The notes under the pieces were generated by a model, which saw only the letters and a list, made by a program, of their open reading frames with translations, searched no databases and was not told the origin of the DNA. From contig CAVUEU010000004.1 of NCBI GenBank assembly GCA_963740595.1, positions 201,777-265,776 on the forward strand: 64,000 nucleotides of DNA, in the 5' to 3' direction. This DNA is from an uncultured Gemmatimonadales bacterium (GTDB taxonomy: Bacteria > Gemmatimonadota > Gemmatimonadetes > Longimicrobiales > Gaopeijiaceae). The translations under genes and the position numbers were made by a program. The first letter of the stretch is position 1, and each line of letters opens with the position of its first letter. Below are positions 1 to 64,000 of the stretch, piece after piece.

Positions 1-8000: not shown

Positions 8001-8333
8001 ATGCCGCAGGGGTTGGGGGAGTTCGAACAGATGGTGCTGCTGGCCATCCTCCGGGTGAAGCGGGACGCGTACGGGGTGCCCATCGTGGAGGAGATCGAGC
8101 GGTGCACGGGCCGGACGGTCTCCCGGGCCGCGGTCTACGTGACGCTGCGCCGGCTCGAGAAACGCGGTCTGGTCACTTCCTGGATGAGCGAGCCGACGGG
8201 GGAGCGTGGCGGCAAGGCGCGACGGTGCGTGCGGGTCGAGCCGGAAGGGGTCGGACTTCTTCGCGAGGCACGGCGGGCGATGGACTCCATGTGGGACGAT
8301 CTCGACCCCGCGGTCGTGGAGCGGGCCACGTGA
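8001..8333 (+). CDS. PadR-family transcriptional regulator
   Basis: ATG at 8001 is preceded by GGAGGG. The sequence FEQMVLLAILRVKRDAYGVPIVEEIERCTGRTVSRAAVYVTLRRLEKRGLV is a typical PadR winged-helix core. It sits directly upstream of an ADOP-type permease and is coupled to it. Confidence 0.85.
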   Translation: MPQGLGEFEQMVLLAILRVKRDAYGVPIVEEIERCTGRTVSRAAVYVTLRRLEKRGLVTSWMSEPTGERGGKARRCVRVEPEGVGLLREARRAMDSMWDDLDPAVVERAT

Positions 8334-11044
8334 GCGCCTCGCCCCCGGCCCTCCTGCGCCGGCTCCTGGAGCGCTCGCTCCCGGCGGAGGTGCGGGACGG
8401 TATCGTGGGGGACCTCGACGAGGTCTATCGGGCCCGGCGGAGCCGGCGCGGTGCCGCCCGTGTCGGCGTCTGGTACGCCGGCCAGGCGCTCGCGATCTCC
8501 GGCCGCTTCGCCGTCGAAAGGCTGGGCGACGCGCTCTCCTCCCGGGGCTCGTCGATCGCCCTCGACCTGAAGCTCGGCCTCCGGATGCTGGTGAAATACC
8601 CGGCGCTGACGCTGGTCGGCGGCATCGCCATCACGGTCGCCACCGCCATCGGCGTGGGGGCTTCCGAGTTCGTGCGCGACATGATCGCGCCGACGCTCCC
8701 ACTCGAGGACGGAGACCGGATCGTCCGCCTCTACGAGATCGATGCCGAGGCGGGCGGGTCGACCCCGGCGTCGCTGTACGACCTGGAGGTCTGGCGGGAA
8801 TCGCTCTCCTCGCTGCGGGACCTGGGCGCGTACACCACCCTGGAGCAGGGCGTCGTGACCGACCGCGGGGAGGCGGGCACGGTGAGCCTCGCCCGTACGA
8901 GCGCGTCCGCGTTCCGGCTGACGCGGGTCCCCCCCTTCCTGGGGCGCCCCCTCATCGACGCCGACGAGCGCCCGGACGCGCCGCCGGTGGTGGTGCTGGG
9001 CTACGACGCGTGGCAGGACTACCTGGGCGGCGATCCGGACGCGATCGGACGGACGGTGCAGATCGGCGGGGCCGCCACCACGGTGGTGGGCGTCATGCCG
9101 CAGGGGTATGGCTTCCCGCAGATGCAGAACGCCTGGGTGCCGCTCCGCGTCGACCCGACCGACGTGCAACCCCGGTCCGCGCCGCGCGCGAGCCTGTTCG
9201 CGCGCCTGGCACCGGGCGCGACGCTGGAGTCCGCCCAGGCCGAGCTGGACATCGCGGGCCGGCGTGCCGCCGCGGACTTCCCCGAGGTGTACGGGCGGCT
9301 CAGCCCCAGGGTGGACGGCTTCGCGCGCCGAGCCTCGAGCGGCCGGCTGGCGTTGGTGCTCTCGGGCGTTGGGGCGCTGTTCATCTTCCTGCTGGTCGTC
9401 GCCTGCGCGAACGTGGCGACGCTCGTGTTCGCCCGCACCGTGACGCGCGAGGGCGAGATCGCCGTGCGCACATCGCTCGGGGCCACGCGTCGGCGCATCG
9501 TGTTCCAGCTCTTCGCCGAGGCGCTCGTGCTGGTCGGCGGAGCGACCCTGGTCGGGATATCGCTCGCGCGTTGGTCCCTCGGCCGCATCAGCCGCCTCTT
9601 CTTCATCATCCAGCAGGCGCCCCGGCGGCCCTTCTGGTGGGACGACGCCCTCTCGTCCACCACGCTCGCGTATGCGATCGTCCTCGCGCTGGTCGGGGCG
9701 GTGATGGTCGGCGTCGTGCCCGCGCTCAAGGCCACGCGGGGCCCGGTGCAGCCCCGACTCGGTCGGCTCACGGCGGGCGGGGGTGCGGGCCTCCGCTTCG
9801 GCGGCGTCTGGTCGGTCGTCATCGTCCTCCAGGTCGCGCTCTCGGTGGCGTTCCTCCCCCTCGCGGTCTCCCAGGCGGAGGCTGCCTTCGCGAGCCCGGA
9901 GGGAACCGGCTTCGCGGCAGACGATTACGTCACCGCGCAGCTCGGGCGAGACCCGACCGTCCCCCCGCGGACGCCGGAGGAGCAGGCGGAGTTCCTCGAC
10001 GGCTCGCGGCGGCTCTTCGAAGAGGTGAGGGGCCGCATCGCCGCCGATCCTGCCGTGCGGGGAGCGGCGCTCGCGAGCGGGCTCTCGGCGATGAACCACA
10101 TCCGCGCACCCTTCGAGCTCATGGGCGACGGCTCGGCGCCTCCCCTCACCGGAGCCGCGCGTATCCTGCTTGTCGATCCGTCGTACCTCGACCTGATGGG
10201 CGCGACGGTGGTCGGAGGGCAGGCGCTCGGGCCGGCCGACTTCGGGCCCGAGGCCCGTTCGGTGGTCGTGAACGAGGCGTTCGTCCACGACCTTCTCGGC
10301 GGGCGCAGCCCGGTGGGGGGCCAGCTCCGCTTCCCGGAGCGCGAGGGGGAGGCGTCGATCGTCCAGGTCCCGGCCCCCGGGACCTCGGTCGAGATCATTG
10401 GGGTGGTGCGCAACCCCGGGATCGACGCGTTCGGCCCCGGCGCGCATCCGGCGATCTACGCGCCGCTGGACCTGGCGCCGGTGAAGCCGCGGGACGTCGG
10501 GTTGGTCGGCATGCCGCAGCCCCCGGCGACGCAGCTCTTCGTGCGCATGAGGCCCGAGGGGGGTTCGCTGGCGAGTCGTCTCTACGGGATCGTCACCGCC
10601 GTGGACCCCACACTCCGACTGTCGGAGGTCGGCACGGCGGCGGAAGCGTGGAGACCCGTGCACATGGGCTCGCGCCTGGGCGCGTGGATCTTCATGGCCG
10701 TGGGCGCGATCGTGCTGATGCTCTCGGTGGCGGGGATCTACGCCCTCATGTCCTTCACCGTGACACGCAGGACCCGGGAGATCGCGATCCGGACCGCGGT
10801 CGGAGCCGGGCGCCGACAGATCGTGACCATCGTCTTCGGAAGGGCCGTCGTCCAGCTCGTGGCCGGGGTGGCCCTGGGGGGCCTGATCGCGGTGCCCGTC
10901 CTGTGGGACGGAGTGGCGGACCAGGGGCCACGCTCGCTCGTGATCGTCTCCACACTCCTGCTCGCGGCGGGTATCGCCGCGTGTCTCGTGCCGGTCCGGC
11001 GAGCCCTGTCGATCGAGCCGGCTGCGGCGATCAAGTCGGAGTGA
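8330..11044 (+). CDS. ADOP-family (MacB/FtsX-like) duplicated permease, ~904 aa
   Basis: GTG 8330-8332 overlaps the padR stop 8331-8333 (GTGA). It has an N-terminal 'permease prefix' helix (LLRRLLERSLPAEVRDGIVGDLDEVY). Two modules follow, each a periplasmic domain plus FtsX-type TM bundle (…ALGIGV.., LFIFLLVVACANVATLVFAR ... TREIAIRTAVGAGRRQIV). The track ORF start at 7937 is upstream read-through. Confidence 0.85.
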   Translation: MSASPPALLRRLLERSLPAEVRDGIVGDLDEVYRARRSRRGAARVGVWYAGQALAISGRFAVERLGDALSSRGSSIALDLKLGLRMLVKYPALTLVGGIAITVATAIGVGASEFVRDMIAPTLPLEDGDRIVRLYEIDAEAGGSTPASLYDLEVWRESLSSLRDLGAYTTLEQGVVTDRGEAGTVSLARTSASAFRLTRVPPFLGRPLIDADERPDAPPVVVLGYDAWQDYLGGDPDAIGRTVQIGGAATTVVGVMPQGYGFPQMQNAWVPLRVDPTDVQPRSAPRASLFARLAPGATLESAQAELDIAGRRAAADFPEVYGRLSPRVDGFARRASSGRLALVLSGVGALFIFLLVVACANVATLVFARTVTREGEIAVRTSLGATRRRIVFQLFAEALVLVGGATLVGISLARWSLGRISRLFFIIQQAPRRPFWWDDALSSTTLAYAIVLALVGAVMVGVVPALKATRGPVQPRLGRLTAGGGAGLRFGGVWSVVIVLQVALSVAFLPLAVSQAEAAFASPEGTGFAADDYVTAQLGRDPTVPPRTPEEQAEFLDGSRRLFEEVRGRIAADPAVRGAALASGLSAMNHIRAPFELMGDGSAPPLTGAARILLVDPSYLDLMGATVVGGQALGPADFGPEARSVVVNEAFVHDLLGGRSPVGGQLRFPEREGEASIVQVPAPGTSVEIIGVVRNPGIDAFGPGAHPAIYAPLDLAPVKPRDVGLVGMPQPPATQLFVRMRPEGGSLASRLYGIVTAVDPTLRLSEVGTAAEAWRPVHMGSRLGAWIFMAVGAIVLMLSVAGIYALMSFTVTRRTREIAIRTAVGAGRRQIVTIVFGRAVVQLVAGVALGGLIAVPVLWDGVADQGPRSLVIVSTLLLAAGIAACLVPVRRALSIEPAAAIKSE

Positions 11045-11101
11045 GGGGAGCGTGGGAGGCGGCGGTGGATCGCACGCGGCGACTCCCTTCGACGGCAGGC
11101 A

Positions 11102-11899
11102 TCACCCGCTCGCCTGTCCCACCCTCCACACCAACACGCCCAGCGTCAGCACGTCGGCCGCGACGAAGGTCCATCCCACCCGCTTCAGGTGACGTGGATT
11201 GGCAGGAAGGGCGGAGAGGAGCAGGACCGCCGACGCCTTGGGAAGCGCGGACGTGGCGACGGGTCCCAGCGGATGCGCGCCAGCGACACCGACGGTGCCG
11301 AGGAGAGCGACCGCGCCAGCCAGGATCGGCGTGACGGCCACCGTCCACCTCCCAGGTCCCCGGCGCTTGAATCGGTACTTCAGGGCGTGGACGGAAAGGG
11401 TGGCCAGGGTGAAGCACACCAGCCACGTGGCCACCGGGAGGAACGTCACGCGGGCATCGGCGCCGCCGCCGGCGGCCAGAACGGCATGGACCGAGGAGAA
11501 CGTGGCGGCCACCAGGATCTCCCCGGGAAGCGACTTCGTCTTGCGGGCGAGGAGGAGCGCGCCCACCGACACGCCCAACGCTCCCGAGAGCAGCGCCGCC
11601 CGCCAGGCCGCGACCGGAGCCGTCGACGCGAAGGTGATGGCGGCCACCACGGCGACTCCGGCCAGGCGGAGCAACCTCGTTCGGGCGTGCGTCGCCTCGC
11701 TCGAGCGGATGCGCTCGCCCCGGGCCCCCAGGATGACGAGGACCGACTCGTGCGCCAGGAAGCCGAGGACGGCGAGCGCCGCGAAGGCGATCCCGGACCA
11801 CGATAACCCGCCCATCGCGAGGCCGGAGACCACGGGGAAGACGAGCATGGCGTAGGCGCCGTGCTCCCGGGGTCGCAGGCGATCGATCGACGGCGTCAC
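11102..11899 (-). CDS. YwiC-like multi-pass membrane protein
   Basis: PREHGAYAMLVFPVVSGLAMGG followed by ~7 hydrophobic helices resembles the YwiC-like family. The start is placed at GTG 11897-11899; an alternative ATG lies at 11848. The upstream part of track ORF 11102-12241 is Arg/Pro-rich and probably non-coding. Confidence 0.6.
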   Translation of the reverse strand: MTPSIDRLRPREHGAYAMLVFPVVSGLAMGGLSWSGIAFAALAVLGFLAHESVLVILGARGERIRSSEATHARTRLLRLAGVAVVAAITFASTAPVAAWRAALLSGALGVSVGALLLARKTKSLPGEILVAATFSSVHAVLAAGGGADARVTFLPVATWLVCFTLATLSVHALKYRFKRRGPGRWTVAVTPILAGAVALLGTVGVAGAHPLGPVATSALPKASAVLLLSALPANPRHLKRVGWTFVAADVLTLGVLVWRVGQASG

Positions 11900-12559
11900 G
11901 ACTCCCCGGCGAATGCGGCGCACGGACCCCGCGGCGACCTGTACATGGCGGGAGTCGACCGTGGGAGATCGGCGTCCTGAAAGACGAGGGCCGGGGATCG
12001 GCGCGTGCCCGTGCCGTTGCCGGTGAGGATCATCGGCACACCGCCGGACACCAGGGCGCCGGGTCGCGGGCCCATTTCTGGGGCTTGCCGTAGGGCGTCT
12101 CCAGGCACATCGACCCCTGGAGCGTGACCCGGGCTCCCACCCCGGGGTGACGGTGCACCATGGAGGCCATTGCGGGCTGGAACACGCCCCCACGTACACC
12201 GCCGCGTACCGCCTGGCTTCGACCAGGGGGAGCGGACCCACCCTCGCGATGCGCTTCCCGCCGGAACCCCGGAGGGACGCTCCCTCGAGCGGGAAGAGCC
12301 AGACGCGACCGAACGACTCTACGACCCTGCCTTGGGATCCGCTCGCCGCACGGGCAGCCGCGAGAATAGGGTGGGCGTCGCCGGGGGCCGCCGCGGGGCG
12401 ACGACCGACATCCGGCCCCCGTGCTCGCCATCCACATCGTTCGAAGCCACATGCCGACTCCGGTGGGGAAGATGCGACCCTCCCGAGCGCAGGGTGCGCT
12501 GCTCGTGCAGAACGCCCGTAGATAGACGCACGCCATCGTGGAAATCAAGCCCGGTCGGC

Positions 12560-12870
12560 GCATGCCGGTCCGTCATCCAGTGCTCACGGTGGTGACGGTC
12601 CTCGGACTCCCCATCGGGATTCCGGGGAGCCTCATCCCCATCCACCTTTTCGACTCCCCGGGGGCGGAGCTTCTCTTCGACCGGGCCGACCGCATCGTCG
12701 GCGTGCCTCAACGGAACGTCGCCGACCGACGCACCCACCTACGGATCCTCGACGACTACTTCGTCTGGAAGGACGAGCTTGCCGCGCTGCAGGAGCTCGC
12801 CGCAGCCCGGTCCGATCCGTACCACATCATCACCGGCGACGGGCGCGCCGTATCGGCACAACCGACTCGG
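12560..12870 (+). pseudogene. possible short remnant of an ADOP-type permease (TM1 + start of periplasmic domain)
   Basis: The translation PVLTVVTVLGLPIGIPGSLIPIHLFDSPGAELLFDRADRIVGV...DDYFVWKDELAALQELAAARSDPYHIITGDGRAVSA follows the ADOP pattern (TM helix, 'pf-D-p-drlv', 'dy--wr', 'f--lAa', 'nltg-g-a'). It is isolated and the ORF then dissolves into antisense sequence. Confidence 0.3.
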
Positions 12871-12899
12871 ATCATCCTCCTCGTCCTGCGCCGGGCGTT

Positions 12900-14032
12900 C
12901 GTCGGCTGGCAGTTGGTGTGGCGGGCGGGGTCGTGCTGGGCGTCTGGCTCCTGTCCGAGCTGCTCGGCGTACCCGGCCCGTCGAGGTGGAGCCGCCCCCG
13001 GTGGCCGTGGCCTGCGCGCTTCAACGACGCTGCCGTGGTTCGGAGGGAGGAGTCCTTCGAAGGCACCGGTCTGTACGGTCGGGAACCGCCCTTCACGGAG
13101 GTGCGCGCCCAAGGCCTCGAAGAATTCCCGGGGTCACGCCGATGGAGGCGAGGGGCACGGCCGCCGCCGCTCTCGGACCGTAGGGCTCTCCCTGGAGAGT
13201 GATCGCCAGTACGTGCGGATCGGCTCCACGATCTCGACGTCCGTGGACCGGAAGTGGAAGCCCGCCGGAAGCACGCCGACGATGCGCACCGTGTGCGGAT
13301 CCTGTTTCCACGCCGTCATGTCGCCGTCGAGGGTGATGGTCTTGCCCACGGCCTCCAGTCCGAAGTGGCGAGCGGCGAACGCGTGGGTGACGAGGGGTAG
13401 TGCTAGCCCGCAGCGTTCTCGGCAGCGGTGAAGGGGCGCCCGGCGGCGGGCTGGATGCCGAGGACCGCGAAGAGGTCGGGCGCAACGAATATCGCGTGCG
13501 TGCGCTCCGGGTCGGCGGCGGCGGCGGTAGCCGATATCGCCGTGACACGAAAGGAGGCGATCCCGGAGAAATCGAGGCTGTCGGCTCGCCAGTCGACGAT
13601 GATGGGAAGGCCCGTCGGCGATTCCTTGAGCACGCTGCGCCGATCGTCCGTCCAGAGCATGACCAGGCGCCCCGGATCGGCGTACGGGAGCGGGCGGAGA
13701 ATGACGCCGTTCACCACGGTGAACATGGCCGTGTTCACCCCGATGCCGAGGGCGAGCGTGAGCAGCGCGACCATCGTGAACCACGGATCGCGCCTGAGCG
13801 CGCGCGCTCCGTGCACTACATCCCGCGCCCACGTCTCCACGGCAGCCTCACATCCCCGGTGCGTACGCGCTCCTTGACCTGCTCGACGCCGCCGAGCTCG
13901 AGGCGCGCTGCGCGCAGAGCCTCGTGGCGGCTCGCGCCGGCCTGCGCCCGCTCGCGACCGCCAGCTCGATGAAATGATTGAGATGCCGAAGCCGTGCATC
14001 GGCTCGAGACTCAGCGCCTCGAGGATCAGCAT
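12900..14032 (-). pseudogene. decayed PadR + ADOP permease locus (multiple frameshifts, internal deletions, 3' truncation)
   Basis: Reading the minus strand from 14032, a PadR fragment (MLILEALSLEPMHGFGIS) comes first. After a frame change comes a permease-prefix segment (RERAQAGASRHEALRAARLELGGVEQVKERVRTGD). After another comes TM1 plus the periplasmic start (ARDVVHGARALRRDPWFTMVALLTLALGIGVNTAMFTVVNGVILRPLPYADPGRLVMLW). After another comes VTHAFAARHFGLEAVGKTITLDGDMTAWKQDPHTVRIVGVLPAGFHF, then LGAHLREGRF. No single frame spans the locus. Confidence 0.65.
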
Positions 14033-14203
14033 GTCCGGGGTTCCCCTGGATGGCGTCGGTGCTGGATTTTCGGCATGGGTGCGCTCCGTGGCGGCCAGGC
14101 TCGATCATGGGCCTGTCGACGCGCTCCTCCGCGCAGGGCAGCGGCCGACTCAACCGGCCGGGGGGAGGCGACCGCCTGCAAGGTCGCTTCCCCCCCACCC
14201 GCG

Positions 14204-17200
14204 CTACGGAACCGACAGCATCACCGGCGCCGTGAAGTCGCTGTTGCCCGCCTGGATCTGGATCCACACGGGACCCGTTGCCAGCGTCGGCACGGCGACC
14301 TCGACCCGGAGGCCGGTGGCGGCATTGGCGGACGCGGTTCCGGCGCCGACGCTCGTGCCGGCGCACGTCGGCCCCGTCGTCGGTGCGGTTCCCTGCGTGA
14401 AGCACACCGTGGTGCCGGTCGTGTAGATGCCGTAGCCCTGGATGTAGATCGTGCTGCCGCCGGTGACGCTGGTGGCGGGCGCGGCGTCCAGGATGTTGGA
14501 GAACACGCCCACGAGCTCCGGCGTGCCGTACGTCGCGCCGAGCGTGAGCGTGATGGTGTTGCTCGCAATTCCCGTGCCCTGGTCCACGACGCGCACGTCG
14601 TACGTACCAGCAGCCAGCCCGGAGGGCGGCAGCACGTACTGCGCGCCACTCGTGCTGGGGGGCAGGAAGGTGAACCCGTTGGACGTGGCCATCGTGCTGG
14701 TGTTCGTGAACTGCCACTGCGTGTCGTTCATGTCGGCGCCGAAGAAGGTCAGCGCCTGGTCGAGGCCCGCCGAGGGCGACGGGACCACCGAGCCGATGCT
14801 CGGCGCCGTCACCACCGTCACGCAGTTCGAGAGCTCGGACGTGCTTCCGTCCGGATGCGTGAGCGTGGCGGTCACGACCGTTCCGACCGGGAGCTGCGGG
14901 CTGATGGTGGTCGAGAAGGTGACCTCGCCGCTCCCGTTCGTGGCCGGCGTCGTGAAGAGCTTCACCGGGGTCGCTCCCTCGCCGTAGCCACTGGCGTTGC
15001 AGGACGGGCTGGCGAAGACCTCCATCTCGTACGCCGTGCCCGCCTCGCCCTGGACGGTTCCCGTCTGCAGAGTGGTGACGCCTCCGCCGTTGGCCACGGA
15101 CGCCAGCAGCGGCCAGTTCTGGAGGCCGTTCGGCCCCGTGTCCGCGTCCAGCGCGTCGTTGGCGGTCACGTTGTCCCACCCCAGGTCGATGCCCAGGGCG
15201 TTGCCGGACATGGAGTTGGCGCGGAAGGTGTTGCCCGATCCGGCTGGAGCGTTCAAGGCGATCGCCGCTCCGCTGTTGCCCTCGAGTGTGTTGTCCTCGA
15301 TCGAGTTCCCGGCCGCTCCATCCGAGACGAAGATGCCGGCGAACGCCGTGTTGCCCGAGATCGTGTTGGCCGTCACCACCCCGTTCGTGGTGCCGTAGAG
15401 CGCGATGCCGCCGTCGCCGTCGTTGGGCAGATAGCCGCTTCCGCCCACGTCCACGCCGATGTCGTTGCCCTCGACGAGGATGCCGGGCGCCGTCCCGATC
15501 CAGAGACCGGTGTGGTTCCCGGAGACGAGGTTGCCCGCTGCGGGCCCCGTGCCTCCGACGACGACGTTGGTGGCCGTGCCCACGAAGATGCCGCTGTGGC
15601 AGCAGCCTTGCGCATCGGGCGACGTGAGGACGCGCCCGTTGCCGATCGCCGCGTTCCCGCCGGCGTTCGTGCCCACGAGGTTGCCCACGATCGTCACGTC
15701 CGACACGCCATTCGCGACCGCGACGCCGTCGCTCAGGTTGCCGGAGATCACGTTGCCGGTGCCGGCGCTCGTTCCGCCGATCGTCACGCCACTCGAGCCG
15801 CCGCCCGTCACGTTGATGCCGTCGGCGCCCTGCGTCCCGTTCCCGCGCTCGGCGTTGCCCGAGGGATCGGTGCCGACACGGTTCGCCTGGACGAGCACGC
15901 CCGTGGCGGTTCCGAGCACCTGGATGCCGTGGCCCGTGTTGCCCGACACCACATTCCCGTGGCCGGGGGTCCCGATGAGCGTGTTGGGCGCGTTGTTGAT
16001 GCGGACGCCGCCGAGCAGGTTGCCGCGCTCGACCGGTCCCCAGTTGACGCTGTTGATGTCGATGACGTCGGTCAGTCCGCGGCGGACGACGTCTCCGTTG
16101 TCGGAGAGCCCGATCGTGTTGTCGACGATCCGCGTGCCGGTCACGGGCGCGAGCGGCCCCGATTGCTGGATGTCGATCCCGTACTGGTCGTTCCCGGTGA
16201 TCAGGTTGCCCGTGATCACCGTGTTGCTCGAGCCGTCGTACATCGTGACGCCGGTCCACTGGTTCGGGAGCGGCGTGCTGCCGTCGGGCGCGAGGCCGAT
16301 GGTGTTTCCGGAGATGGTGTCGTTCGCGCTACCCTGGACCAGGATCCCGTTCTGGACGTTGCCGGAGATCACGTTGTCGGCCACGGCGCTGGTGGAGCTC
16401 AGCAGGCGGATGCCCGCGTTCGCGTTGCCTTTTCCGCTCGCGCCGGCCGCGTCCGTGCCGATCGTGTTGCCGACGATGTGGACGTTGCTCAGGCCGGACT
16501 CGGCGAACACGCCGTCCAGCGTGTGCTGCGTGATCGCGAGGCCGCGGATCGTCGTGTTGCTCGCCTGGACGTGGAAGCCGTATCCGCCGGCGCCGGCGCC
16601 GTTCACCTCCACCACCGGCGCGCTGCCGTAGCCCGGCTGGCTGAAGCCGTCCACGAGCGCCTCGTCGGTGATCGCGGGGAGTGCCGAGGAGAGGTTGATG
16701 ACCCAGGGTGGCGAGCCGGGGATCGCGAAGGTGATGGTGTCGAGCCCCGGCGCCGCGTTCGCGTCGAGGATCGCCTGGCGCAGCGAGCCGGCCCCGGCGT
16801 CGTCGGCGTTGACGACGGGCGTCGGGCCTCCGCCCACGCCGTTCACGGTCACCGTGTACGGGCTGCCGCCGATCGGTCCGAGCCCCACCCCGTCGTTGCG
16901 GATCAGCACGATGGCGACGTGGTCGGTTCCCGCCGAGGTGGCGGTGTAGCTGCCGTGGTACATCCCGCCGCCGTCGTCGGTGGCGATGAACGAGGCCGAG
17001 TTGGCGCCGGAGACGGTCACGTCGAGGGTGTCCCCGGAGAGAAGGAAGTCCTGCCCCAGGGCGTTCTTCACCTGGATCGTGATGGGCACCGGGTCACCGG
17101 CGTCCACGGTTGCGGGGACCACCGCTCCGGTCTGCGCTGCGCTCGGTCCGAGCGCGCTGCCGAACGTGCTGAAGGCGCCTACGGCCGCGCCGGGGCTCTT

Positions 17201-18358
17201 GACCACCGTGTTCAGACCGCCGTGCAGGCGGCGGCGTGCCGCGAGCGGCTGCGGCCCGAGGAGGTGGAGGACGTCCGCCGCGCCGCGACGCAGCATCCCC
17301 ATGACCCCCGGAGCCGGTGCGGGCGCGTAGCCCGCGCACTCGGGCGCCCCGAAGGTGCTCACGAGGCGCTGCGTCACGCCCTGGTGCACCTTGTAGAGGA
17401 TGAGCTGGGGGTGTAGCGGCTCGCCGACCCCCATCTGGTCCATCGCTACCTCGTCCTGACAGATGACGACGTTCACCCCGGGCCCGTTCGGGTCGACGTA
17501 GGCGTTCTCCGGGTAGGTCTTCACCTCGATGAAGAAGGGAAGCTCCTGGCTGTCGTCGGTCAGGACGTCGTGGCTCGGTGGCCCGACCACGGCGACCGAC
17601 AGGGTCACGTCCGGGAGGGGGTGGCCGTTCCCGTCGGTGAACACCCCGTCCGGTGCCGTGACCACGGCGCCGACCACCTGGTCGCCGCTGACGGTCTGCG
17701 CGGGTACAGTGACCGTGGTGGGGTGTCCGTCGCCGGGGATCTCGGTCCCGGTGGAGCAGCCGAGGGCCCCGCTGCTGCAGAGCGCGCCCTCCTCGATGCG
17801 GAACAGGATGGGGAAGAGGCCCAGATCCGAGATGGGGATCAGGTCCCCGTGATACGTGCGGATCTGTCTGAGGGCGAGGACCGCGACGTCCGCATGCCCG
17901 AGCTCCACGTCCTGGATGAGCACGCGGATGCGGTACGTGCCGTTGCGCTTGGGGCGATGCAGGGCCATCCACCACACCACGCCGTACTCCTTCGTCCGTG
18001 GACCCACGTCGACCCGGTCCGCGAGCCGGTGCGCGTCCGTGGTGAAGCGAGCCAGGAGCGGGCGGCCTGCGGCGCAGCCGCCCGGGGCGTTCACGTCACG
18101 CTCGCAGATCTCGACGATCGGGTGTTGGCTGCCGTCGGCGACGCCGGGGAAATCCCTGAACTGGGTTCCCAGCGGAGGAAGCCAGAAGAAGTGCTGATTG
18201 CCCGCGGCCATGTGGCCGTCGAGTACGTCGAGGGCAGGCTGGGGGAGGCCGGCGGGCGCCTGGTCCGGCGTCTCCACCTCCGTGGGCTGGTCCGTACAGG
18301 AGGCGAGCACAAGAAGCGCCAGCGAGCTGAGCGCGAACGCACGTGTGCGGGGTTTCAT
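14204..18358 (-). CDS. large (1384 aa) secreted lipoprotein with right-handed parallel beta-helix repeats and Ig/IPT-like domains
   Basis: Signal peptide with lipobox [20 protein letters not shown]|C. It has a '[25 protein letters not shown]' cap motif (CSLREA-type) and a long run of PbH1-like repeats ([61 protein letters not shown]). The C-terminal domains look Ig/IPT-like. Two large overlapping ORFs (13994-17416 +, 13848-16259 -) are shadows. Confidence 0.85.
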
Positions 18359-18477
18359 GGGTCCTCGCGGGGGTTGGGGGGCGGGGGGGCGGTTTGCCCC
18401 CCGCGGGACGTCGAGGACCGTAAGAGTGCACGCGGAAGCGCGTCTACGCCACCCTCGCTACCCTCCGACCCCTCGAG

Positions 18478-20319
18478 CTACCTGCCGATAAGGTGCCGGA
18501 ACTCGGGGTCGTCCTGCAGATCGCGCCACCACCAGTGGGAGGTCCACCGCCATCCCGCCCGGTGCTCCGGACTCGCCGTCAGGTAGACGCGGAGGCGCTC
18601 GACGGCGGTCTTCTTGTCGTCCAGCGCGAGCCAGTCGAGCGCCTCGATTCCCAGGAGCTCACGCTCGGGATCGATGTCCGGCCCGGCCTTCGAGCGCGCG
18701 ATCACGGCCTTCGCGCTGTCGGGCATCTGGGCGCGCGCCAGCACCCCTGCGACCAGGAGCTGGTCCTGGATGCGGGTCCAGGGGCGGGACGCCTCCGGGA
18801 GCATCGCGAGGTGGCTGTCCATCACCTTCCACGCGCTGTCCGGCTCGGGGGTGAGCGCCCGCGGCGCCGCCATCAACCAGAGCGTGCACTCGGTGAAGGT
18901 GGGGTTGTCCGGAAAGCGGTGGTGCCCCTGCTCGCAATACCGGATCGCCTCGCGGAACTGCTCCAGGTCGTACGAAGTCGCGTAGAGCCGGGTCAGCACC
19001 GACTCCGCGGAGCGCAGGAACTCGTCCGCCTCGAGGGCCCGACGGGCGGCGAGGTTGGCGCCGACCTGGTCGGGGATCTGCGAGTACACCACGCTCAGGG
19101 TGTTCCATGCCGACGCGAGCTGCGGATCCAGCGTGGTCGCCTGGTCGAGCTCGTCCTTGGCATCCTTGAAGACGCTGTCGGCCGTCTGGGGGTCCGGAGT
19201 GAGGCCGAGCGCCCAGCGCTGATATTGCACGGTGCCGCGTATCTGATGCGCGATGGCGTAGCGCGGGTCGCGTGCCAGCGACGAGTCCGCGAGCGCGAGC
19301 GCCCGCTCGAGATAGGTCCGTCCCTCGACGGGATCGTCCTGGGCGGACAGGCCTCCCCATCGGCTGGCGACCACGGCCCGGTAGGCGAGGGGAGCCGCCC
19401 AGCGCGGGTCCAGGCTCTCGGCGAGCGTGAAAAAGGAATCCGCCTGCTGGGCCTGGGCCGTGAAGGCCTGCAGGTTCTGGCGCTGCGCGCTCTCGTCGGC
19501 GTCCCGTCGGCTCCGCTGCCCCCGGAGGAAGGCGGTCCACGCCTGCACGTTCGTCGTCCCCAGGCGGGCTTCCCGGACCGAGATCTCCTCGCCCAGCGCC
19601 CCCCTCAGGAAGTCCACCACCTCGTCGGTGAGCTCGTCCTGCAGCGCGAGCACGTCGTCCGCCGGGCGCTCGACCGACCCCCGCTTCAGCTCGGCGCCGC
19701 TGTCACCGTCGACGAGCGAGAGGCTCACCTTGACCTTGCTCCCGCTCCGTTCGACGGATCCGTCGATCAGGATTCCCGCGGAGAGCAGCGAGCCGATGCT
19801 GTCGAGGGAGAGCGAGGCGTCGCGGAACTGCGCCGCGCCGTCCTTCGAGATCACGGTGAGCCCGCTGACCTGCCCCAGTCGATCGATGAGCGACTCGGTG
19901 AGACCGTCCGCGAGGTAGGCCAGATCGCGACTCCTCGACTGGTCACGGAAGTACAGGACGGCCACCCTGCGGAGGTCCAGGCCGCCCTGCGCGAGCTCCA
20001 GCCGTGCGCGTACGGCGGCGCGGGCGGATTCCCACGTCCGGTAGCCGAACCAACCGGTTCCCAGGGCGATGATCACCAGGAGCCATATCTCCACCGGCGT
20101 GGCGCTCTGGTGGCCCTTCTCGCCGTGGAACCAGCCGGTGACGACGCTCACGGCGAAGCCGCCGATGAAGAGCACCAGGGCGAGCCGGTAGATCAGCTCC
20201 GGGAGGATCCCCCGTTCCACGAGCGCGCCGACGACCTCGGTGGCGACCCACCCCGAAACCAGGTAGGAGGCCGCGATCTGGACGATGCGGCGCTGTCGGA
20301 GCTGCTCGAAGAAGGTCAC
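18478..20319 (-). CDS. membrane-anchored TPR-repeat protein (N-terminal 2-TM anchor + alpha/beta module + TPR-like C-terminus)
   Basis: GTG start at 20319. It has the N-terminal motif FFEQLRQRRIVQIAASYLVSGWVATEV plus a second TM helix. Next comes RVAVLYFRDQSRSRDLAYLADGLTESLIDRLGQVSGLTVIS (a TolB-N/CsgG-like fold pattern), then helical repeats of TPR character. Composition is balanced, whereas the antisense ORF 18493-20436 is Arg/Gly-rich. Confidence 0.75.
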   Translation of the reverse strand: MTFFEQLRQRRIVQIAASYLVSGWVATEVVGALVERGILPELIYRLALVLFIGGFAVSVVTGWFHGEKGHQSATPVEIWLLVIIALGTGWFGYRTWESARAAVRARLELAQGGLDLRRVAVLYFRDQSRSRDLAYLADGLTESLIDRLGQVSGLTVISKDGAAQFRDASLSLDSIGSLLSAGILIDGSVERSGSKVKVSLSLVDGDSGAELKRGSVERPADDVLALQDELTDEVVDFLRGALGEEISVREARLGTTNVQAWTAFLRGQRSRRDADESAQRQNLQAFTAQAQQADSFFTLAESLDPRWAAPLAYRAVVASRWGGLSAQDDPVEGRTYLERALALADSSLARDPRYAIAHQIRGTVQYQRWALGLTPDPQTADSVFKDAKDELDQATTLDPQLASAWNTLSVVYSQIPDQVGANLAARRALEADEFLRSAESVLTRLYATSYDLEQFREAIRYCEQGHHRFPDNPTFTECTLWLMAAPRALTPEPDSAWKVMDSHLAMLPEASRPWTRIQDQLLVAGVLARAQMPDSAKAVIARSKAGPDIDPERELLGIEALDWLALDDKKTAVERLRVYLTASPEHRAGWRWTSHWWWRDLQDDPEFRHLIGR

Positions 20320-20562
20320 GCTGCGGTCCCGGGCCGTACCTGGACTGTGGGGGCTCAGCCGACCGGCGAAGCTGCGGTCGGATGGCTCGGGTTGTCAAAC
20401 ACACATCGCGCGCGGGCGCGCACGCGACGCCGCTGAGACGAGGGCGCGAACACCCGGGTGCAAATGGCGTGGATGCGGGACGCGGGCCGCCATCGCCCCG
20501 AGCGATGATGGAGGCGCATGAGCCACAGCGCGACTCCATCCAGCACGTGGGAGGGCCCACAC

Positions 20563-22839
20563 ATGGCGAGAGGAAAGGACGAAGGGGGCAAGGACGCCGC
20601 GAGGTTCACGCTCGAAATTCCCCTGGACGCCTCCGGCCTGGAGACCGTGGCCGCCGACGCGCGGGAGCAGGAGGTACGCGTCGTCGCGCAGGACCGCTCC
20701 GGGGGCCTCCACGGCACCTCGGTGAAGCTGACCGCCGGCGAGGAGGCGAAGGCGAGTCTCACGTTCGACGCCCATCCGGGCGCCCTGCGCATCGCGATCG
20801 GGCCGGCCGCGGCCACGGACGACGAGGTGATGGGCCTTCAGACGCTCACCACGGACGTGGCGACAAGGAAGTGGGGAGGCGAGGCGACCCTCGCCCTTCC
20901 TCCGATCGTCGTGTCGTCGTACTGGTGGTGGTGGTGGTGGCGCTGGTGCCGGACCTTCACCGTCCGTGGCCGGGTCACGTGTCCGGACGGGAGCCCGGTG
21001 CCGGGTGCCGAGGTCTGCGCGTTCGACGTCGACTGGTGGTTCCTGTGGAGCAGCCAGCAGCAGGTAGGCTGCGCGACCACGAATCTCGACGGCACCTTCG
21101 AGATCACCTTCCGTTGGTGCTGTGGCTGGTGGCCCTGGTGGTGGTGGCGGAGGCGTGTGTGGAGGATCGACGACCTGCTGGCGGGTCAGATCCACGACGT
21201 GCTGCGGGTCCGTCCCGACCTCGAGCTGGCACGCGTCGGCCAGCAGCCCAGCCTCGCCGCCTTCGAGCACGTCCTCGGTGACGAGACGCTGCGCCGGGCC
21301 CGCACCGTCCGAGCGGCGGACGTCGACGCGCTTCCGGGGCTGCGCGACCGGCTCCTGGCGGTGCTGCCGAAGGCTCCGCAGCTCGAGGCGTTCCACGTCT
21401 GGCCGTGGTATCCGTGGCGGCCTTGGTGGGACTGCGCTCCCGATCTGATCTTCCGGGTCACGCAGGACTGCGACCAGCCCGGCCAGGTGATCCTCCAGGA
21501 GACCATCTTCGACACGCGCTGGAACGTCGATCCGCTGACGACGGTCAACCTGGTGGTGTCCGACGAGGCCTGCTGTGTGCCGCGGTGCCCCACGCATCCG
21601 TGCGACGAGCTCGACTGCCTCGTGCTCGACACCGTGTGCGGGAACCCGTTCACGAACGTGGGCGGGAATCCGGGTGCCGCCCCGACGCCGGTCGGATACC
21701 TGAGCCCAGGGCCCGTGCCGGCGGACACCACCACGCACCACCGGGCGTTCGGCGGCGTGATCCCGATCGACAAGAACCCCGACGACCTCGCGGGCGTCGA
21801 CTACTACGAGATCGAGGTCTTCGACGACGACCCGATGGTGCTGGACTGGGTTCCGCTGCCCCCGGGCGCCGAGGTCGACTTCAATCGGCGCTACTGGGAC
21901 CTCTTCAACGTGCCCCACAACAACCCGGCCCTGTTCAAGTTCCAGGACATCGCCGGTCACCGCGTGGTGGAGACCCGCCGGCACTTCGAGGAGAACGACC
22001 CGCTCAAGTGGCCGGACGAGCCGGGCGGTGGGGCGACCACCGCGATCTGGCTGTCGACGAACTACAGCCTCCTCCTCCCCCTCGACACGACGGCGTTCCC
22101 CGACGGGACCTATCGGTTCCGTGTGGTCGGCTGGGAGGAGGGTGGGCCGATGGGGCTGCAGAATCGGAGGGTCATCCCCGTGTGCGGAAGCGAGGACGAC
22201 AACGAGTTCGTCCTCACCTTCGACAACCGGGTGACCAACGCGGCGGCGGCGCACGACCCGACCCACAACTGCGGGATGGGCGTCCATCTGTGCACCACGG
22301 AGCCCGATAGCCACATCTCCGCGGTCCGGGTGAACGGGGTGCAGGTCGACCCGTGCGACAACATCGCGTACGACTCCGACGCTACGGTCGAGATCGACTT
22401 CCTGGCGCGTGACGACGACGACCACCTGGGCTACTACGTGCTCGAGGCGAGTTGGGGGCTGAACCAGACCGTGAATCTGCTCGACCGGCCCGCCGCGTCC
22501 GTCACGCCGGTGGTGGTGGGGACACCGACCGGCTGGGCGGCCGGCCAGAGCACGGGCAACTACGGCACGGCGCTCACGCAGGGAGCCGTGGCCCCGCACT
22601 GGACCGGTGGTCGCTACACGCTGTCCGTTCCGCTCGCCGAGGCGTTCCCCGAGCCCTGCTGCTATCAGCTCGAGCTCAGGGCGTTCAAGCGGGTGGTCGT
22701 CGGGTACGGCAGCGGCTGCTACGGCTACGTCGTGAGTCAGAACGGCAACCGTACGGAGTACTCGCTCGGGGTCGGCGTGTGTGGGCCGTCGGTGATCGCG
22801 GCGACGCCGATCCAACTGCCGGCGGTGACGCCCGGCTGA
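20563..22839 (+). CDS. hypothetical 758-aa protein with extreme Trp/Cys-rich segment and CarboxypepD_reg-like beta-sandwich
   Basis: ATG 20563 is preceded by GGGAGGG, 8 nt upstream (the track start 20518 is also possible). The sequence contains SSYWWWWWWRWC, DVDWWFLWSS, FRWCCGWWPWWWWRRRVW and FHVWPWYPWRPWWDC. VRGRVTCPDGSPVPGAEVCAF...TTNLDGTFEI resembles a carboxypeptidase-regulatory-like domain. The rest is rich in D/E/N/F/Y/T (a protein-like composition), while the antisense ORF 20395-23010 is an Arg/Pro shadow. I see no signal peptide. Confidence 0.8.
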   Translation: MARGKDEGGKDAARFTLEIPLDASGLETVAADAREQEVRVVAQDRSGGLHGTSVKLTAGEEAKASLTFDAHPGALRIAIGPAAATDDEVMGLQTLTTDVATRKWGGEATLALPPIVVSSYWWWWWWRWCRTFTVRGRVTCPDGSPVPGAEVCAFDVDWWFLWSSQQQVGCATTNLDGTFEITFRWCCGWWPWWWWRRRVWRIDDLLAGQIHDVLRVRPDLELARVGQQPSLAAFEHVLGDETLRRARTVRAADVDALPGLRDRLLAVLPKAPQLEAFHVWPWYPWRPWWDCAPDLIFRVTQDCDQPGQVILQETIFDTRWNVDPLTTVNLVVSDEACCVPRCPTHPCDELDCLVLDTVCGNPFTNVGGNPGAAPTPVGYLSPGPVPADTTTHHRAFGGVIPIDKNPDDLAGVDYYEIEVFDDDPMVLDWVPLPPGAEVDFNRRYWDLFNVPHNNPALFKFQDIAGHRVVETRRHFEENDPLKWPDEPGGGATTAIWLSTNYSLLLPLDTTAFPDGTYRFRVVGWEEGGPMGLQNRRVIPVCGSEDDNEFVLTFDNRVTNAAAAHDPTHNCGMGVHLCTTEPDSHISAVRVNGVQVDPCDNIAYDSDATVEIDFLARDDDDHLGYYVLEASWGLNQTVNLLDRPAASVTPVVVGTPTGWAAGQSTGNYGTALTQGAVAPHWTGGRYTLSVPLAEAFPEPCCYQLELRAFKRVVVGYGSGCYGYVVSQNGNRTEYSLGVGVCGPSVIAATPIQLPAVTPG
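20923..20940 (+). repeat. perfect (TGG)6 trinucleotide repeat encoding six consecutive Trp
   Basis: Read directly: tac tgg tgg tgg tgg tgg tgg cgc tgg tgc. A second W cluster (tgg tgg ccc tgg tgg tgg tgg) lies at 21127-21147. Confidence 0.95.
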
Positions 22840-22960
22840 GGCGAGCAGAGCGGACCGGCGCGACCCGACGTCGCGTCGTGCCAGCTCGAACAGGGGGCCG
22901 GTCGTCCGACGGGCGGCCGGCCCCCGACCAGGGAGCAGTGTACCCGCGGGAGGGCGATCG

Positions 22961-23311
22961 ATGACATGGTACGGGCTGGTGGTGGGGACGCTCGCGGTGT
23001 GGCGCGTCACCCACCTGCTCGAGGCCGAGGACGGGCCCGGCGACGTGATCGTGCGCCTGCGTTCGCTGGCGGGGGCGGGCTTCTGGGGGAGGGTGCTCGA
23101 CTGCTTCTACTGCCTGAGCCTCTGGACGGCCGCGCCGGCGGCGGTGCTCATCGGCGGAACTCCGACGGAGAAGCTGCTCCTTTGGCCGGCGCTGTCCGGC
23201 GGGGCGATCCTGCTGGAGCGCCTGACGGCGGGCGATGGAGATCGCGCCGCGGCGCTCTACCACGAGGACGAACACGACGAGGAGGACTTCGATGGGATGC
23301 TGCGGAGGTAG
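22961..23311 (+). CDS. DUF1360-like small membrane protein
   Basis: MTWYGLVVGTLAVWRVTHLLEAEDGPGDVIVRLR...LDCFYCLSLWTAAPAAV shows a W-R-x-T-x-L motif, then a C-x-x-C-x-S-x-W motif, then a second TM. That is the pattern I associate with DUF1360. The tail is acidic. Confidence 0.6.
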   Translation: MTWYGLVVGTLAVWRVTHLLEAEDGPGDVIVRLRSLAGAGFWGRVLDCFYCLSLWTAAPAAVLIGGTPTEKLLLWPALSGGAILLERLTAGDGDRAAALYHEDEHDEEDFDGMLRR

Positions 23312-23567
23312 TCGGCGCGCGGCGGCCGGGGCGGGGCGCGCACCGGTGACGGGGTCGCGCCCTGCCGATCGGACGAGCGCGTCCGAGGCACGGCGCCTCT
23401 CCCACGCGTACTTCGCATACGTGGGTCGCACCGGCCTAACGGTCGTCGGCCCGCGGACCGGGCGGACGTACCGGTTCGCAGGACCCGGGCAGGTGGTCGC
23501 GGTCGACCCGGCGGATCGACGCGGGCTCGCGACGGTTCCCCAGCTCAGGCAGGTGGCGAGGCCGTAG
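23292..23567 (+). CDS. small hypothetical protein (91 aa) starting MGCCGG
   Basis: ATG 23292 overlaps the last 20 nt of the DUF1360-like gene in another frame. The core is YFAYVGRTGLTVVGPRTGRTYRFAGPGQVVAVDPADRRGLATVPQLR. It looks like a conserved small beta-rich domain, but I cannot name a family. Confidence 0.4.
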   Translation: MGCCGGSRRAAAGAGRAPVTGSRPADRTSASEARRLSHAYFAYVGRTGLTVVGPRTGRTYRFAGPGQVVAVDPADRRGLATVPQLRQVARP

Positions 23568-23576
23568 GGGACGACG

Positions 23577-23888
23577 TCACCCCTCGATTTTGTAGATCTC
23601 CCGCTTTCCATGATCCACGAGATCGTGGTAGCCGTCCATGATCTTCTCGAACTCCTTCAGGTCCTCCTCGGAGCCCTGCGGGCTGCTCATCATCGTCTCG
23701 AAGGCCTCCAGGCTCTCCACCTCCATCTCCGCCACCAGCGTCCAATAGCGCTCGGCTGCGAAGTCGGTCATGACCCGCATGGGCGGCATGCCGATGCGCT
23801 CGCCCAGCTTCGACATGGCCATGAACTTCTCCACCATCGGCCGGACCTTGCCCGGCTTGCAGTACATGACTTCGCGGACGAGGTACAT
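23577..23888 (-). CDS. small (103 aa) cytoplasmic alpha+beta protein, unknown function
   Basis: The internal ATG at 23888 gives MYLVREVMYCKPGKVRPMVEKFMAMSKLGERIGMPPMRVMTDFAAERYWTLVAEMEVESLEAFETMM... The composition is protein-like, and it is reminiscent of NIPSNAP/dimeric alpha-beta-barrel proteins. Family not verified. Confidence 0.5.
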   Translation of the reverse strand: MYLVREVMYCKPGKVRPMVEKFMAMSKLGERIGMPPMRVMTDFAAERYWTLVAEMEVESLEAFETMMSSPQGSEEDLKEFEKIMDGYHDLVDHGKREIYKIEG

Positions 23889-24413
23889 CGGATCCTCCCG
23901 AGTTCGTGGGTCGGCGGCCGGGGCCTCACGCTTCATCCGGGGGGGCTACGACGTCAAGGGTGGTCGCGGAGAAGGAGGGGCTGGCGTACACTCGAAAATC
24001 GTCGTGGATCTGGCGAAGGAGACTCATGCAGTTGGCCCGTGTGGCGATTGTGGACGCGACGCTCGCGCGGGCGCGAATAGGGCCCGACCTGCACGGGGAC
24101 GGCCGCTCCCTGGTCTCGATGATCGAGGTCCCGCTGCGCGGCGCCTTCGAGATCCTTCGGGGTCACGAAGACGATCCATCGGCGATGGTCCTGGCCGCTC
24201 GGGTCGCGATCGAGCTGGCGGAGCTCACCGGCCAGATCGGCGAGGCTCTGGATGCCGCGCGCTGGTACCGTGAGGCCGACCGGTGCGGCACCGCGGCGGG
24301 CGACGCTTTTCCGGCGTCGCGGATCTTTACGGCGCGAGCGCATCGTTCTCGATCCCGACGCGTACGCCATGCACCTGGCGACGGCGAGATCCTTCACGAA
24401 GGGGCATCGAATC

Positions 24414-24797
24414 ATGGCGAACACGAGGGTCATACTACGAAGGTGGTCGGGGACGATCAGAACCGCCGACCGGGAGACGTACCTGGACTATGTCCGGGAG
24501 ACGGGAGGCCACGACTACGCGGAGACGCCCGGCAATCTCGGCTACCAGGTCCTCTTCCGAGATCTCGGGGACGGAACGACCGAGGTGACGACTCTGAGTT
24601 GGTGGGAATCCATGGACGCGATCCGCGGCTTTGCGGGTCCTGAGCCGGAGCTCGCGCGCTACTATCCGGAGGACGACCGGTTCCTGCTCGATCGCCCGAG
24701 GGACGTCGAGCATCACGTGGTGGCCAGCGGGGCGCCTTCACCTGGGCATGCGTTGGCAGCGTTGATGCAGAACGCCACCAAGCCTGGCTCACGCTGA
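24414..24797 (+). CDS. ABM-like (antibiotic-biosynthesis-monooxygenase fold) small protein
   Basis: ATG 24414. RRWSGTIRTADRETYLDYVRETGGHDYAETPGNLGYQVLFRDLGDGTTEVTTLSWWESMDAIRGFAG follows a ferredoxin-like ABM pattern. The family call is tentative. Confidence 0.5.
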   Translation: MANTRVILRRWSGTIRTADRETYLDYVRETGGHDYAETPGNLGYQVLFRDLGDGTTEVTTLSWWESMDAIRGFAGPEPELARYYPEDDRFLLDRPRDVEHHVVASGAPSPGHALAALMQNATKPGSR

Positions 24798-25026
24798 CGT
24801 TCTCGACTGGCCTGTCGGCGCCCGGCGTTCACGCGGCGTCCTCCCTGGAGCTACCGGGCTGCTGCCGACTTCGGTACCGAAGGACACCGAGAGGCGGTTC
24901 CTTCCGCTGATGACGTTCACCCGCTCGCGAGCCGTGAAGAAGGGCGTCTCGCACCACAGCGGAATGGTGTACAGGCGAGCCCGGCGCACGTTTGCGCGTC
25001 CCGCGCTCGTCGACGGCGGCGGCCTG

Positions 25027-25719
25027 CTACCGGTGCAGGATCCGCCCCAGGTGGATCCTCCGCCCCAGGCGGATATGGAAGTAGAGGAGGAACAGGATGA
25101 GCGGCACGGCGGCGCCCAGCACGACGAACGACCAGCTCATGCCCGGGGCTCCTAGGTACGCCGACGCCAGGAGGTCGACGGCGACGGAGCCGGCCCCGCA
25201 TCCGAAGAGCACGGCCGCGGCGATGAGGGCAGGAGCGCGGCGGCTCAGGCGGGCAACCAGCCAGACGAGGACCGACGCCCCGGTGACCACGGCGACGATA
25301 GGCAGGGCCAGGGGGACGAACCAATGGAGGCGTCCGTCGAAGAGGTCGATGAAGAAGAGGAACCCGCCTGTGGCCACGGCCTCGCCCACGATGACGAAGA
25401 CGGGCCGGCGCGCTAGCGCCACCACCAGGGTGATCAGAAGCCAGATCACTCCCGCTCCGGTGAGGGGATAGAGGGACCAGGTGATGCGCTGGTTGAGGAG
25501 CACGTCGAGGGTCCCGAACGTGAGGGCCAGCGACGACAGCGCGGCGGTGGACGAGATCCACACCAGGTAGCGTACCTGCCGGTTCGGGGCCGTGACGACA
25601 TCGGGATAGCGGGCGGCCTCTTCCCGGGGCTCGTCCAGGCGCTGGATCGGCGCCTCGCAGAGGGGGCACGCCTCCGCCCGCTCCTCCACCTCGACGCCGC
25701 ACCGCGAGCAGTACGTCAT
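25027..25719 (-). CDS. zinc-ribbon + multi-pass membrane protein (230 aa)
   Basis: ATG at 25719 overlaps the stop of the upstream gene (ATGA on the minus strand, 25716-25719). The N-terminus MTYCSRCGVEVEERAEACPLCEAP has a CxxC...CxxC ribbon, followed by ~5-6 hydrophobic helices. Confidence 0.7.
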   Translation of the reverse strand: MTYCSRCGVEVEERAEACPLCEAPIQRLDEPREEAARYPDVVTAPNRQVRYLVWISSTAALSSLALTFGTLDVLLNQRITWSLYPLTGAGVIWLLITLVVALARRPVFVIVGEAVATGGFLFFIDLFDGRLHWFVPLALPIVAVVTGASVLVWLVARLSRRAPALIAAAVLFGCGAGSVAVDLLASAYLGAPGMSWSFVVLGAAVPLILFLLYFHIRLGRRIHLGRILHR

Positions 25720-27002
25720 GGCCCGGTCGGCGGGACGCTCGAGACGCCCGCCTCGTTCGTCTCGATGCGCGCCGTCACGCCCATCCGGCGCAGGCGGGTG
25801 AAGAACGCCCGCTCCACTCCCGTGCCGGAGACGATGCTGGCGAAGGTGATGAAGACACGCTCGCCGTAGCCGATCACCGCGCACCCGATGCCGTGGGCTG
25901 CGCTGGGGTTGGGGATCACCTCGAAGCGGTCCACGTGCTCGTCCAGCGACGGCGGCAGCTCGACGCGCCCCAGGTTGGACAGGACCGTGGTGAAGCGGGT
26001 CCCCCACCGCCGGGCGTACAGGCGACGCTTCGCCGGCACCTTGAGGAAAAGCGGGATGTACCGGACGAACGCGTTCCGCTCGGTGCCGACGTTGCGGCGG
26101 ATCTGCCGGCTGATGCTCTTGGCGCTCACCTGGCCCTGCACTGAGTGGTGTACGTCCCGGAGGATCTCCTCGAAGGAGTAGTCGCCCAGCCGGGGGTCGA
26201 TGCTGGCCGTGACCGAGAGGAAGAAGTTGCGCATCGTGCGCGACGGGTACAGCCCGCGCAGGTCCACCGGCATCATGACCGCGATGGGTCCGCCGCCGTT
26301 GCCCGCCACGTCGGCAACCGACGCCAGCACGATCGACGCCAGCAGCTCCGTCAGCGTCACGCCGTGCTCGCCGCTCAGCTCTCGCAGGGGCGCGAGGGGC
26401 ACGATGCCGTGCACGACACGGCAGTCATCGGAGGGAAGCGCGGTCCCGCGCAACCGGAGCGCCCGCGTACCGAAGGGCGGTGGCGGGACGTTCGGGTCGT
26501 AGAAGCGCCGGTACGCGTCCTCGGCCTCCTCCGGGTGAGGCTCCTCGCCCGGGCGGGGGATCCCCGCTCCGTCGGGGACGGCCACGCCGAGTCGTTCCAG
26601 GTACCCGGCCAGGAGCGCCCGCAGGAAGACCAGCGCCCCGGCGCCGTCCGTCAGCACGTGGGAGCACTCCACCGCGATCCGCCGGCCGAAGACCAGGACG
26701 CGGAACTGCCACGGGCCGTCGTCCGCCCGGGTCATGCGACGGCAGGGCGCCCGCCGCTCGGTGCGCACGCGGGGAGCCCCCGGGATCTCCTCCAGGTAGT
26801 GCCAGAACAGACCTCTTCGCAGGCGGACCCGGAAGTAGGGGAAGCGGGGCATGAGCGCGTCGAGGGCGTCCTGAAGCACCGCGGCGTCCACCGGAGCCCG
26901 CAGCGCCACCGCCACGCGGTAGACCGTGGTGGTACGCCGTGACGCCAGCGCAGCGAAGACGCGTGCGGCGTTGTCCAGACGGTACCAGTTGCCCGCCAGC
27001 AT
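25716..27002 (-). CDS. HxxxD-motif acyltransferase (condensation/alcohol-acetyltransferase-like superfamily), ~428 aa
   Basis: Start at ATG 27002 (MLAGNWYRLDNAARVF). The catalytic-type motif is 'ECSHVLTDGAGAL' (HxxxDG). The size and two-lobed layout fit PapA5/WS-DGAT/AATase-like enzymes. Confidence 0.65.
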   Translation of the reverse strand: MLAGNWYRLDNAARVFAALASRRTTTVYRVAVALRAPVDAAVLQDALDALMPRFPYFRVRLRRGLFWHYLEEIPGAPRVRTERRAPCRRMTRADDGPWQFRVLVFGRRIAVECSHVLTDGAGALVFLRALLAGYLERLGVAVPDGAGIPRPGEEPHPEEAEDAYRRFYDPNVPPPPFGTRALRLRGTALPSDDCRVVHGIVPLAPLRELSGEHGVTLTELLASIVLASVADVAGNGGGPIAVMMPVDLRGLYPSRTMRNFFLSVTASIDPRLGDYSFEEILRDVHHSVQGQVSAKSISRQIRRNVGTERNAFVRYIPLFLKVPAKRRLYARRWGTRFTTVLSNLGRVELPPSLDEHVDRFEVIPNPSAAHGIGCAVIGYGERVFITFASIVSGTGVERAFFTRLRRMGVTARIETNEAGVSSVPPTGP

Positions 27003-27223
27003 GGAATGCGAGATCCGAGACGCTCCAGGAAGGGTGGGTCCAGGGTAGGGCGGGCCCCCACAGGGGACAAGGAGGGGCACGTCGTGGTACGACGGCGCCT
27101 CACTCCAGGAGCTTCTTGATCCCGCCCCGTTCCGAAACCCGGACGAGGGGTAAGCGGCGAGGCGAAAGCGACGAGCACCACCACGATGGGGCGCGCGCTA
27201 CCCACAGCCCCCCGCTTTCGCGG

Positions 27224-29005
27224 CTACGGCATCTGGGGCGCCACCCGACCCTCCTTGGGCGTGATGACGCGCCCGATGAGCTTCCCGGTGGGCGTCGCCT
27301 CGCCGTCGATGGCGAACTGGCCGTTGATCAGCACGTAGTCGATCCCCTGGGCGTACTGGTGCGGGTTGGTGAAGTCCGCCATGTCGCGGATACGCTCCGG
27401 ATCGAACACGACGACGTCCGCCATGTACCCCTCGCGCAGGAGGCCACGGTTGCGGAGGCCGATGATCTGCGCCGAGAGCGACGTCTGCGAGCGGACAGCG
27501 TCCTCGAGGGAGAGGGCATGGTGCTCCATGGCGTAGCGACGGATCTTGCGCGGGAAGGTGCCGTAGAAGCGCGCATGCACCGCCGGTCCATCCTCCGGCA
27601 GGGCGATCCCGCCGTCCGAGCAGGTGGCCACCCAAGGCTGCGCGGCGAAAGCGTCCAGGTCCTCCTCGCTGTAGCTGAAGCCGCGCATGCGCGCGCCCCC
27701 GGGGCGGCTGGGGTACCCGTCGAGCTGCAACGTGATGGCGAAGTCGACGGGGGACTGGCCGCGGGCCTCGGCCAGTTGTCGGAGGCTCTTGCCGATGTAC
27801 GACTTGTCCGGGTAGTCGAAGATCACGAGGTTCTCGGCTCCGCCCCGGTACGTGATCTCGTGGGCGATGTCGCGCTTCAGCCCCTTCACCTTCGTCGGGT
27901 CGTTCAGGGTCCGGCGCAGCGTGCCCGCGTAGTCCCCGGGAGCGGGGGGCGCTTCCCCGTCGCCGAAGCGCTCGCGCCCGATGGCCCAGCCCGGGATGAG
28001 CGAGACGTTGCCGTCGCTGCCGCTGGTCGGGTACGGGTACTGGTCCGCATAGATCTCCAGGCCGCGGGCCCGCGCCCGGTCGATCGCGGAGATCACCGCG
28101 TGGCTCGCGCCCCAGTAGTCGGCGCCCTTCACCTTGATGTGCGTCTGCACGACGCGCGCGCCCGTGCGCTCCGCCATCTCGATGAGGTCGTGGGTGTTGT
28201 CCATCACGGTGTAGCGGCCGGTCCCCACGTCGTCGGGGTCGTCCCGGGACGGCACCCACCATACCGGCACGTCCGCGCCGGAGCGCTCGTGCTGGGAGTA
28301 GAAGCCGTCGAAGGGGACGATCTCCTCGATCAGGGCCACCATCTCGTCCACGTCGCTCCAGATCCCCGGCACGTACTCCAGGCCGGCGCTCAGGCCGTAG
28401 GCGCCGTCCTGCATGCCGCGGCGCACCAGGGCGCGCATGGAGTCGATCTCCGCCGGCGTGGCCTTGCGCTCGTAGCTCTCGCCGAGCACCGCGCGCCGGA
28501 TGGTGTTGTGCGGCACCATGAGGATCGCGTTGAGGCCGATCCCCAGGCGCTGCAGCGTGTCCTTCTGGGCGCTGATGGAGATGGGACCGCCGCCGTCCGG
28601 GTTGATGACGACGGTGGTGACGCCCTGGGTCACGACGTTGGGCGCCCGCCGCCGGCGGATGTCCTGCGAGCCGAGCCCCTCGGCGGCGTGGGAGTGCGTG
28701 TCGATGAATCCGGGCGTCACGACCATGCCGTGGGCGTCGATGGTCCGCGTCGCGGGAGCGCCGGCCAGCTTCCCGACGGCCACGATGCGATCACCACGGA
28801 TGCCGACGTCGCCGGCGAACCACGGGTTGCCGGAGCCGTCGATGATGTGGCCTCCGACGATGAGCACGTCGAAGGGCTGTTGCTGGGCGGCCGCCGGGGC
28901 TGCGGCGACGGACGTGAGGGCCGAAACGAGGGCGAGGATGGTCGCACCCGCGTGGAGACAGGCGCCGGCGAGGCGCGCGAGGACCCGCATCCGACGTGGC
29001 ATCAT
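27224..29005 (-). CDS. secreted D-aminoacylase-like amidohydrolase (N-acyl-D-amino-acid deacylase family)
   Basis: It has a signal peptide (…LTSVAAAPAAAQQ). DVLIVGGHIIDGSGNPWFAGDVGIRGDRIVAVG...IDAHGMVVTPGFIDTHSHA carries the HxH metal site of the amidohydrolase fold. Length 593 aa. Confidence 0.75.
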   Translation of the reverse strand: MMPRRMRVLARLAGACLHAGATILALVSALTSVAAAPAAAQQQPFDVLIVGGHIIDGSGNPWFAGDVGIRGDRIVAVGKLAGAPATRTIDAHGMVVTPGFIDTHSHAAEGLGSQDIRRRRAPNVVTQGVTTVVINPDGGGPISISAQKDTLQRLGIGLNAILMVPHNTIRRAVLGESYERKATPAEIDSMRALVRRGMQDGAYGLSAGLEYVPGIWSDVDEMVALIEEIVPFDGFYSQHERSGADVPVWWVPSRDDPDDVGTGRYTVMDNTHDLIEMAERTGARVVQTHIKVKGADYWGASHAVISAIDRARARGLEIYADQYPYPTSGSDGNVSLIPGWAIGRERFGDGEAPPAPGDYAGTLRRTLNDPTKVKGLKRDIAHEITYRGGAENLVIFDYPDKSYIGKSLRQLAEARGQSPVDFAITLQLDGYPSRPGGARMRGFSYSEEDLDAFAAQPWVATCSDGGIALPEDGPAVHARFYGTFPRKIRRYAMEHHALSLEDAVRSQTSLSAQIIGLRNRGLLREGYMADVVVFDPERIRDMADFTNPHQYAQGIDYVLINGQFAIDGEATPTGKLIGRVITPKEGRVAPQMP

Positions 29006-29019
29006 GGAGCGCTCCCTTG

Positions 29020-32000
29020 TCAGGGTTGGGAGATGATCCCGGGTAGGTTCCGGCTACGGAGCAAACGGTCGAAGTCGGCCACTTCGTGCTCGAGGTAGCC
29101 GCGGTAGCGTCCAGCATAGGTCCGCAGTCGCTCCTCGAGCTCCTGGAAGACGGCGCGGTCCTGGTCGGTGGGCGGGTAGTCGAGCCCGGCCCCGATCACT
29201 TCCTGCCCGAGGAAGCCGTAGCGCTCGAGCAGCTTCGTCGGGTAGCGGTGGAAGTCCCGGAGGCCGTTGGTCAGATGGAGGTTGAAGAGGTCGTCCTCCA
29301 CCTCGAGGGTACGCGCGTCCAGGGCGCGGGCGGCGTCCTTCACGCTGGCATTGTCCTGCCCCTCGGCTAGCAGCGTGAGCACGTCGGCCACCTGGTGGCG
29401 CACCTTCTCCATGGTGTTGATCATGTCCACCACGGTGTCCACGGACGCCACGATCCGTCGGGCGAAGTCCACCTGCGCGACGATGTCCGCCTGCGTGCCC
29501 TCCGCGCGAGGGTCCTTCAGGATGGTCAGCGTCCGCGTCTGCTCGGTGTCGTCCACCGTGAGCTTGACCTCGTACGTCCCGGGCGCCGCGAGCGGCCCCT
29601 GGCGGATGAGGTGGCGGGCGGTCAGGTCCCGTGTGCCGTCCTGGTCCAGGGGCACCCACGGCGCGTCGGGCGGACGGCTGCGCAGCACCACCTGCCGTGG
29701 CGCCGGATAGCGCAGGTCCCACCAAACCCGGTTCATGCCGGCGCGCCCGGCCGCGCGCAGGGTGCGCACGAGTCCGCCGGTTGCATCCGTGATCGTGATG
29801 GTGGCGGGCCCCTTCGCGTCGGCTGTGAGCAGGTAGTTGATGTCCGCGCCGTACGGCGGGTTCTCTCCCACGACGTCGGCGTCCTGATCCGAGACCGTCG
29901 CCTCCACCTGGTGGAAGCGGTAGGCCGCGCGCGGCGGGAAGAGGTGGGCCGCCTCGGCCGTGACCGATGCGTCCAGCGCGCGCAGGGGCGTGATATCGTC
30001 GAGGATCCAGATGCCCCGGCCGTACGTGGCGACGAGCAGGTCGTTGAAGTGCGGCTGCACCGTGACCCAGTAGACCGGCGCGTGGGGCATGTCGAGCTGC
30101 AGCGGCGCCCACGTCGCGCCGTCGTCCAGGGACCAGTAGAGCGCGTTCTCGGTCCCCGCGTACAGCATGCCCTTCCGCAACGGGTCCTCGCGCACCACGT
30201 GGACGTAGCTGAACCGGGACGACGGGATCCCCTTCCAAAGCGGCGTCCACGTCTTCCCGAAGTCCGACGTCTCGAAGACGTAGGGCGCGGGATCGGCCAT
30301 CATGTGCCGGTCCACCGCGACGTAGGCGCTCCCCGCGTCGTAGTGGGACGGCTCCACCACGCTGATCTTCCCCCAGGGCCCCAGCCCCGGGATCGACGCC
30401 GTCACGTCCTGCCAGTGCGCGCCACCGTCGCGGGTCACCTGCACGAGGCCGTCGTTGCTCCCCGTCCAGATGACGCCGGCCTGCACGGGCGACTCGGCGA
30501 TGGACCACAGTGTCGCCCCGTCGAACGTGTCCAGGTTGTCCACCGTGACGCCGCCGGAGTTCTCCTGGTGGGTCGTGTCGTTGCGGGTGAGGTCCGGGCT
30601 GATGTCCCTCCATCTCTGTCCGCCGTCGGTGGTCATGCTCACGACCTGGCTCCCCACGTAGACCCGATTCGGGTCGTGCGGCGAGATCGCGATGGGGAAC
30701 GTCCAGTTCCAACGGTACTTCGTGTCCTTGGGGGCCCATCCGTCGGCGGTCTCCGGCCACACGTCCACGGAGCGCGACTGCATCGTGCGCAGGTCGAAGC
30801 GCTGGAGGACGCCGTCGAAGGAGCCGGACCAGACCACCGCGTTGCTCACCGTGTCCGGCGTGCCGAAGCCGCTCTCGCCCCCGCCGATGCCGTGCCACAT
30901 GCCCAGCGTGATGCCGCCCCCCTGGAGGCTGTTGCTGGGGCCGCGGTACGACGGGCCGTCCTGCCGGTTCGTGTACACGTAGTACGGCACCGCGTTGTCG
31001 GTGAGGACGTGGTACACCTGGGCATTGGCGAGCTGAACGTGCTGCCAGCTCCGCCCCCGGTCCAGCGTGATGCCGACGCCGTTGTCGTGCGTCACCATCA
31101 TGCGCTCGGGATTCCGGGGATCGATCCACATCTCGTGGTTGTCGCCACCCCCCGGGAGCGGCCGGTCCACCAGCGTCTCACCGCCGTCGCGGGACCACTG
31201 GAGCTGGATGGACATGAAGTACAGCAGGTCCTCGTCGTCCGGCGCGACACGCACCCGCGTGAAATAGGGGGCGCGGTCCGCCATGAGGTGGTTCCGGTTC
31301 ACCACCCGCCACGTGACGCCGCCGTCGCCGGACCGGTAGAGGGACGGGTCCTGGTCCTCGACGAGGGCGTAGACGCGCCGGGAGTCGCTGGCGGCCACGT
31401 CCACCGAGACCTTCCCCACCGGGTTCGTCGGCAGCCCCCCGCGGAGCCGCTGCCAACTCTCTCCCCCGTCGTGGGTGACGAAGACGCCGCTCCCGGGACC
31501 GCCGCTGTTCAGGTTCCACAGCTTCATGGAGACCTGCCACATCCCCGCGAAGAGGGTCCGCGGGTCGTTGGGGTCCATGGCCAGGTCGGAGCACCCGGTG
31601 TTCTCGTCCACGAACAGGACGCGCTGCCAGCTCCGCCCGCCGTCGGTGGTCTTGAACACGCCGCGCTCCTGCTGGGGCGCGAACGTCGTCCCCAGAGCGC
31701 ACGCGTACACGACGTTCCGGTCGTGGGGATCGATCTCGATCTCGGAGATCCGGCCGGTCTCGTCCAGCCCCATGTGCGTCCATGTGGCGCCACGGTCGGT
31801 GGACTTCCAGACGCCGTCCCCGATCGAGACGGCCTCGCGGATGATGAAGGTCTCGCCGGTGCCCGCCCACACCTCGTTCGGCGCCGACGGCGCCACCGCC
31901 AGCGCGTTCACCGAGGACACCGGTGCGCTGTCGAACACCGGCTCCCAGTTCAGGCCGCCGTCGATCGTCCGGAAGATGCCCCCCGACGCCGCCCCGACGT

Positions 32001-32208
32001 ACGCCACACGGGGGTTCCCCGGCTCCCCCACCACCCCATCCATCCGGTTGCCGTCGGGCCCGATGGTGCGGAAGTGCAGCCTGCCAAAGAGGGAAGCGTC
32101 AGGGGTCTGGGGGAACGCCGCACCCGCCGAGCCGACCAGGAGCACCATGGTGAGACCGGGGACCACCACGGGCACGAAACAGCGGACGCGCCGGGGCCAG
32201 GTACGCAT
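29020..32208 (-). CDS. BNR/Asp-box repeat (sortilin/VPS10-like, glycosyl-hydrolase-like) secreted protein, ~1062 aa
   Basis: Start at ATG 32208 (MRTWPRRVRCFVPVVVPGLTMVLLVGSAGAAF, a signal-like N-terminus). It has many Asp-box motifs: STDRGATW, TTDGGRSW, THDGGESW, SGDGGVTW, TLDRGRSW, TTDGGQRW, TRDGGAHW, TSDFGKTW, SLDDGATW. The antisense ORF 29395-32415 is a shadow. Confidence 0.85.
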   Translation of the reverse strand: MRTWPRRVRCFVPVVVPGLTMVLLVGSAGAAFPQTPDASLFGRLHFRTIGPDGNRMDGVVGEPGNPRVAYVGAASGGIFRTIDGGLNWEPVFDSAPVSSVNALAVAPSAPNEVWAGTGETFIIREAVSIGDGVWKSTDRGATWTHMGLDETGRISEIEIDPHDRNVVYACALGTTFAPQQERGVFKTTDGGRSWQRVLFVDENTGCSDLAMDPNDPRTLFAGMWQVSMKLWNLNSGGPGSGVFVTHDGGESWQRLRGGLPTNPVGKVSVDVAASDSRRVYALVEDQDPSLYRSGDGGVTWRVVNRNHLMADRAPYFTRVRVAPDDEDLLYFMSIQLQWSRDGGETLVDRPLPGGGDNHEMWIDPRNPERMMVTHDNGVGITLDRGRSWQHVQLANAQVYHVLTDNAVPYYVYTNRQDGPSYRGPSNSLQGGGITLGMWHGIGGGESGFGTPDTVSNAVVWSGSFDGVLQRFDLRTMQSRSVDVWPETADGWAPKDTKYRWNWTFPIAISPHDPNRVYVGSQVVSMTTDGGQRWRDISPDLTRNDTTHQENSGGVTVDNLDTFDGATLWSIAESPVQAGVIWTGSNDGLVQVTRDGGAHWQDVTASIPGLGPWGKISVVEPSHYDAGSAYVAVDRHMMADPAPYVFETSDFGKTWTPLWKGIPSSRFSYVHVVREDPLRKGMLYAGTENALYWSLDDGATWAPLQLDMPHAPVYWVTVQPHFNDLLVATYGRGIWILDDITPLRALDASVTAEAAHLFPPRAAYRFHQVEATVSDQDADVVGENPPYGADINYLLTADAKGPATITITDATGGLVRTLRAAGRAGMNRVWWDLRYPAPRQVVLRSRPPDAPWVPLDQDGTRDLTARHLIRQGPLAAPGTYEVKLTVDDTEQTRTLTILKDPRAEGTQADIVAQVDFARRIVASVDTVVDMINTMEKVRHQVADVLTLLAEGQDNASVKDAARALDARTLEVEDDLFNLHLTNGLRDFHRYPTKLLERYGFLGQEVIGAGLDYPPTDQDRAVFQELEERLRTYAGRYRGYLEHEVADFDRLLRSRNLPGIISQP

Positions 32209-32357
32209 GACATGCCTCCGCGGGGGCACGAGTCGGAGAAGCGTCTTTGCGGCCGAGCCCGCGAGAAAGAATGTGGTCTCCGGGCCCGCCGGCCCCCATA
32301 TATTCCCCGTCGCACGCCCCATTGTCGAGGACTCCGTAATCGACGCAGGAGGACGCC

Positions 32358-33773
32358 ATGTCACGATCGGGCCGGCCGAGGACACGCATCTGGCGGGCCG
32401 CGCTGGCCGCGCTGATCCTTCCGTTGGGCGCCCTGTCGGCCCAGCAGACGCCACCGCCGGCCCCACCGCAGCCCCACCGCGACGGCCTGGGCGACATCAC
32501 GTTCGCCCTCGCGGGGGACGCGATCATCACGCGAAAGCTCTCCGTCTACGACGAGCCGGAGTACCTCGAGATCCGGAACGTGATGCAGAGCGCCACCGCC
32601 ACGTTCCTGAACGCGGAGATGCTGTTCCTGAACTACGACGAGCCGGACATCGTGCCCGCGTCGCAGAGCGGAGGCACGTACATGAGGGCGCAGCCGGAGC
32701 TGATCGACGAATTGAAATGGATGGGCGTCGACCTGGTGAGCACCGCGAACAACCACTCCCTGGATTACAGCTTCGGGGGCCTGCGGGCCAACACCCGCTG
32801 GCTGAACCAGTCGGGGCTGGTGTGGGCCGGCACGGGCGAAAACCTCGCCGAGGCCCGGGCAGCGCACTACCTCGAGACGCCCGGGGGGCGCGTGGCGCTC
32901 ATCGCGGTGTCGTCGTCGTTCGCGGACTTCAACCCCGCGGGCCCGCAGCGCAAGGACATGCGCGGCCGTCCCGGCCTCAACCCACTGCGCATCGAGACGA
33001 CGTACTACGTGCCCGCCGACCGCTTCGACGAGCTCCGGCAGGTGGGACGCGGGCTGGGCATGCGTGGCGGCAGTGACGCCTCGGACGTACTCCGCCTGGG
33101 AGGCTCGACGTTCCGGAAGAGCGACGGCTTCAAGACCGTGAACGTCATCGACTCCCTCGATCTCGCGGAGATCGCGGCGTCGGTGCGCGACGCCAAGCGC
33201 CAGGCGAACTGGGTGATCGTGTCCAGCCACACCCACCAGGGTGGGGCGGACGTCGAGGATTTCCTGAAGCAGTTCGCCCACGCGGTGGTGGACGCCGGCG
33301 CCGACGTCTTCGTGGCGCACGGGCCGCACATGTTGCGCGCCATCGAGATCTACAAGGGGAAGCCGGTCTTCTACTCGCTGGCGAACTTCCTCATGGAGAA
33401 CGAGACCGTCGAGCTGCAGCCCTGGGAGAACTACAACGGCGTGGCCCTGGGAAACGACGCGCTCCCCGGGGAGTTCTACGACGCGCGCAACGCGCAGGGC
33501 GGGGGCAGCTTCCCTGCGAATCCCGTGTATTGGGAGTCGGTGGTGGCCGTGCCGCAGTTCCGTAGTGGTCGGCTCACGCGCATCGATCTGCACCCCATCA
33601 CCCTGGGGTACGGGCTCGAGCGGGCGCAGCGCGGCCGGCCGCTGGTGGCCAAGGGCGACCTGGCGAAGAAGATCCTCACCCGGCTGCAGGAGCTGTCGAA
33701 GCCGTTCGGCACGACCATCGCTGTGGAGAACGACCTCGGCGTCATCCGGGTCTCGACGGCGGCGGGGGGCTGA
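32358..33773 (+). CDS. CapA-family (PGA_cap metallophosphatase-like) secreted protein
   Basis: It has a signal peptide. FALAGDAIITRKL...LNAEMLFL...VDLVSTANNHSLDYSFGGL...VIVSSHTHQGG...VFVAHGPHMLRAIEIYKGKPVFYSLANF is the typical CapA/YwtB layout. Confidence 0.8.
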   Translation: MSRSGRPRTRIWRAALAALILPLGALSAQQTPPPAPPQPHRDGLGDITFALAGDAIITRKLSVYDEPEYLEIRNVMQSATATFLNAEMLFLNYDEPDIVPASQSGGTYMRAQPELIDELKWMGVDLVSTANNHSLDYSFGGLRANTRWLNQSGLVWAGTGENLAEARAAHYLETPGGRVALIAVSSSFADFNPAGPQRKDMRGRPGLNPLRIETTYYVPADRFDELRQVGRGLGMRGGSDASDVLRLGGSTFRKSDGFKTVNVIDSLDLAEIAASVRDAKRQANWVIVSSHTHQGGADVEDFLKQFAHAVVDAGADVFVAHGPHMLRAIEIYKGKPVFYSLANFLMENETVELQPWENYNGVALGNDALPGEFYDARNAQGGGSFPANPVYWESVVAVPQFRSGRLTRIDLHPITLGYGLERAQRGRPLVAKGDLAKKILTRLQELSKPFGTTIAVENDLGVIRVSTAAGG

Positions 33774-33783
33774 GTCGGGCCCC

Positions 33784-34962
33784 CTGCACCTCGAGTGCAC
33801 GCGCTGTGGCGGGGCCTTCTCGTCCGCGGAGCCGGCCACCGTCTCGGTATGCTGCGGGGCGCCCCTCTTCGCGCGCTACGACCTGGCTGACGCCCGGACG
33901 CGCCTCCACCCGGGCGACCTGGCCGGACGCCGGCCGGATCTATGGCGATACGCGGAGGTCCTCCCATGCGCCGCGCCGGACGTCGGCCTCGGCGAAGGCC
34001 TCACGCCCCTCCTGGCCTCGGAGCGGCTCGCGGCGCGGCTGGGCGTGCGCCGGGCATGGCTGAAGGACGAGGGGCGCAACCCCACCGGTAGCTTCAAGGA
34101 CCGGGGGGCCAGCGTGGCACTCGCGCGTCTCCGGGAGCTGGGGGTACGCGAGATCGCCGTCCCCTCGAGCGGCAACGCCGCCGTGGCGGCCGCGGCCTAC
34201 GGCGCCGTCCTGGGGATCCGGGTGCACGCCTTCGTACCCGCCGGGACGTCACCGGCCGTCGTCGAGCAGATCCGCATCACCGGTGCCGACCTGCGCCTGG
34301 TCGCAGGCACGTTCGCCGACTGCGGCGAGGCGGCCGCCGCCGCGGCCCGCGACCAGGCCTGGTTCCCGTACGCCACCCTGCGGGAGCCGTACCGCGTGGA
34401 GGGGAAGAAGACGATGGCGTACGAGGTCGTCGAGCAGCTCGGCTTCCGCGTCCCCGACGCCATCGTGTACCCCACCGGGGGCACCACCGGCCTCGTAGCC
34501 ATGTGGAAGGGGTTCGAGGAGATGCAGCGCCTCGGCTGGATCGGAGACGAGCGCCCGCGCATGATCGCGGTGCAGGCCGTGGGGTGCGCCCCGGTGGTGC
34601 GTGCCTGGCGCCGCGGTGACGACCACATCGAGCCCTGGGGCGACGTGCGCACGTACGCTGCGGGCCTGGGCGCTCCCCGGGTCTACGCGGACTTCCTCAC
34701 GCTCCGGGTGCTGGCGGAGTCCCGGGGCGCGGCCGTGGCCGTGTCCGACACCACCATGGAGGAGTGGGTGCGGCGGGTGGCACGGGACACAGGCGTGTTC
34801 GTGTCGCCCGAGGGTGCCGCCGCAGCCGCCGGAGCGCGCTCGCTGCGGGACGCCGGCGAGCTGAGCGCCGACGACGAGGTGGTGGTCTTCTCCACCGCCT
34901 CGGGGCTCAAATACGTGGGTCGCACTCCCGCTACGCCATACCCGGGGGACGACGCCGTCTGA
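33784..34962 (+). CDS. thrC: threonine synthase-family PLP enzyme
   Basis: LECTRCGG... then the PLP-lysine motif NPTGSFKDRGASVA, SSGNAAVAAAAY and PTGGTTGLVAMWKGF. I see no ATG/GTG/TTG between the capA-like stop (33773) and the conserved CxxC. CTG 33784 is given only as a placeholder start. Confidence 0.75.
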   Translation: MHLECTRCGGAFSSAEPATVSVCCGAPLFARYDLADARTRLHPGDLAGRRPDLWRYAEVLPCAAPDVGLGEGLTPLLASERLAARLGVRRAWLKDEGRNPTGSFKDRGASVALARLRELGVREIAVPSSGNAAVAAAAYGAVLGIRVHAFVPAGTSPAVVEQIRITGADLRLVAGTFADCGEAAAAAARDQAWFPYATLREPYRVEGKKTMAYEVVEQLGFRVPDAIVYPTGGTTGLVAMWKGFEEMQRLGWIGDERPRMIAVQAVGCAPVVRAWRRGDDHIEPWGDVRTYAAGLGAPRVYADFLTLRVLAESRGAAVAVSDTTMEEWVRRVARDTGVFVSPEGAAAAAGARSLRDAGELSADDEVVVFSTASGLKYVGRTPATPYPGDDAV

Positions 34963-35003
34963 CGCAGGGCCCGGGGGCGGCGGTGGTGCTCCCGCGGCTC
35001 CCG

Positions 35004-36794
35004 CTACCGGTCTGTCGCCGCCGCCGCGGAGTCCCGCTTTCCGGGCCCGTACAGCGCCCGTCCAGGCTTCGCTCCCGTGTGCTGGCCGTCGCGCACCACG
35101 ATGACGCCGTTCACCAGCACGTCCGGGATCCCCTCCGGGAACTGCTTCGGCTCGGCGAAGGTGGCCTTGTCGACGATCTTCCCGGGGTCGAAGACCACGA
35201 GGTCCGCCCACATGCCCGGACGCACGATGCCTCGATCCTGCAACCCCATGCGCTGCGCGGCCAGCGACGTCATGCGCCGGACGGCCTGCTCGAGGGGCAG
35301 CACCTGCTCGTCGCGGACGTAGTGGCCGAGGACCCGCGGGAAGGTGCCGTACCAGCGCGGATGGGGCTGGCCGGGGAAGTCCGGCGACGCGGACGTGCCG
35401 TCGGAGTCGAAGCTGACGAACGGATCCCGCATCGCCAGGCGGACGTCCTTCTCCGACATGTAGAACATCACGATGCCCACCTCGCCACCCTCCTCGATCA
35501 TGAGGTCGAGCACCTCGTCGTCGGGGGCCTTGTGCTGTTCCCGGGCGATCTCGCCGATGGTCTTGCCCACGTACTGGTCGGCGTTCTTCGACACCTCGGT
35601 GATGATCACCGCGTCGAAGCCCTTCGCGCCGTTCGTCTCGTTGTAGTACTTCTCGTTCATGTACTGTGTGACCTCGCGCTTGATGCGCGGGCGTTGCGCC
35701 GGGTCCGCCAGCCGCTCGAGCATCTTCTCCCGGCCGCCCTCGTGGGCCCAGCGCGGGATCTCCGTCGCGAGTCCGTGCGACGCGGCGATGTAGGGGTACA
35801 TGTCGGCGGCGATGTCCACACCTCGCTTGCGGGCGTCGGCGATGGCGGCCAGCGCCTTGCCCATGCTGCCGAAGTTCGGGCGGCCCGCCGCCTTCAGGTG
35901 GAAGATCTCCACAGGCACACCGGCCTCCTCGCCGATCTCCGCTGCCTCGTTGATGGCGTCCACGATGTGGGAGCCCTGGTCGCGCATGTGCTCGGCGTAG
36001 ATCCCGCCGTAGCGGTGCACCACCTTGGCCAGCTCGATGAGCTCGGAGGTGCTGGGCACGGCCGGCGACTCCTCCCCTTCCGGCGGGAACTGCACATACC
36101 CCGGCGTCTCGAGGGCCATCACCAGGCCCGCGGCTCCGTCCTCCATCCCTTGGGCCAGGAGCTGCTTCTCCTGCTCCAGCTCCTCCGGCGTGGGGGCGCG
36201 CTGCACGCCCTCGCCGAGCACGTACCGCCGGAGCTGCCCGGCGCTGATGTAGGACATCACGTTTCCGGAGGTGCCCTGCCTCTCCAGACGCTCGAAGTAG
36301 CCGCGCAGGGTGGTCCAGTCGGCCTGCACGCCGTCGCCGCCGTCCTGCATGTCCGGCTTGCGCGGCGCCACCGACACGCCTTCGCCGATGATCTCGGTAG
36401 TCACGCCCTGGCGGATCTTGCTCATCCCCCGCCCGTCCGCGAGCAGCGACCAGTCGGAATGCGTGTGCATGTCGATGAAGCCCGGCGTCACCACCATCCC
36501 CGTGGCGTCGATGACCTCCTTCGCGGGCTGGTCGGCCAGCTGACCCACCGCCGCGATGCGTCCGTCCTTCACGCCCACGTCGGCCCGGAACCACGGGCTG
36601 CCCGTGCCATCGATGACGCGCCCGCCGCGTATGAGCACGTCGAAGGCCGGGTCCGTGTCCGGGTTCGCTCCCGCGCCCGACACCGTGCATCCGGCCAGGA
36701 GGAGGACGGCCGCGAGGCGGGCCGGGCCGAGGCCGCGCGCGATGCCGTAGGTGGTTGTGCGGTGGTGCCTTGGAGACCGAGCCGGAGTGGACAT
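35004..36794 (-). CDS. second D-aminoacylase-like amidohydrolase, lipoprotein (596 aa)
   Basis: ATG 36794. Lipobox AAVLLLAG|C. FDVLIRGGRVIDGTGSPWFRADVGVKDGRIAAVG...IDATGMVVTPGFIDMHTHS marks it as a paralogue of 27224-29005. The 5' part of track ORF 35004-37745 is read-through. Confidence 0.8.
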   Translation of the reverse strand: MSTPARSPRHHRTTTYGIARGLGPARLAAVLLLAGCTVSGAGANPDTDPAFDVLIRGGRVIDGTGSPWFRADVGVKDGRIAAVGQLADQPAKEVIDATGMVVTPGFIDMHTHSDWSLLADGRGMSKIRQGVTTEIIGEGVSVAPRKPDMQDGGDGVQADWTTLRGYFERLERQGTSGNVMSYISAGQLRRYVLGEGVQRAPTPEELEQEKQLLAQGMEDGAAGLVMALETPGYVQFPPEGEESPAVPSTSELIELAKVVHRYGGIYAEHMRDQGSHIVDAINEAAEIGEEAGVPVEIFHLKAAGRPNFGSMGKALAAIADARKRGVDIAADMYPYIAASHGLATEIPRWAHEGGREKMLERLADPAQRPRIKREVTQYMNEKYYNETNGAKGFDAVIITEVSKNADQYVGKTIGEIAREQHKAPDDEVLDLMIEEGGEVGIVMFYMSEKDVRLAMRDPFVSFDSDGTSASPDFPGQPHPRWYGTFPRVLGHYVRDEQVLPLEQAVRRMTSLAAQRMGLQDRGIVRPGMWADLVVFDPGKIVDKATFAEPKQFPEGIPDVLVNGVIVVRDGQHTGAKPGRALYGPGKRDSAAAATDR

Positions 36795-36956
36795 TGCGCC
36801 GCCTCGCGCAGGGGTGGGACGGAGACGAGCCTCCAGGAGCTGTACCGGACGCGCGACGCCCCGGACGGGCGGCGGAGGCCGCCGCCGGGGGGGAAAGGGG
36901 GACAAACGTAGATGGGCGGCGTACAGTATGCCAGGCTCCGTCAGGAGGGACCGATC

Positions 36957-37469
36957 ATGCAGGCGCCACGGGTGTTGCAGGTCGCGACGGGCATTGCGGG
37001 TCTCGCCGTTCCCGCGCTGATCGGCTGCTCGGGCACGTTGACGCAGCTCGGACGCGTCGAGCAGACCGTGGGGCAGGCCAGCTACTACGACATCATGAAG
37101 GAAGTGCCGGAAGTGCTGGCGACGCACGGTTACACGGTCTACGACGACACGCCCAACGGTCCGAATCTCTACATCGAGACCGGGTGGCAGGAGCGCGCTC
37201 CCTTCGACGACGAGGCCGCGCAGGGCATCACGTATGCGCGCACGCGCTTCATCGCCCAGGCACGCAAGGCGAGCGCCGATACGTACACGCTGCGGATCCG
37301 CGCGGAGAACCAGGTGCAGGTGGGAGAAGGGGCCACGGCCACGGTCGCGTTCCGGGAGGGCACGCCGTGGGGGACCATGGGCCCCACGGGCGACTACACG
37401 GCCTACGTCCACCAGGTGACGTCGGAGATCGAGATGCGCGTGGCGGCCGGCGTTCGCACCATCCGCTGA
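36957..37469 (+). CDS. putative lipoprotein, unknown function (170 aa)
   Basis: ATG 36957. MQAPRVLQVATGIAGLAVPALIG|CSG is a lipobox. The remainder has balanced composition (YYDIMKEVPEVLATHGYTVYDD...). Confidence 0.6.
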   Translation: MQAPRVLQVATGIAGLAVPALIGCSGTLTQLGRVEQTVGQASYYDIMKEVPEVLATHGYTVYDDTPNGPNLYIETGWQERAPFDDEAAQGITYARTRFIAQARKASADTYTLRIRAENQVQVGEGATATVAFREGTPWGTMGPTGDYTAYVHQVTSEIEMRVAAGVRTIR

Positions 37470-37524
37470 CCCCGGATCGCCGTCCGCGAGATGGAGCGCC
37501 AAGCCCTTCGAGCGCTCCGGGCGG

Positions 37525-39657
37525 CTACCTGGAGACGCGCTCCTTCCATAGCGTCCACATGCCCTCGGCGTACGCCACGAGGCGCGGCGGCCGTCCGCCC
37601 TCCCGGAGCACCACCGCCGGCTCGCGGTCGGCCAGCGCTTCGACCAGACGCGCGTTGCGCTCCGGGCCCAGGTCCCGCACGAACATGGCGCCCGCTCCCC
37701 CCAGACCCGGCAGGTCCCCCTGCCAGAGGAGCGGGGGGAGGGCAACGACGCCGGGCCAGTCCGAGGCCGCCTCCCGCTCGCAACGGGGGGTGAGGGGTTC
37801 GCCGGTGAAGGTGCGGATGGCCGCGCCGGAGGTCATCGTCACCATGCGTAGCGACGGTCCTTGCCCCGTGCCGTCGAAGTCGAGCGCCGCGGGCGAAGCG
37901 CTCCCGCCGCCGGGAACGTCGGTTCGGGGGCGAGCGGCGTCCTCCCGGGCGCCCACCCATTCCTCCACGGTGCACGTGGAGTTGTGGTTGAGCGCTGCCC
38001 GGATGGAGTCGAGGCGCACGCCGAGGGCGGCCATGCGCGCCCCCAGCCGGCTCTCCCAGTCGTCGTGCACGAACACCAGCGTGGGGCGCGCGACCGCGGG
38101 CGGGTCGACGATGGATGCGCTCCGGCGGCCGCTGGCTCCGTAGCTGGCCACCTTCGACGGGCCGGCCACGGCCTCCCCCAGCACGAGGGCGAGGACCAGC
38201 GTGGCCGCCACCCCCGGTCGGGTGAAAGGCCCCCGGCCCTCGCGCCGCTCGCCACGCCCTTCCGGGAGATCCCCCAGCAGCGCCGAGCACGCGGCTGCGA
38301 CGAGCAGGCACCAACCCGGGGCCGCCTCGTAGAGGAGGCGCGGTCCCATGAAGAGGTCGTGATGCCAGTACAACGTGTTGGCCGCGATGGGAAGGAGCGC
38401 CCACGCACCCGCCAGCGCCTCCCCCCGCCCGAGCCGTCCGCTCCGCGTCAGCCAGGCCCCCACGAGAAGCACCGCCGGCAGGGGCGTCTGGAGGAGGTCG
38501 AGGCTCAGCCCCAGGAGGTCCGCCGACGTGAAGCCCGCCGCCTCCGCCAGGCCGTAGCGGCTCCCCCAGGGATCGGCGTGGAAGCCCAGCCCCTGGGCCG
38601 GCCCCGCCGCCACGAGATACCCGAAGCGGAGGGCGCCGCCGAAGACGTGCGCGTCGTAGAGCAGGGTAGCCACGATCCAAGGCGTGGCCCCGAGGACGGC
38701 GGCGCCCAGGCGCAGGGCCATGGCCCGACCACGGGGGCGCGGTCCCGCCGGGGGGAACGCCCAGACGAGCACGGTGGCGAAGAAGCCCAGCACCACCGCC
38801 ACCAGCGGACGGGTGGCGAAGATCCCCCCCACCGCGGCACCGGAGAGCAGCGCCCACAGCCAGGAGCCCGAGAGGGCGCGCAGGGAGGCGTACACCGCCA
38901 GGGCGACCAGGGCCAGGGCCAGCGCGTGGTTCATGTAGGCGCCGGCGTGGAACGCCAGGAACCAGCTCATGGACATGAGCGCGGCGCCTCCCCGGGCCAC
39001 CCGTGGCCGATCCGGGAGGAGGCGATCCGCGGCAAGGGTCGTGAGCCAGACGGCGGCGCCCAGCAGGACCGGCCCGGCGAGCCACGCGGCGCCCACGTGC
39101 CCGAAGAGCGCCAGCAGCGCCGGAAAGCCGGGCGGATACTGGGATGCCCAGGCGTCGGAGGTGGGCACCATGAACTGGAACTGCCAGAACGCCGGGTCGA
39201 TCAGGGCGGGCCCGGCGAGGCGGCCGGACGCCAGATAACGCGCTTGCACGAGCTGCGCCACGCCGTCCAGCAGCACGGGCTGGCGCTGCAGGACGGCCAG
39301 GGAGACCCAGGAGGACAGCCCGGCGGCGATGGCGCCCAGCGCCACGCCCACGCGGGCGGCAGGCGGCCGTACCAGCACGCGGTCGAAAGCGTCCACGAGG
39401 CCCCCCAGGAGCCGCCCCGGGAGGAGCGCGCTCAGGAGGGCGGCCATGAGCACGCCGGCCACCAGCCCGGCCCACTCCGCCGTGAAGTACTGGCGGCCAA
39501 GCCGCAGCATCTGCTCCGCCGCTGGCCCGGTGGCTCGCACCGCCAGGAGCCGGTAGAACGGGAGCAGGGTCAGACCGAGCAGCGCCGCGCCCAGCGCGCG
39601 GCGGGCTGGGCGCAGCGCGCCCCCACCGTCGGTGGCGGAACCGGGCCCCGGAGGCAC
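37525..39657 (-). CDS. polytopic membrane protein, GT-C (ArnT/PMT-like) glycosyltransferase-like, 710 aa
   Basis: There are at least 10 hydrophobic helices over the first ~430 aa, then a ~250-aa soluble C-terminal domain. This architecture resembles ArnT/PMT_2 enzymes, but the family is not verified. The start is uncertain. Confidence 0.6.
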   Translation of the reverse strand: MPPGPGSATDGGGALRPARRALGAALLGLTLLPFYRLLAVRATGPAAEQMLRLGRQYFTAEWAGLVAGVLMAALLSALLPGRLLGGLVDAFDRVLVRPPAARVGVALGAIAAGLSSWVSLAVLQRQPVLLDGVAQLVQARYLASGRLAGPALIDPAFWQFQFMVPTSDAWASQYPPGFPALLALFGHVGAAWLAGPVLLGAAVWLTTLAADRLLPDRPRVARGGAALMSMSWFLAFHAGAYMNHALALALVALAVYASLRALSGSWLWALLSGAAVGGIFATRPLVAVVLGFFATVLVWAFPPAGPRPRGRAMALRLGAAVLGATPWIVATLLYDAHVFGGALRFGYLVAAGPAQGLGFHADPWGSRYGLAEAAGFTSADLLGLSLDLLQTPLPAVLLVGAWLTRSGRLGRGEALAGAWALLPIAANTLYWHHDLFMGPRLLYEAAPGWCLLVAAACSALLGDLPEGRGERREGRGPFTRPGVAATLVLALVLGEAVAGPSKVASYGASGRRSASIVDPPAVARPTLVFVHDDWESRLGARMAALGVRLDSIRAALNHNSTCTVEEWVGAREDAARPRTDVPGGGSASPAALDFDGTGQGPSLRMVTMTSGAAIRTFTGEPLTPRCEREAASDWPGVVALPPLLWQGDLPGLGGAGAMFVRDLGPERNARLVEALADREPAVVLREGGRPPRLVAYAEGMWTLWKERVSR

Positions 39658-39698
39658 CGCCGCGGGCGCGGTCGGGCGCCGGCGGGTCGCCCGCGCGC

Positions 39699-40502
39699 TC
39701 AGGCGGCCGGTCGGCTGCGGAGGAAGCAGCGCGCCGTCGTCTCCGGGGCGCCTCGCTTCGTCCTGATCTCGATCACGCCCGCCTCGCCACGGGCGCCGTA
39801 GACCGCCGTCGCCGCGGACCCCTTCAGGAGCTGGATGCTCTCCACGTCACGGGGATCGAGGTCGTCCAGCCCGCCGCCTGTCACGAGGCCGTCGATCGCC
39901 AACAGTGGATCCTGTCGACCGGAGATGCTGCTGGGACCTCGCATGACGATGGACAGGCGCTCGCCCGGCATCCCGCTCCCCTGCACCACCCGAACCCCCG
40001 GGAACTCCGAGCGGATGAGGTCGGCGATGGTCTTTCCGGGAGCGGCGTCGAGGTCCTTCCGCTCCAGACGGTTCACCGTGTAGGGGAGCTGCGACCCGAT
40101 GATCGACGCCCCCGTCCCGGGATCCACGACGGCCCTCGGCTCCCGCTCCCCGGTGACCGCCGGTCCGTCGAGCACGAGGTCGTAGGTGATCGAGCCCGAG
40201 GGAACGAGCACGGTCCACGTGGCGGTGCGGCACCCCACCATCTCGGCGCGCAGCTCGTGTGCGCCCGGCGGCAGCGACAGCTCGTACCTCCCCTCACCGT
40301 CGGTCATGCTCTCCTGGTTCAGCGACGGGACCCGGATGCGAACACCCGGCACGCCGTCGCCCCGGCCCGCCAGCGTCACCGTTCCGGTGAGGATGCCGGG
40401 TTGCGACGTAGCCGGCTGCCCGGCGAGGCGAGGCGTCGTCGCGAGGCTGGAGGCGACGGAGAGGGCTACCGCGAACGAGCGGAAGCGACCGAGACGGTCC
40501 AT
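39699..40502 (-). CDS. stand-alone CarboxypepD_reg + TonB-dependent-receptor plug protein (no beta-barrel), 267 aa; possibly a truncated SusC paralogue
   Basis: It has a signal peptide. GILTGTVTLAGRGDGVPGVRIRVP...TDGEGRYELSLPPGAHEL is followed by a plug (GKTIADLIRSEFPGVRVVQGSGMPGERLSIVMRGPSSISGRQDPLLAIDGLV...IQLLKGSAATAVYGARGEAGVIEIRTKRG). It is collinear with residues ~30-250 of the SusC-like protein at 42272-45475 and ends right after the plug. Confidence 0.65.
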   Translation of the reverse strand: MDRLGRFRSFAVALSVASSLATTPRLAGQPATSQPGILTGTVTLAGRGDGVPGVRIRVPSLNQESMTDGEGRYELSLPPGAHELRAEMVGCRTATWTVLVPSGSITYDLVLDGPAVTGEREPRAVVDPGTGASIIGSQLPYTVNRLERKDLDAAPGKTIADLIRSEFPGVRVVQGSGMPGERLSIVMRGPSSISGRQDPLLAIDGLVTGGGLDDLDPRDVESIQLLKGSAATAVYGARGEAGVIEIRTKRGAPETTARCFLRSRPAA

Positions 40503-40661
40503 GGGCGAACCTCCGGCCGGAAAGGGAGGGGATCCTGCCGACACCCACCTCCATTCTAGGAAGGCAGCGCCGGAAACGCGAAGGGGGGCGCGGGAGCGCC
40601 CCCCTTCTTCCTCGTGATTCCTCGCCGCCTGCCCCCATCTCGGGGCCGGGGCGGCCGGCCG

Positions 40662-42230
40662 TCAGGACGCGGCGCCGTCGCCGCCGGCGCCGCCGAACGT
40701 GTATGCGGCCAGCCCCAGCAGGTCGAGGTCCACCTGGGGCAACGGGCACTGCACCGCCCGGCCGCTGCGCAACGTGCCGAAGCCACGGTGGTCGTACCAG
40801 GAGCTCCCCGCGTACTGGAACGCTGTCTCGATCTGCTTCTCGTAGATGAGCGTCTGCATCAGGTCGGCGCAGGCGTCCTCCGCCCGCGACGAGCCCGCCG
40901 CCTTGTGCAGCAGCCCCGCGGCACGCGGTGTACACCGCGCTCCCGCCACGCCGTCCACGGTGGCCTCCGGCAGATTGCCGTTGGTCACGCGCGGGCCGTT
41001 GATGTAGGGGAGGGCGTTCGCCGGCTGGCCCATGCGGATGTACGCCTCCGCGGCGAGATAGCCGATCTCCTTGACCGTCAGGTCCGGTGCGAACCCGAAG
41101 CCGGTCTGCGCGATATCGTAGTACCACCACGGCGCGTAGTTCGACTGGTAGTAGGTACCGCGGTCGGCCGGCTGGATGAGGCTGTTCCGGTAGTGGACGT
41201 ACAGCCCCGGGGACGTGGGGCCGCCGTCGCCCACGATGCGCCGGTCATCGGTGTCGATGGTGAACGGCAGCTTCGCGTCCGGGGCCGTCGCCTCGTAGGC
41301 GGAGTAGCTCCCCGACTGGTCAGCCGGCCCCAGCAGGGCCAGGTCCGCGTCGCTGCCCACCCCCATGAACGCCTTCAGCACCACCAGGTTGCCCCAGTTC
41401 CCGGAGGGGCCGTCCAGGTTGACGCCGAAGTCCGCGGTCACGCCGTTCTGCGCGTGGTCGAGGATGGCCGCCCAGTTCGCGTTCCCCCGCTCCTCGGGCG
41501 TGCGCGCCACCTCCGCCATGAAGCGCGCCTGGTAGGAGTGCGTCAGGCGGATGAACTCGTCGTTCGAGCGGCCGTCCGGACCCATCCACCCGCCCGGGAT
41601 GCTGAAGTGGTTCTGCTCCGCCAGCTGACGCGCGTCGTCCAGCTTCGACAGCGCCGCGGCCATCACCTCGGTATAGGGCGAGAGATCCATGTGCAGCGGA
41701 TCGTCCACCGTCTCGTCGAGGATGAAGCCGCGGTCGTACTGCAGCGCGATATTCCCCAGGAAGAGCCCCTGCATGAACTTCGCGAACGCGATGGCCCGCG
41801 GGTTGTCCGCTCCGTCGGCTCCGATCTTCAGGTCGAGATCCGCGATGGACTGCAGGCCGTCCCGGATGGAGGCCAGCGCCCGGTTCGCGAGCAGCCATGG
41901 GTCGTAGACCCAGTAGCCCCACTGGTAGGCTGTCTCGTTCACGATGGCGCGCGCGGGCTCGAAGCCCTGGTCCTGGAAACCGTAGTTCGCCTGGGACCCG
42001 GTGATCTCGTCCGCCATCGAGGCCATGGCGGGCCCGGGGCCGCGCCCCTGCTCGAGGTTCCACCAGGTGCGGAAGCTCCCGGAGATCAGGGACTCGACGT
42101 CGCCGGCCGTGGCGAGCGCCCGGCTCCTGTCCGGCTCGTCGACGTTCGTCACACCGAGGTCGATACATGCGGCGGTTCCGGCGAGCGCGGCCGCCACTGT
42201 CGCCGTGCCGATCTTTTGCCAAATGGACAT
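40662..42230 (-). CDS. RagB/SusD-family outer-membrane lipoprotein
   Basis: ATG 42230. Lipobox AALAGTAA|C. It is ~522 aa with helical composition, and it lies 41 nt downstream of a SusC-type receptor. Confidence 0.75.
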   Translation of the reverse strand: MSIWQKIGTATVAAALAGTAACIDLGVTNVDEPDRSRALATAGDVESLISGSFRTWWNLEQGRGPGPAMASMADEITGSQANYGFQDQGFEPARAIVNETAYQWGYWVYDPWLLANRALASIRDGLQSIADLDLKIGADGADNPRAIAFAKFMQGLFLGNIALQYDRGFILDETVDDPLHMDLSPYTEVMAAALSKLDDARQLAEQNHFSIPGGWMGPDGRSNDEFIRLTHSYQARFMAEVARTPEERGNANWAAILDHAQNGVTADFGVNLDGPSGNWGNLVVLKAFMGVGSDADLALLGPADQSGSYSAYEATAPDAKLPFTIDTDDRRIVGDGGPTSPGLYVHYRNSLIQPADRGTYYQSNYAPWWYYDIAQTGFGFAPDLTVKEIGYLAAEAYIRMGQPANALPYINGPRVTNGNLPEATVDGVAGARCTPRAAGLLHKAAGSSRAEDACADLMQTLIYEKQIETAFQYAGSSWYDHRGFGTLRSGRAVQCPLPQVDLDLLGLAAYTFGGAGGDGAAS

Positions 42231-42271
42231 GGTCAAGATCCTCACCTTGTCGTGTCGGGTTCCGTGCTCCA

Positions 42272-45200
42272 CTAGAAGACCAGCTCGACGCTGATGCCGA
42301 TGCTGCGGAAGTTCGGATAGAAGTACTCGTCGATCCGACCCACCGCCGCCGAGCCGCCGAAGGTGTTGCTGCCCACCTCCGGATCGAACCCGCGGTACTT
42401 CGTCCACGTCTTCAGATTGCGTCCGGTGAGATTGAGCGTGGCCTGTGAGATGCCGCTCCGCTGCATCGCGGCCGGCAGGCGATCGCCCTGCACCGTGTAG
42501 CGCACCGACACCTCACGCAGCTTCACGTAGTCCGCGTCCTCGGTGAAGGCGCTGTTGTTCTTGTTGTTCTGGTACAGCCCCTGCGCGTTGTAGTACGTGA
42601 TGGGCTTCTGCAGCTCATCGGGCTTGCCGAACTGGTCCTCGAGGGGGCAATGGCCGTCGCGGCAGCGCCATTGCATGGTCTGGTTGTAGACCTGCGCGCC
42701 CCACTCACCGTCGAAGAGCAGCGTGGCGCCGAAGTTCTTCCATTCCAGGTTCTGCGAGAAGCTCGCGTTCAGGCTCGGCTGACTGTCGCCGAGCTTTTCG
42801 TCGGGCAGCGCCAGCGTGGAGTTGAGCGCCGAGATCGGGAGCCCCCAGCTGTAGGTGACGCCGTTCACGACGCCCTTGGTGCCCCACAGGCTCTTCGTCT
42901 TGCCCTCCTTCCAGCTGTTGCCGGCGCCCACGTACACCAGGTACCCCTCGTCGTTGACCTGGAACTCGTTGCAGTCCGTGCCGGCGGGCAGATCGGTGCA
43001 CTGCGTGGGATAGCGCCAGCCGTAGTACGAGCCGAGCACCTCACCCTCCCGGATGTAGAGCCCGGCCCGGTAGTCCGAGATCCGGTACGGCGCCACACCC
43101 AGGTGCGAGATGTAGTTCTTGGTGTTGTCCAGGTTGACGCGCGCCGTCCACAGGAGGTTCTGGCGCTCCAGGAGCGACGCCTCGATGGACAGCTCCTTCG
43201 TGGTGGACTTCACCGTGGCGGCGTTCTGCCACTGGCTGACGAAGCCCGCCACCGAGGGGAGTGGTACCAGGAGCAGCTCGTCCTCGATGGTGGTCTTCAC
43301 GTAGTTGGCCGTGACCTGGACGCGGTCCTTGATCACGGCGTCGATGCCGAACTCCTGCTCGGTGGCGAGCTCGGGGCGCAGGTCGTTGTTGCCCAGGGTC
43401 TGCGGCGTGATGGATCCGCCGCTGACCTGATACGTCTGGTACTGCGCGCTGAACGACGGACGACCGCCGGACGTCCCGATGGAATAGCGGGGCTTCAGCT
43501 CGGTGAGCCAGCCCTTCGGGAACCAGTCCTCCTGCGTGATACGCCACGCGCCGCTCATCCTGTAGTACGTCTGCCAGCGCTGGTCCTCGCCGAAGAGCGA
43601 GCTGCCGTCGCGTCGGATCAGCCCGTCCATGATGTAGCGGTTCTTCCAGGTGAACGAGCTGATGGCGAAGAAGCCCTGCGAGCGCACCGGATGATTGTAC
43701 GAGGAGAGGCTGGGCGTCCCGCCGATGAGATCGAGGCGCTCCACGTCCTTCACCGGCAGGTTGCTGCCGCTCACGCTGAAGCCGCTCTCGTCGAGGCGCT
43801 CCACCAGATAGCGCAGCCTGCTGCGCATGACGAGGTTCTCGGCCAGGTTGAACGTCAGCGACGCGGTCAGCGACGCGTTCATCTCGAGTCGCAGGCTGTC
43901 CGCATCGGAGATCGAGCCGGTGCCAGGCGTGTTGAAGGGGCGCTCGAGGCCGGGGGGCTCGTAGGAATGATCGCTCGTGTCGATCCGATCGAAGCTTCCG
44001 TTGCCCTGCAGGGACAGCCAGCCGAATGGCTTCCACGACATGTCGAGGCTTCCCATGCCGCGGGTGCGGGTCTCGTCGTTCGTGGTGTTGACGAGGTCGT
44101 AGAGAGGGTTGCGGGTCACGTTCCCCTGGTAGATCGGCTCGCCGATGGCGCTGATCTTGCCCGTCGCTGGGTCGATGGCCGTCAGGTCCGCCGCAGCGGT
44201 GGTGAAGGTGAGCCCGCGGATGATGCCTCCGCCGCCCTGGGCGAACAGGTCGCGGTCCCGCTTGGAGAAGTACGCCTGCACCTGGACGTCGAAATGGCCG
44301 AACGTCTGGCCGACGTTGATGCGCGCGTTGTACTGGTCCAGCCCCTTGGCCAGCTTCACCGCGCCCTGCTCGCGCGTCTGATCGAGGGACACGCGGTAGT
44401 TCATGTTCCCCTGGTTCCCCGCCACCGCGACGTAGTTGCCGAAGCGGTCACCCGGATTGAAGAACTGCTTCACCGGGTCCCGCACCTCGACGCCCGCCGG
44501 CCACGGGTTCACCATGAAGGTCGTGAACGCGTTGCGGCCGTTCCCGCCGTCGTTCAGCGCCGGCGTGCCCTGGTACGGGAACACGATGGGTTGCCCCTTG
44601 GTGTCTAGGATGGCGGTCTGATCCGCGTTCATCAGCCACTGATGGTGCGTGGCGATCCCGTAGTAGTGCTCGATGGAGTTGTTCTCGTACGTGGATCGGT
44701 AGATGAACTGGGTCTGCCCGCTCCGCAGGTGCGCGCCGGTGCGCGTCGTGATCTGGATGACGCCCGCCTGCGCCCGCGACCCGTAGAGCGCCGCGCCGGC
44801 GGCGCCCTTCACGATCTCGATGGACTGGATGTCCGAGGGATCCACGTCCGAGATGCCGCCGTTGGTGATCACCCCGTCGATCACCACCAGCGGCGACTGG
44901 TTCCCGCTGATGCTCGTGGGGCCGCGAAGCTGGAAGGAAGGCTCCGTCCCCGGCGCCCCCGAACCCTGGACGACCTTCACGCCGGCCACCTGCCCCTGGA
45001 GCATGCCGCCCACGCTGGTCACCGGCGTCTTCGAGATCTGGTCGGCGTCCAGCTTGGCCACCGTGAATGGGACCTCCGCCTTCGGCGTCTCCGCCGCAAC
45101 GCCCGTCACCACGAGCCCTTCCATGGAGATGGCGCGCTCGTCGAGGGCGAAGTCCACGACCACCGTCTGACCGGCCGTCACGTCCACCGTCTTCGTGACG

Positions 45201-45475
45201 GGCCGGAAGCCGATACGCTCGGCGGTGAGCTCGTAGCTGCCGGCGGGCACGGCCGTCAGGAGGAAGCGGCCCTGGTTGTTCGACAGCCCGCCCACGGCGA
45301 TCTCCGGGAAGTGTACCTGAGTCCCCGGGAGCGTTCTCCCATCGCTCGCCGCCGTGACCACGCCAGTCACGACCCCCGTCTGCTGTGCGCCCGCCCCGTC
45401 CGATGCCACGACAGAAGCGAATGCCATCAGGCCGAATAGCCTGCGGGTGCTTCCGAACTTCGTAGGCAGCATCAT
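42272..45475 (-). CDS. SusC/RagA-family TonB-linked outer-membrane receptor (1067 aa)
   Basis: Signal peptide, then a CarboxypepD_reg-like domain (GVVTGVVTAASDGRTLPGTQV...), then a plug (MLQGQVAGVKVVQGSGAPGTEPSFQLRGPTSISGNQSPLVVIDGV...IEIVKGAAGAALYGSRAQAGVIQITTR). A long barrel follows, ending in an aromatic residue (…ISVELVF). Confidence 0.9.
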   Translation of the reverse strand: MMLPTKFGSTRRLFGLMAFASVVASDGAGAQQTGVVTGVVTAASDGRTLPGTQVHFPEIAVGGLSNNQGRFLLTAVPAGSYELTAERIGFRPVTKTVDVTAGQTVVVDFALDERAISMEGLVVTGVAAETPKAEVPFTVAKLDADQISKTPVTSVGGMLQGQVAGVKVVQGSGAPGTEPSFQLRGPTSISGNQSPLVVIDGVITNGGISDVDPSDIQSIEIVKGAAGAALYGSRAQAGVIQITTRTGAHLRSGQTQFIYRSTYENNSIEHYYGIATHHQWLMNADQTAILDTKGQPIVFPYQGTPALNDGGNGRNAFTTFMVNPWPAGVEVRDPVKQFFNPGDRFGNYVAVAGNQGNMNYRVSLDQTREQGAVKLAKGLDQYNARINVGQTFGHFDVQVQAYFSKRDRDLFAQGGGGIIRGLTFTTAAADLTAIDPATGKISAIGEPIYQGNVTRNPLYDLVNTTNDETRTRGMGSLDMSWKPFGWLSLQGNGSFDRIDTSDHSYEPPGLERPFNTPGTGSISDADSLRLEMNASLTASLTFNLAENLVMRSRLRYLVERLDESGFSVSGSNLPVKDVERLDLIGGTPSLSSYNHPVRSQGFFAISSFTWKNRYIMDGLIRRDGSSLFGEDQRWQTYYRMSGAWRITQEDWFPKGWLTELKPRYSIGTSGGRPSFSAQYQTYQVSGGSITPQTLGNNDLRPELATEQEFGIDAVIKDRVQVTANYVKTTIEDELLLVPLPSVAGFVSQWQNAATVKSTTKELSIEASLLERQNLLWTARVNLDNTKNYISHLGVAPYRISDYRAGLYIREGEVLGSYYGWRYPTQCTDLPAGTDCNEFQVNDEGYLVYVGAGNSWKEGKTKSLWGTKGVVNGVTYSWGLPISALNSTLALPDEKLGDSQPSLNASFSQNLEWKNFGATLLFDGEWGAQVYNQTMQWRCRDGHCPLEDQFGKPDELQKPITYYNAQGLYQNNKNNSAFTEDADYVKLREVSVRYTVQGDRLPAAMQRSGISQATLNLTGRNLKTWTKYRGFDPEVGSNTFGGSAAVGRIDEYFYPNFRSIGISVELVF

Positions 45476-45831
45476 CGCCCCTCCTGTGTGAGGTCCTCCG
45501 GGAACGCCGATCTATCCTGCTGGGACGCGGAGTCCCGATCTGCACACGAAGCGGAGGCCCAACCGCTGGGACGACTGCCCGACATGGCCACGGCTCACGC
45601 GCCGAAACGTGTAGCGCCACAGGGAGGGCGCGGCCGGATGAACGGTTCGGGGGAGCAGCACCCGCGAGACGGCCGACCGTCTCACGGATCGAAACGGCAG
45701 AGTGTGCTTGGCCCGCGGGAATGTCAAGAAATCGGTGACCATGGGCCCTGCACGTGTCGTCCCGAGGCTCATTGACAGCAGCGTGCGGGGGCGGCTACAT
45801 GGGCTCGAGACCCCACGCGAAGGAGCGTCCC

Positions 45832-46653
45832 ATGAGCGTCGGCCGGCGGCTCAGCGCGGTGGCGCGGGAGCCGACCCTGCACTTCGTCCTGCTGGCGGGC
45901 GTGCTGTTCGCGCTGAGTGCCGCGGTGCGGGGGCGCAGCAGGGCCCACGTGATCGAGATCGACCCCGCCGACGTGGCAGCACGCGTGGCGCGTCTCGAGT
46001 CGACCGCGGGCGTGCGCCTGGACGCCCGGCAGCGCCGTCTGGTCGAGGACGACTACATCGACGAGCGCGTGCTGGCGCGGGAGGCGCGGGCCATGGGCCT
46101 CGATGACGACGCCCAGGTGGAGAACCTCCTCGCGCAGAAGATGCTGGACGTGCTGAGTGCGGACGTCATCCAGCCGACGGACGCGGAGCTCTCTGCGTAC
46201 TACGCCGCCCACCAGGGGCGGTACGCGTCACCGGCGCGCGCCACCCTCGAGGAGATCGTGGTGCCCGGCGAGGCGCCGCTCCCGCCCGAGTTGCGGGCCC
46301 AGCTCGGGAACCGTGTTCCCGCGGCGGAGCTGACGGGGGTGGAGTTGGCCCACGACGTCCTCGCGGAGGTCACACGCACCGATCTCGCGCGGGCGTTCGG
46401 GGACTCCACCGCGGAGCGCGTCTTCGCGGAGCCCCCGGGAACGTGGGTGGGTCCGCGTCCCTCGGTGCGGGGCCGCCACTGGCTCCGGGTCCGGGAGATG
46501 GAGGCGGCCACGTCGCTCCCCCTCGACTCCCTGCGCGATCAGGTGCGCCGGGACTGGCTGGTCGACGAGGAGCAGGCGAGGTTGCACCGACGGGTACGGG
46601 AGCTCCGTGAGCGGTACGCCATCGTCTTCCTGGACGGCACGGGGGCCCGGTGA
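45832..46653 (+). CDS. membrane-anchored PpiC/SurA-like peptidyl-prolyl isomerase-domain protein
   Basis: AAGGAG RBS then ATG 45832. It has an N-terminal TM (LHFVLLAGVLFALSAAV) and SurA-N-like helices (…YIDERVLAREARAMGLDDD…AELSAYYAAHQGRYASPARATLEEIVV). Its stop overlaps the next start (GTGA). Family call is tentative. Confidence 0.55.
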   Translation: MSVGRRLSAVAREPTLHFVLLAGVLFALSAAVRGRSRAHVIEIDPADVAARVARLESTAGVRLDARQRRLVEDDYIDERVLAREARAMGLDDDAQVENLLAQKMLDVLSADVIQPTDAELSAYYAAHQGRYASPARATLEEIVVPGEAPLPPELRAQLGNRVPAAELTGVELAHDVLAEVTRTDLARAFGDSTAERVFAEPPGTWVGPRPSVRGRHWLRVREMEAATSLPLDSLRDQVRRDWLVDEEQARLHRRVRELRERYAIVFLDGTGAR

Positions 46654-47813
46654 CGACGCCTCGTGGCGATGGGCCCGAGTGGGCCAGTGGGCGCGCGCGA
46701 TGGGTCCGCATGGCGCTCGTGGGCCTTGCGGCCGGCGTCCTCGCGCAGGGAGCGCTCCTCCTGCGCCCTCGGCGGGCGGAGGCGCACGACGTGGCGCTCA
46801 CGTCCATCGCCCGCCTCTTCCTGGACCAGCTCGCGGAGCATCGCTACCTGCTCTCCGTCCTGGACACCAACGTGCCGTCCATCGCCGCCGGCGGTATCGT
46901 GCTGCCCCGAGGCTGCGATGCGGAGGGAGCCGGGGACGGCGGCAGCGACGCGAAGGACGGGACGCGAGCGGGAGAGGGGGCCGGTGCACGGGGCGCGCGC
47001 TCCCCGGCACCCGCCCCGGTCACGGCGCGACCGGGCTCCACGGTCGCGTTCGACTGCGATCGTCCCCTGGCCTTCGACGACCTGATCACGCTGCGCTGGC
47101 CTCTCTCCGGGGTCGTGGTGGTGGCCCGGTGGGGCGACGGCTCCGGCGGCTCGGCGTACTTCCGCGGTAACGGGCGCACCATCCCGGTGCGCCTCGCGGA
47201 CCTGCGGGCGGGGGCGGGCTCGGTCCGCAGGCTCGCAGCGCGCTACTTCGTGCTCGGCTGCGAGCACATCCTCTTCGGCGTCGATCACCTTCTGTTCGTG
47301 ACCGGGCTCCTCCTGCTCGTGCACAGCCTGGGCGAGCTGGTGCGCACCGTCACGGCGTTCACCGTCGCCCACAGCATCACCCTGGCCGCGGCCGTCTTCG
47401 GCTGGATCCCCGTCGACCGCGCCCCCGTCGAGGCGGCCATCGCGCTGTCCATCGTGCTCCTGGCCAGGGAGATCGTCATGGGCCACCGAGGTCGGGTGCA
47501 CCTCGTGCACCGGTGGCCGTGGCTCGTCGCCTTCATGTTCGGACTCCTGCACGGCCTCGGCTTCGCGGGCGCCCTCGGCGCCATCGGCCTCCGCGCCAAC
47601 GACATCCCCCTGGCGCTGCTGTTCTTCAACCTCGGCGTCGAGACCGGACAGCTCTCCTTCGTCTCGGTGCTGGTGGCCGCCGGGTACGTGGCGAAGCGGC
47701 GGCCGGGGCGCGCCGCGGCGGTCACCCGTCTCCAGCCGGCATTGGGATACGTGCTGGGCACGCTGTCGATGGTGTGGCTCTTCCAGCGCCTGCCCGCGGT
47801 CTTCGGAGGGTGA
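46650..47813 (+). CDS. HupE/UreJ-family membrane protein, long form with N-terminal extracytoplasmic domain
   Basis: GTG 46650 overlaps TGA 46651-46653. The C-terminal half FVLGCEHILFGVDHLLFVTGLLLLV...TAFTVAHSITLAAAV...FGLLHGLGFAGAL...FNLGVETGQL is a classic HupE/UreJ core. Confidence 0.8.
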   Translation: MTTPRGDGPEWASGRARWVRMALVGLAAGVLAQGALLLRPRRAEAHDVALTSIARLFLDQLAEHRYLLSVLDTNVPSIAAGGIVLPRGCDAEGAGDGGSDAKDGTRAGEGAGARGARSPAPAPVTARPGSTVAFDCDRPLAFDDLITLRWPLSGVVVVARWGDGSGGSAYFRGNGRTIPVRLADLRAGAGSVRRLAARYFVLGCEHILFGVDHLLFVTGLLLLVHSLGELVRTVTAFTVAHSITLAAAVFGWIPVDRAPVEAAIALSIVLLAREIVMGHRGRVHLVHRWPWLVAFMFGLLHGLGFAGALGAIGLRANDIPLALLFFNLGVETGQLSFVSVLVAAGYVAKRRPGRAAAVTRLQPALGYVLGTLSMVWLFQRLPAVFGG

Positions 47814-47831
47814 TCTGCGGGTTGAATCTCG
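47813..47831 (+). repeat. 19-nt direct repeat copy 1 (ATCTGcgGGTTGAATCTCG)
   Basis: It matches 56521-56539 (ATCTGaaGGTTGAATCTCG) at 17 of 19 positions, including an identical AT-rich 12-mer. That is unexpected in this GC-rich window. Confidence 0.8.
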
Positions 47832-48030
47832 TGAGCTTGTTTGCGGCGTTTCACACCCCGATCGCGCGGCGCGCGGCGTCCAGAGCTTCGTAGTGAGCCA
47901 CACCCGCGGCCTCGCAGCCAGATCTCCCGGTGGATCAGAAGAACCTTCGATGTTTTACTCGCGCTCCGTGTAGAGCGGTGAGCGAGCTGAGGCGCAACGC
48001 GTCGTCCCCCGGGCCGGCGACGGAGGAGAA

Positions 48031-48530
48031 ATGAGCGCCGACCTGCGGAACAACAACGCATACAACGGTGATGCGCTGATCGGCGGGCGCTTCGGACCGG
48101 ATGACAAGTTGGGCCTTCACGTGGGCGCCCTCAACGTCCTCGCCGGCGTGCGCGTCGAGTCGACTCGCGCCGACTACACCGGCAACGTCGTACAACTCGA
48201 CGATAAGAAGAGATACCTGGGCAGCACGCCGGAGTCCGGGACCCACAGCTACACCAACGTCTTCCCCAGTGCGCACTTCAAGTACGCCTTCGACTCCCGG
48301 ACGAGCGTGCGGTTCGCCGTCACGGAGGGGATCGCGCGACCGGCCTTCGCGGACCTGGCGCCGTACCTGGTCACTTCGCAGGGCCTCAGGACCCTGACCG
48401 AAGGCAATCCCGAACTCCAGCCGACGCACTCAGCGAACGTCGACCTGATGTTCGATCATTGCTCCGGGTCCATCGGCGCCTTCTCAGTTGGCGTTTACTA
48501 CAAGAAGATCACGGACTTCATATGCCAACG
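48031..48530 (+). pseudogene. internal fragment of a TonB-dependent receptor barrel
   Basis: LAGVRVESTRADYTG...YTNVFPSAHFKYAFDSRTSVRFAVTEGIARPAFADLAPY...LTEGNPELQPTHSANVDLMFDH..GAFSVGVYYKKITDFI matches the conserved late-barrel TBDR pattern. It has no N-terminus, plug or C-terminus. The region is locally lower in GC. Confidence 0.6.
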
Positions 48531-48557
48531 CGACCGTGGAGGTGACGCCCCAGGTCC

Positions 48558-48627
48558 GGCCCGATTCGAACCGGCGACCCCCCGAACTCCATGGACACGA
48601 GCGCCGGAGGCGGGATGTCGAATCGTA
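48558..48627 (-). repeat. tRNA-3'-end-like repeat, copy A (degenerate T-arm + acceptor strand when read on minus strand)
   Basis: 48558-48601 matches 56428-56471 at 40 of 44 positions (GGCCsGATTCGAACCGGCGACCCCCyGAACyCCATGGACrCGA). Similarity is looser for ~25 nt more. Confidence 0.75.
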
Positions 48628-48660
48628 GGCTCGTCGGATCGATCCGTGTCGATCCGGTTG

Positions 48661-51651
48661 CTAGGGTCGCCCCCGGGGCAACGTGCGCACGAGATCGGCG
48701 AGATCGACGCGGGACTCCGTGTCCAGCTTGCGGAAGATGTTTGTGAGGTGCCGCTCGACGGTCCGCGCCGAGATCCCGAGCTCCCGCGCGATCGCCTTGT
48801 TCGACTTGCGCGCCGCGACACGCTCCAGCACGTCCCATTCGCGGCCCGTGAGGCCGTGCGCACCCTCGGAGGCGGGCCGGGTCGGGGGGCGCGCGCCCAC
48901 CTCGTGCAGCGCGCGTCGCGTCTTCTCGAGCTCGCGCTGGGCGCCCAGACCCGCGAACGCGTCGTGGATACGGCGCAGCTCCGTGACCGCGCCGGCGCGG
49001 TCCCCGAGGTCGGCGAGGCACACGGCCAGCCGCCGTCTGACCCGGAGCGCGTCGGGTAGGAATGGGATCGCCTCGAGCTCCTCCGCGGCGTTACGGAGCG
49101 CAGCCTCGGCGCCGGCCCCGGAGCCGCCGAGCCAGGCGGCCAGCGCGTCACAGGCGTCGGCCCAGGCCGCCGCGAGAGGGTCGTCCAGGTGCGTAGCCTC
49201 GTCGCGGAGCCGCGCCCCGGTCTCGCGGGCGCCCTCCAGGTCGCGCGCCACCAAGTACGCCTCAGCGAGCACCGGGAGCAGCCGGTGGGCCGCCCATCGC
49301 CGGTACCCTGTGCGGTCGACGATCGCGAGCGCCGCGCGCGCGACGCGGATCGCCTCGGCCACGGCCCCGTTCGCAAGGTGGAGACTGGCGAGCCCGATGT
49401 GCGCGGGCACCAGCGCGTGTACGGTGCCTCCGCCCTCGGCGGTCCCCACTCCGGCCAGCCGCGCCGCCTCCTCGACGTACGCACCCGCGTGTTCGCCGGC
49501 GTCGCGGCTCAGGTGCACGAGGCCGGTCCAGACGAGGAGTCGTGTGAGCAGCGCGCGCTGGTTCAGCGTTCGACAGAGCGCGATGGCCCGTTCCCCCACT
49601 GCGAGGGCGGTAACCCAATCGCCCGCTCCGAACGCGACCTCCACGCGCACCTCGGCGAGCGCGATCTGCAGCAGCGGCGAGCCCAGCTCGGCGTTGACTC
49701 GCTCCGCCGCCTCGATGTGGCGCACGCACGCCTCGGCCTTCCCGGACAGGCCCTCGAGGACCGCGAGGGCCCAGTGGCACGTGCAGGTGAGGCCGGCGTC
49801 TCCCGAGGCCTCGGCGTGCGCGAGGGCATCGCGACCGTGCTGGCGGGCCCGGTCGGGCGGACCGGACCACGTGTGGAAGAGCAGCAGCGCGCGGTGGGCG
49901 CGCGCCAGGATCGCGTCAGCCCCCGACGTCCTCGCCAAACGAAGGGCCTCCTGCAGGTCGCGCTCCGCATCCGCCACCCGGCCGAGCTCCTGGAGGCAGA
50001 CGCCCCGCGCGCCCAGCACGCGTCCGAGTACCCGCGGATCGCCGGCTTCCCGCGCGTGCGCGAGCGCGCCATCGAAGTCCTCGAGCGCCGGCCGGAGCTC
50101 CCCTGCGAAGTTCTGGGCGAGCGCGATCCGATGCGTCAGGCCGGCGGCGCTCAGGCTATCACCCCGCGCCACGGCCTCGGCGACACCCCGCCTCCACAGC
50201 GTCACGGCGCCGGTCAAATCCCCGGTTCTCCGCCGGGCACGTCCCAGGTCCTCCATGATCGTGCCCCGTTCCGCGCCCTCGTCCGCGCACGCCAGGGCCT
50301 GCTCGAGGTAGCGGACCGCCTCGCGGTCCGCGAATCGCTCCAGGGCTTGCCGTCCCGCGGCCGCGAGGTAGCCGCGAGCGCGTTCCGAGGGACCACCCAA
50401 CTCGCCTCTCGAATAGTGGAAGGCCAGCTCGCCGGCGTGCTGAAGGGACTCCGAGCCGTAAGCCGCCTCGAGGGACCCCGCGACGCGCAGGTGCAGGAGT
50501 GCCCGGCGCGCGCCCGCGATCTCGCCACGGAGGACGTCGGCGGCCAGGGGATGCCGGAGATCGTACACCGGCCACCCGTCCGCAGTTGACTCGAGCACGA
50601 AGCCATGGCGTCTGAGGACATCCAGGGCGGTCGCGAGCTCGGGCTCCCGCAGGTCGCACACGCCGCGCACCGTGTCGTGTCGCGCCCTCGTGCCGATCAC
50701 GGCCAGCACCTCGGCCGTCTCCCGCGCGGCCGGAGGAAGCCGTTCCAGCCGGTTCAGGATCGCCGCCCGGACGGAGCGGGGAGGATCGAGATCGGCGACC
50801 TCCCATCCCAGCCACACGCCGCCCGTCTTACGCAGCCGGCCCTGCTCGACCAGCGTGGCGAGCGTCGCCTCGATCATGAGGGGGTTCCCCCCTGTGCGCT
50901 CCCGCACCCAACGCGCGAACGGAGCGCACGCGGCGGCGCCGACCCGGAACGCCTCCTGGATCAGCTCCGCGACCGCAGACGCCGAGAGCGGCTCGATCCG
51001 CCGTGACTCCGCCAGCCCGAGGGAGGCGAGCGAGCGCTCCACCTCGGTGAGCCGCGGGTCCGTGTCGCGCACGTCCTCGTTGATCGTGGCCACGATCGCG
51101 AGGGGCGCCCTGCCCAATTGCCTCGCGAGGAAGTGCAGCAGCTCGAGCGAGGAAGGATCGCTCCACTGGAGGTCGTCGAGGGTGAGCAGTAACGGTGCGC
51201 GCGCTGCCAGGCCCTCGAGCACGCGGGACAGGCTCCAGAAGAGCTGCGCTCGCGAGGCGAGCTCGACGGCGTGCGGTGTCCGCGCCGCGGATCGGAGGGC
51301 GAGCCCGGGGAACAGACGGCCGAGGTCGTCGGCCAAGCCGCGCGACAGGACGTTCAGCGCGCCTTCGTCCAGGTCCGCGAGCACGGGCACGAGGGCGTCC
51401 GAGAAGGGCGCGAACGGCACCCCCGTCTCCACCGCGTAGGCCCTCCCTTCCGCGACGTGCCACCCCGCGCGCCGGCACTCCTCGGCGAGGGTCGCGACGA
51501 GGCGGCTCTTTCCGATCCCGCTCTCGCCCCACGTGAACAGGACGGAGCCGCCGCCGGCGCGCATGCGCTGCACGGCGCTCCGGAGCGCGGCCTGGTCGGC
51601 GGCACGACCCGCGAGCGGTAGGGCGGGGAGGTGGGCGGCGGTGTCCAGCAT
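48661..51651 (-). CDS. large LuxR-family regulator with N-terminal P-loop NTPase (AAA_16/STAND-like), TPR-like middle and C-terminal LuxR HTH (996 aa)
   Basis: ATG 51651 (MLDTAAHLPALPLAGR…). Walker A is 'FTWGESGIGKSRL', followed by a long helical repeat region. The C-terminal LTGREWDVLERVAARKSNKAIARELGISARTVERHLTNIFRKL is a LuxR/GerE HTH. The 5' 242 codons of the track ORF are read-through. Confidence 0.85.
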   Translation of the reverse strand: MLDTAAHLPALPLAGRAADQAALRSAVQRMRAGGGSVLFTWGESGIGKSRLVATLAEECRRAGWHVAEGRAYAVETGVPFAPFSDALVPVLADLDEGALNVLSRGLADDLGRLFPGLALRSAARTPHAVELASRAQLFWSLSRVLEGLAARAPLLLTLDDLQWSDPSSLELLHFLARQLGRAPLAIVATINEDVRDTDPRLTEVERSLASLGLAESRRIEPLSASAVAELIQEAFRVGAAACAPFARWVRERTGGNPLMIEATLATLVEQGRLRKTGGVWLGWEVADLDPPRSVRAAILNRLERLPPAARETAEVLAVIGTRARHDTVRGVCDLREPELATALDVLRRHGFVLESTADGWPVYDLRHPLAADVLRGEIAGARRALLHLRVAGSLEAAYGSESLQHAGELAFHYSRGELGGPSERARGYLAAAGRQALERFADREAVRYLEQALACADEGAERGTIMEDLGRARRRTGDLTGAVTLWRRGVAEAVARGDSLSAAGLTHRIALAQNFAGELRPALEDFDGALAHAREAGDPRVLGRVLGARGVCLQELGRVADAERDLQEALRLARTSGADAILARAHRALLLFHTWSGPPDRARQHGRDALAHAEASGDAGLTCTCHWALAVLEGLSGKAEACVRHIEAAERVNAELGSPLLQIALAEVRVEVAFGAGDWVTALAVGERAIALCRTLNQRALLTRLLVWTGLVHLSRDAGEHAGAYVEEAARLAGVGTAEGGGTVHALVPAHIGLASLHLANGAVAEAIRVARAALAIVDRTGYRRWAAHRLLPVLAEAYLVARDLEGARETGARLRDEATHLDDPLAAAWADACDALAAWLGGSGAGAEAALRNAAEELEAIPFLPDALRVRRRLAVCLADLGDRAGAVTELRRIHDAFAGLGAQRELEKTRRALHEVGARPPTRPASEGAHGLTGREWDVLERVAARKSNKAIARELGISARTVERHLTNIFRKLDTESRVDLADLVRTLPRGRP

Positions 51652-51834
51652 CACCCCGGCGCGGAAGGGAAGGTGGTGTCCCGCTGCAAGTTGCGCGGCC
51701 TGACGACGCCGACGCAAGCCGAACCGACTACGTGGTCCGACGGACCCGACTACGTGGTGACCCGCACGGAGCCGCGACGCCCCCCTGGAGAGCTTGGTCG
51801 TGTTGGCTGCGACCCATCCCACGCGGAGGTCCCG

Positions 51835-52413
51835 ATGCTCCCCTCCCTGCTGCTTCTGCTCCAGACGGCCATCGTCGTTCCTCCGGCCGCCCCGGCGCAC
51901 GTCCGTGAGGAGCCCCGCGACGTTGCGGTCCGCTCCCCGCTCCCACTCGCGCCGCGCTCCGCCCCGCCTTCCAATCCCGGCTGCCGCGACATGACCGGCC
52001 TGATCGAGGCCCGTGCCGAGCACATCGGACTCGACTGGCACGGCTTCCGCGCCCGCGGCGAGGGCACGATCTCCGGCGACCTGGACGGTGCCGTGCGCGT
52101 GGAGGTGCGGCGCCGAGGCAAGGAGGGGTCCGTCACGGATCTCTCGATCCGGGTCGACGTGGTCACCTCCGTGGGGACGTACCGGCTCGACGGACCCGCC
52201 ACGTCGGTCCCGGCCGGGGACACGGTCGGAGGTCAGACCGTCGAGGGGTGGCTCGACCTCGTCCCCGAGCGATCGCCCGAGGCCGCAGGGCGGGTGGTGG
52301 TGAGCGGCGCGGCCGACACGCGCTCGCGAGCGATCCACGTCAGCTATGCCGGGCAGATCTGCGGGCAATCGGCACATGGTCCCGACGCCGCGGCGCAGGG
52401 GGACGTCCGATGA
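51835..52413 (+). CDS. hypothetical secreted protein (192 aa)
   Basis: GGAGG RBS then ATG 51835. The N-terminus MLPSLLLLLQTAIVVPPAAPAH is signal-like. The gene is divergent from the LuxR regulator, and its stop overlaps the next ATG (ATGA at 52410-52413). Confidence 0.5.
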   Translation: MLPSLLLLLQTAIVVPPAAPAHVREEPRDVAVRSPLPLAPRSAPPSNPGCRDMTGLIEARAEHIGLDWHGFRARGEGTISGDLDGAVRVEVRRRGKEGSVTDLSIRVDVVTSVGTYRLDGPATSVPAGDTVGGQTVEGWLDLVPERSPEAAGRVVVSGAADTRSRAIHVSYAGQICGQSAHGPDAAAQGDVR

Positions 52414-52835
52414 GCGGCCCCCTGGTGGTCTCCGCCGCTGCTGCCGGCCTGGCGAGCAGCCTGATCCCGATCGTGAATGCCGAGGTCATCCTGGTCGGGC
52501 TCGTCCTGGCCTCGCCCCCTGCGGCCCTCCTGCTCGCCTTCGGCATGGCGTGCGGGCAGATGGTCGGAAAGACCGCGCTCTTCCTGGGCAGCGAGCGGCT
52601 GACCCGGGCGGCCCTCGCTGCCCGGCTGGCCACGTGGAGGCTCGACCGCTGCCCGAAGCGCGCGCGGGGGCTCCTGGTGCTGCTCAGCGCCACGGTGGGC
52701 GTGCCCCCGCTCTACCTCGTGTCCGTCGCCGCGCCGGTCCTCGGCGTGCGGCTCCCTTCGTTCGTCGTGTTCGGCCTCACGGGCCGCCTCGTCCGCTTCG
52801 CCGCGATCGCCTCGGTCGCCGGCGCCCTTCCATGA
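52410..52835 (+). CDS. YqaA/DedA-like small membrane protein (141 aa)
   Basis: LASSLIPIVNAEVILVGLVL...ACGQMVGKTALFLG...LLVLLSATVGVPPLYLVSVAAPVLG...GRLVRFAAIA parallels the YqaA (VTT/DedA-type) layout. It is coupled by ATGA overlaps on both sides. Confidence 0.55.
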   Translation: MSGPLVVSAAAAGLASSLIPIVNAEVILVGLVLASPPAALLLAFGMACGQMVGKTALFLGSERLTRAALAARLATWRLDRCPKRARGLLVLLSATVGVPPLYLVSVAAPVLGVRLPSFVVFGLTGRLVRFAAIASVAGALP

Positions 52836-55061
52836 CACCCCCTCGGACTCTCCTGGAGGTTCCCATGAGCTACTCCCTCGGTACCGAGCGTGAGCCGCTT
52901 CCTACGGACGATCAGGCCGCGACCCTGCAAGGCCGGCGCGTCGTGATCACCGGCGGAAGCAGCGGCATCGGCCTCGCGATGGCCCGGGAGCTACACCGGC
53001 GTGGAGCCGAGGTCGTGGTCGGGTCCAGGAGACCGGTGCCGGCCCCCGTGGTGCATCGCCCGCTCGACCTCGCTTCCCTGACGTCCACCCGGGACTTCGC
53101 CCACCGGCTGATGCGGGACGGACGCCCCATCGACCTCCTCGTGCTGAACGCCGGCGTGCACGTGCCGTGGCGCACCGTGCGCACCGAGGACGGTGAGGAG
53201 CTGCACTGGCAGGTCAACTACCTCTCGAACGTCGTGCTCACGCACCTGCTCCAGGAGCTGTGCGGCCGCTCCGAGCTCAGGCGTCTCGTCTACGTGGCCA
53301 GCGAAGCCCACCGCCTCGCAAGCCTTCCCGGCGCGCGGCTGCTGGGCTTCTGGCACCGCTACGCCCGCTCGAAGGAAGCCGCGGTGACGTTCTTCCTGAG
53401 CTTCGCGCGGCTCCACCCGGAGCTGACCGTCCGGGCGGTGTCCCCCGGCTACGTCGATACCCCGATCCACGGGGGCAAGTCGCGCGTGGCGAAGCGGGTC
53501 GAGCGCGCCTGGTCCCACCCGCGGCCGAGTGCCGAGGTGGCGTCCGAGATCCTGCGGACGGCGCTCGCCCCGGCCGTGGACGGCAATGGCTACTGGGACC
53601 GGGGGCGCCCGCGGGCGCCCTCGGCGCGGTGCCTGGATGCAGGTCGGATCGAGGCGCTCTGGCGCGCCTCCGTCGCCTCCGTCGGCGACCTGGTGCCGTC
53701 GCTCCAGCCGCTGGAGCGCGTCGTCAACTACGCGGGCAACGTCCGGCAGCTGGGTCCCGCGATCCAGCGGCCGGCCACGCTCGACGCGCTCGGGGATGTC
53801 GTGCGTGTCGCGAGCGCCTCGGGCCTCCCCATCCGCGTCGTGGGGAAGTGCCATTCGTACAATGACGGATTCCTGAGCAGCGGACGCATGATCTCCATCG
53901 AGCGCCTGGACCGCGTGGTCGACTTCGACCCCGAGCGCGGTACGGTGACGGCGCAGGGTGGGATCCCGATCGGAGTGTTGTGCCGGTGGCTGGACGAGCG
54001 CGGGTACGCGCTGCGATTCAGCGGCAACTTCGGCGAGCAGACCCTCGCCGGGGCGCTCGCCACGGGAACGCACGGGTACGGCCGGGACGGCGGGGTGATG
54101 TGTGAGCTGGTGCGCGGAATGGCGATCATGCTTCCCGACGGCTCGGTGCATCGTACGCGCGACGAGCGCGAGCTCCGCGCGCTCCGGTTGAGCCTCGGCA
54201 CGCTCGGCGTGGTGGTCGAGCTCACGATGGCCGTGGTGCCGAAGGGACCGTGCACGTACGCGGTCGGGTGCACCCCTCGCGTCGCGTTCACCGCGCGGCT
54301 CGAGGAGCGCATCCGCGCGCACGAGTATCTGCGCTTCGTGCCGCACCCCTTCGACGCGCGCCAGATCCTCCATGTCACGATCGACCGCGGGGGCGAGGGC
54401 GGGCCGATGGAACCGGCCCTGAGCCTCGGCGACGCCCGTGCGGGCCTGGCCGGGCTCCTGGTCGGGCCGCTCAGGGTCCCGGCTGTCCGCGCCGCGCTCG
54501 GGCGACTCCTGCGCGTCGCGGGGCACGGATACACGCTGCGCGTGCCGTTCTCGGGGATGCTCTTCATCGGATCGGGCGTCGTGCGGCGCCACCCGTCCCT
54601 CGCGCGCGCCGGCCAGCGCGCGCTCGATCGGCCCGACTGGCTGAACATGGAGCTGGCCGTGCCCGTGGCACGGTACGCGGAGTTCGCGGAGGCGTTCGAG
54701 GCCGAGCATCCCCCCCGGTCGACGCTCCTCCCGGGCCACGCCTACTACACGTGTCGCGTGGTCGGCGCGGCCGACAACGTGGCCCTGGCGCCGAACTACG
54801 ACCGGGACGTCGTTTTCGTGGACATCCACGCGGACCCGGCGGATCCGCGCTCCGTGCCGTTTCTGCGTGCGGATCGAGGAGCGTGCCACGGCGTGCATGG
54901 GGGCGCGTCCGCACTGGGGAAAGGTGTTCTTCACGGCAGGCGAGGACATGCGCGCGCTCTACCCGCGCCGGAACGTCGAGGAGCTCCTCGCCGCCAAGCG
55001 GCGCTTCGACCCCGCGGGCGTCTTCTCGAACGACTACACGCGACGGGTGCTCGGCGTATGA
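52832..55061 (+). pseudogene. SDR (short-chain dehydrogenase) fused to FAD-linked oxidase of the gulonolactone/arabinonolactone-oxidase (ALO) type; reading frame broken near 54860-54870 (pseudogene or sequencing error)
   Basis: The SDR part has VVITGGSSGIGLAMA, NAGV and YARSKEA (YxxxK). The FAD_binding_4-like part has IRVVGKCHSYND ... LAGALATGTHGYG. The ALO C-terminus 'GARPHWGKVFF...RFDPAGVFSNDYTRRVLG' lies in a different frame (track ORF 54867-55061), immediately after '...ADPADPRSVPFL'. ATG 52832 overlaps the upstream stop; ATG 52865 with a GGAGG is an alternative start. Confidence 0.7.
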
Positions 55062-55367
55062 GCGCGGCCCCCGAGCCTCACCCCGACGTCCGGCCGCACC
55101 CTCGGCCCCCAGGTCGCCGAAGTGCCCTTCGACCACGCGTCGCGCGGGGTCCTTGCCAGCTTCCCGACCCCCCTGCGCGTGCATCCTCTGGCGGGCATGG
55201 CCCCATGCACGAAGGTACGTCGCATGTAGCAACAGGGACGGTCGCGCGAGATGCGTCGGCGCCTGCCGGCGAAGGGGCGCGCCGCGGGCCGCCCTCGCAA
55301 CACGACGATCGCGCAGTCCATCGTGCCGGAGCATTGGAACGGCCCTCTGCCCACTCCCGGAGTTACC

Positions 55368-56306
55368 ATGAAGACCACCACCATCGATCGGGCGCGGGTT
55401 CACCTGGGTCGCGGCTTGTTCACGTTCCTCCTGGTGATGGCCGTCCAGGCCTGCTCCGGGAGCGACAATGGCACCGTGACCGAACCCGAGCCCGAGGCGA
55501 CCTTCGACTTCACCCGCCCCCTCATCGCGTTCGAGAGCGATCGCACGGGTGACTGGGAGGTGTGGGTCACGACGGAGGACGGCTCCGAGGCCGCGAACCT
55601 GAGCAACAACGGCGCATCCGACTACGACATCGCCTGGTCTCCGGACGCCAAGAAGATCGCCTTCCGCTCGAGCCGCGCCGGGAACGAGGACATCTGGGTC
55701 ATGAACCGCGACGGATCGAATCCGGTCCGGATCACCGACGACCCCAACACCGACGGGAATCCCTCCTGGTCGCCGGATGGGCAGAAGATCGCGTTCATGT
55801 CGGACCGGTCCGGCAACTCCGAGGTCTACGTCATGAGCGCGGACGGGAGCGGCGTCACCCGCATCACCTTCGACCCCGCCACGGACGCGGAGCCGCGTTG
55901 GTCTCCGGACGGAACGCGGTTCATCTGGCGCACCACGCGGAGCGGCAACTCGGACATCTGGATGATGAACATCGACGGGTCGAACCCCGTGAACCTCACG
56001 GACAACCCGGCGTTCGAGTGCGCGCCGGCGTGGGCTCCCGACAGCCAACACATCACGTTCGTGACGGACCGGGACGGGAACGACGAGATCTACACGATGA
56101 AGGTCGACAGGACGGGCGTGACGAACCTGACCAACAACCCCGCCTCGGACTTCTGGTCGTCGTGGTCGCACGACGGCACCCGCATCGTGTTCGACAGCGA
56201 CCGCTCCGGCGGCGACACCGACCTCTACGTCATGTCGTCCACCGGCGGGAGTGCCCAGGCGCTGGTGAGCAGCCCTGCCCAGGACGAGGTACCTGCGTGG
56301 CGCTGA
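55368..56306 (+). CDS. TolB-like PD40/WD40-like beta-propeller lipoprotein (312 aa)
   Basis: ATG 55368. Lipobox LVMAVQA|CSG. There are at least six PD40 repeats (SWSPDGQKIAFMSDRSGNSEVYVM, RWSPDGTRFIWRTTRSGNSDIWMM, AWAPDSQHITFVTDRDGNDEIYTM, ...). Confidence 0.85.
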   Translation: MKTTTIDRARVHLGRGLFTFLLVMAVQACSGSDNGTVTEPEPEATFDFTRPLIAFESDRTGDWEVWVTTEDGSEAANLSNNGASDYDIAWSPDAKKIAFRSSRAGNEDIWVMNRDGSNPVRITDDPNTDGNPSWSPDGQKIAFMSDRSGNSEVYVMSADGSGVTRITFDPATDAEPRWSPDGTRFIWRTTRSGNSDIWMMNIDGSNPVNLTDNPAFECAPAWAPDSQHITFVTDRDGNDEIYTMKVDRTGVTNLTNNPASDFWSSWSHDGTRIVFDSDRSGGDTDLYVMSSTGGSAQALVSSPAQDEVPAWR

Positions 56307-56329
56307 GCTCTTGGGCTTCGCCGAATCCG

Positions 56330-56346
56330 GGCCGGTTCACCCGGCC
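56330..56346 (+). terminator. GC hairpin GGCCGG-ttcac-CCGGCC 24 nt after the TolB-like stop; also the T-arm-like core of repeat copy C
   Basis: It is a perfect 6-bp stem with a 5-nt loop. No U-tract follows, so terminator function is uncertain. Together with the following GTCCC it mirrors copy B in inverse orientation: the exact 11-bp inverted repeat is 56341-56351 / 56423-56433. Confidence 0.3.
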
Positions 56347-56427
56347 GTCCCACGACCCTGATACCCGTAGAAACAGAGGGGCCCCGTGACCCAGACTCGA
56401 TCCCAGGGCCTCCTCGGCAATCGGGAC

Positions 56428-56496
56428 GGCCGGATTCGAACCGGCGACCCCCTGAACCCCATGGACGCGACGGCGGACGTCAGGGTGTCGAACCGC
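56428..56496 (-). repeat. tRNA-3'-end-like repeat, copy B (perfect T-arm GCCGG-TTCGAAT-CCGGC + CGTCCCG-A on minus strand)
   Basis: See copy A. I found no complementary 5' acceptor strand (CGGGACG) within ~100 nt on the appropriate side and could not fold an anticodon arm. I therefore call it a fragment or repeat, not a tRNA gene. Confidence 0.75.
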
Positions 56497-56520
56497 ATGG
56501 AGGATCAGGGGTTTTCGGGC

Positions 56521-56539
56521 ATCTGAAGGTTGAATCTCG
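56521..56539 (+). repeat. 19-nt direct repeat copy 2 (ATCTGaaGGTTGAATCTCG)
   Basis: It matches 47813-47831 at 17 of 19 positions. Confidence 0.8.
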
Positions 56540-56619
56540 ATCCGGGCTCCTACCGATGGCTCTGGTGGTGGGCCCAGGCATGGGCGGACGTTGTAGACCG
56601 CGGGTCGCGTGCCTCGGAC

Positions 56620-57225
56620 GTCGCCGCCGCTCGGTCAGCTCGCCACCACGGATGGCGTCACCCTCATGGAGGCATGCTCCCCTCACGCCTTCTCTCCCGG
56701 GGACAAGCTCGAGCTCATCGACCTCCGGCAGCGGATCGCCGCCGGCGCCCGCCCTCTGGACCGCGATGCCCTGCAGGAGTGGGACATCGAGATCCGGGCG
56801 ACTGGTGGCGAACGTCAACTCCGCCGGGCGGGCAGAGCGCATCAAGGAGCTCCTGATGGCGGCCTGCCCCGGAGCCCGGCATCTCGGCACCGTGATCGAG
56901 ACCCCGGAAGAGGCCATGCTCGCCGTCGCCGAGCGTGGGATGGGCGGGGAGCCGGCGGTCGATCCGGCGACGTCCGACCCCGAAGTCCGCGTGGGCTCGC
57001 GGAGATGACCGCCAAGCACTACGAGGGCTGGATCCGGTCCCCGATCCCGGCCCTCGGTGGTCTCACTCCGCTGGAGGCGGTGCGCGACCGCGACGGACGA
57101 GAGAAGGTGGAGACCCTCGTCCGCCAACTCGAGCGGCACGGCCGGACCATGGAGCCCTCCCATGGACGTCGCCGTCATCCGGAGGCTGCGGGAGAACCTC
57201 GGGCTGCAGGAGCCGGCCCCGTGAT
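56620..57225 (+). pseudogene. frameshifted remnant of a conserved hypothetical gene (contains W-x3-IPALGG-x-TP-x-EA helical module)
   Basis: Protein-like segments are scattered over three + frames. They are ...SPGDKLELIDLRQRIAAGARPLDRDALQEWDI..., then ...AERIKELLMAACPGARHLGTVIETPEEAMLAVAERG..., then ...KHYEGWIRSPIPALGGLTPLEAVRDRDGREKVETLVRQLERH..., then ...MDVAVIRRLRENLGLQEPAP*. The module resembles C-terminal regions of MbcA/ParS-type (DUF2384-like) proteins, but the family is not verified. Confidence 0.35.
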
Positions 57226-57633
57226 CGGCGGTAACGACCCGACGATCGGGAAACGCAGCGATGGTCCTGGTCGCGCTCGAGCCAGTTGAGACGCAGGCTC
57301 TCCACGAGGATCGCGGCCACGGGATGGTCCTGGGCCTCGGAGCCGTCCTGCTCACCATCATCGCCACGCGGCAGGTCGTCGTTCCCGGCCTGGCCGTCGG
57401 CTGGATGGCGTCGCCGCGCACCTGGCTCGTCGCCTCCATCGTTCATCGCAGCCCTCGCCGTTCTCCACCGCCTGCGCCCGCACCACGCCAGGAGACTGGT
57501 GGACACGCTCCGCGGCGCATGGCACGTGTTTCGACACCACACGCCCGACGAGCTGCTCATGACCACCGTGTGGACCGTGGCGAGCTTCGGCAGCCGCGCC
57601 GCCCGACCGCGACCTTCGACGCCGACCGTAAAA

Positions 57634-57688
57634 ACAACTTGACACTATCCGCAGGTTGTTACATCCCTTGCTGGAGATGTCGGATAAT
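57634..57688 (+). promoter_or_regulatory. AT-richer patch with candidate promoter TTACAT-18 nt-GATAAT and AACAAC/GTTGTT inverted repeat upstream of the membrane-protein/HTH pair
   Basis: TTACAT lies at 57659-57664 and GATAAT at 57683-57688. TTGACA lies at 57639-57644. The inverted repeat AACAAC...GTTGTT flanks 57634-57660. A GAGGG RBS sits 6 nt before ATG 57716. This is pattern recognition only. Confidence 0.3.
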
Positions 57689-57715
57689 TTTTACATCAAG
57701 TCGCGAGGGCAGACC

Positions 57716-58129
57716 ATGAGTCTGACATTCCGGGAAAAGAGCCTGTGGCTCGTGATGGGCGGCCTGGTGGCGGTCTACGGGCTCTACTTCATGTGGGTCC
57801 TTCCGGCGCACGGGCCGACGGTGCTTCCGCAGCAGGTGGCCACCTTCGTCGCGGCGGTGGTCCTGTTGGTGGTCGTGCAGGTCGTGGGTCATACCGTCCT
57901 GGCGATCCTGGACCGGCGGACCGAGACGGACGAGCGGGACCGGGCGATCACGCTCCGGGGTGCGCGGAACGGCTCTCTGGTTCTGGCGACGGGGGTTTTC
58001 GTGGCGATCTGCGTGTCGCTGGTCTCAGAAGGCAACTTCCTGTTCACGCACGTCATGCTGGCGTTCTGGGTGCTCGCAGAGCTGGTAGACATCGGATCGC
58101 AGCTGGTTCTCTACCGGCGGTGGGCGTGA
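57716..58129 (+). CDS. small 4-TM membrane protein (DUF2178-like), partner of the downstream HTH regulator
   Basis: MSLTFREKSLWLVMGGLVAVYGLYFMWVL... has four hydrophobic helices with a DERD-containing loop. Its stop is 1 nt before the next ATG. This membrane-protein/small-XRE arrangement is a recurrent gene pair. Confidence 0.65.
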   Translation: MSLTFREKSLWLVMGGLVAVYGLYFMWVLPAHGPTVLPQQVATFVAAVVLLVVVQVVGHTVLAILDRRTETDERDRAITLRGARNGSLVLATGVFVAICVSLVSEGNFLFTHVMLAFWVLAELVDIGSQLVLYRRWA

Positions 58130-58130
58130 G

Positions 58131-58361
58131 ATGGGTAAGGGAGAGAACCACATCGCCAACGAGATCCGGGCGCTGCGAGGCAAGCACGGGTCGCTGACGC
58201 AACAGGAGCTGGCGGATCGTGTGGGTGTGACCCGGCAGACGATCAACGCGATCGAGGGCAACAAGTACTCGCCTTCTCTCGAGGTGGCGTTCCGGATCGC
58301 GGAAGTGCTCGGGGAGCCGTTGGAAGCCGTGTTCCAGTTCAAACGAGCCCTCCGCCCCTAG
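58131..58361 (+). CDS. XRE-family (YozG-like) helix-turn-helix transcriptional regulator, 76 aa
   Basis: IRALRGKHGSLTQQELADRVGVTRQTINAIEGNKYSPSLEVAFRIAEVLGEPLEAVFQF is a textbook Cro/C1-type HTH. Confidence 0.85.
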   Translation: MGKGENHIANEIRALRGKHGSLTQQELADRVGVTRQTINAIEGNKYSPSLEVAFRIAEVLGEPLEAVFQFKRALRP

Positions 58362-58800
58362 TGTAGTTTCAGCGCGTTGCTGCCGCCGTGGGTCGCCGCC
58401 CGCCCTTCCGCCCATGCCCAGCGTCGGATAGACCTCCCATCCGAATCCGTAGAAGGTGCCGGGGCCGGTGGCACCACCTCGCTGGTGAGTTCGCGAGCCG
58501 TCTCGGTCCTCGGGAGCGACTGGTGACCCGCATCGGCGGCCAGGGCCCAGCGCACGAAACGCGCCCAGTCAGCGATGGACATATGCAAGCCGCCGGCGGG
58601 GTTGTATACCGGCGGATTGTCCGCCGACACGACGGGCTCCACCGGCGCGTGGCTGTTCAGCGTGTAATGCCACACCGGGTCGGTGGCCCTGAAGTCCGCG
58701 TTGGCCATCGAGGACGACGCGCCGCCCCCCACGAGGAGCGTGAGTCGCCGCCCGGCCGGCGCGAAGGCATGGCAGGGCCTTCGGTGTGACGCCCCCGGCC
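58358..58800 (-). pseudogene. C-terminal remnant of a beta-lactamase-family serine hydrolase (frameshifted, N-terminus missing)
   Basis: ...NPPVYNPAGGLHMSIADWARFVRWALAA... is the 'aGGl-st--Dla-f' region of class-C-like hydrolases. The downstream GTFYGFGWEV and THGGSN motifs are split between two frames. There is no SxxK-containing N-terminal half. Confidence 0.5.
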
Positions 58801-58868
58801 GCTGGCGTTGGCGCACGGACGGGCGTGGCGCCAGAATCGTGATAGTGACCCCAACGCGGAGGAGCCAC

Positions 58869-59066
58869 ATGGGACTCTTCGGACGATCCCGTAAGTCCGG
58901 CGAACGGAAGCCTGGGGGCAGCCCCCGGTGCATGGAGTGTGGAATGGCGGGAGGGGAGCACACGGACTGGTGTCCGGCTGAACCAAAGGAGGAGCCGAAC
59001 GTCCCGTCCGGCAGGTCCCTGGAGAGATACCCGGAGGCCGAAGGCCTGAAGGAGTCGGACCCCTAG
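58869..59066 (+). CDS. possible small protein (65 aa) with Cys/His cluster
   Basis: GGAGG then ATG 58869 gives MGLFGRSRKSGERKPGGSPRCMECGMAGGEHTDWCPAEPKEEPN... It is short with no recognisable family, so this is speculative. Confidence 0.3.
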   Translation: MGLFGRSRKSGERKPGGSPRCMECGMAGGEHTDWCPAEPKEEPNVPSGRSLERYPEAEGLKESDP

Positions 59067-59225
59067 CCTCGTCACGTCGGAGAGCGTCACAGCCCCTTCG
59101 GTGCGGAAGCGCCTTTCGGACTGAAAGCGACGATCACGTGCCGTCCGACCAGATCGGACGCCCTCGCTCGAGCAGCCGGCAGAACCGAGTCCCCTCGCCG
59201 TCCGGCGGGGGGCGGTCGGTTCGGC

Positions 59226-59737
59226 TCACCGGTCCACGAGTTGAGCTCGGAGCGGATGGTCCTTGGATCTCTCGACCTCCTCGACGAACTGCCGCATCTC
59301 TGCGAGCACCGACGTTCGATGCTTGCCGCGGTCGACGCCCGCGAACCATCCGTGCAGGGCGAACTGGTCCAGCTCCCGGTCGCTCCTGCGCATCTCGAGC
59401 TGATGCCCCAGCAGTGCAGCGCGCCCCGATGCGTCCACGACCAAGTCGGCCGGCACGTGCAGGTCGTTTCCCCCGGCGTCGACCAGGACGCCTGTGGCCT
59501 TTTCGCCTTCGAACACCACCTGACGCACCTGGGCTCCAGCCAGGATCCGGCAGCCGAGCCCCTCGGCGTACTTCATGAGCATCAGGTCGAATCTGGAACG
59601 CTCCGCGTGATAGGTGTGGTCCTGGAGCACACCCTCCTGCGGGAACTCCCGATACGCGATGTCGATCTGGCCACCCCCGGGAGGGTGATAGGCTACAGGC
59701 CCGCCGGGCCCGCACCCACGATGACGACGTTGGACAT
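59226..59737 (-). pseudogene. remnant of an FAD-dependent oxidoreductase (halogenase/geranylgeranyl-reductase-like), frameshifted and internally deleted
   Basis: ATG 59737 gives MSNVVIVGAGPAG (a GxGxxG dinucleotide fold). The frame then changes to ...HAERSRFDLMLMKYAEGLGCRILAGAQVRQVVFEGEKATGVLVDAGGNDLHVPADLVVDASGRAALLG... Only ~35 aa separate these blocks where ~90 are expected. The C-terminal half is missing. Confidence 0.5.
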
Positions 59738-59828
59738 CGGAAGCCCTCCGAGCGGCTCGCCCTGTAGGCGGTTTCGGTCGTGCGTGTCCAGAGCCGGCAA
59801 GGTAAGGATTTGGCGGTTGGTGTTGTAG

Positions 59829-60149
59829 CGCTCCCACCTTCTGCAGGGCACCGTCGACGTCCTCATCCTCCGCGCCCTGGCGTCGGAGCCGATGCACGGC
59901 TACGCCATCTCGCGGTGGCTCGACGACCGCAGCGACGGCGTGCTCATCGTCGACGGCGCTGCGCTCTACCAGGCGCTGCACCGTCTCGAGAACCGTAAGC
60001 TCGTTGCCGCATCGTGGGGCGTGTCGGAGAACAACCGCAAGGCGAAGTTCTATCGACTCACCACGCACGGGCGTACGCGGATGCGCGCGGAGTCCGACGT
60101 CTGGCGTCGTTACGCCGACGCCGTGGCGCGCGTCTTGAGTCCCGCCTGA
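59829..60149 (+). CDS. PadR-family regulator lacking a recognisable start codon (possibly inactivated)
   Basis: LLQGTVDVLILRALASEPMHGYAISRWLDDRSDGVLIVDGAALYQALHRLENRKLVAASWGVSENNRKAKFYRLT is a full PadR core. An in-frame TAG sits at 59826-59828, only 4 codons before LLQGT. There is no ATG/GTG/TTG in between, only CTG 59841. Confidence 0.6.
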   Translation, partial: RSHLLQGTVDVLILRALASEPMHGYAISRWLDDRSDGVLIVDGAALYQALHRLENRKLVAASWGVSENNRKAKFYRLTTHGRTRMRAESDVWRRYADAVARVLSPA

Positions 60150-60160
60150 GAGCGCCGGCC

Positions 60161-61850
60161 ATGCCCGACAGAACGCACCGCCGCTTCCGTCTCCCGTGGC
60201 GATCGCGCGGCGCCCTCAGCCGCGACCTCGACGACGAGCTGGCCCTTCATCTCGATGCCCGTGTCGCCGATCTGGTAGCCGCGGGAGTGGACCCGGACAC
60301 GGCACGCCGCCAGGCGATCGAGGAATTCGGCGACATCGACTTCACGCGCCGCTACTGCCGCGACCTCGACCGGCGCACGGAGCGCGAAGCGCGCCTCTCC
60401 GATGTGCTCTCGGCGTGGCGACAGGACACGCGGTTCGCCTGGCGCTCGCTCCGGCACAACCCGGGCTTCGCCTCCGTCACCGTTCTCACGCTCGCCCTCG
60501 CCATCGGGGCGAACACCGCCGTCTTCAGCGTCGCCCGGGCCGTCCTGCTCCGGCCGTTGCCCTTCGCCGACCCGGGTGCCCTGGTGGGCCTGTATTCGAC
60601 GCCGGTGGACCATCCCGAGAGCCATTGGGATCTCTCGGCGCCCGACCTCGCCGACTATCGCGCACGTCTGCACACCCTGGCCGGCATCGACGACGCGACG
60701 GCGGCCTCCGCGGAGACGGCGATCCTGTCCTACGGGTTCTGGCGACGGGCCATGGGAGGCGACCCGGCTGCCGTCGGACGCACGATCACGCTGTACGACA
60801 AGCCGTACACGGTGATCGGCATCATGCCGCGAGGGTTCACCATCACGGGACGGGAGGACCTGTGGCTGCCGCTCGACCTCAGCGGCGACCTCGCGAACGC
60901 GGACGTCACACGCAAGCAGCACGTCTACCGGGCCATCGCGCCGCTCGAGTCGGGCGTCTCCGTCGAAGCGGCACGCGCCGACGCGCATGCCATCGCGCGT
61001 TCGCTCCAGCAGGAATACCCGGTGGCCGACGCCCAGTACCTCGCCACGATCGTGCCGCTGCACGAGTCGCTCACCGCAAGGGTGCAGGAGCCGCTTCTGC
61101 TCCTGCTCGCGGCCGCGCTACTCGTGCTCCTCATCGCCTGCGCCAACCTCGCCAACCTCACCCTGGCACGCACGCTGAACCGCACCGGCGAGATCGCCGT
61201 GCGGGCCGCCCTCGGCGCCGGCCGCGGGCGGCTGGCGCGACAGTCCTTCACCGAGTCGCTTATCTGTCGACGATGGGTGAAGGCTCAGGGCCGCGGCACC
61301 ACCGGCGGCCGGGCCGGCGCGCGCCTGCGCCGCACTCTGGTCGTCGCCCAGGTAGCGCTGGCGGTGATCCTGCTGGTCGGTGCCGGCCTGCTCACGCGCA
61401 GCTTCCGCGAGCTCGCGCGCGTGCCGCTGGGTTTCGATCCCGATCACGTCACGGCGCAGGTGCGGCTGGACGGTGACCGATACGACTCGGAATCGGCGCT
61501 CAACCAGTTCTTGGACGGCGTGCTCGGTGACATCGCGGCAGCGCCCGGCGTGGTGTCGGCCGGGGCGGTGATGGGGCTCCCGACGCAGGGGGGGCCCAAT
61601 AGCGGAATCTCCGTCGAGGGCGTGCCCGGCGATCCGGAGAATCTGCCGTCGATCGGCTATTCGATGGTGCGCGGCGACTACTTCGAGGCGACGAAGATTC
61701 CCATCGTCGCAGGGCGCGCGTTCAATGCGACGGCCACGCCGGATGGGCCGAAGACGGCCGTCGTCAATCAAGCGGCAGCGCCTTCTTCCCCGGAGGGGAC
61801 GCGGTGGGGCGCCGTGTACACATCGGACCGAACCCGAATTCCCGATTCTA
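60161..61850 (+). pseudogene. decayed ADOP-type permease (internal deletions, frameshift ~61775, truncated before second FtsX module)
   Basis: The N-terminus is intact (prefix helix, RHNPGFASVTVLTLALAIGANTAVFSVARAVLLRPLPFADPGALV). The first FtsX bundle is replaced by ...TESLICRRWVKAQGRGTTGG.... '...AVVNQAAA' then continues in another frame as 'FFPGGDAVGRRVHIGPNPNSRF*' and stops at ~61850. About one third of a normal gene is absent. Confidence 0.7.
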
Positions 61851-62006
61851 GGCCCGTATTGCGTTTGCGTGCAAGCGCACTGCGGCCGCCACCGGACGGC
61901 CCTTCACGGCTCTGGCGCCACAGGAAAACGGGAGGAGGCGCTTGCGCCCGCCGTCGGCGGACGAGGCGCGGTAGGAGCGAGCCGTGTCGGAGGCTCGCGG
62001 TACTCG

Positions 62007-63164
62007 TCAGGACCGTCCGAACCGGCGGTGCCAATCTTCGGCGAACAGGTCGAAGTGCAACTCCTCCATGGGGTGCTCACGAATGAAGTCCTCGTCGATC
62101 TCCACGCCCAGGCCGGGCCCTCCCGGGATCGGAAAATATCCGTCTTCGATCTCCGGATATCCCGGCCCCGAGGCCGCCTTCTTCACCCAGGAATCCACGA
62201 AATCGTTGAAGTGCTCCTGGATCGTGAAGTTCGTCGTGCAGGCGGCCAGGTGCAGACAAGCCGCGGTGCTGAGGGGACCGCCGACGTTGTGCGGTGCGAA
62301 GGTCACGTACTGGGCGTCGGCCATGGCCGCGATCTTCTTTCCCTCCAGGAGTCCGCACGACTCCGTGATGTCCGTCTGCAGGACGTCGAGGCATCCGAGC
62401 TCGAGCAGATGCCTCACCTCGTAGCGCGTATGCACACGCTCCCCCGTGGCGATCGGGATGTCGATCTTGGCCGCCGCCTTCGCGAGCATCTCGGCGTTGT
62501 CCGGCGGGACGGGCTCCTCGACCCACGCGGGTCGGAACGGCATCAGCTCACGAGCCATCTCGATGGCGGTCGCGGGGCTGAATCGACCGTGCATCTCCAC
62601 GAGGATGTCCACGTCGGCCCCGACCGCGTCGCGCACGGCTTCCACCAGAGAGATGGCGAGCGTCTTCTGGCTCCGCTCCATCTCGTAGAACCCGGCCCCG
62701 AACGGGTCCAGCTTGAGCGCAAGGTACCCGCGCTCGACCACGCGCCGCGCTGCGGCGTGGAACTCCTGGGGAGTCCGCTCCACGGTGTACCACCCGTTGG
62801 CGTATGCCTTGATACGATCGCGCACCGCCCCGCCGAGAAGGCGGTACACGGGTTGGTCGAGGGCCTTGCCCACGAGGTCCCAGCACGCCATCTCGACCAG
62901 AGCGATGCCCATGCCGGCGATATCGGCGACACGTGCGAAGTCTCCCACGAACATGCGTTGCACGAGGCGCTCGATCTCCATGGGGTCGGAGCCCAGCACG
63001 TACTTCCGCTTGGCGGCGGCGAGATAGGCCAGCACGGACTCGGTGCGGTTCACGCTGCGCGCCTCGGACACGCCCACCAGTCCCTCGTCCGTTTCCAGCT
63101 TCACGAATAAGAGGTTGCGCCAGGGGGTCCCGAGAACCAGCGGTGTCAGGTCGGTGATGATCAT
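62007..63164 (-). CDS. enolase-superfamily sugar-acid dehydratase (mandelate racemase/muconate-lactonizing family, galactonate-dehydratase-like)
   Basis: ATG 63164. MIITDLTPLVLGTPWRNLLFVKLETDEGLVGVSEA..., metal/acid-base motifs ...KLDPFG..., ...ILVEMHGRF..., ...WVEEPVPPDN..., ...ATGERV..., ...DVLQTDIT..., ...FAPHNVGGPL... Confidence 0.85.
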   Translation of the reverse strand: MIITDLTPLVLGTPWRNLLFVKLETDEGLVGVSEARSVNRTESVLAYLAAAKRKYVLGSDPMEIERLVQRMFVGDFARVADIAGMGIALVEMACWDLVGKALDQPVYRLLGGAVRDRIKAYANGWYTVERTPQEFHAAARRVVERGYLALKLDPFGAGFYEMERSQKTLAISLVEAVRDAVGADVDILVEMHGRFSPATAIEMARELMPFRPAWVEEPVPPDNAEMLAKAAAKIDIPIATGERVHTRYEVRHLLELGCLDVLQTDITESCGLLEGKKIAAMADAQYVTFAPHNVGGPLSTAACLHLAACTTNFTIQEHFNDFVDSWVKKAASGPGYPEIEDGYFPIPGGPGLGVEIDEDFIREHPMEELHFDLFAEDWHRRFGRS

Positions 63165-63195
63165 GGCTTCTCCCGGGAATCGGCGTCCAAAGCCG

Positions 63196-64000
63196 TCACA
63201 GCGCGCGGGCGGCGAGATGGCCGCGCTCCGGCGCCCGATCGAGTCGGTTGCGTAGGGGGAGGACGAAGGCATCGGCCTCGATCTCGAACACGTCGCCGGC
63301 CCGGCAGCGGACGCCATCTTGAAAGCTCAGCGTGGCGGTCCCGAAGAGATGGATGTGTGCGTCACCGGGCTGGCGAAACGAATCGTACTTGAAGTGGTGG
63401 TGCTCCAGGTTGGCGAGGGTGTGTGACATGTTCTCCTCGCCGGTGAGGAACTCCTTCTCCCAGATCACCGACCCCTCCCGGCGGACGCGGCTCGTGCCGC
63501 GTACGCCCCGCGGGAGGGGACCGAGCCGCATCTCCGGCCCGACGGCGCACGGTCGGAGCTTGGAGTGGGCCAGGAGCAGGTAGTTCGTCTTCTCCAGGAC
63601 GTGATCCGAGAATTCGTTCGCCAGCGCGAAGCCGAGGCGCCACGGACTCCCGTCCGGCGCGACCACGTACAGACCGGCGACTTCGGGCTCCTCTCCGCCA
63701 TCCAGCGCGAAGGCCGGCATCGTCAGCGGTCGCTCACTCGGCACGAGCGAGCTCCCGAGACCCTTGAAGAACCACTCCGGCTGCTCACCCACCTCGCCCG
63801 GCTCGGGCCGGCCGCCCTGCACACCCGAACGGAACATCTTCATGCTGTCCGTCATGTCTTCCGGCTTCATCGCGTGCATGCGGTTGCGTGCGTCCGCGCT
63901 CCCGAAGTGGGTCAGGCCGGTGCCGCTCACGACGAGATGGGAGGGATCGGGGTGGTCCAGAGGAGGCAGGAGGCGCTCCTCGGCCGCGATCTGGGCCAGC
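63196..64000 (-). CDS. FAH-superfamily protein (GguC-like), 5'-partial (runs off right edge)
   Basis: ...EWFFKGLGSSLVPSERPLTMPAFALDGGEEPEVAGLYVVAPDGSPWRLGFALANEFSDHVLEKTNYLLLAHSKLRPCAVGPE... resembles GguC-type fumarylacetoacetate-hydrolase-family proteins. The frame stays open upstream of the track ATG (63930) to the window end. It sits 31 nt upstream of the dehydratase gene, so the two probably share an operon. Confidence 0.7.
   Translation of the reverse strand, partial: LAQIAAEERLLPPLDHPDPSHLVVSGTGLTHFGSADARNRMHAMKPEDMTDSMKMFRSGVQGGRPEPGEVGEQPEWFFKGLGSSLVPSERPLTMPAFALDGGEEPEVAGLYVVAPDGSPWRLGFALANEFSDHVLEKTNYLLLAHSKLRPCAVGPEMRLGPLPRGVRGTSRVRREGSVIWEKEFLTGEENMSHTLANLEHHHFKYDSFRQPGDAHIHLFGTATLSFQDGVRCRAGDVFEIEADAFVLPLRNRLDRAPERGHLAARAL

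Follow-up and report, generated by a model that had tools for sequence, protein, structure and literature searches.

Gene A of the window (the 64-kb stretch of DNA that was analysed) is a real coding gene and not noise, and together with two short downstream genes, B and C, it makes up a conserved three-gene cassette whose members often overlap and which apparently has not been described so far. In our preferred reading, to which we give a probability of about 0.4, the three products would form a membrane-peripheral complex, with a disulfide-stapled belt of protein A, rich in Trp, Arg and Pro, docking either to the bilayer or to protein B. The features discussed are collected in Table 1.

Table 1. 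Genes, domains and Trp segments at the gene A locus (positions in the window; aa numbering of protein A).
Feature	Position	Strand	Basis
Gene A, 758-aa Trp/Cys-rich multi-beta-sandwich protein	20563..22839	+	GC3, SD-like site, homologues, AF2
N-terminal Ig-like beta-sandwich, aa 15-111, Cys-free, PLDAS motif conserved	20605..20895	+	strands E15-E111, pLDDT 78-91
Trp segment W1, aa 120-130, YWWWWWWRWCR, including (TGG)6	20920..20952	+	alignment, AF2
Prealbumin/CarboxypepD_reg-like beta-sandwich, strands aa 129-186 and 295-331	20947..21555	+	PF13620, domain model, Foldseek
DVDWWFLW, within the sandwich, aa 155-162	21025..21048	+	alignment
Trp segment W2, aa 183-200, FRWCCGWWPWWWWRRRVW	21109..21162	+	alignment
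Trp segment W3, aa 277-291, FHVWPWYPWRPWWDC, WxxWxxW spacing	21391..21435	+	alignment, model
Cys-rich loop, aa 337-359, CCVPRCPTHPCDELDCLVLDTVC	21571..21639	+	alignment, AF2
C-terminal beta-sandwich domains, aa ~399-553 and 582-740	21757..22782	+	AF2 secondary structure, pLDDT
Gene B, 116-aa DUF1360-type membrane protein	22961..23311	+	PF07098, phrog_781, synteny, hydropathy
Gene C, 91-aa protein, N-terminal MGCCGG	23292..23567	+	synteny, homologues

The coding status of gene A and the shadow nature of its antisense frame, both claimed in the first-pass annotation, were borne out by composition. The GC contents of the three codon positions were 0.67, 0.50 and 0.91, evenly over the whole length (GC3 0.91), and those of the 871-aa antisense ORF were 0.90, 0.53 and 0.68, the mirror image of gene A, which marks the latter as a shadow ORF. 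The largest in-frame extension, from another possible ATG at 20518, would add 15 polar, non-conserved residues; 20563 was taken as the start on the basis of the homologues and of an SD-like site, GGGAGGG, 8-10 nt 5' of it.

Protein A has 33 Trp, 24 of them within residues 104-289 (186 residues, 12.9%), compared with 1.75% over the 13,399 residues of the other ORFs in the window (binomial P = 5e-14). The extreme Trp runs reported earlier are real: SSYWWWWWWRWC, DVDWWFLWSS, FRWCCGWWPWWWWRRRVW and FHVWPWYPWRPWWDC are each present in the protein, and a perfect (TGG)6 lies at 20923-20940, the sole TGG run of more than four units in the 64-kb window. Since Trp has only one codon, (TGG)6 simply reads WWWWWW, and the odds of six Trp arising at one site are about 3e-11. 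The suspicion of an assembly artefact was not confirmed, as WWWWWW recurs in an independent ENA assembly (P0272, a 490-kb contig, 99% identical), and an 86%-identical relative has YWWGWWW, equal in length to this stretch. Slippage of the tract, also suggested earlier, is left unsupported by the constant length of W1, with zero length variation in 233 aligned homologues and gaps at W1 positions in no more than 4 of these rows, and the nearest relatives differ from the hexa-Trp run by a point change, repeat number not being altered. The variable W1 positions are 121 (Tyr to Trp), 123 (Phe, Trp, His or Tyr) and 126 (Leu, Arg or Trp); judging from the alignment, the hexa-Trp run is this lineage's own variant, with Trp at these three positions, and no special device. 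Stretches with so much Trp belong to the rarest features of bacterial proteomes. In a survey of bacterial strains, polyW was among the two rarest homorepeat types (PMC8004648).

At least 712 full-length homologues of protein A were found at E<=1e-3 (345 clusters at 50% identity), spread over at least 12 phyla, and the concern that homologues might lack the Trp clusters proved groundless, as these are retained in hundreds of full-length sequences. The motifs YYWxWWxRWCR, FRWCCGWWPWWWWR and WPWxPWxPWWDC are kept nearly intact across the family, as are about 22 Cys. About 15 Trp and 18 Cys were at least 93% conserved in 233 sequences, among them W125, W200 and W280 at 98-99% and C186, C187 and C291 at 100%, and R130 and R198 were near-absolute; P20, D22 and A23 are also invariant among the homologues. 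Trp content did not follow genome GC (r = -0.05 over 0.40-0.73), which led us to reject a GC-driven enrichment and indicates that the motifs are under selection rather than a product of composition. The family is vertically conserved. Its carriers are almost entirely uncultured bacteria from soil, sediment and water, with strict anaerobes among them (Desulfobacterales, Anaerolineae, Bacteroidales). There is no curated model and no solved structure for the family, the sole label being 'carboxypeptidase regulatory-like', and no paper describing it was found in the literature on Trp-rich carboxypeptidase-regulatory proteins, DUF1360, yjcA or polyW. A prophage or plasmid origin was rejected, since tblastn of A gave no match among 50,697 phage and 72,556 plasmid records and gene A was absent from 2.9 million viral contigs.

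The AF2 model of the whole protein was all-beta and multi-domain. The CarboxypepD_reg-like sandwich recognized in the first reading is a genuine match, yet a sub-threshold one: aa 133-182 aligned with profile positions 1-43 of 82 of PF13620 (CarboxypepD_reg) at 22.9 bits and E 1e-4, short of the gathering threshold of 32.3 bits. Several homologues bear a precomputed PF13620 hit. The sandwich is interrupted by an insertion of about 105 aa, mostly helical (aa 187-294), and in a separate AF2 model of this region, here called the W/C module (pLDDT 78, pTM 0.74), the sandwich and the insertion are bordered by W1, W2 and W3. W1, with the family consensus YYW[FWHY]WW[LRW]RWCR and W122, W125, W128 and C129 at least 93% conserved, had a short predicted helix (pLDDT 53-76). 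In DVDWWFLW, both D155 and D157 reach a conservation of 97% or more, position 159 is Trp or Phe, and W162 is Trp in 92%. The W2 motif was shared by 139 of the 159 full-length homologues compared, in genomes spanning 40-73% GC, with C186 and C187 at 100%, W194 at 95%, R198 at 96% and W200 at 99%. In W3, which had pLDDT ~80 in the domain model, D290 and C291 were conserved at 100%, W280 and P281 at 99%, W282 at 96%, W285 at 94% and W288 at 97%. In the monomer models W1 and W2 stood at pLDDT 53-66 against ~90 for the sandwich, which fits segments in need of a membrane or a partner. The Cys-rich loop had pLDDT below 50 and C337, C338, C352 and C359 96-99% conserved; its C342 and C347 vary, usually disappearing together. 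Two further Cys sets, 541/570/577/598 and 699/700/719/740, lie in the C-terminal part, whose sandwiches, like the N-terminal one, are Ig-like.

Structure comparison of the W/C module with Foldseek gave weak hits to transthyretin and TTR-52 (probability 0.99-1.0 over only about 50-65 columns, TMq 0.14-0.17), with about 50-90 columns at probability 0.9-1.0 for the CarboxypepD_reg/transthyretin group as a whole and prealbumin-like sandwiches as the only fold matched, the best single hit being a lipoxygenase (E 3e-4), and nothing at E<=1e-3 among viral structures. Protein A shares with the CarboxypepD_reg/transthyretin group the pattern RGRVxCxDGxPVPGAxV...D..G.F.I and, by the model, probably the seven-stranded sandwich, but its sandwich is broken by the ~105-aa helical insertion and has around it three invariant Trp segments and 8 conserved Cys that no known member of the group possesses. 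Intradiol dioxygenases (protocatechuate 3,4-dioxygenase, catechol/hydroxyquinol 1,2-dioxygenase and the SACTE_2871 domain) were recurrent hits at E ~4e-3 to 2e-2, some over about 240-250 columns including the helical parts, with TM-scores of only 0.13-0.29. An intradiol dioxygenase identity of A was rejected: there was no Pfam Dioxygenase_C match, by eye PDLIF stands where the His ligands would be expected, and no sign of an Fe site was seen. The whole chain matched only generic tandem-Ig structures in the PDB (antibodies, an adhesin repeat, alpha-2-macroglobulin), and a PDB sequence-profile search gave no hit.

None of the 22 Cys of protein A precedes residue 129, and no Cys lies ahead of residue 128 in 187 of the 233 homologues. 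Where Cys are lost, they go in pairs: C152 and C170 were lost jointly in 37 of 38 cases and C570 and C577 in 26 of 28, and C152/C170 fell jointly to 84% while C129 and C140 stayed at 100% and 97%. The Cys count is even in each domain (8, 6, 4 and 4). In the alignments this paired loss appears to be the pattern expected of disulfide partners. A His/Cys metal site in HNCGxGVHxC (aa 568-577) was considered and discarded, as the His in it showed no conservation over the 233 sequences. The earlier remark that the protein has no signal peptide held good. On inspection, neither a signal peptide nor a twin-arginine motif was seen at the N-terminus, MARGKDEGGKDAARF, the first ~14 residues of which are polar, an extension could be of 15 aa at most, and no export signal was recognisable by inspection in 23 aligned and 13 distant homologues. 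Disulfides without an export signal would imply another export route or oxidation after release, unless the pairs are not disulfides. The position of all 22 Cys C-terminal to W1 made it attractive to regard W1 as a transmembrane signal-anchor. This, and with it any membrane-spanning reading of this Trp run, had to be given up: residues 109-117 show a strand-like alternation of hydrophobic and polar residues, there are Pro at 114 and 119, the predicted helix covers only 119-127 (about 9 residues, compared with the 18-20 or more of a hydrophobic anchor helix), and positive charge is greater on the C-terminal side.

Two conserved partner genes downstream of gene A were missed in the first-pass annotation. 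Among 88 loci, gene B lay next to gene A in 70 and gene C in 61. All-vs-all clustering of the ORFs of these loci brought out no other conserved neighbours, the clusters being A, B, C, shadow ORFs and a SARP/BTAD regulator. The regulator was present in 9 loci, and the sampled ones (L001, L004, L013) were Chloroflexota. Gene order varies, with B-C-A in Bryobacterales and A-C-B in some Actinomycetota; start and stop codons of the three genes commonly overlap or stand a few nt apart. In the window, C begins 20 nt inside the end of B, and SD-like sites are found at all three genes, including GAGGAGG 5' of C. Two divergent C proteins, chosen independently, both lay again within A-B-C cassettes. Gene A was without B or C inside 6 kb in Chloroflexota, in Pelagibius marinus and at several further loci, with the same Trp motifs. 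In a single case (L020), from a long-read MAG, A and B form one ORF with the C-terminus of A complete, which may be an indel error, and an apparent A-B fusion at another locus (L083) looks like a frameshift and was discarded.

Protein B has three hydrophobic segments, a charged C-tail and the invariant motifs WR.THL..EDGP and DCFYCLSxW, the CxxC of the latter sitting at the beginning of a hydrophobic segment. It scored 20.0 bits with PF07098 (DUF1360) against a gathering threshold of 21 bits, which the L003 orthologue passes with 29.0 bits, and it matched phrog_781, a family of unknown function (E 7e-6). The positive-inside rule gave no fixed topology. B is like the DUF1360 proteins (B. subtilis YjcA and actinophage gp7/gp17-type small membrane proteins) in size, in its three hydrophobic segments, in a conserved Arg in segment 1, in the loop D..P and in CxxCLSxW, all of which it has in common with Arthrobacter phage SilentRX gp17. 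It differs from DUF1360 at large as a sub-family of its own, with the invariant WR.THL..EDGP and tied to genes A and C. To our knowledge DUF1360 has no known function, so the likeness of B yields no mechanism. A DsbB/VKOR-type oxidase, with its four-helix bundle, CxxC and second Cys pair in a loop, and quinone site, was rejected for B, which has three hydrophobic segments, CxxC as its sole Cys pair and no Pfam or NCBIfam match to such proteins; the likeness, a CxxC where a helix starts, is speculative as to function. So was a holin, a type encoded in lysis cassettes beside a murein hydrolase, despite the size, segments and charged tail, as neither a hydrolase nor any further conserved neighbour was seen and the PHROG family is of unknown function. 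Protein C homologues number at least 452, every one of 80-104 aa (typically ~85 aa), with invariant M1, C3 and C4; the start M-x-C-C-G-x-x-R is followed by a variable linker and a beta-rich C-terminal domain of ~50 aa, and no Pfam match was obtained for this family. NCBIfam and PADLOC scans of A, B and C gave nothing (no PADLOC hit at E<=1), so that no known anti-phage defence system was recognised, and a PHROGs scan gave nothing for A or C. Scans of the surrounding DNA for Rfam families, tRNAs and promoters or terminators gave nothing useful.

In the membrane-peripheral complex that we prefer, the functional core of protein A would be the W/C module of about 230 residues, a TTR/CarboxypepD_reg-like sandwich into which a helical segment is inserted, bordered by the Trp/Arg/Pro-rich W1, W2 and W3, which the invariant Cys seemingly staple together. 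Protein A would be made alongside its dedicated partners, and its aromatic, cation-pi-rich belt could lie at the bilayer interface and/or against the membrane segments of B, holding the beta-sandwich chain at the membrane; the paired Cys of A would be disulfides, with B and C using their Cys motifs to tether or oxidise A. Weighing against this complex are the missing export signal and the loci where gene A, its Trp motifs unaltered, has neither partner close by. The stretches WWPWWWWRRR and WPWYPWRPWW are akin to Trp/Pro/Arg peptides of the membrane interface, for example indolicidin and tritrpticin. These are free 13-residue antimicrobial peptides and no homologues of A, whose segments are embedded in a folded protein of 758 aa and invariant over phyla. 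Of the two alternatives in the first reading, the interfacial anchor or wedge is favoured by the membrane-protein partner B, and a specific packed or stacked arrangement by the fact that about 15 Trp hardly ever vary.

Generic interfacial anchoring normally tolerates exchange among Trp, Tyr, Phe and Leu, and with some 15 Trp invariant as Trp and a W3 pLDDT of ~80 a packed aromatic core fits at least equally well. The Trp clusters could then be a buried, stacked Trp-Arg-Cys ladder joining the helical insertion to the sandwich, and not a membrane anchor, with A released or a surface adhesin-like protein or a glycan or ligand binder, and B and C aiding only its export or anchoring. We regard this as a tentative alternative. 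It would account for the near-absolute W125, W200, W280, R130, R198, C186, C187 and C291, the WxxWxxW spacing of W282, W285 and W288, the RxRxW after W2, the pairwise loss of Cys and the likeness of the whole chain to tandem-Ig adhesin repeats, and in W1 the variable positions 123, 126 and 127 lie on one helix face with the invariant Trp opposite. However, W1 and W2 are modelled with low confidence, no export signal is present, a core alone does not explain the membrane partner B, and there is no Pfam TSP_1 or other match, the likeness to such ladders being at motif level only. It concerns the layered core of thrombospondin type-1 repeats and the WSXWS motif of cytokine receptors, to which A is alike in the WxxWxxW of W3, the RxR beside W2 and the flanking conserved Cys, and from which it differs in its fold, the segments belonging to a prealbumin-like sandwich with an insertion, and in having far more Trp. 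With no Pfam hit at E<=1 and only the motif spacing similar, A was not recognised as a PF00090 repeat, in which a WxxWxxW strand stacks with RxR and three disulfides occur. The repeats of Blastomyces BAD-1 show that loops of this kind may bind ligands while constrained by disulfides (PMC3708853).

The lack of a signal peptide throughout the family could also mean that A is cytoplasmic and that its Cys, with the CxxC of B and the CC of C, are ligands of Zn, Cu or Fe-S, perhaps between subunits, the Trp belt shielding or tuning the sites. The vicinal Cys of A (186/187, 337/338 and 699/700), the disorder of the 337-359 loop in the apo model and the presence of the family in strict anaerobes are consistent with this, but the strictly pairwise loss of Cys with neighbours kept is the pattern of disulfides and not of a lost 3-4-ligand site, the wider family does not keep the His close to the Cys and no metal-binding family was matched, so that we consider it unlikely. 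Also quite unlikely is that A-B-C is a self-contained, Sec-independent maturation system in which B and C, as a dedicated thiol relay, would form the disulfides or Cys-Trp cross-links in the signal-less W/C module of A and secure it to the membrane. A redox-active module, with Cys-Trp cross-links, a Trp-derived quinone-type cofactor or a hole-hopping chain, and B and C as maturation or electron-relay partners, is suggested by invariant Trp abutting invariant Cys (W128-C129, W185-C186-C187, W288/289-D-C291) and by dedicated partners with CxxC and CC; it is purely speculative and very unlikely, as no oxidase, radical-SAM, flavin or haem protein recurs among the neighbours in the 88 loci and A has no likeness to LodA/QHNDH-type proteins. 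That the whole feature is an artefact or noise, be it a spurious ORF, a TGG assembly error or a slippage-prone contingency tract, has practically no likelihood: a perfect 18-nt trinucleotide repeat could slip, and in one relative (P0270/P0271) a frameshift splits the gene within the TGG-rich W3 region, but the codon-position GC, the hundreds of full-length homologues, the identical run in an independent assembly and the constant motif length speak against it.

Near-invariant over at least 12 phyla, the Trp stretches must serve something specific. The building blocks of protein A, Ig-like and prealbumin-like sandwiches, are ordinary, and A-B-C, whose function we infer throughout, could prove to be a mundane envelope scaffold. 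The link to the cassette is nevertheless a first functional handle for DUF1360, and disulfides in a protein without an export signal, if they exist, would raise a clear cell-biological question. Were the thiol relay of B and C correct, a minimal membrane thiol oxidoreductase would be the first function for DUF1360, its sporulation and phage members included, and the Trp/Arg cluster would be a redox- or light-responsive element and not simple packing. Experiments are feasible because one bacterium with gene A, Pelagibius marinus NBU2595, is in culture.

Gene A, which encodes the Trp- and Cys-rich protein of the window, is coding beyond doubt, the GC content of its codon positions 1, 2 and 3 being 0.67, 0.50 and 0.91, uniformly over the gene length. 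The codon-position GC of the long antisense ORF mirrors that of gene A, and this ORF was therefore classed as a high-GC shadow ORF and no gene; the first-pass annotation had made the coding call correctly on both strands. The start at 20563 was chosen because it matches the Met at which all aligned homologues begin, because a Shine-Dalgarno-like GGGAGGG lies 8-10 nt 5' of it, and because the reading frame above it stays open for just 15 polar residues, up to a stop codon on its 5' side.

Table. Coordinates of genes A, B and C, of predicted parts of protein A, and of the gene A copy in a cultured strain
Feature	Location	Strand	Remarks
Gene A	window 20563..22839	+	758-aa product; ORF could also open at upstream ATG 20518
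Antisense ORF	window 20395-23010	-	871 aa, spans all of gene A; codon-position GC 0.90/0.53/0.68
Gene B	window 22961-23311		DUF1360-type, profile match
Gene C	window 23292-23567		profile match
N-terminal Ig-like domain of A	aa 15-111		AF2 model
Short helix of A, the first Trp run	aa 119-127		AF2 model
Sandwich of A	strands aa 129-186 and 295-331		AF2 model; broken by a mainly helical insertion
Cys-rich loop of A	aa 337-359		AF2 model, pLDDT below 50
Two more sandwich regions of A	after the Cys-rich loop		AF2 model
Intact gene A (FRWCCGWWPWWWWRHRFW)	L066 5815-8166		Pelagibius marinus NBU2595, NZ_JACSDK010000020.1

The strings quoted in the first-pass annotation all occur in the product of gene A. 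Protein A contains 33 Trp, 24 of them within residues 104-289 (12.9%), as against 1.75% in the other ORFs of the window (13,399 residues; binomial P ~5e-14), and the chance expectation for six consecutive Trp at a given site is ~3e-11. Polytryptophan is one of the rarest homorepeats in bacteria (PMC8004648). The (TGG)6 tract lies at exactly 20923-20940 and is the sole TGG run of the window above four units. An identical SSYWWWWWWRWC was found in P0272, the other full-length member of the 90%-identity cluster, which is 99% identical to A and comes from a 490-kb contig of a different assembly. Since the same run is present in this independent assembly and the length of the first Trp-rich segment (W1, aa 120-130) is constant in the alignment of 233 full-length homologues, an artefact or a hypermutable repeat is effectively excluded. 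The Trp runs were thus confirmed, and the proposal that the repeat changes length by slippage was not borne out, as a relative at 86% identity (SSYWWGWWWRWC) differs by a point change with the length unchanged. Across the 233 homologues the consensus of W1 is Y-Y-W-[F/W/H/Y]-W-W-[L/R/W]-R-W-C-R, in which W122, W125, W128 and C129 are conserved at 93% or more and positions 121, 123 and 126 vary; in the window protein Trp fills all three variable positions. The longest Trp run among 159 full-length members is four residues in 109 and five in 21; a run of six occurs in the window protein alone and a run of seven in one member. Given that these extra Trp stand at variable positions of a segment of fixed length, and that Trp has one codon, so that six in a row are necessarily (TGG)6, the hexa-Trp run is a lineage curiosity, and the real finding is the set of motifs shared by the whole family. 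In a JGI contig the gene (P0270/P0271, 86-88% identical to gene A) is broken into pieces of 294 and 473 aa by a frameshift within the TGG-rich motif of the third segment (...WPWYPWRPGGTALPI / AWWDCAPD...), reflecting either a pseudogene or a misreading of the homopolymer-like tract during sequencing.

At least 712 proteins related to A were found at E<=1e-3 in a word-indexed search, nearly all of 700-790 aa and aligning end to end, with 44-74% identity among the best 120 listed; their annotations read 'hypothetical' or 'carboxypeptidase regulatory-like domain-containing'. When 1.84 billion representatives were searched exhaustively with HMMER, identities extended down to 30% and 345 clusters at 50% identity were obtained. 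In a survey of species-representative genomes, A was present in Chloroflexota, Gemmatimonadota, Acidobacteriota, Actinomycetota, Alpha-, Beta- and Gammaproteobacteria, Desulfobacterota, Myxococcota, Bacteroidota, Ignavibacteria, Verrucomicrobiota and Thermaceae. Nearly every carrier is a MAG, and the only cultured one seen, P. marinus, has a solitary gene A followed by a convergently oriented gene, with neither B nor C nearby. Conservation is strongest over residues ~120-360, where FRWCCGWWPWWWWR occurs in 139 of the 159 full-length members and [IV]WPW.PW.PWWDC in 144; C186, C187, D290 and C291 are conserved at 100%, W200 and W280 at 99%. Trp content (3.3-5.1%) is uncorrelated with genome GC over the range 0.40-0.73 (r = -0.05), the same FRWCCGWWPWWWW being found in genomes of 40-50% GC. 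Distant members (30-38% identity) retain WCC and DVDxWW with fewer Trp, so that the extreme Trp runs mark a large sub-family. The importance attached to conservation by the first-pass annotation was therefore justified, the motifs being kept across hundreds of homologues.

A full-length AF2 model of A, built on a 23-sequence alignment (pLDDT 73, pTM 0.45), predicted an all-beta, multi-domain protein. Whole-chain Foldseek returned generic tandem-Ig proteins and nothing else, and neither an NCBIfam scan nor a PDB sequence-profile search with A gave a match. A separate model of residues 108-365, which hold the ~230-residue Trp/Cys module, was better defined (pLDDT 78, pTM 0.74), with pLDDT of ~80-93 for the sandwich and helices, ~80 for the third Trp segment (W3, aa 277-291), ~61 for the second (W2, aa 183-200) and ~53 for W1. 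Its weak PDB neighbours were mostly prealbumin-like (transthyretin, TTR-52 and the intradiol-dioxygenase fold; TM-scores 0.14-0.29), the single best Foldseek match was a lipoxygenase (E 3e-4), and among viral structures nothing significant matched the module. In the models W1 lies directly before strand A, W2 directly after strand D and W3 directly before strand E, so the three segments are predicted to frame the insertion of a transthyretin-like sandwich. The CarboxypepD_reg-like domain suggested in the first-pass annotation agrees with this sandwich and with the sole Pfam match, at aa 133-182, which is sub-threshold (22.9 vs 32.3 bits). By fold the module is thus a relative of the CarboxypepD_reg/transthyretin-like sandwiches; in family tests it fitted none of PF13620, TSP_1 and the intradiol dioxygenases, and no defence or phage family matched. 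A membrane-spanning helix at W1 was ruled out by the beta-strand-like alternation of residues 109-117 (L/x/L/x/P/I/x/I), by Pro at 114 and 119 and by a helix length of ~9 residues.

Two small partner genes downstream of A, overlooked in the first-pass annotation, were traced across 88 loci (the window, seven homologue contexts and 80 genome loci) by searching all six-frame ORFs with B and C profiles. Gene B adjoins A in 70 of the 88 loci and gene C occurs in 61; contig ends truncate several of the loci missing B or C. The usual order is A-B-C; Bryobacterales have B-C-A and some Actinomycetota A-C-B. Starts and stops frequently overlap or sit a few nt apart, and in the window a GGAGG-like site precedes each of the three genes by 8-12 nt. 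Two divergent C proteins from a separate search, one of a Bacteroidales MAG and the other of a JGI contig, both lie in A-B-C cassettes. All-against-all clustering of neighbouring ORFs revealed no further conserved partner except a SARP/BTAD regulator in nine loci (L001, L004, L013 and six further loci of that ORF cluster; those sampled belong to Chloroflexota). In the three loci examined it is encoded upstream of A on the other strand, and neither B nor C was found within 6 kb in the sampled loci, which suggests a different regulation and partner arrangement for A in Chloroflexota. A and B share one ORF on the complete Solirubrobacterales chromosome OY970062.1 (L020 5989-8598), where the normal C-terminus of A (…GVGVCPP) is kept and a ~40-aa linker follows. 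The single ORF may have arisen by natural fusion, which would support physical association of A with B, or through an indel, the genome being a long-read MAG. An apparent A-B fusion at a second locus, L083, looks like a frameshift.

Protein B is a DUF1360 relative, the window copy scoring 20.0 bits vs a 21-bit cut-off and one orthologue 29 bits; three of its segments are hydrophobic, and the motifs WR.THL..EDGP and DCFxCxSxW are invariant. The DUF1360-like gp17 of Arthrobacter phage SilentRX (103 aa, L090 2974-3285, between the large terminase and portal genes) has CxxCLSxW, the Arg and D..P in common with B, which makes CxxC a trait of DUF1360 proteins more widely; no function was found for this family in the literature. 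Protein C is new. At least 452 homologues were found, every one of them small and unnamed; none matches Pfam or is part of a fusion. C is 77-104 aa long, an ORF-derived copy of 124 aa (L042) probably resulting from a too-early start, and in essentially all copies begins M-[S/G/A/P/T or nothing]-C-C-G-x-x-R, followed by a linker that varies and then by a beta-rich domain of ~50 aa with the pattern F.Y.G.T.LTV.GP.TG..YRF..PG..V.VD.RD...L..VP.LR. PADLOC defence models matched none of A, B and C, and A had no match in collections of phages, plasmids and viral contigs. No description of the gene A family or the cassette was found in the literature, and A-B-C was accordingly rated as lying outside known systems, though it is built of common folds and any function assigned to it is putative.

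The Trp/Arg/Pro/Cys-rich module on its transthyretin-like sandwich is conserved and under selection, and gene A is tightly coupled to the genes for the small membrane protein B and the CC-tipped mini-protein C. All 22 Cys of A lie at or beyond residue 129, and the N-terminal 128 residues are Cys-free in 187 of 233 homologues. Loss of Cys is pairwise (C152 and C170 go together in 37 of 38 cases, C570 and C577 in 26 of 28), those beside the lost pairs stay 97-100% conserved, and the numbers per structural unit are even (8, 6, 4, 4). Paired loss and even counts point to disulfides rather than metal sites of three or four ligands; together with the finding that His near C570/C577 shows no conservation across the wider family, they make a cytoplasmic, metal-binding A improbable, and a redox or cofactor role appears more improbable still. 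The absence of a signal peptide noted in the first-pass annotation extends to all members examined, close or distant, none of which has a lipobox or a recognisable C-terminal sorting domain either, and the disulfide-like pattern stands in contradiction to this missing export signal.

We favour, with a probability of about 40%, a membrane-peripheral complex assembled from A, B and C, in which an aromatic, cation-pi-rich belt of A would lie in the bilayer interface and/or against B. Disulfides would staple the belt, and the Cys motifs of B and C might help to tether or oxidise A. This reading is based on B as an obligate membrane partner, on the low confidence that W1 and W2 receive when the monomer is modelled in isolation, and on a composition of the Trp segments that we take to resemble indolicidin and tritrpticin. 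In the main rival, which is rated somewhat less likely, the Trp would stack into a buried Trp-Arg-Cys ladder of the kind known from thrombospondin repeats, and A would be a released or surface binding protein; individual Trp that are strictly invariant, the WxxWxxW/RxR spacing and the well-placed W3 speak for it. The membrane-peripheral arrangement and the buried ladder are not exclusive and can both hold. The interpretation in the first-pass annotation, an interfacial anchor or a stacking module, is supported in part, and either role may apply.

Two minus-strand genes lie upstream of A in the window. One (14204-18358) encodes a 1384-aa protein of the right-handed beta-helix/NosD-like type whose N-terminus is signal-like; the other (18478-20319) encodes a 613-aa protein that carries a hydrophobic segment N-terminally and matches TPR weakly, below threshold. 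Neither is conserved beside A in other genomes. Farther upstream, a 1104-aa CHAT-domain (caspase-like protease) protein (918-4232, plus strand) adjoins a 1034-aa fusion of an EF-Tu-like GTPase and a CHAT domain (4242-7346, plus strand), whose EF-Tu-like part is complete, with GTP_EFTU and domains 2 and 3; this unusual architecture looks like a conflict or defence-type system.
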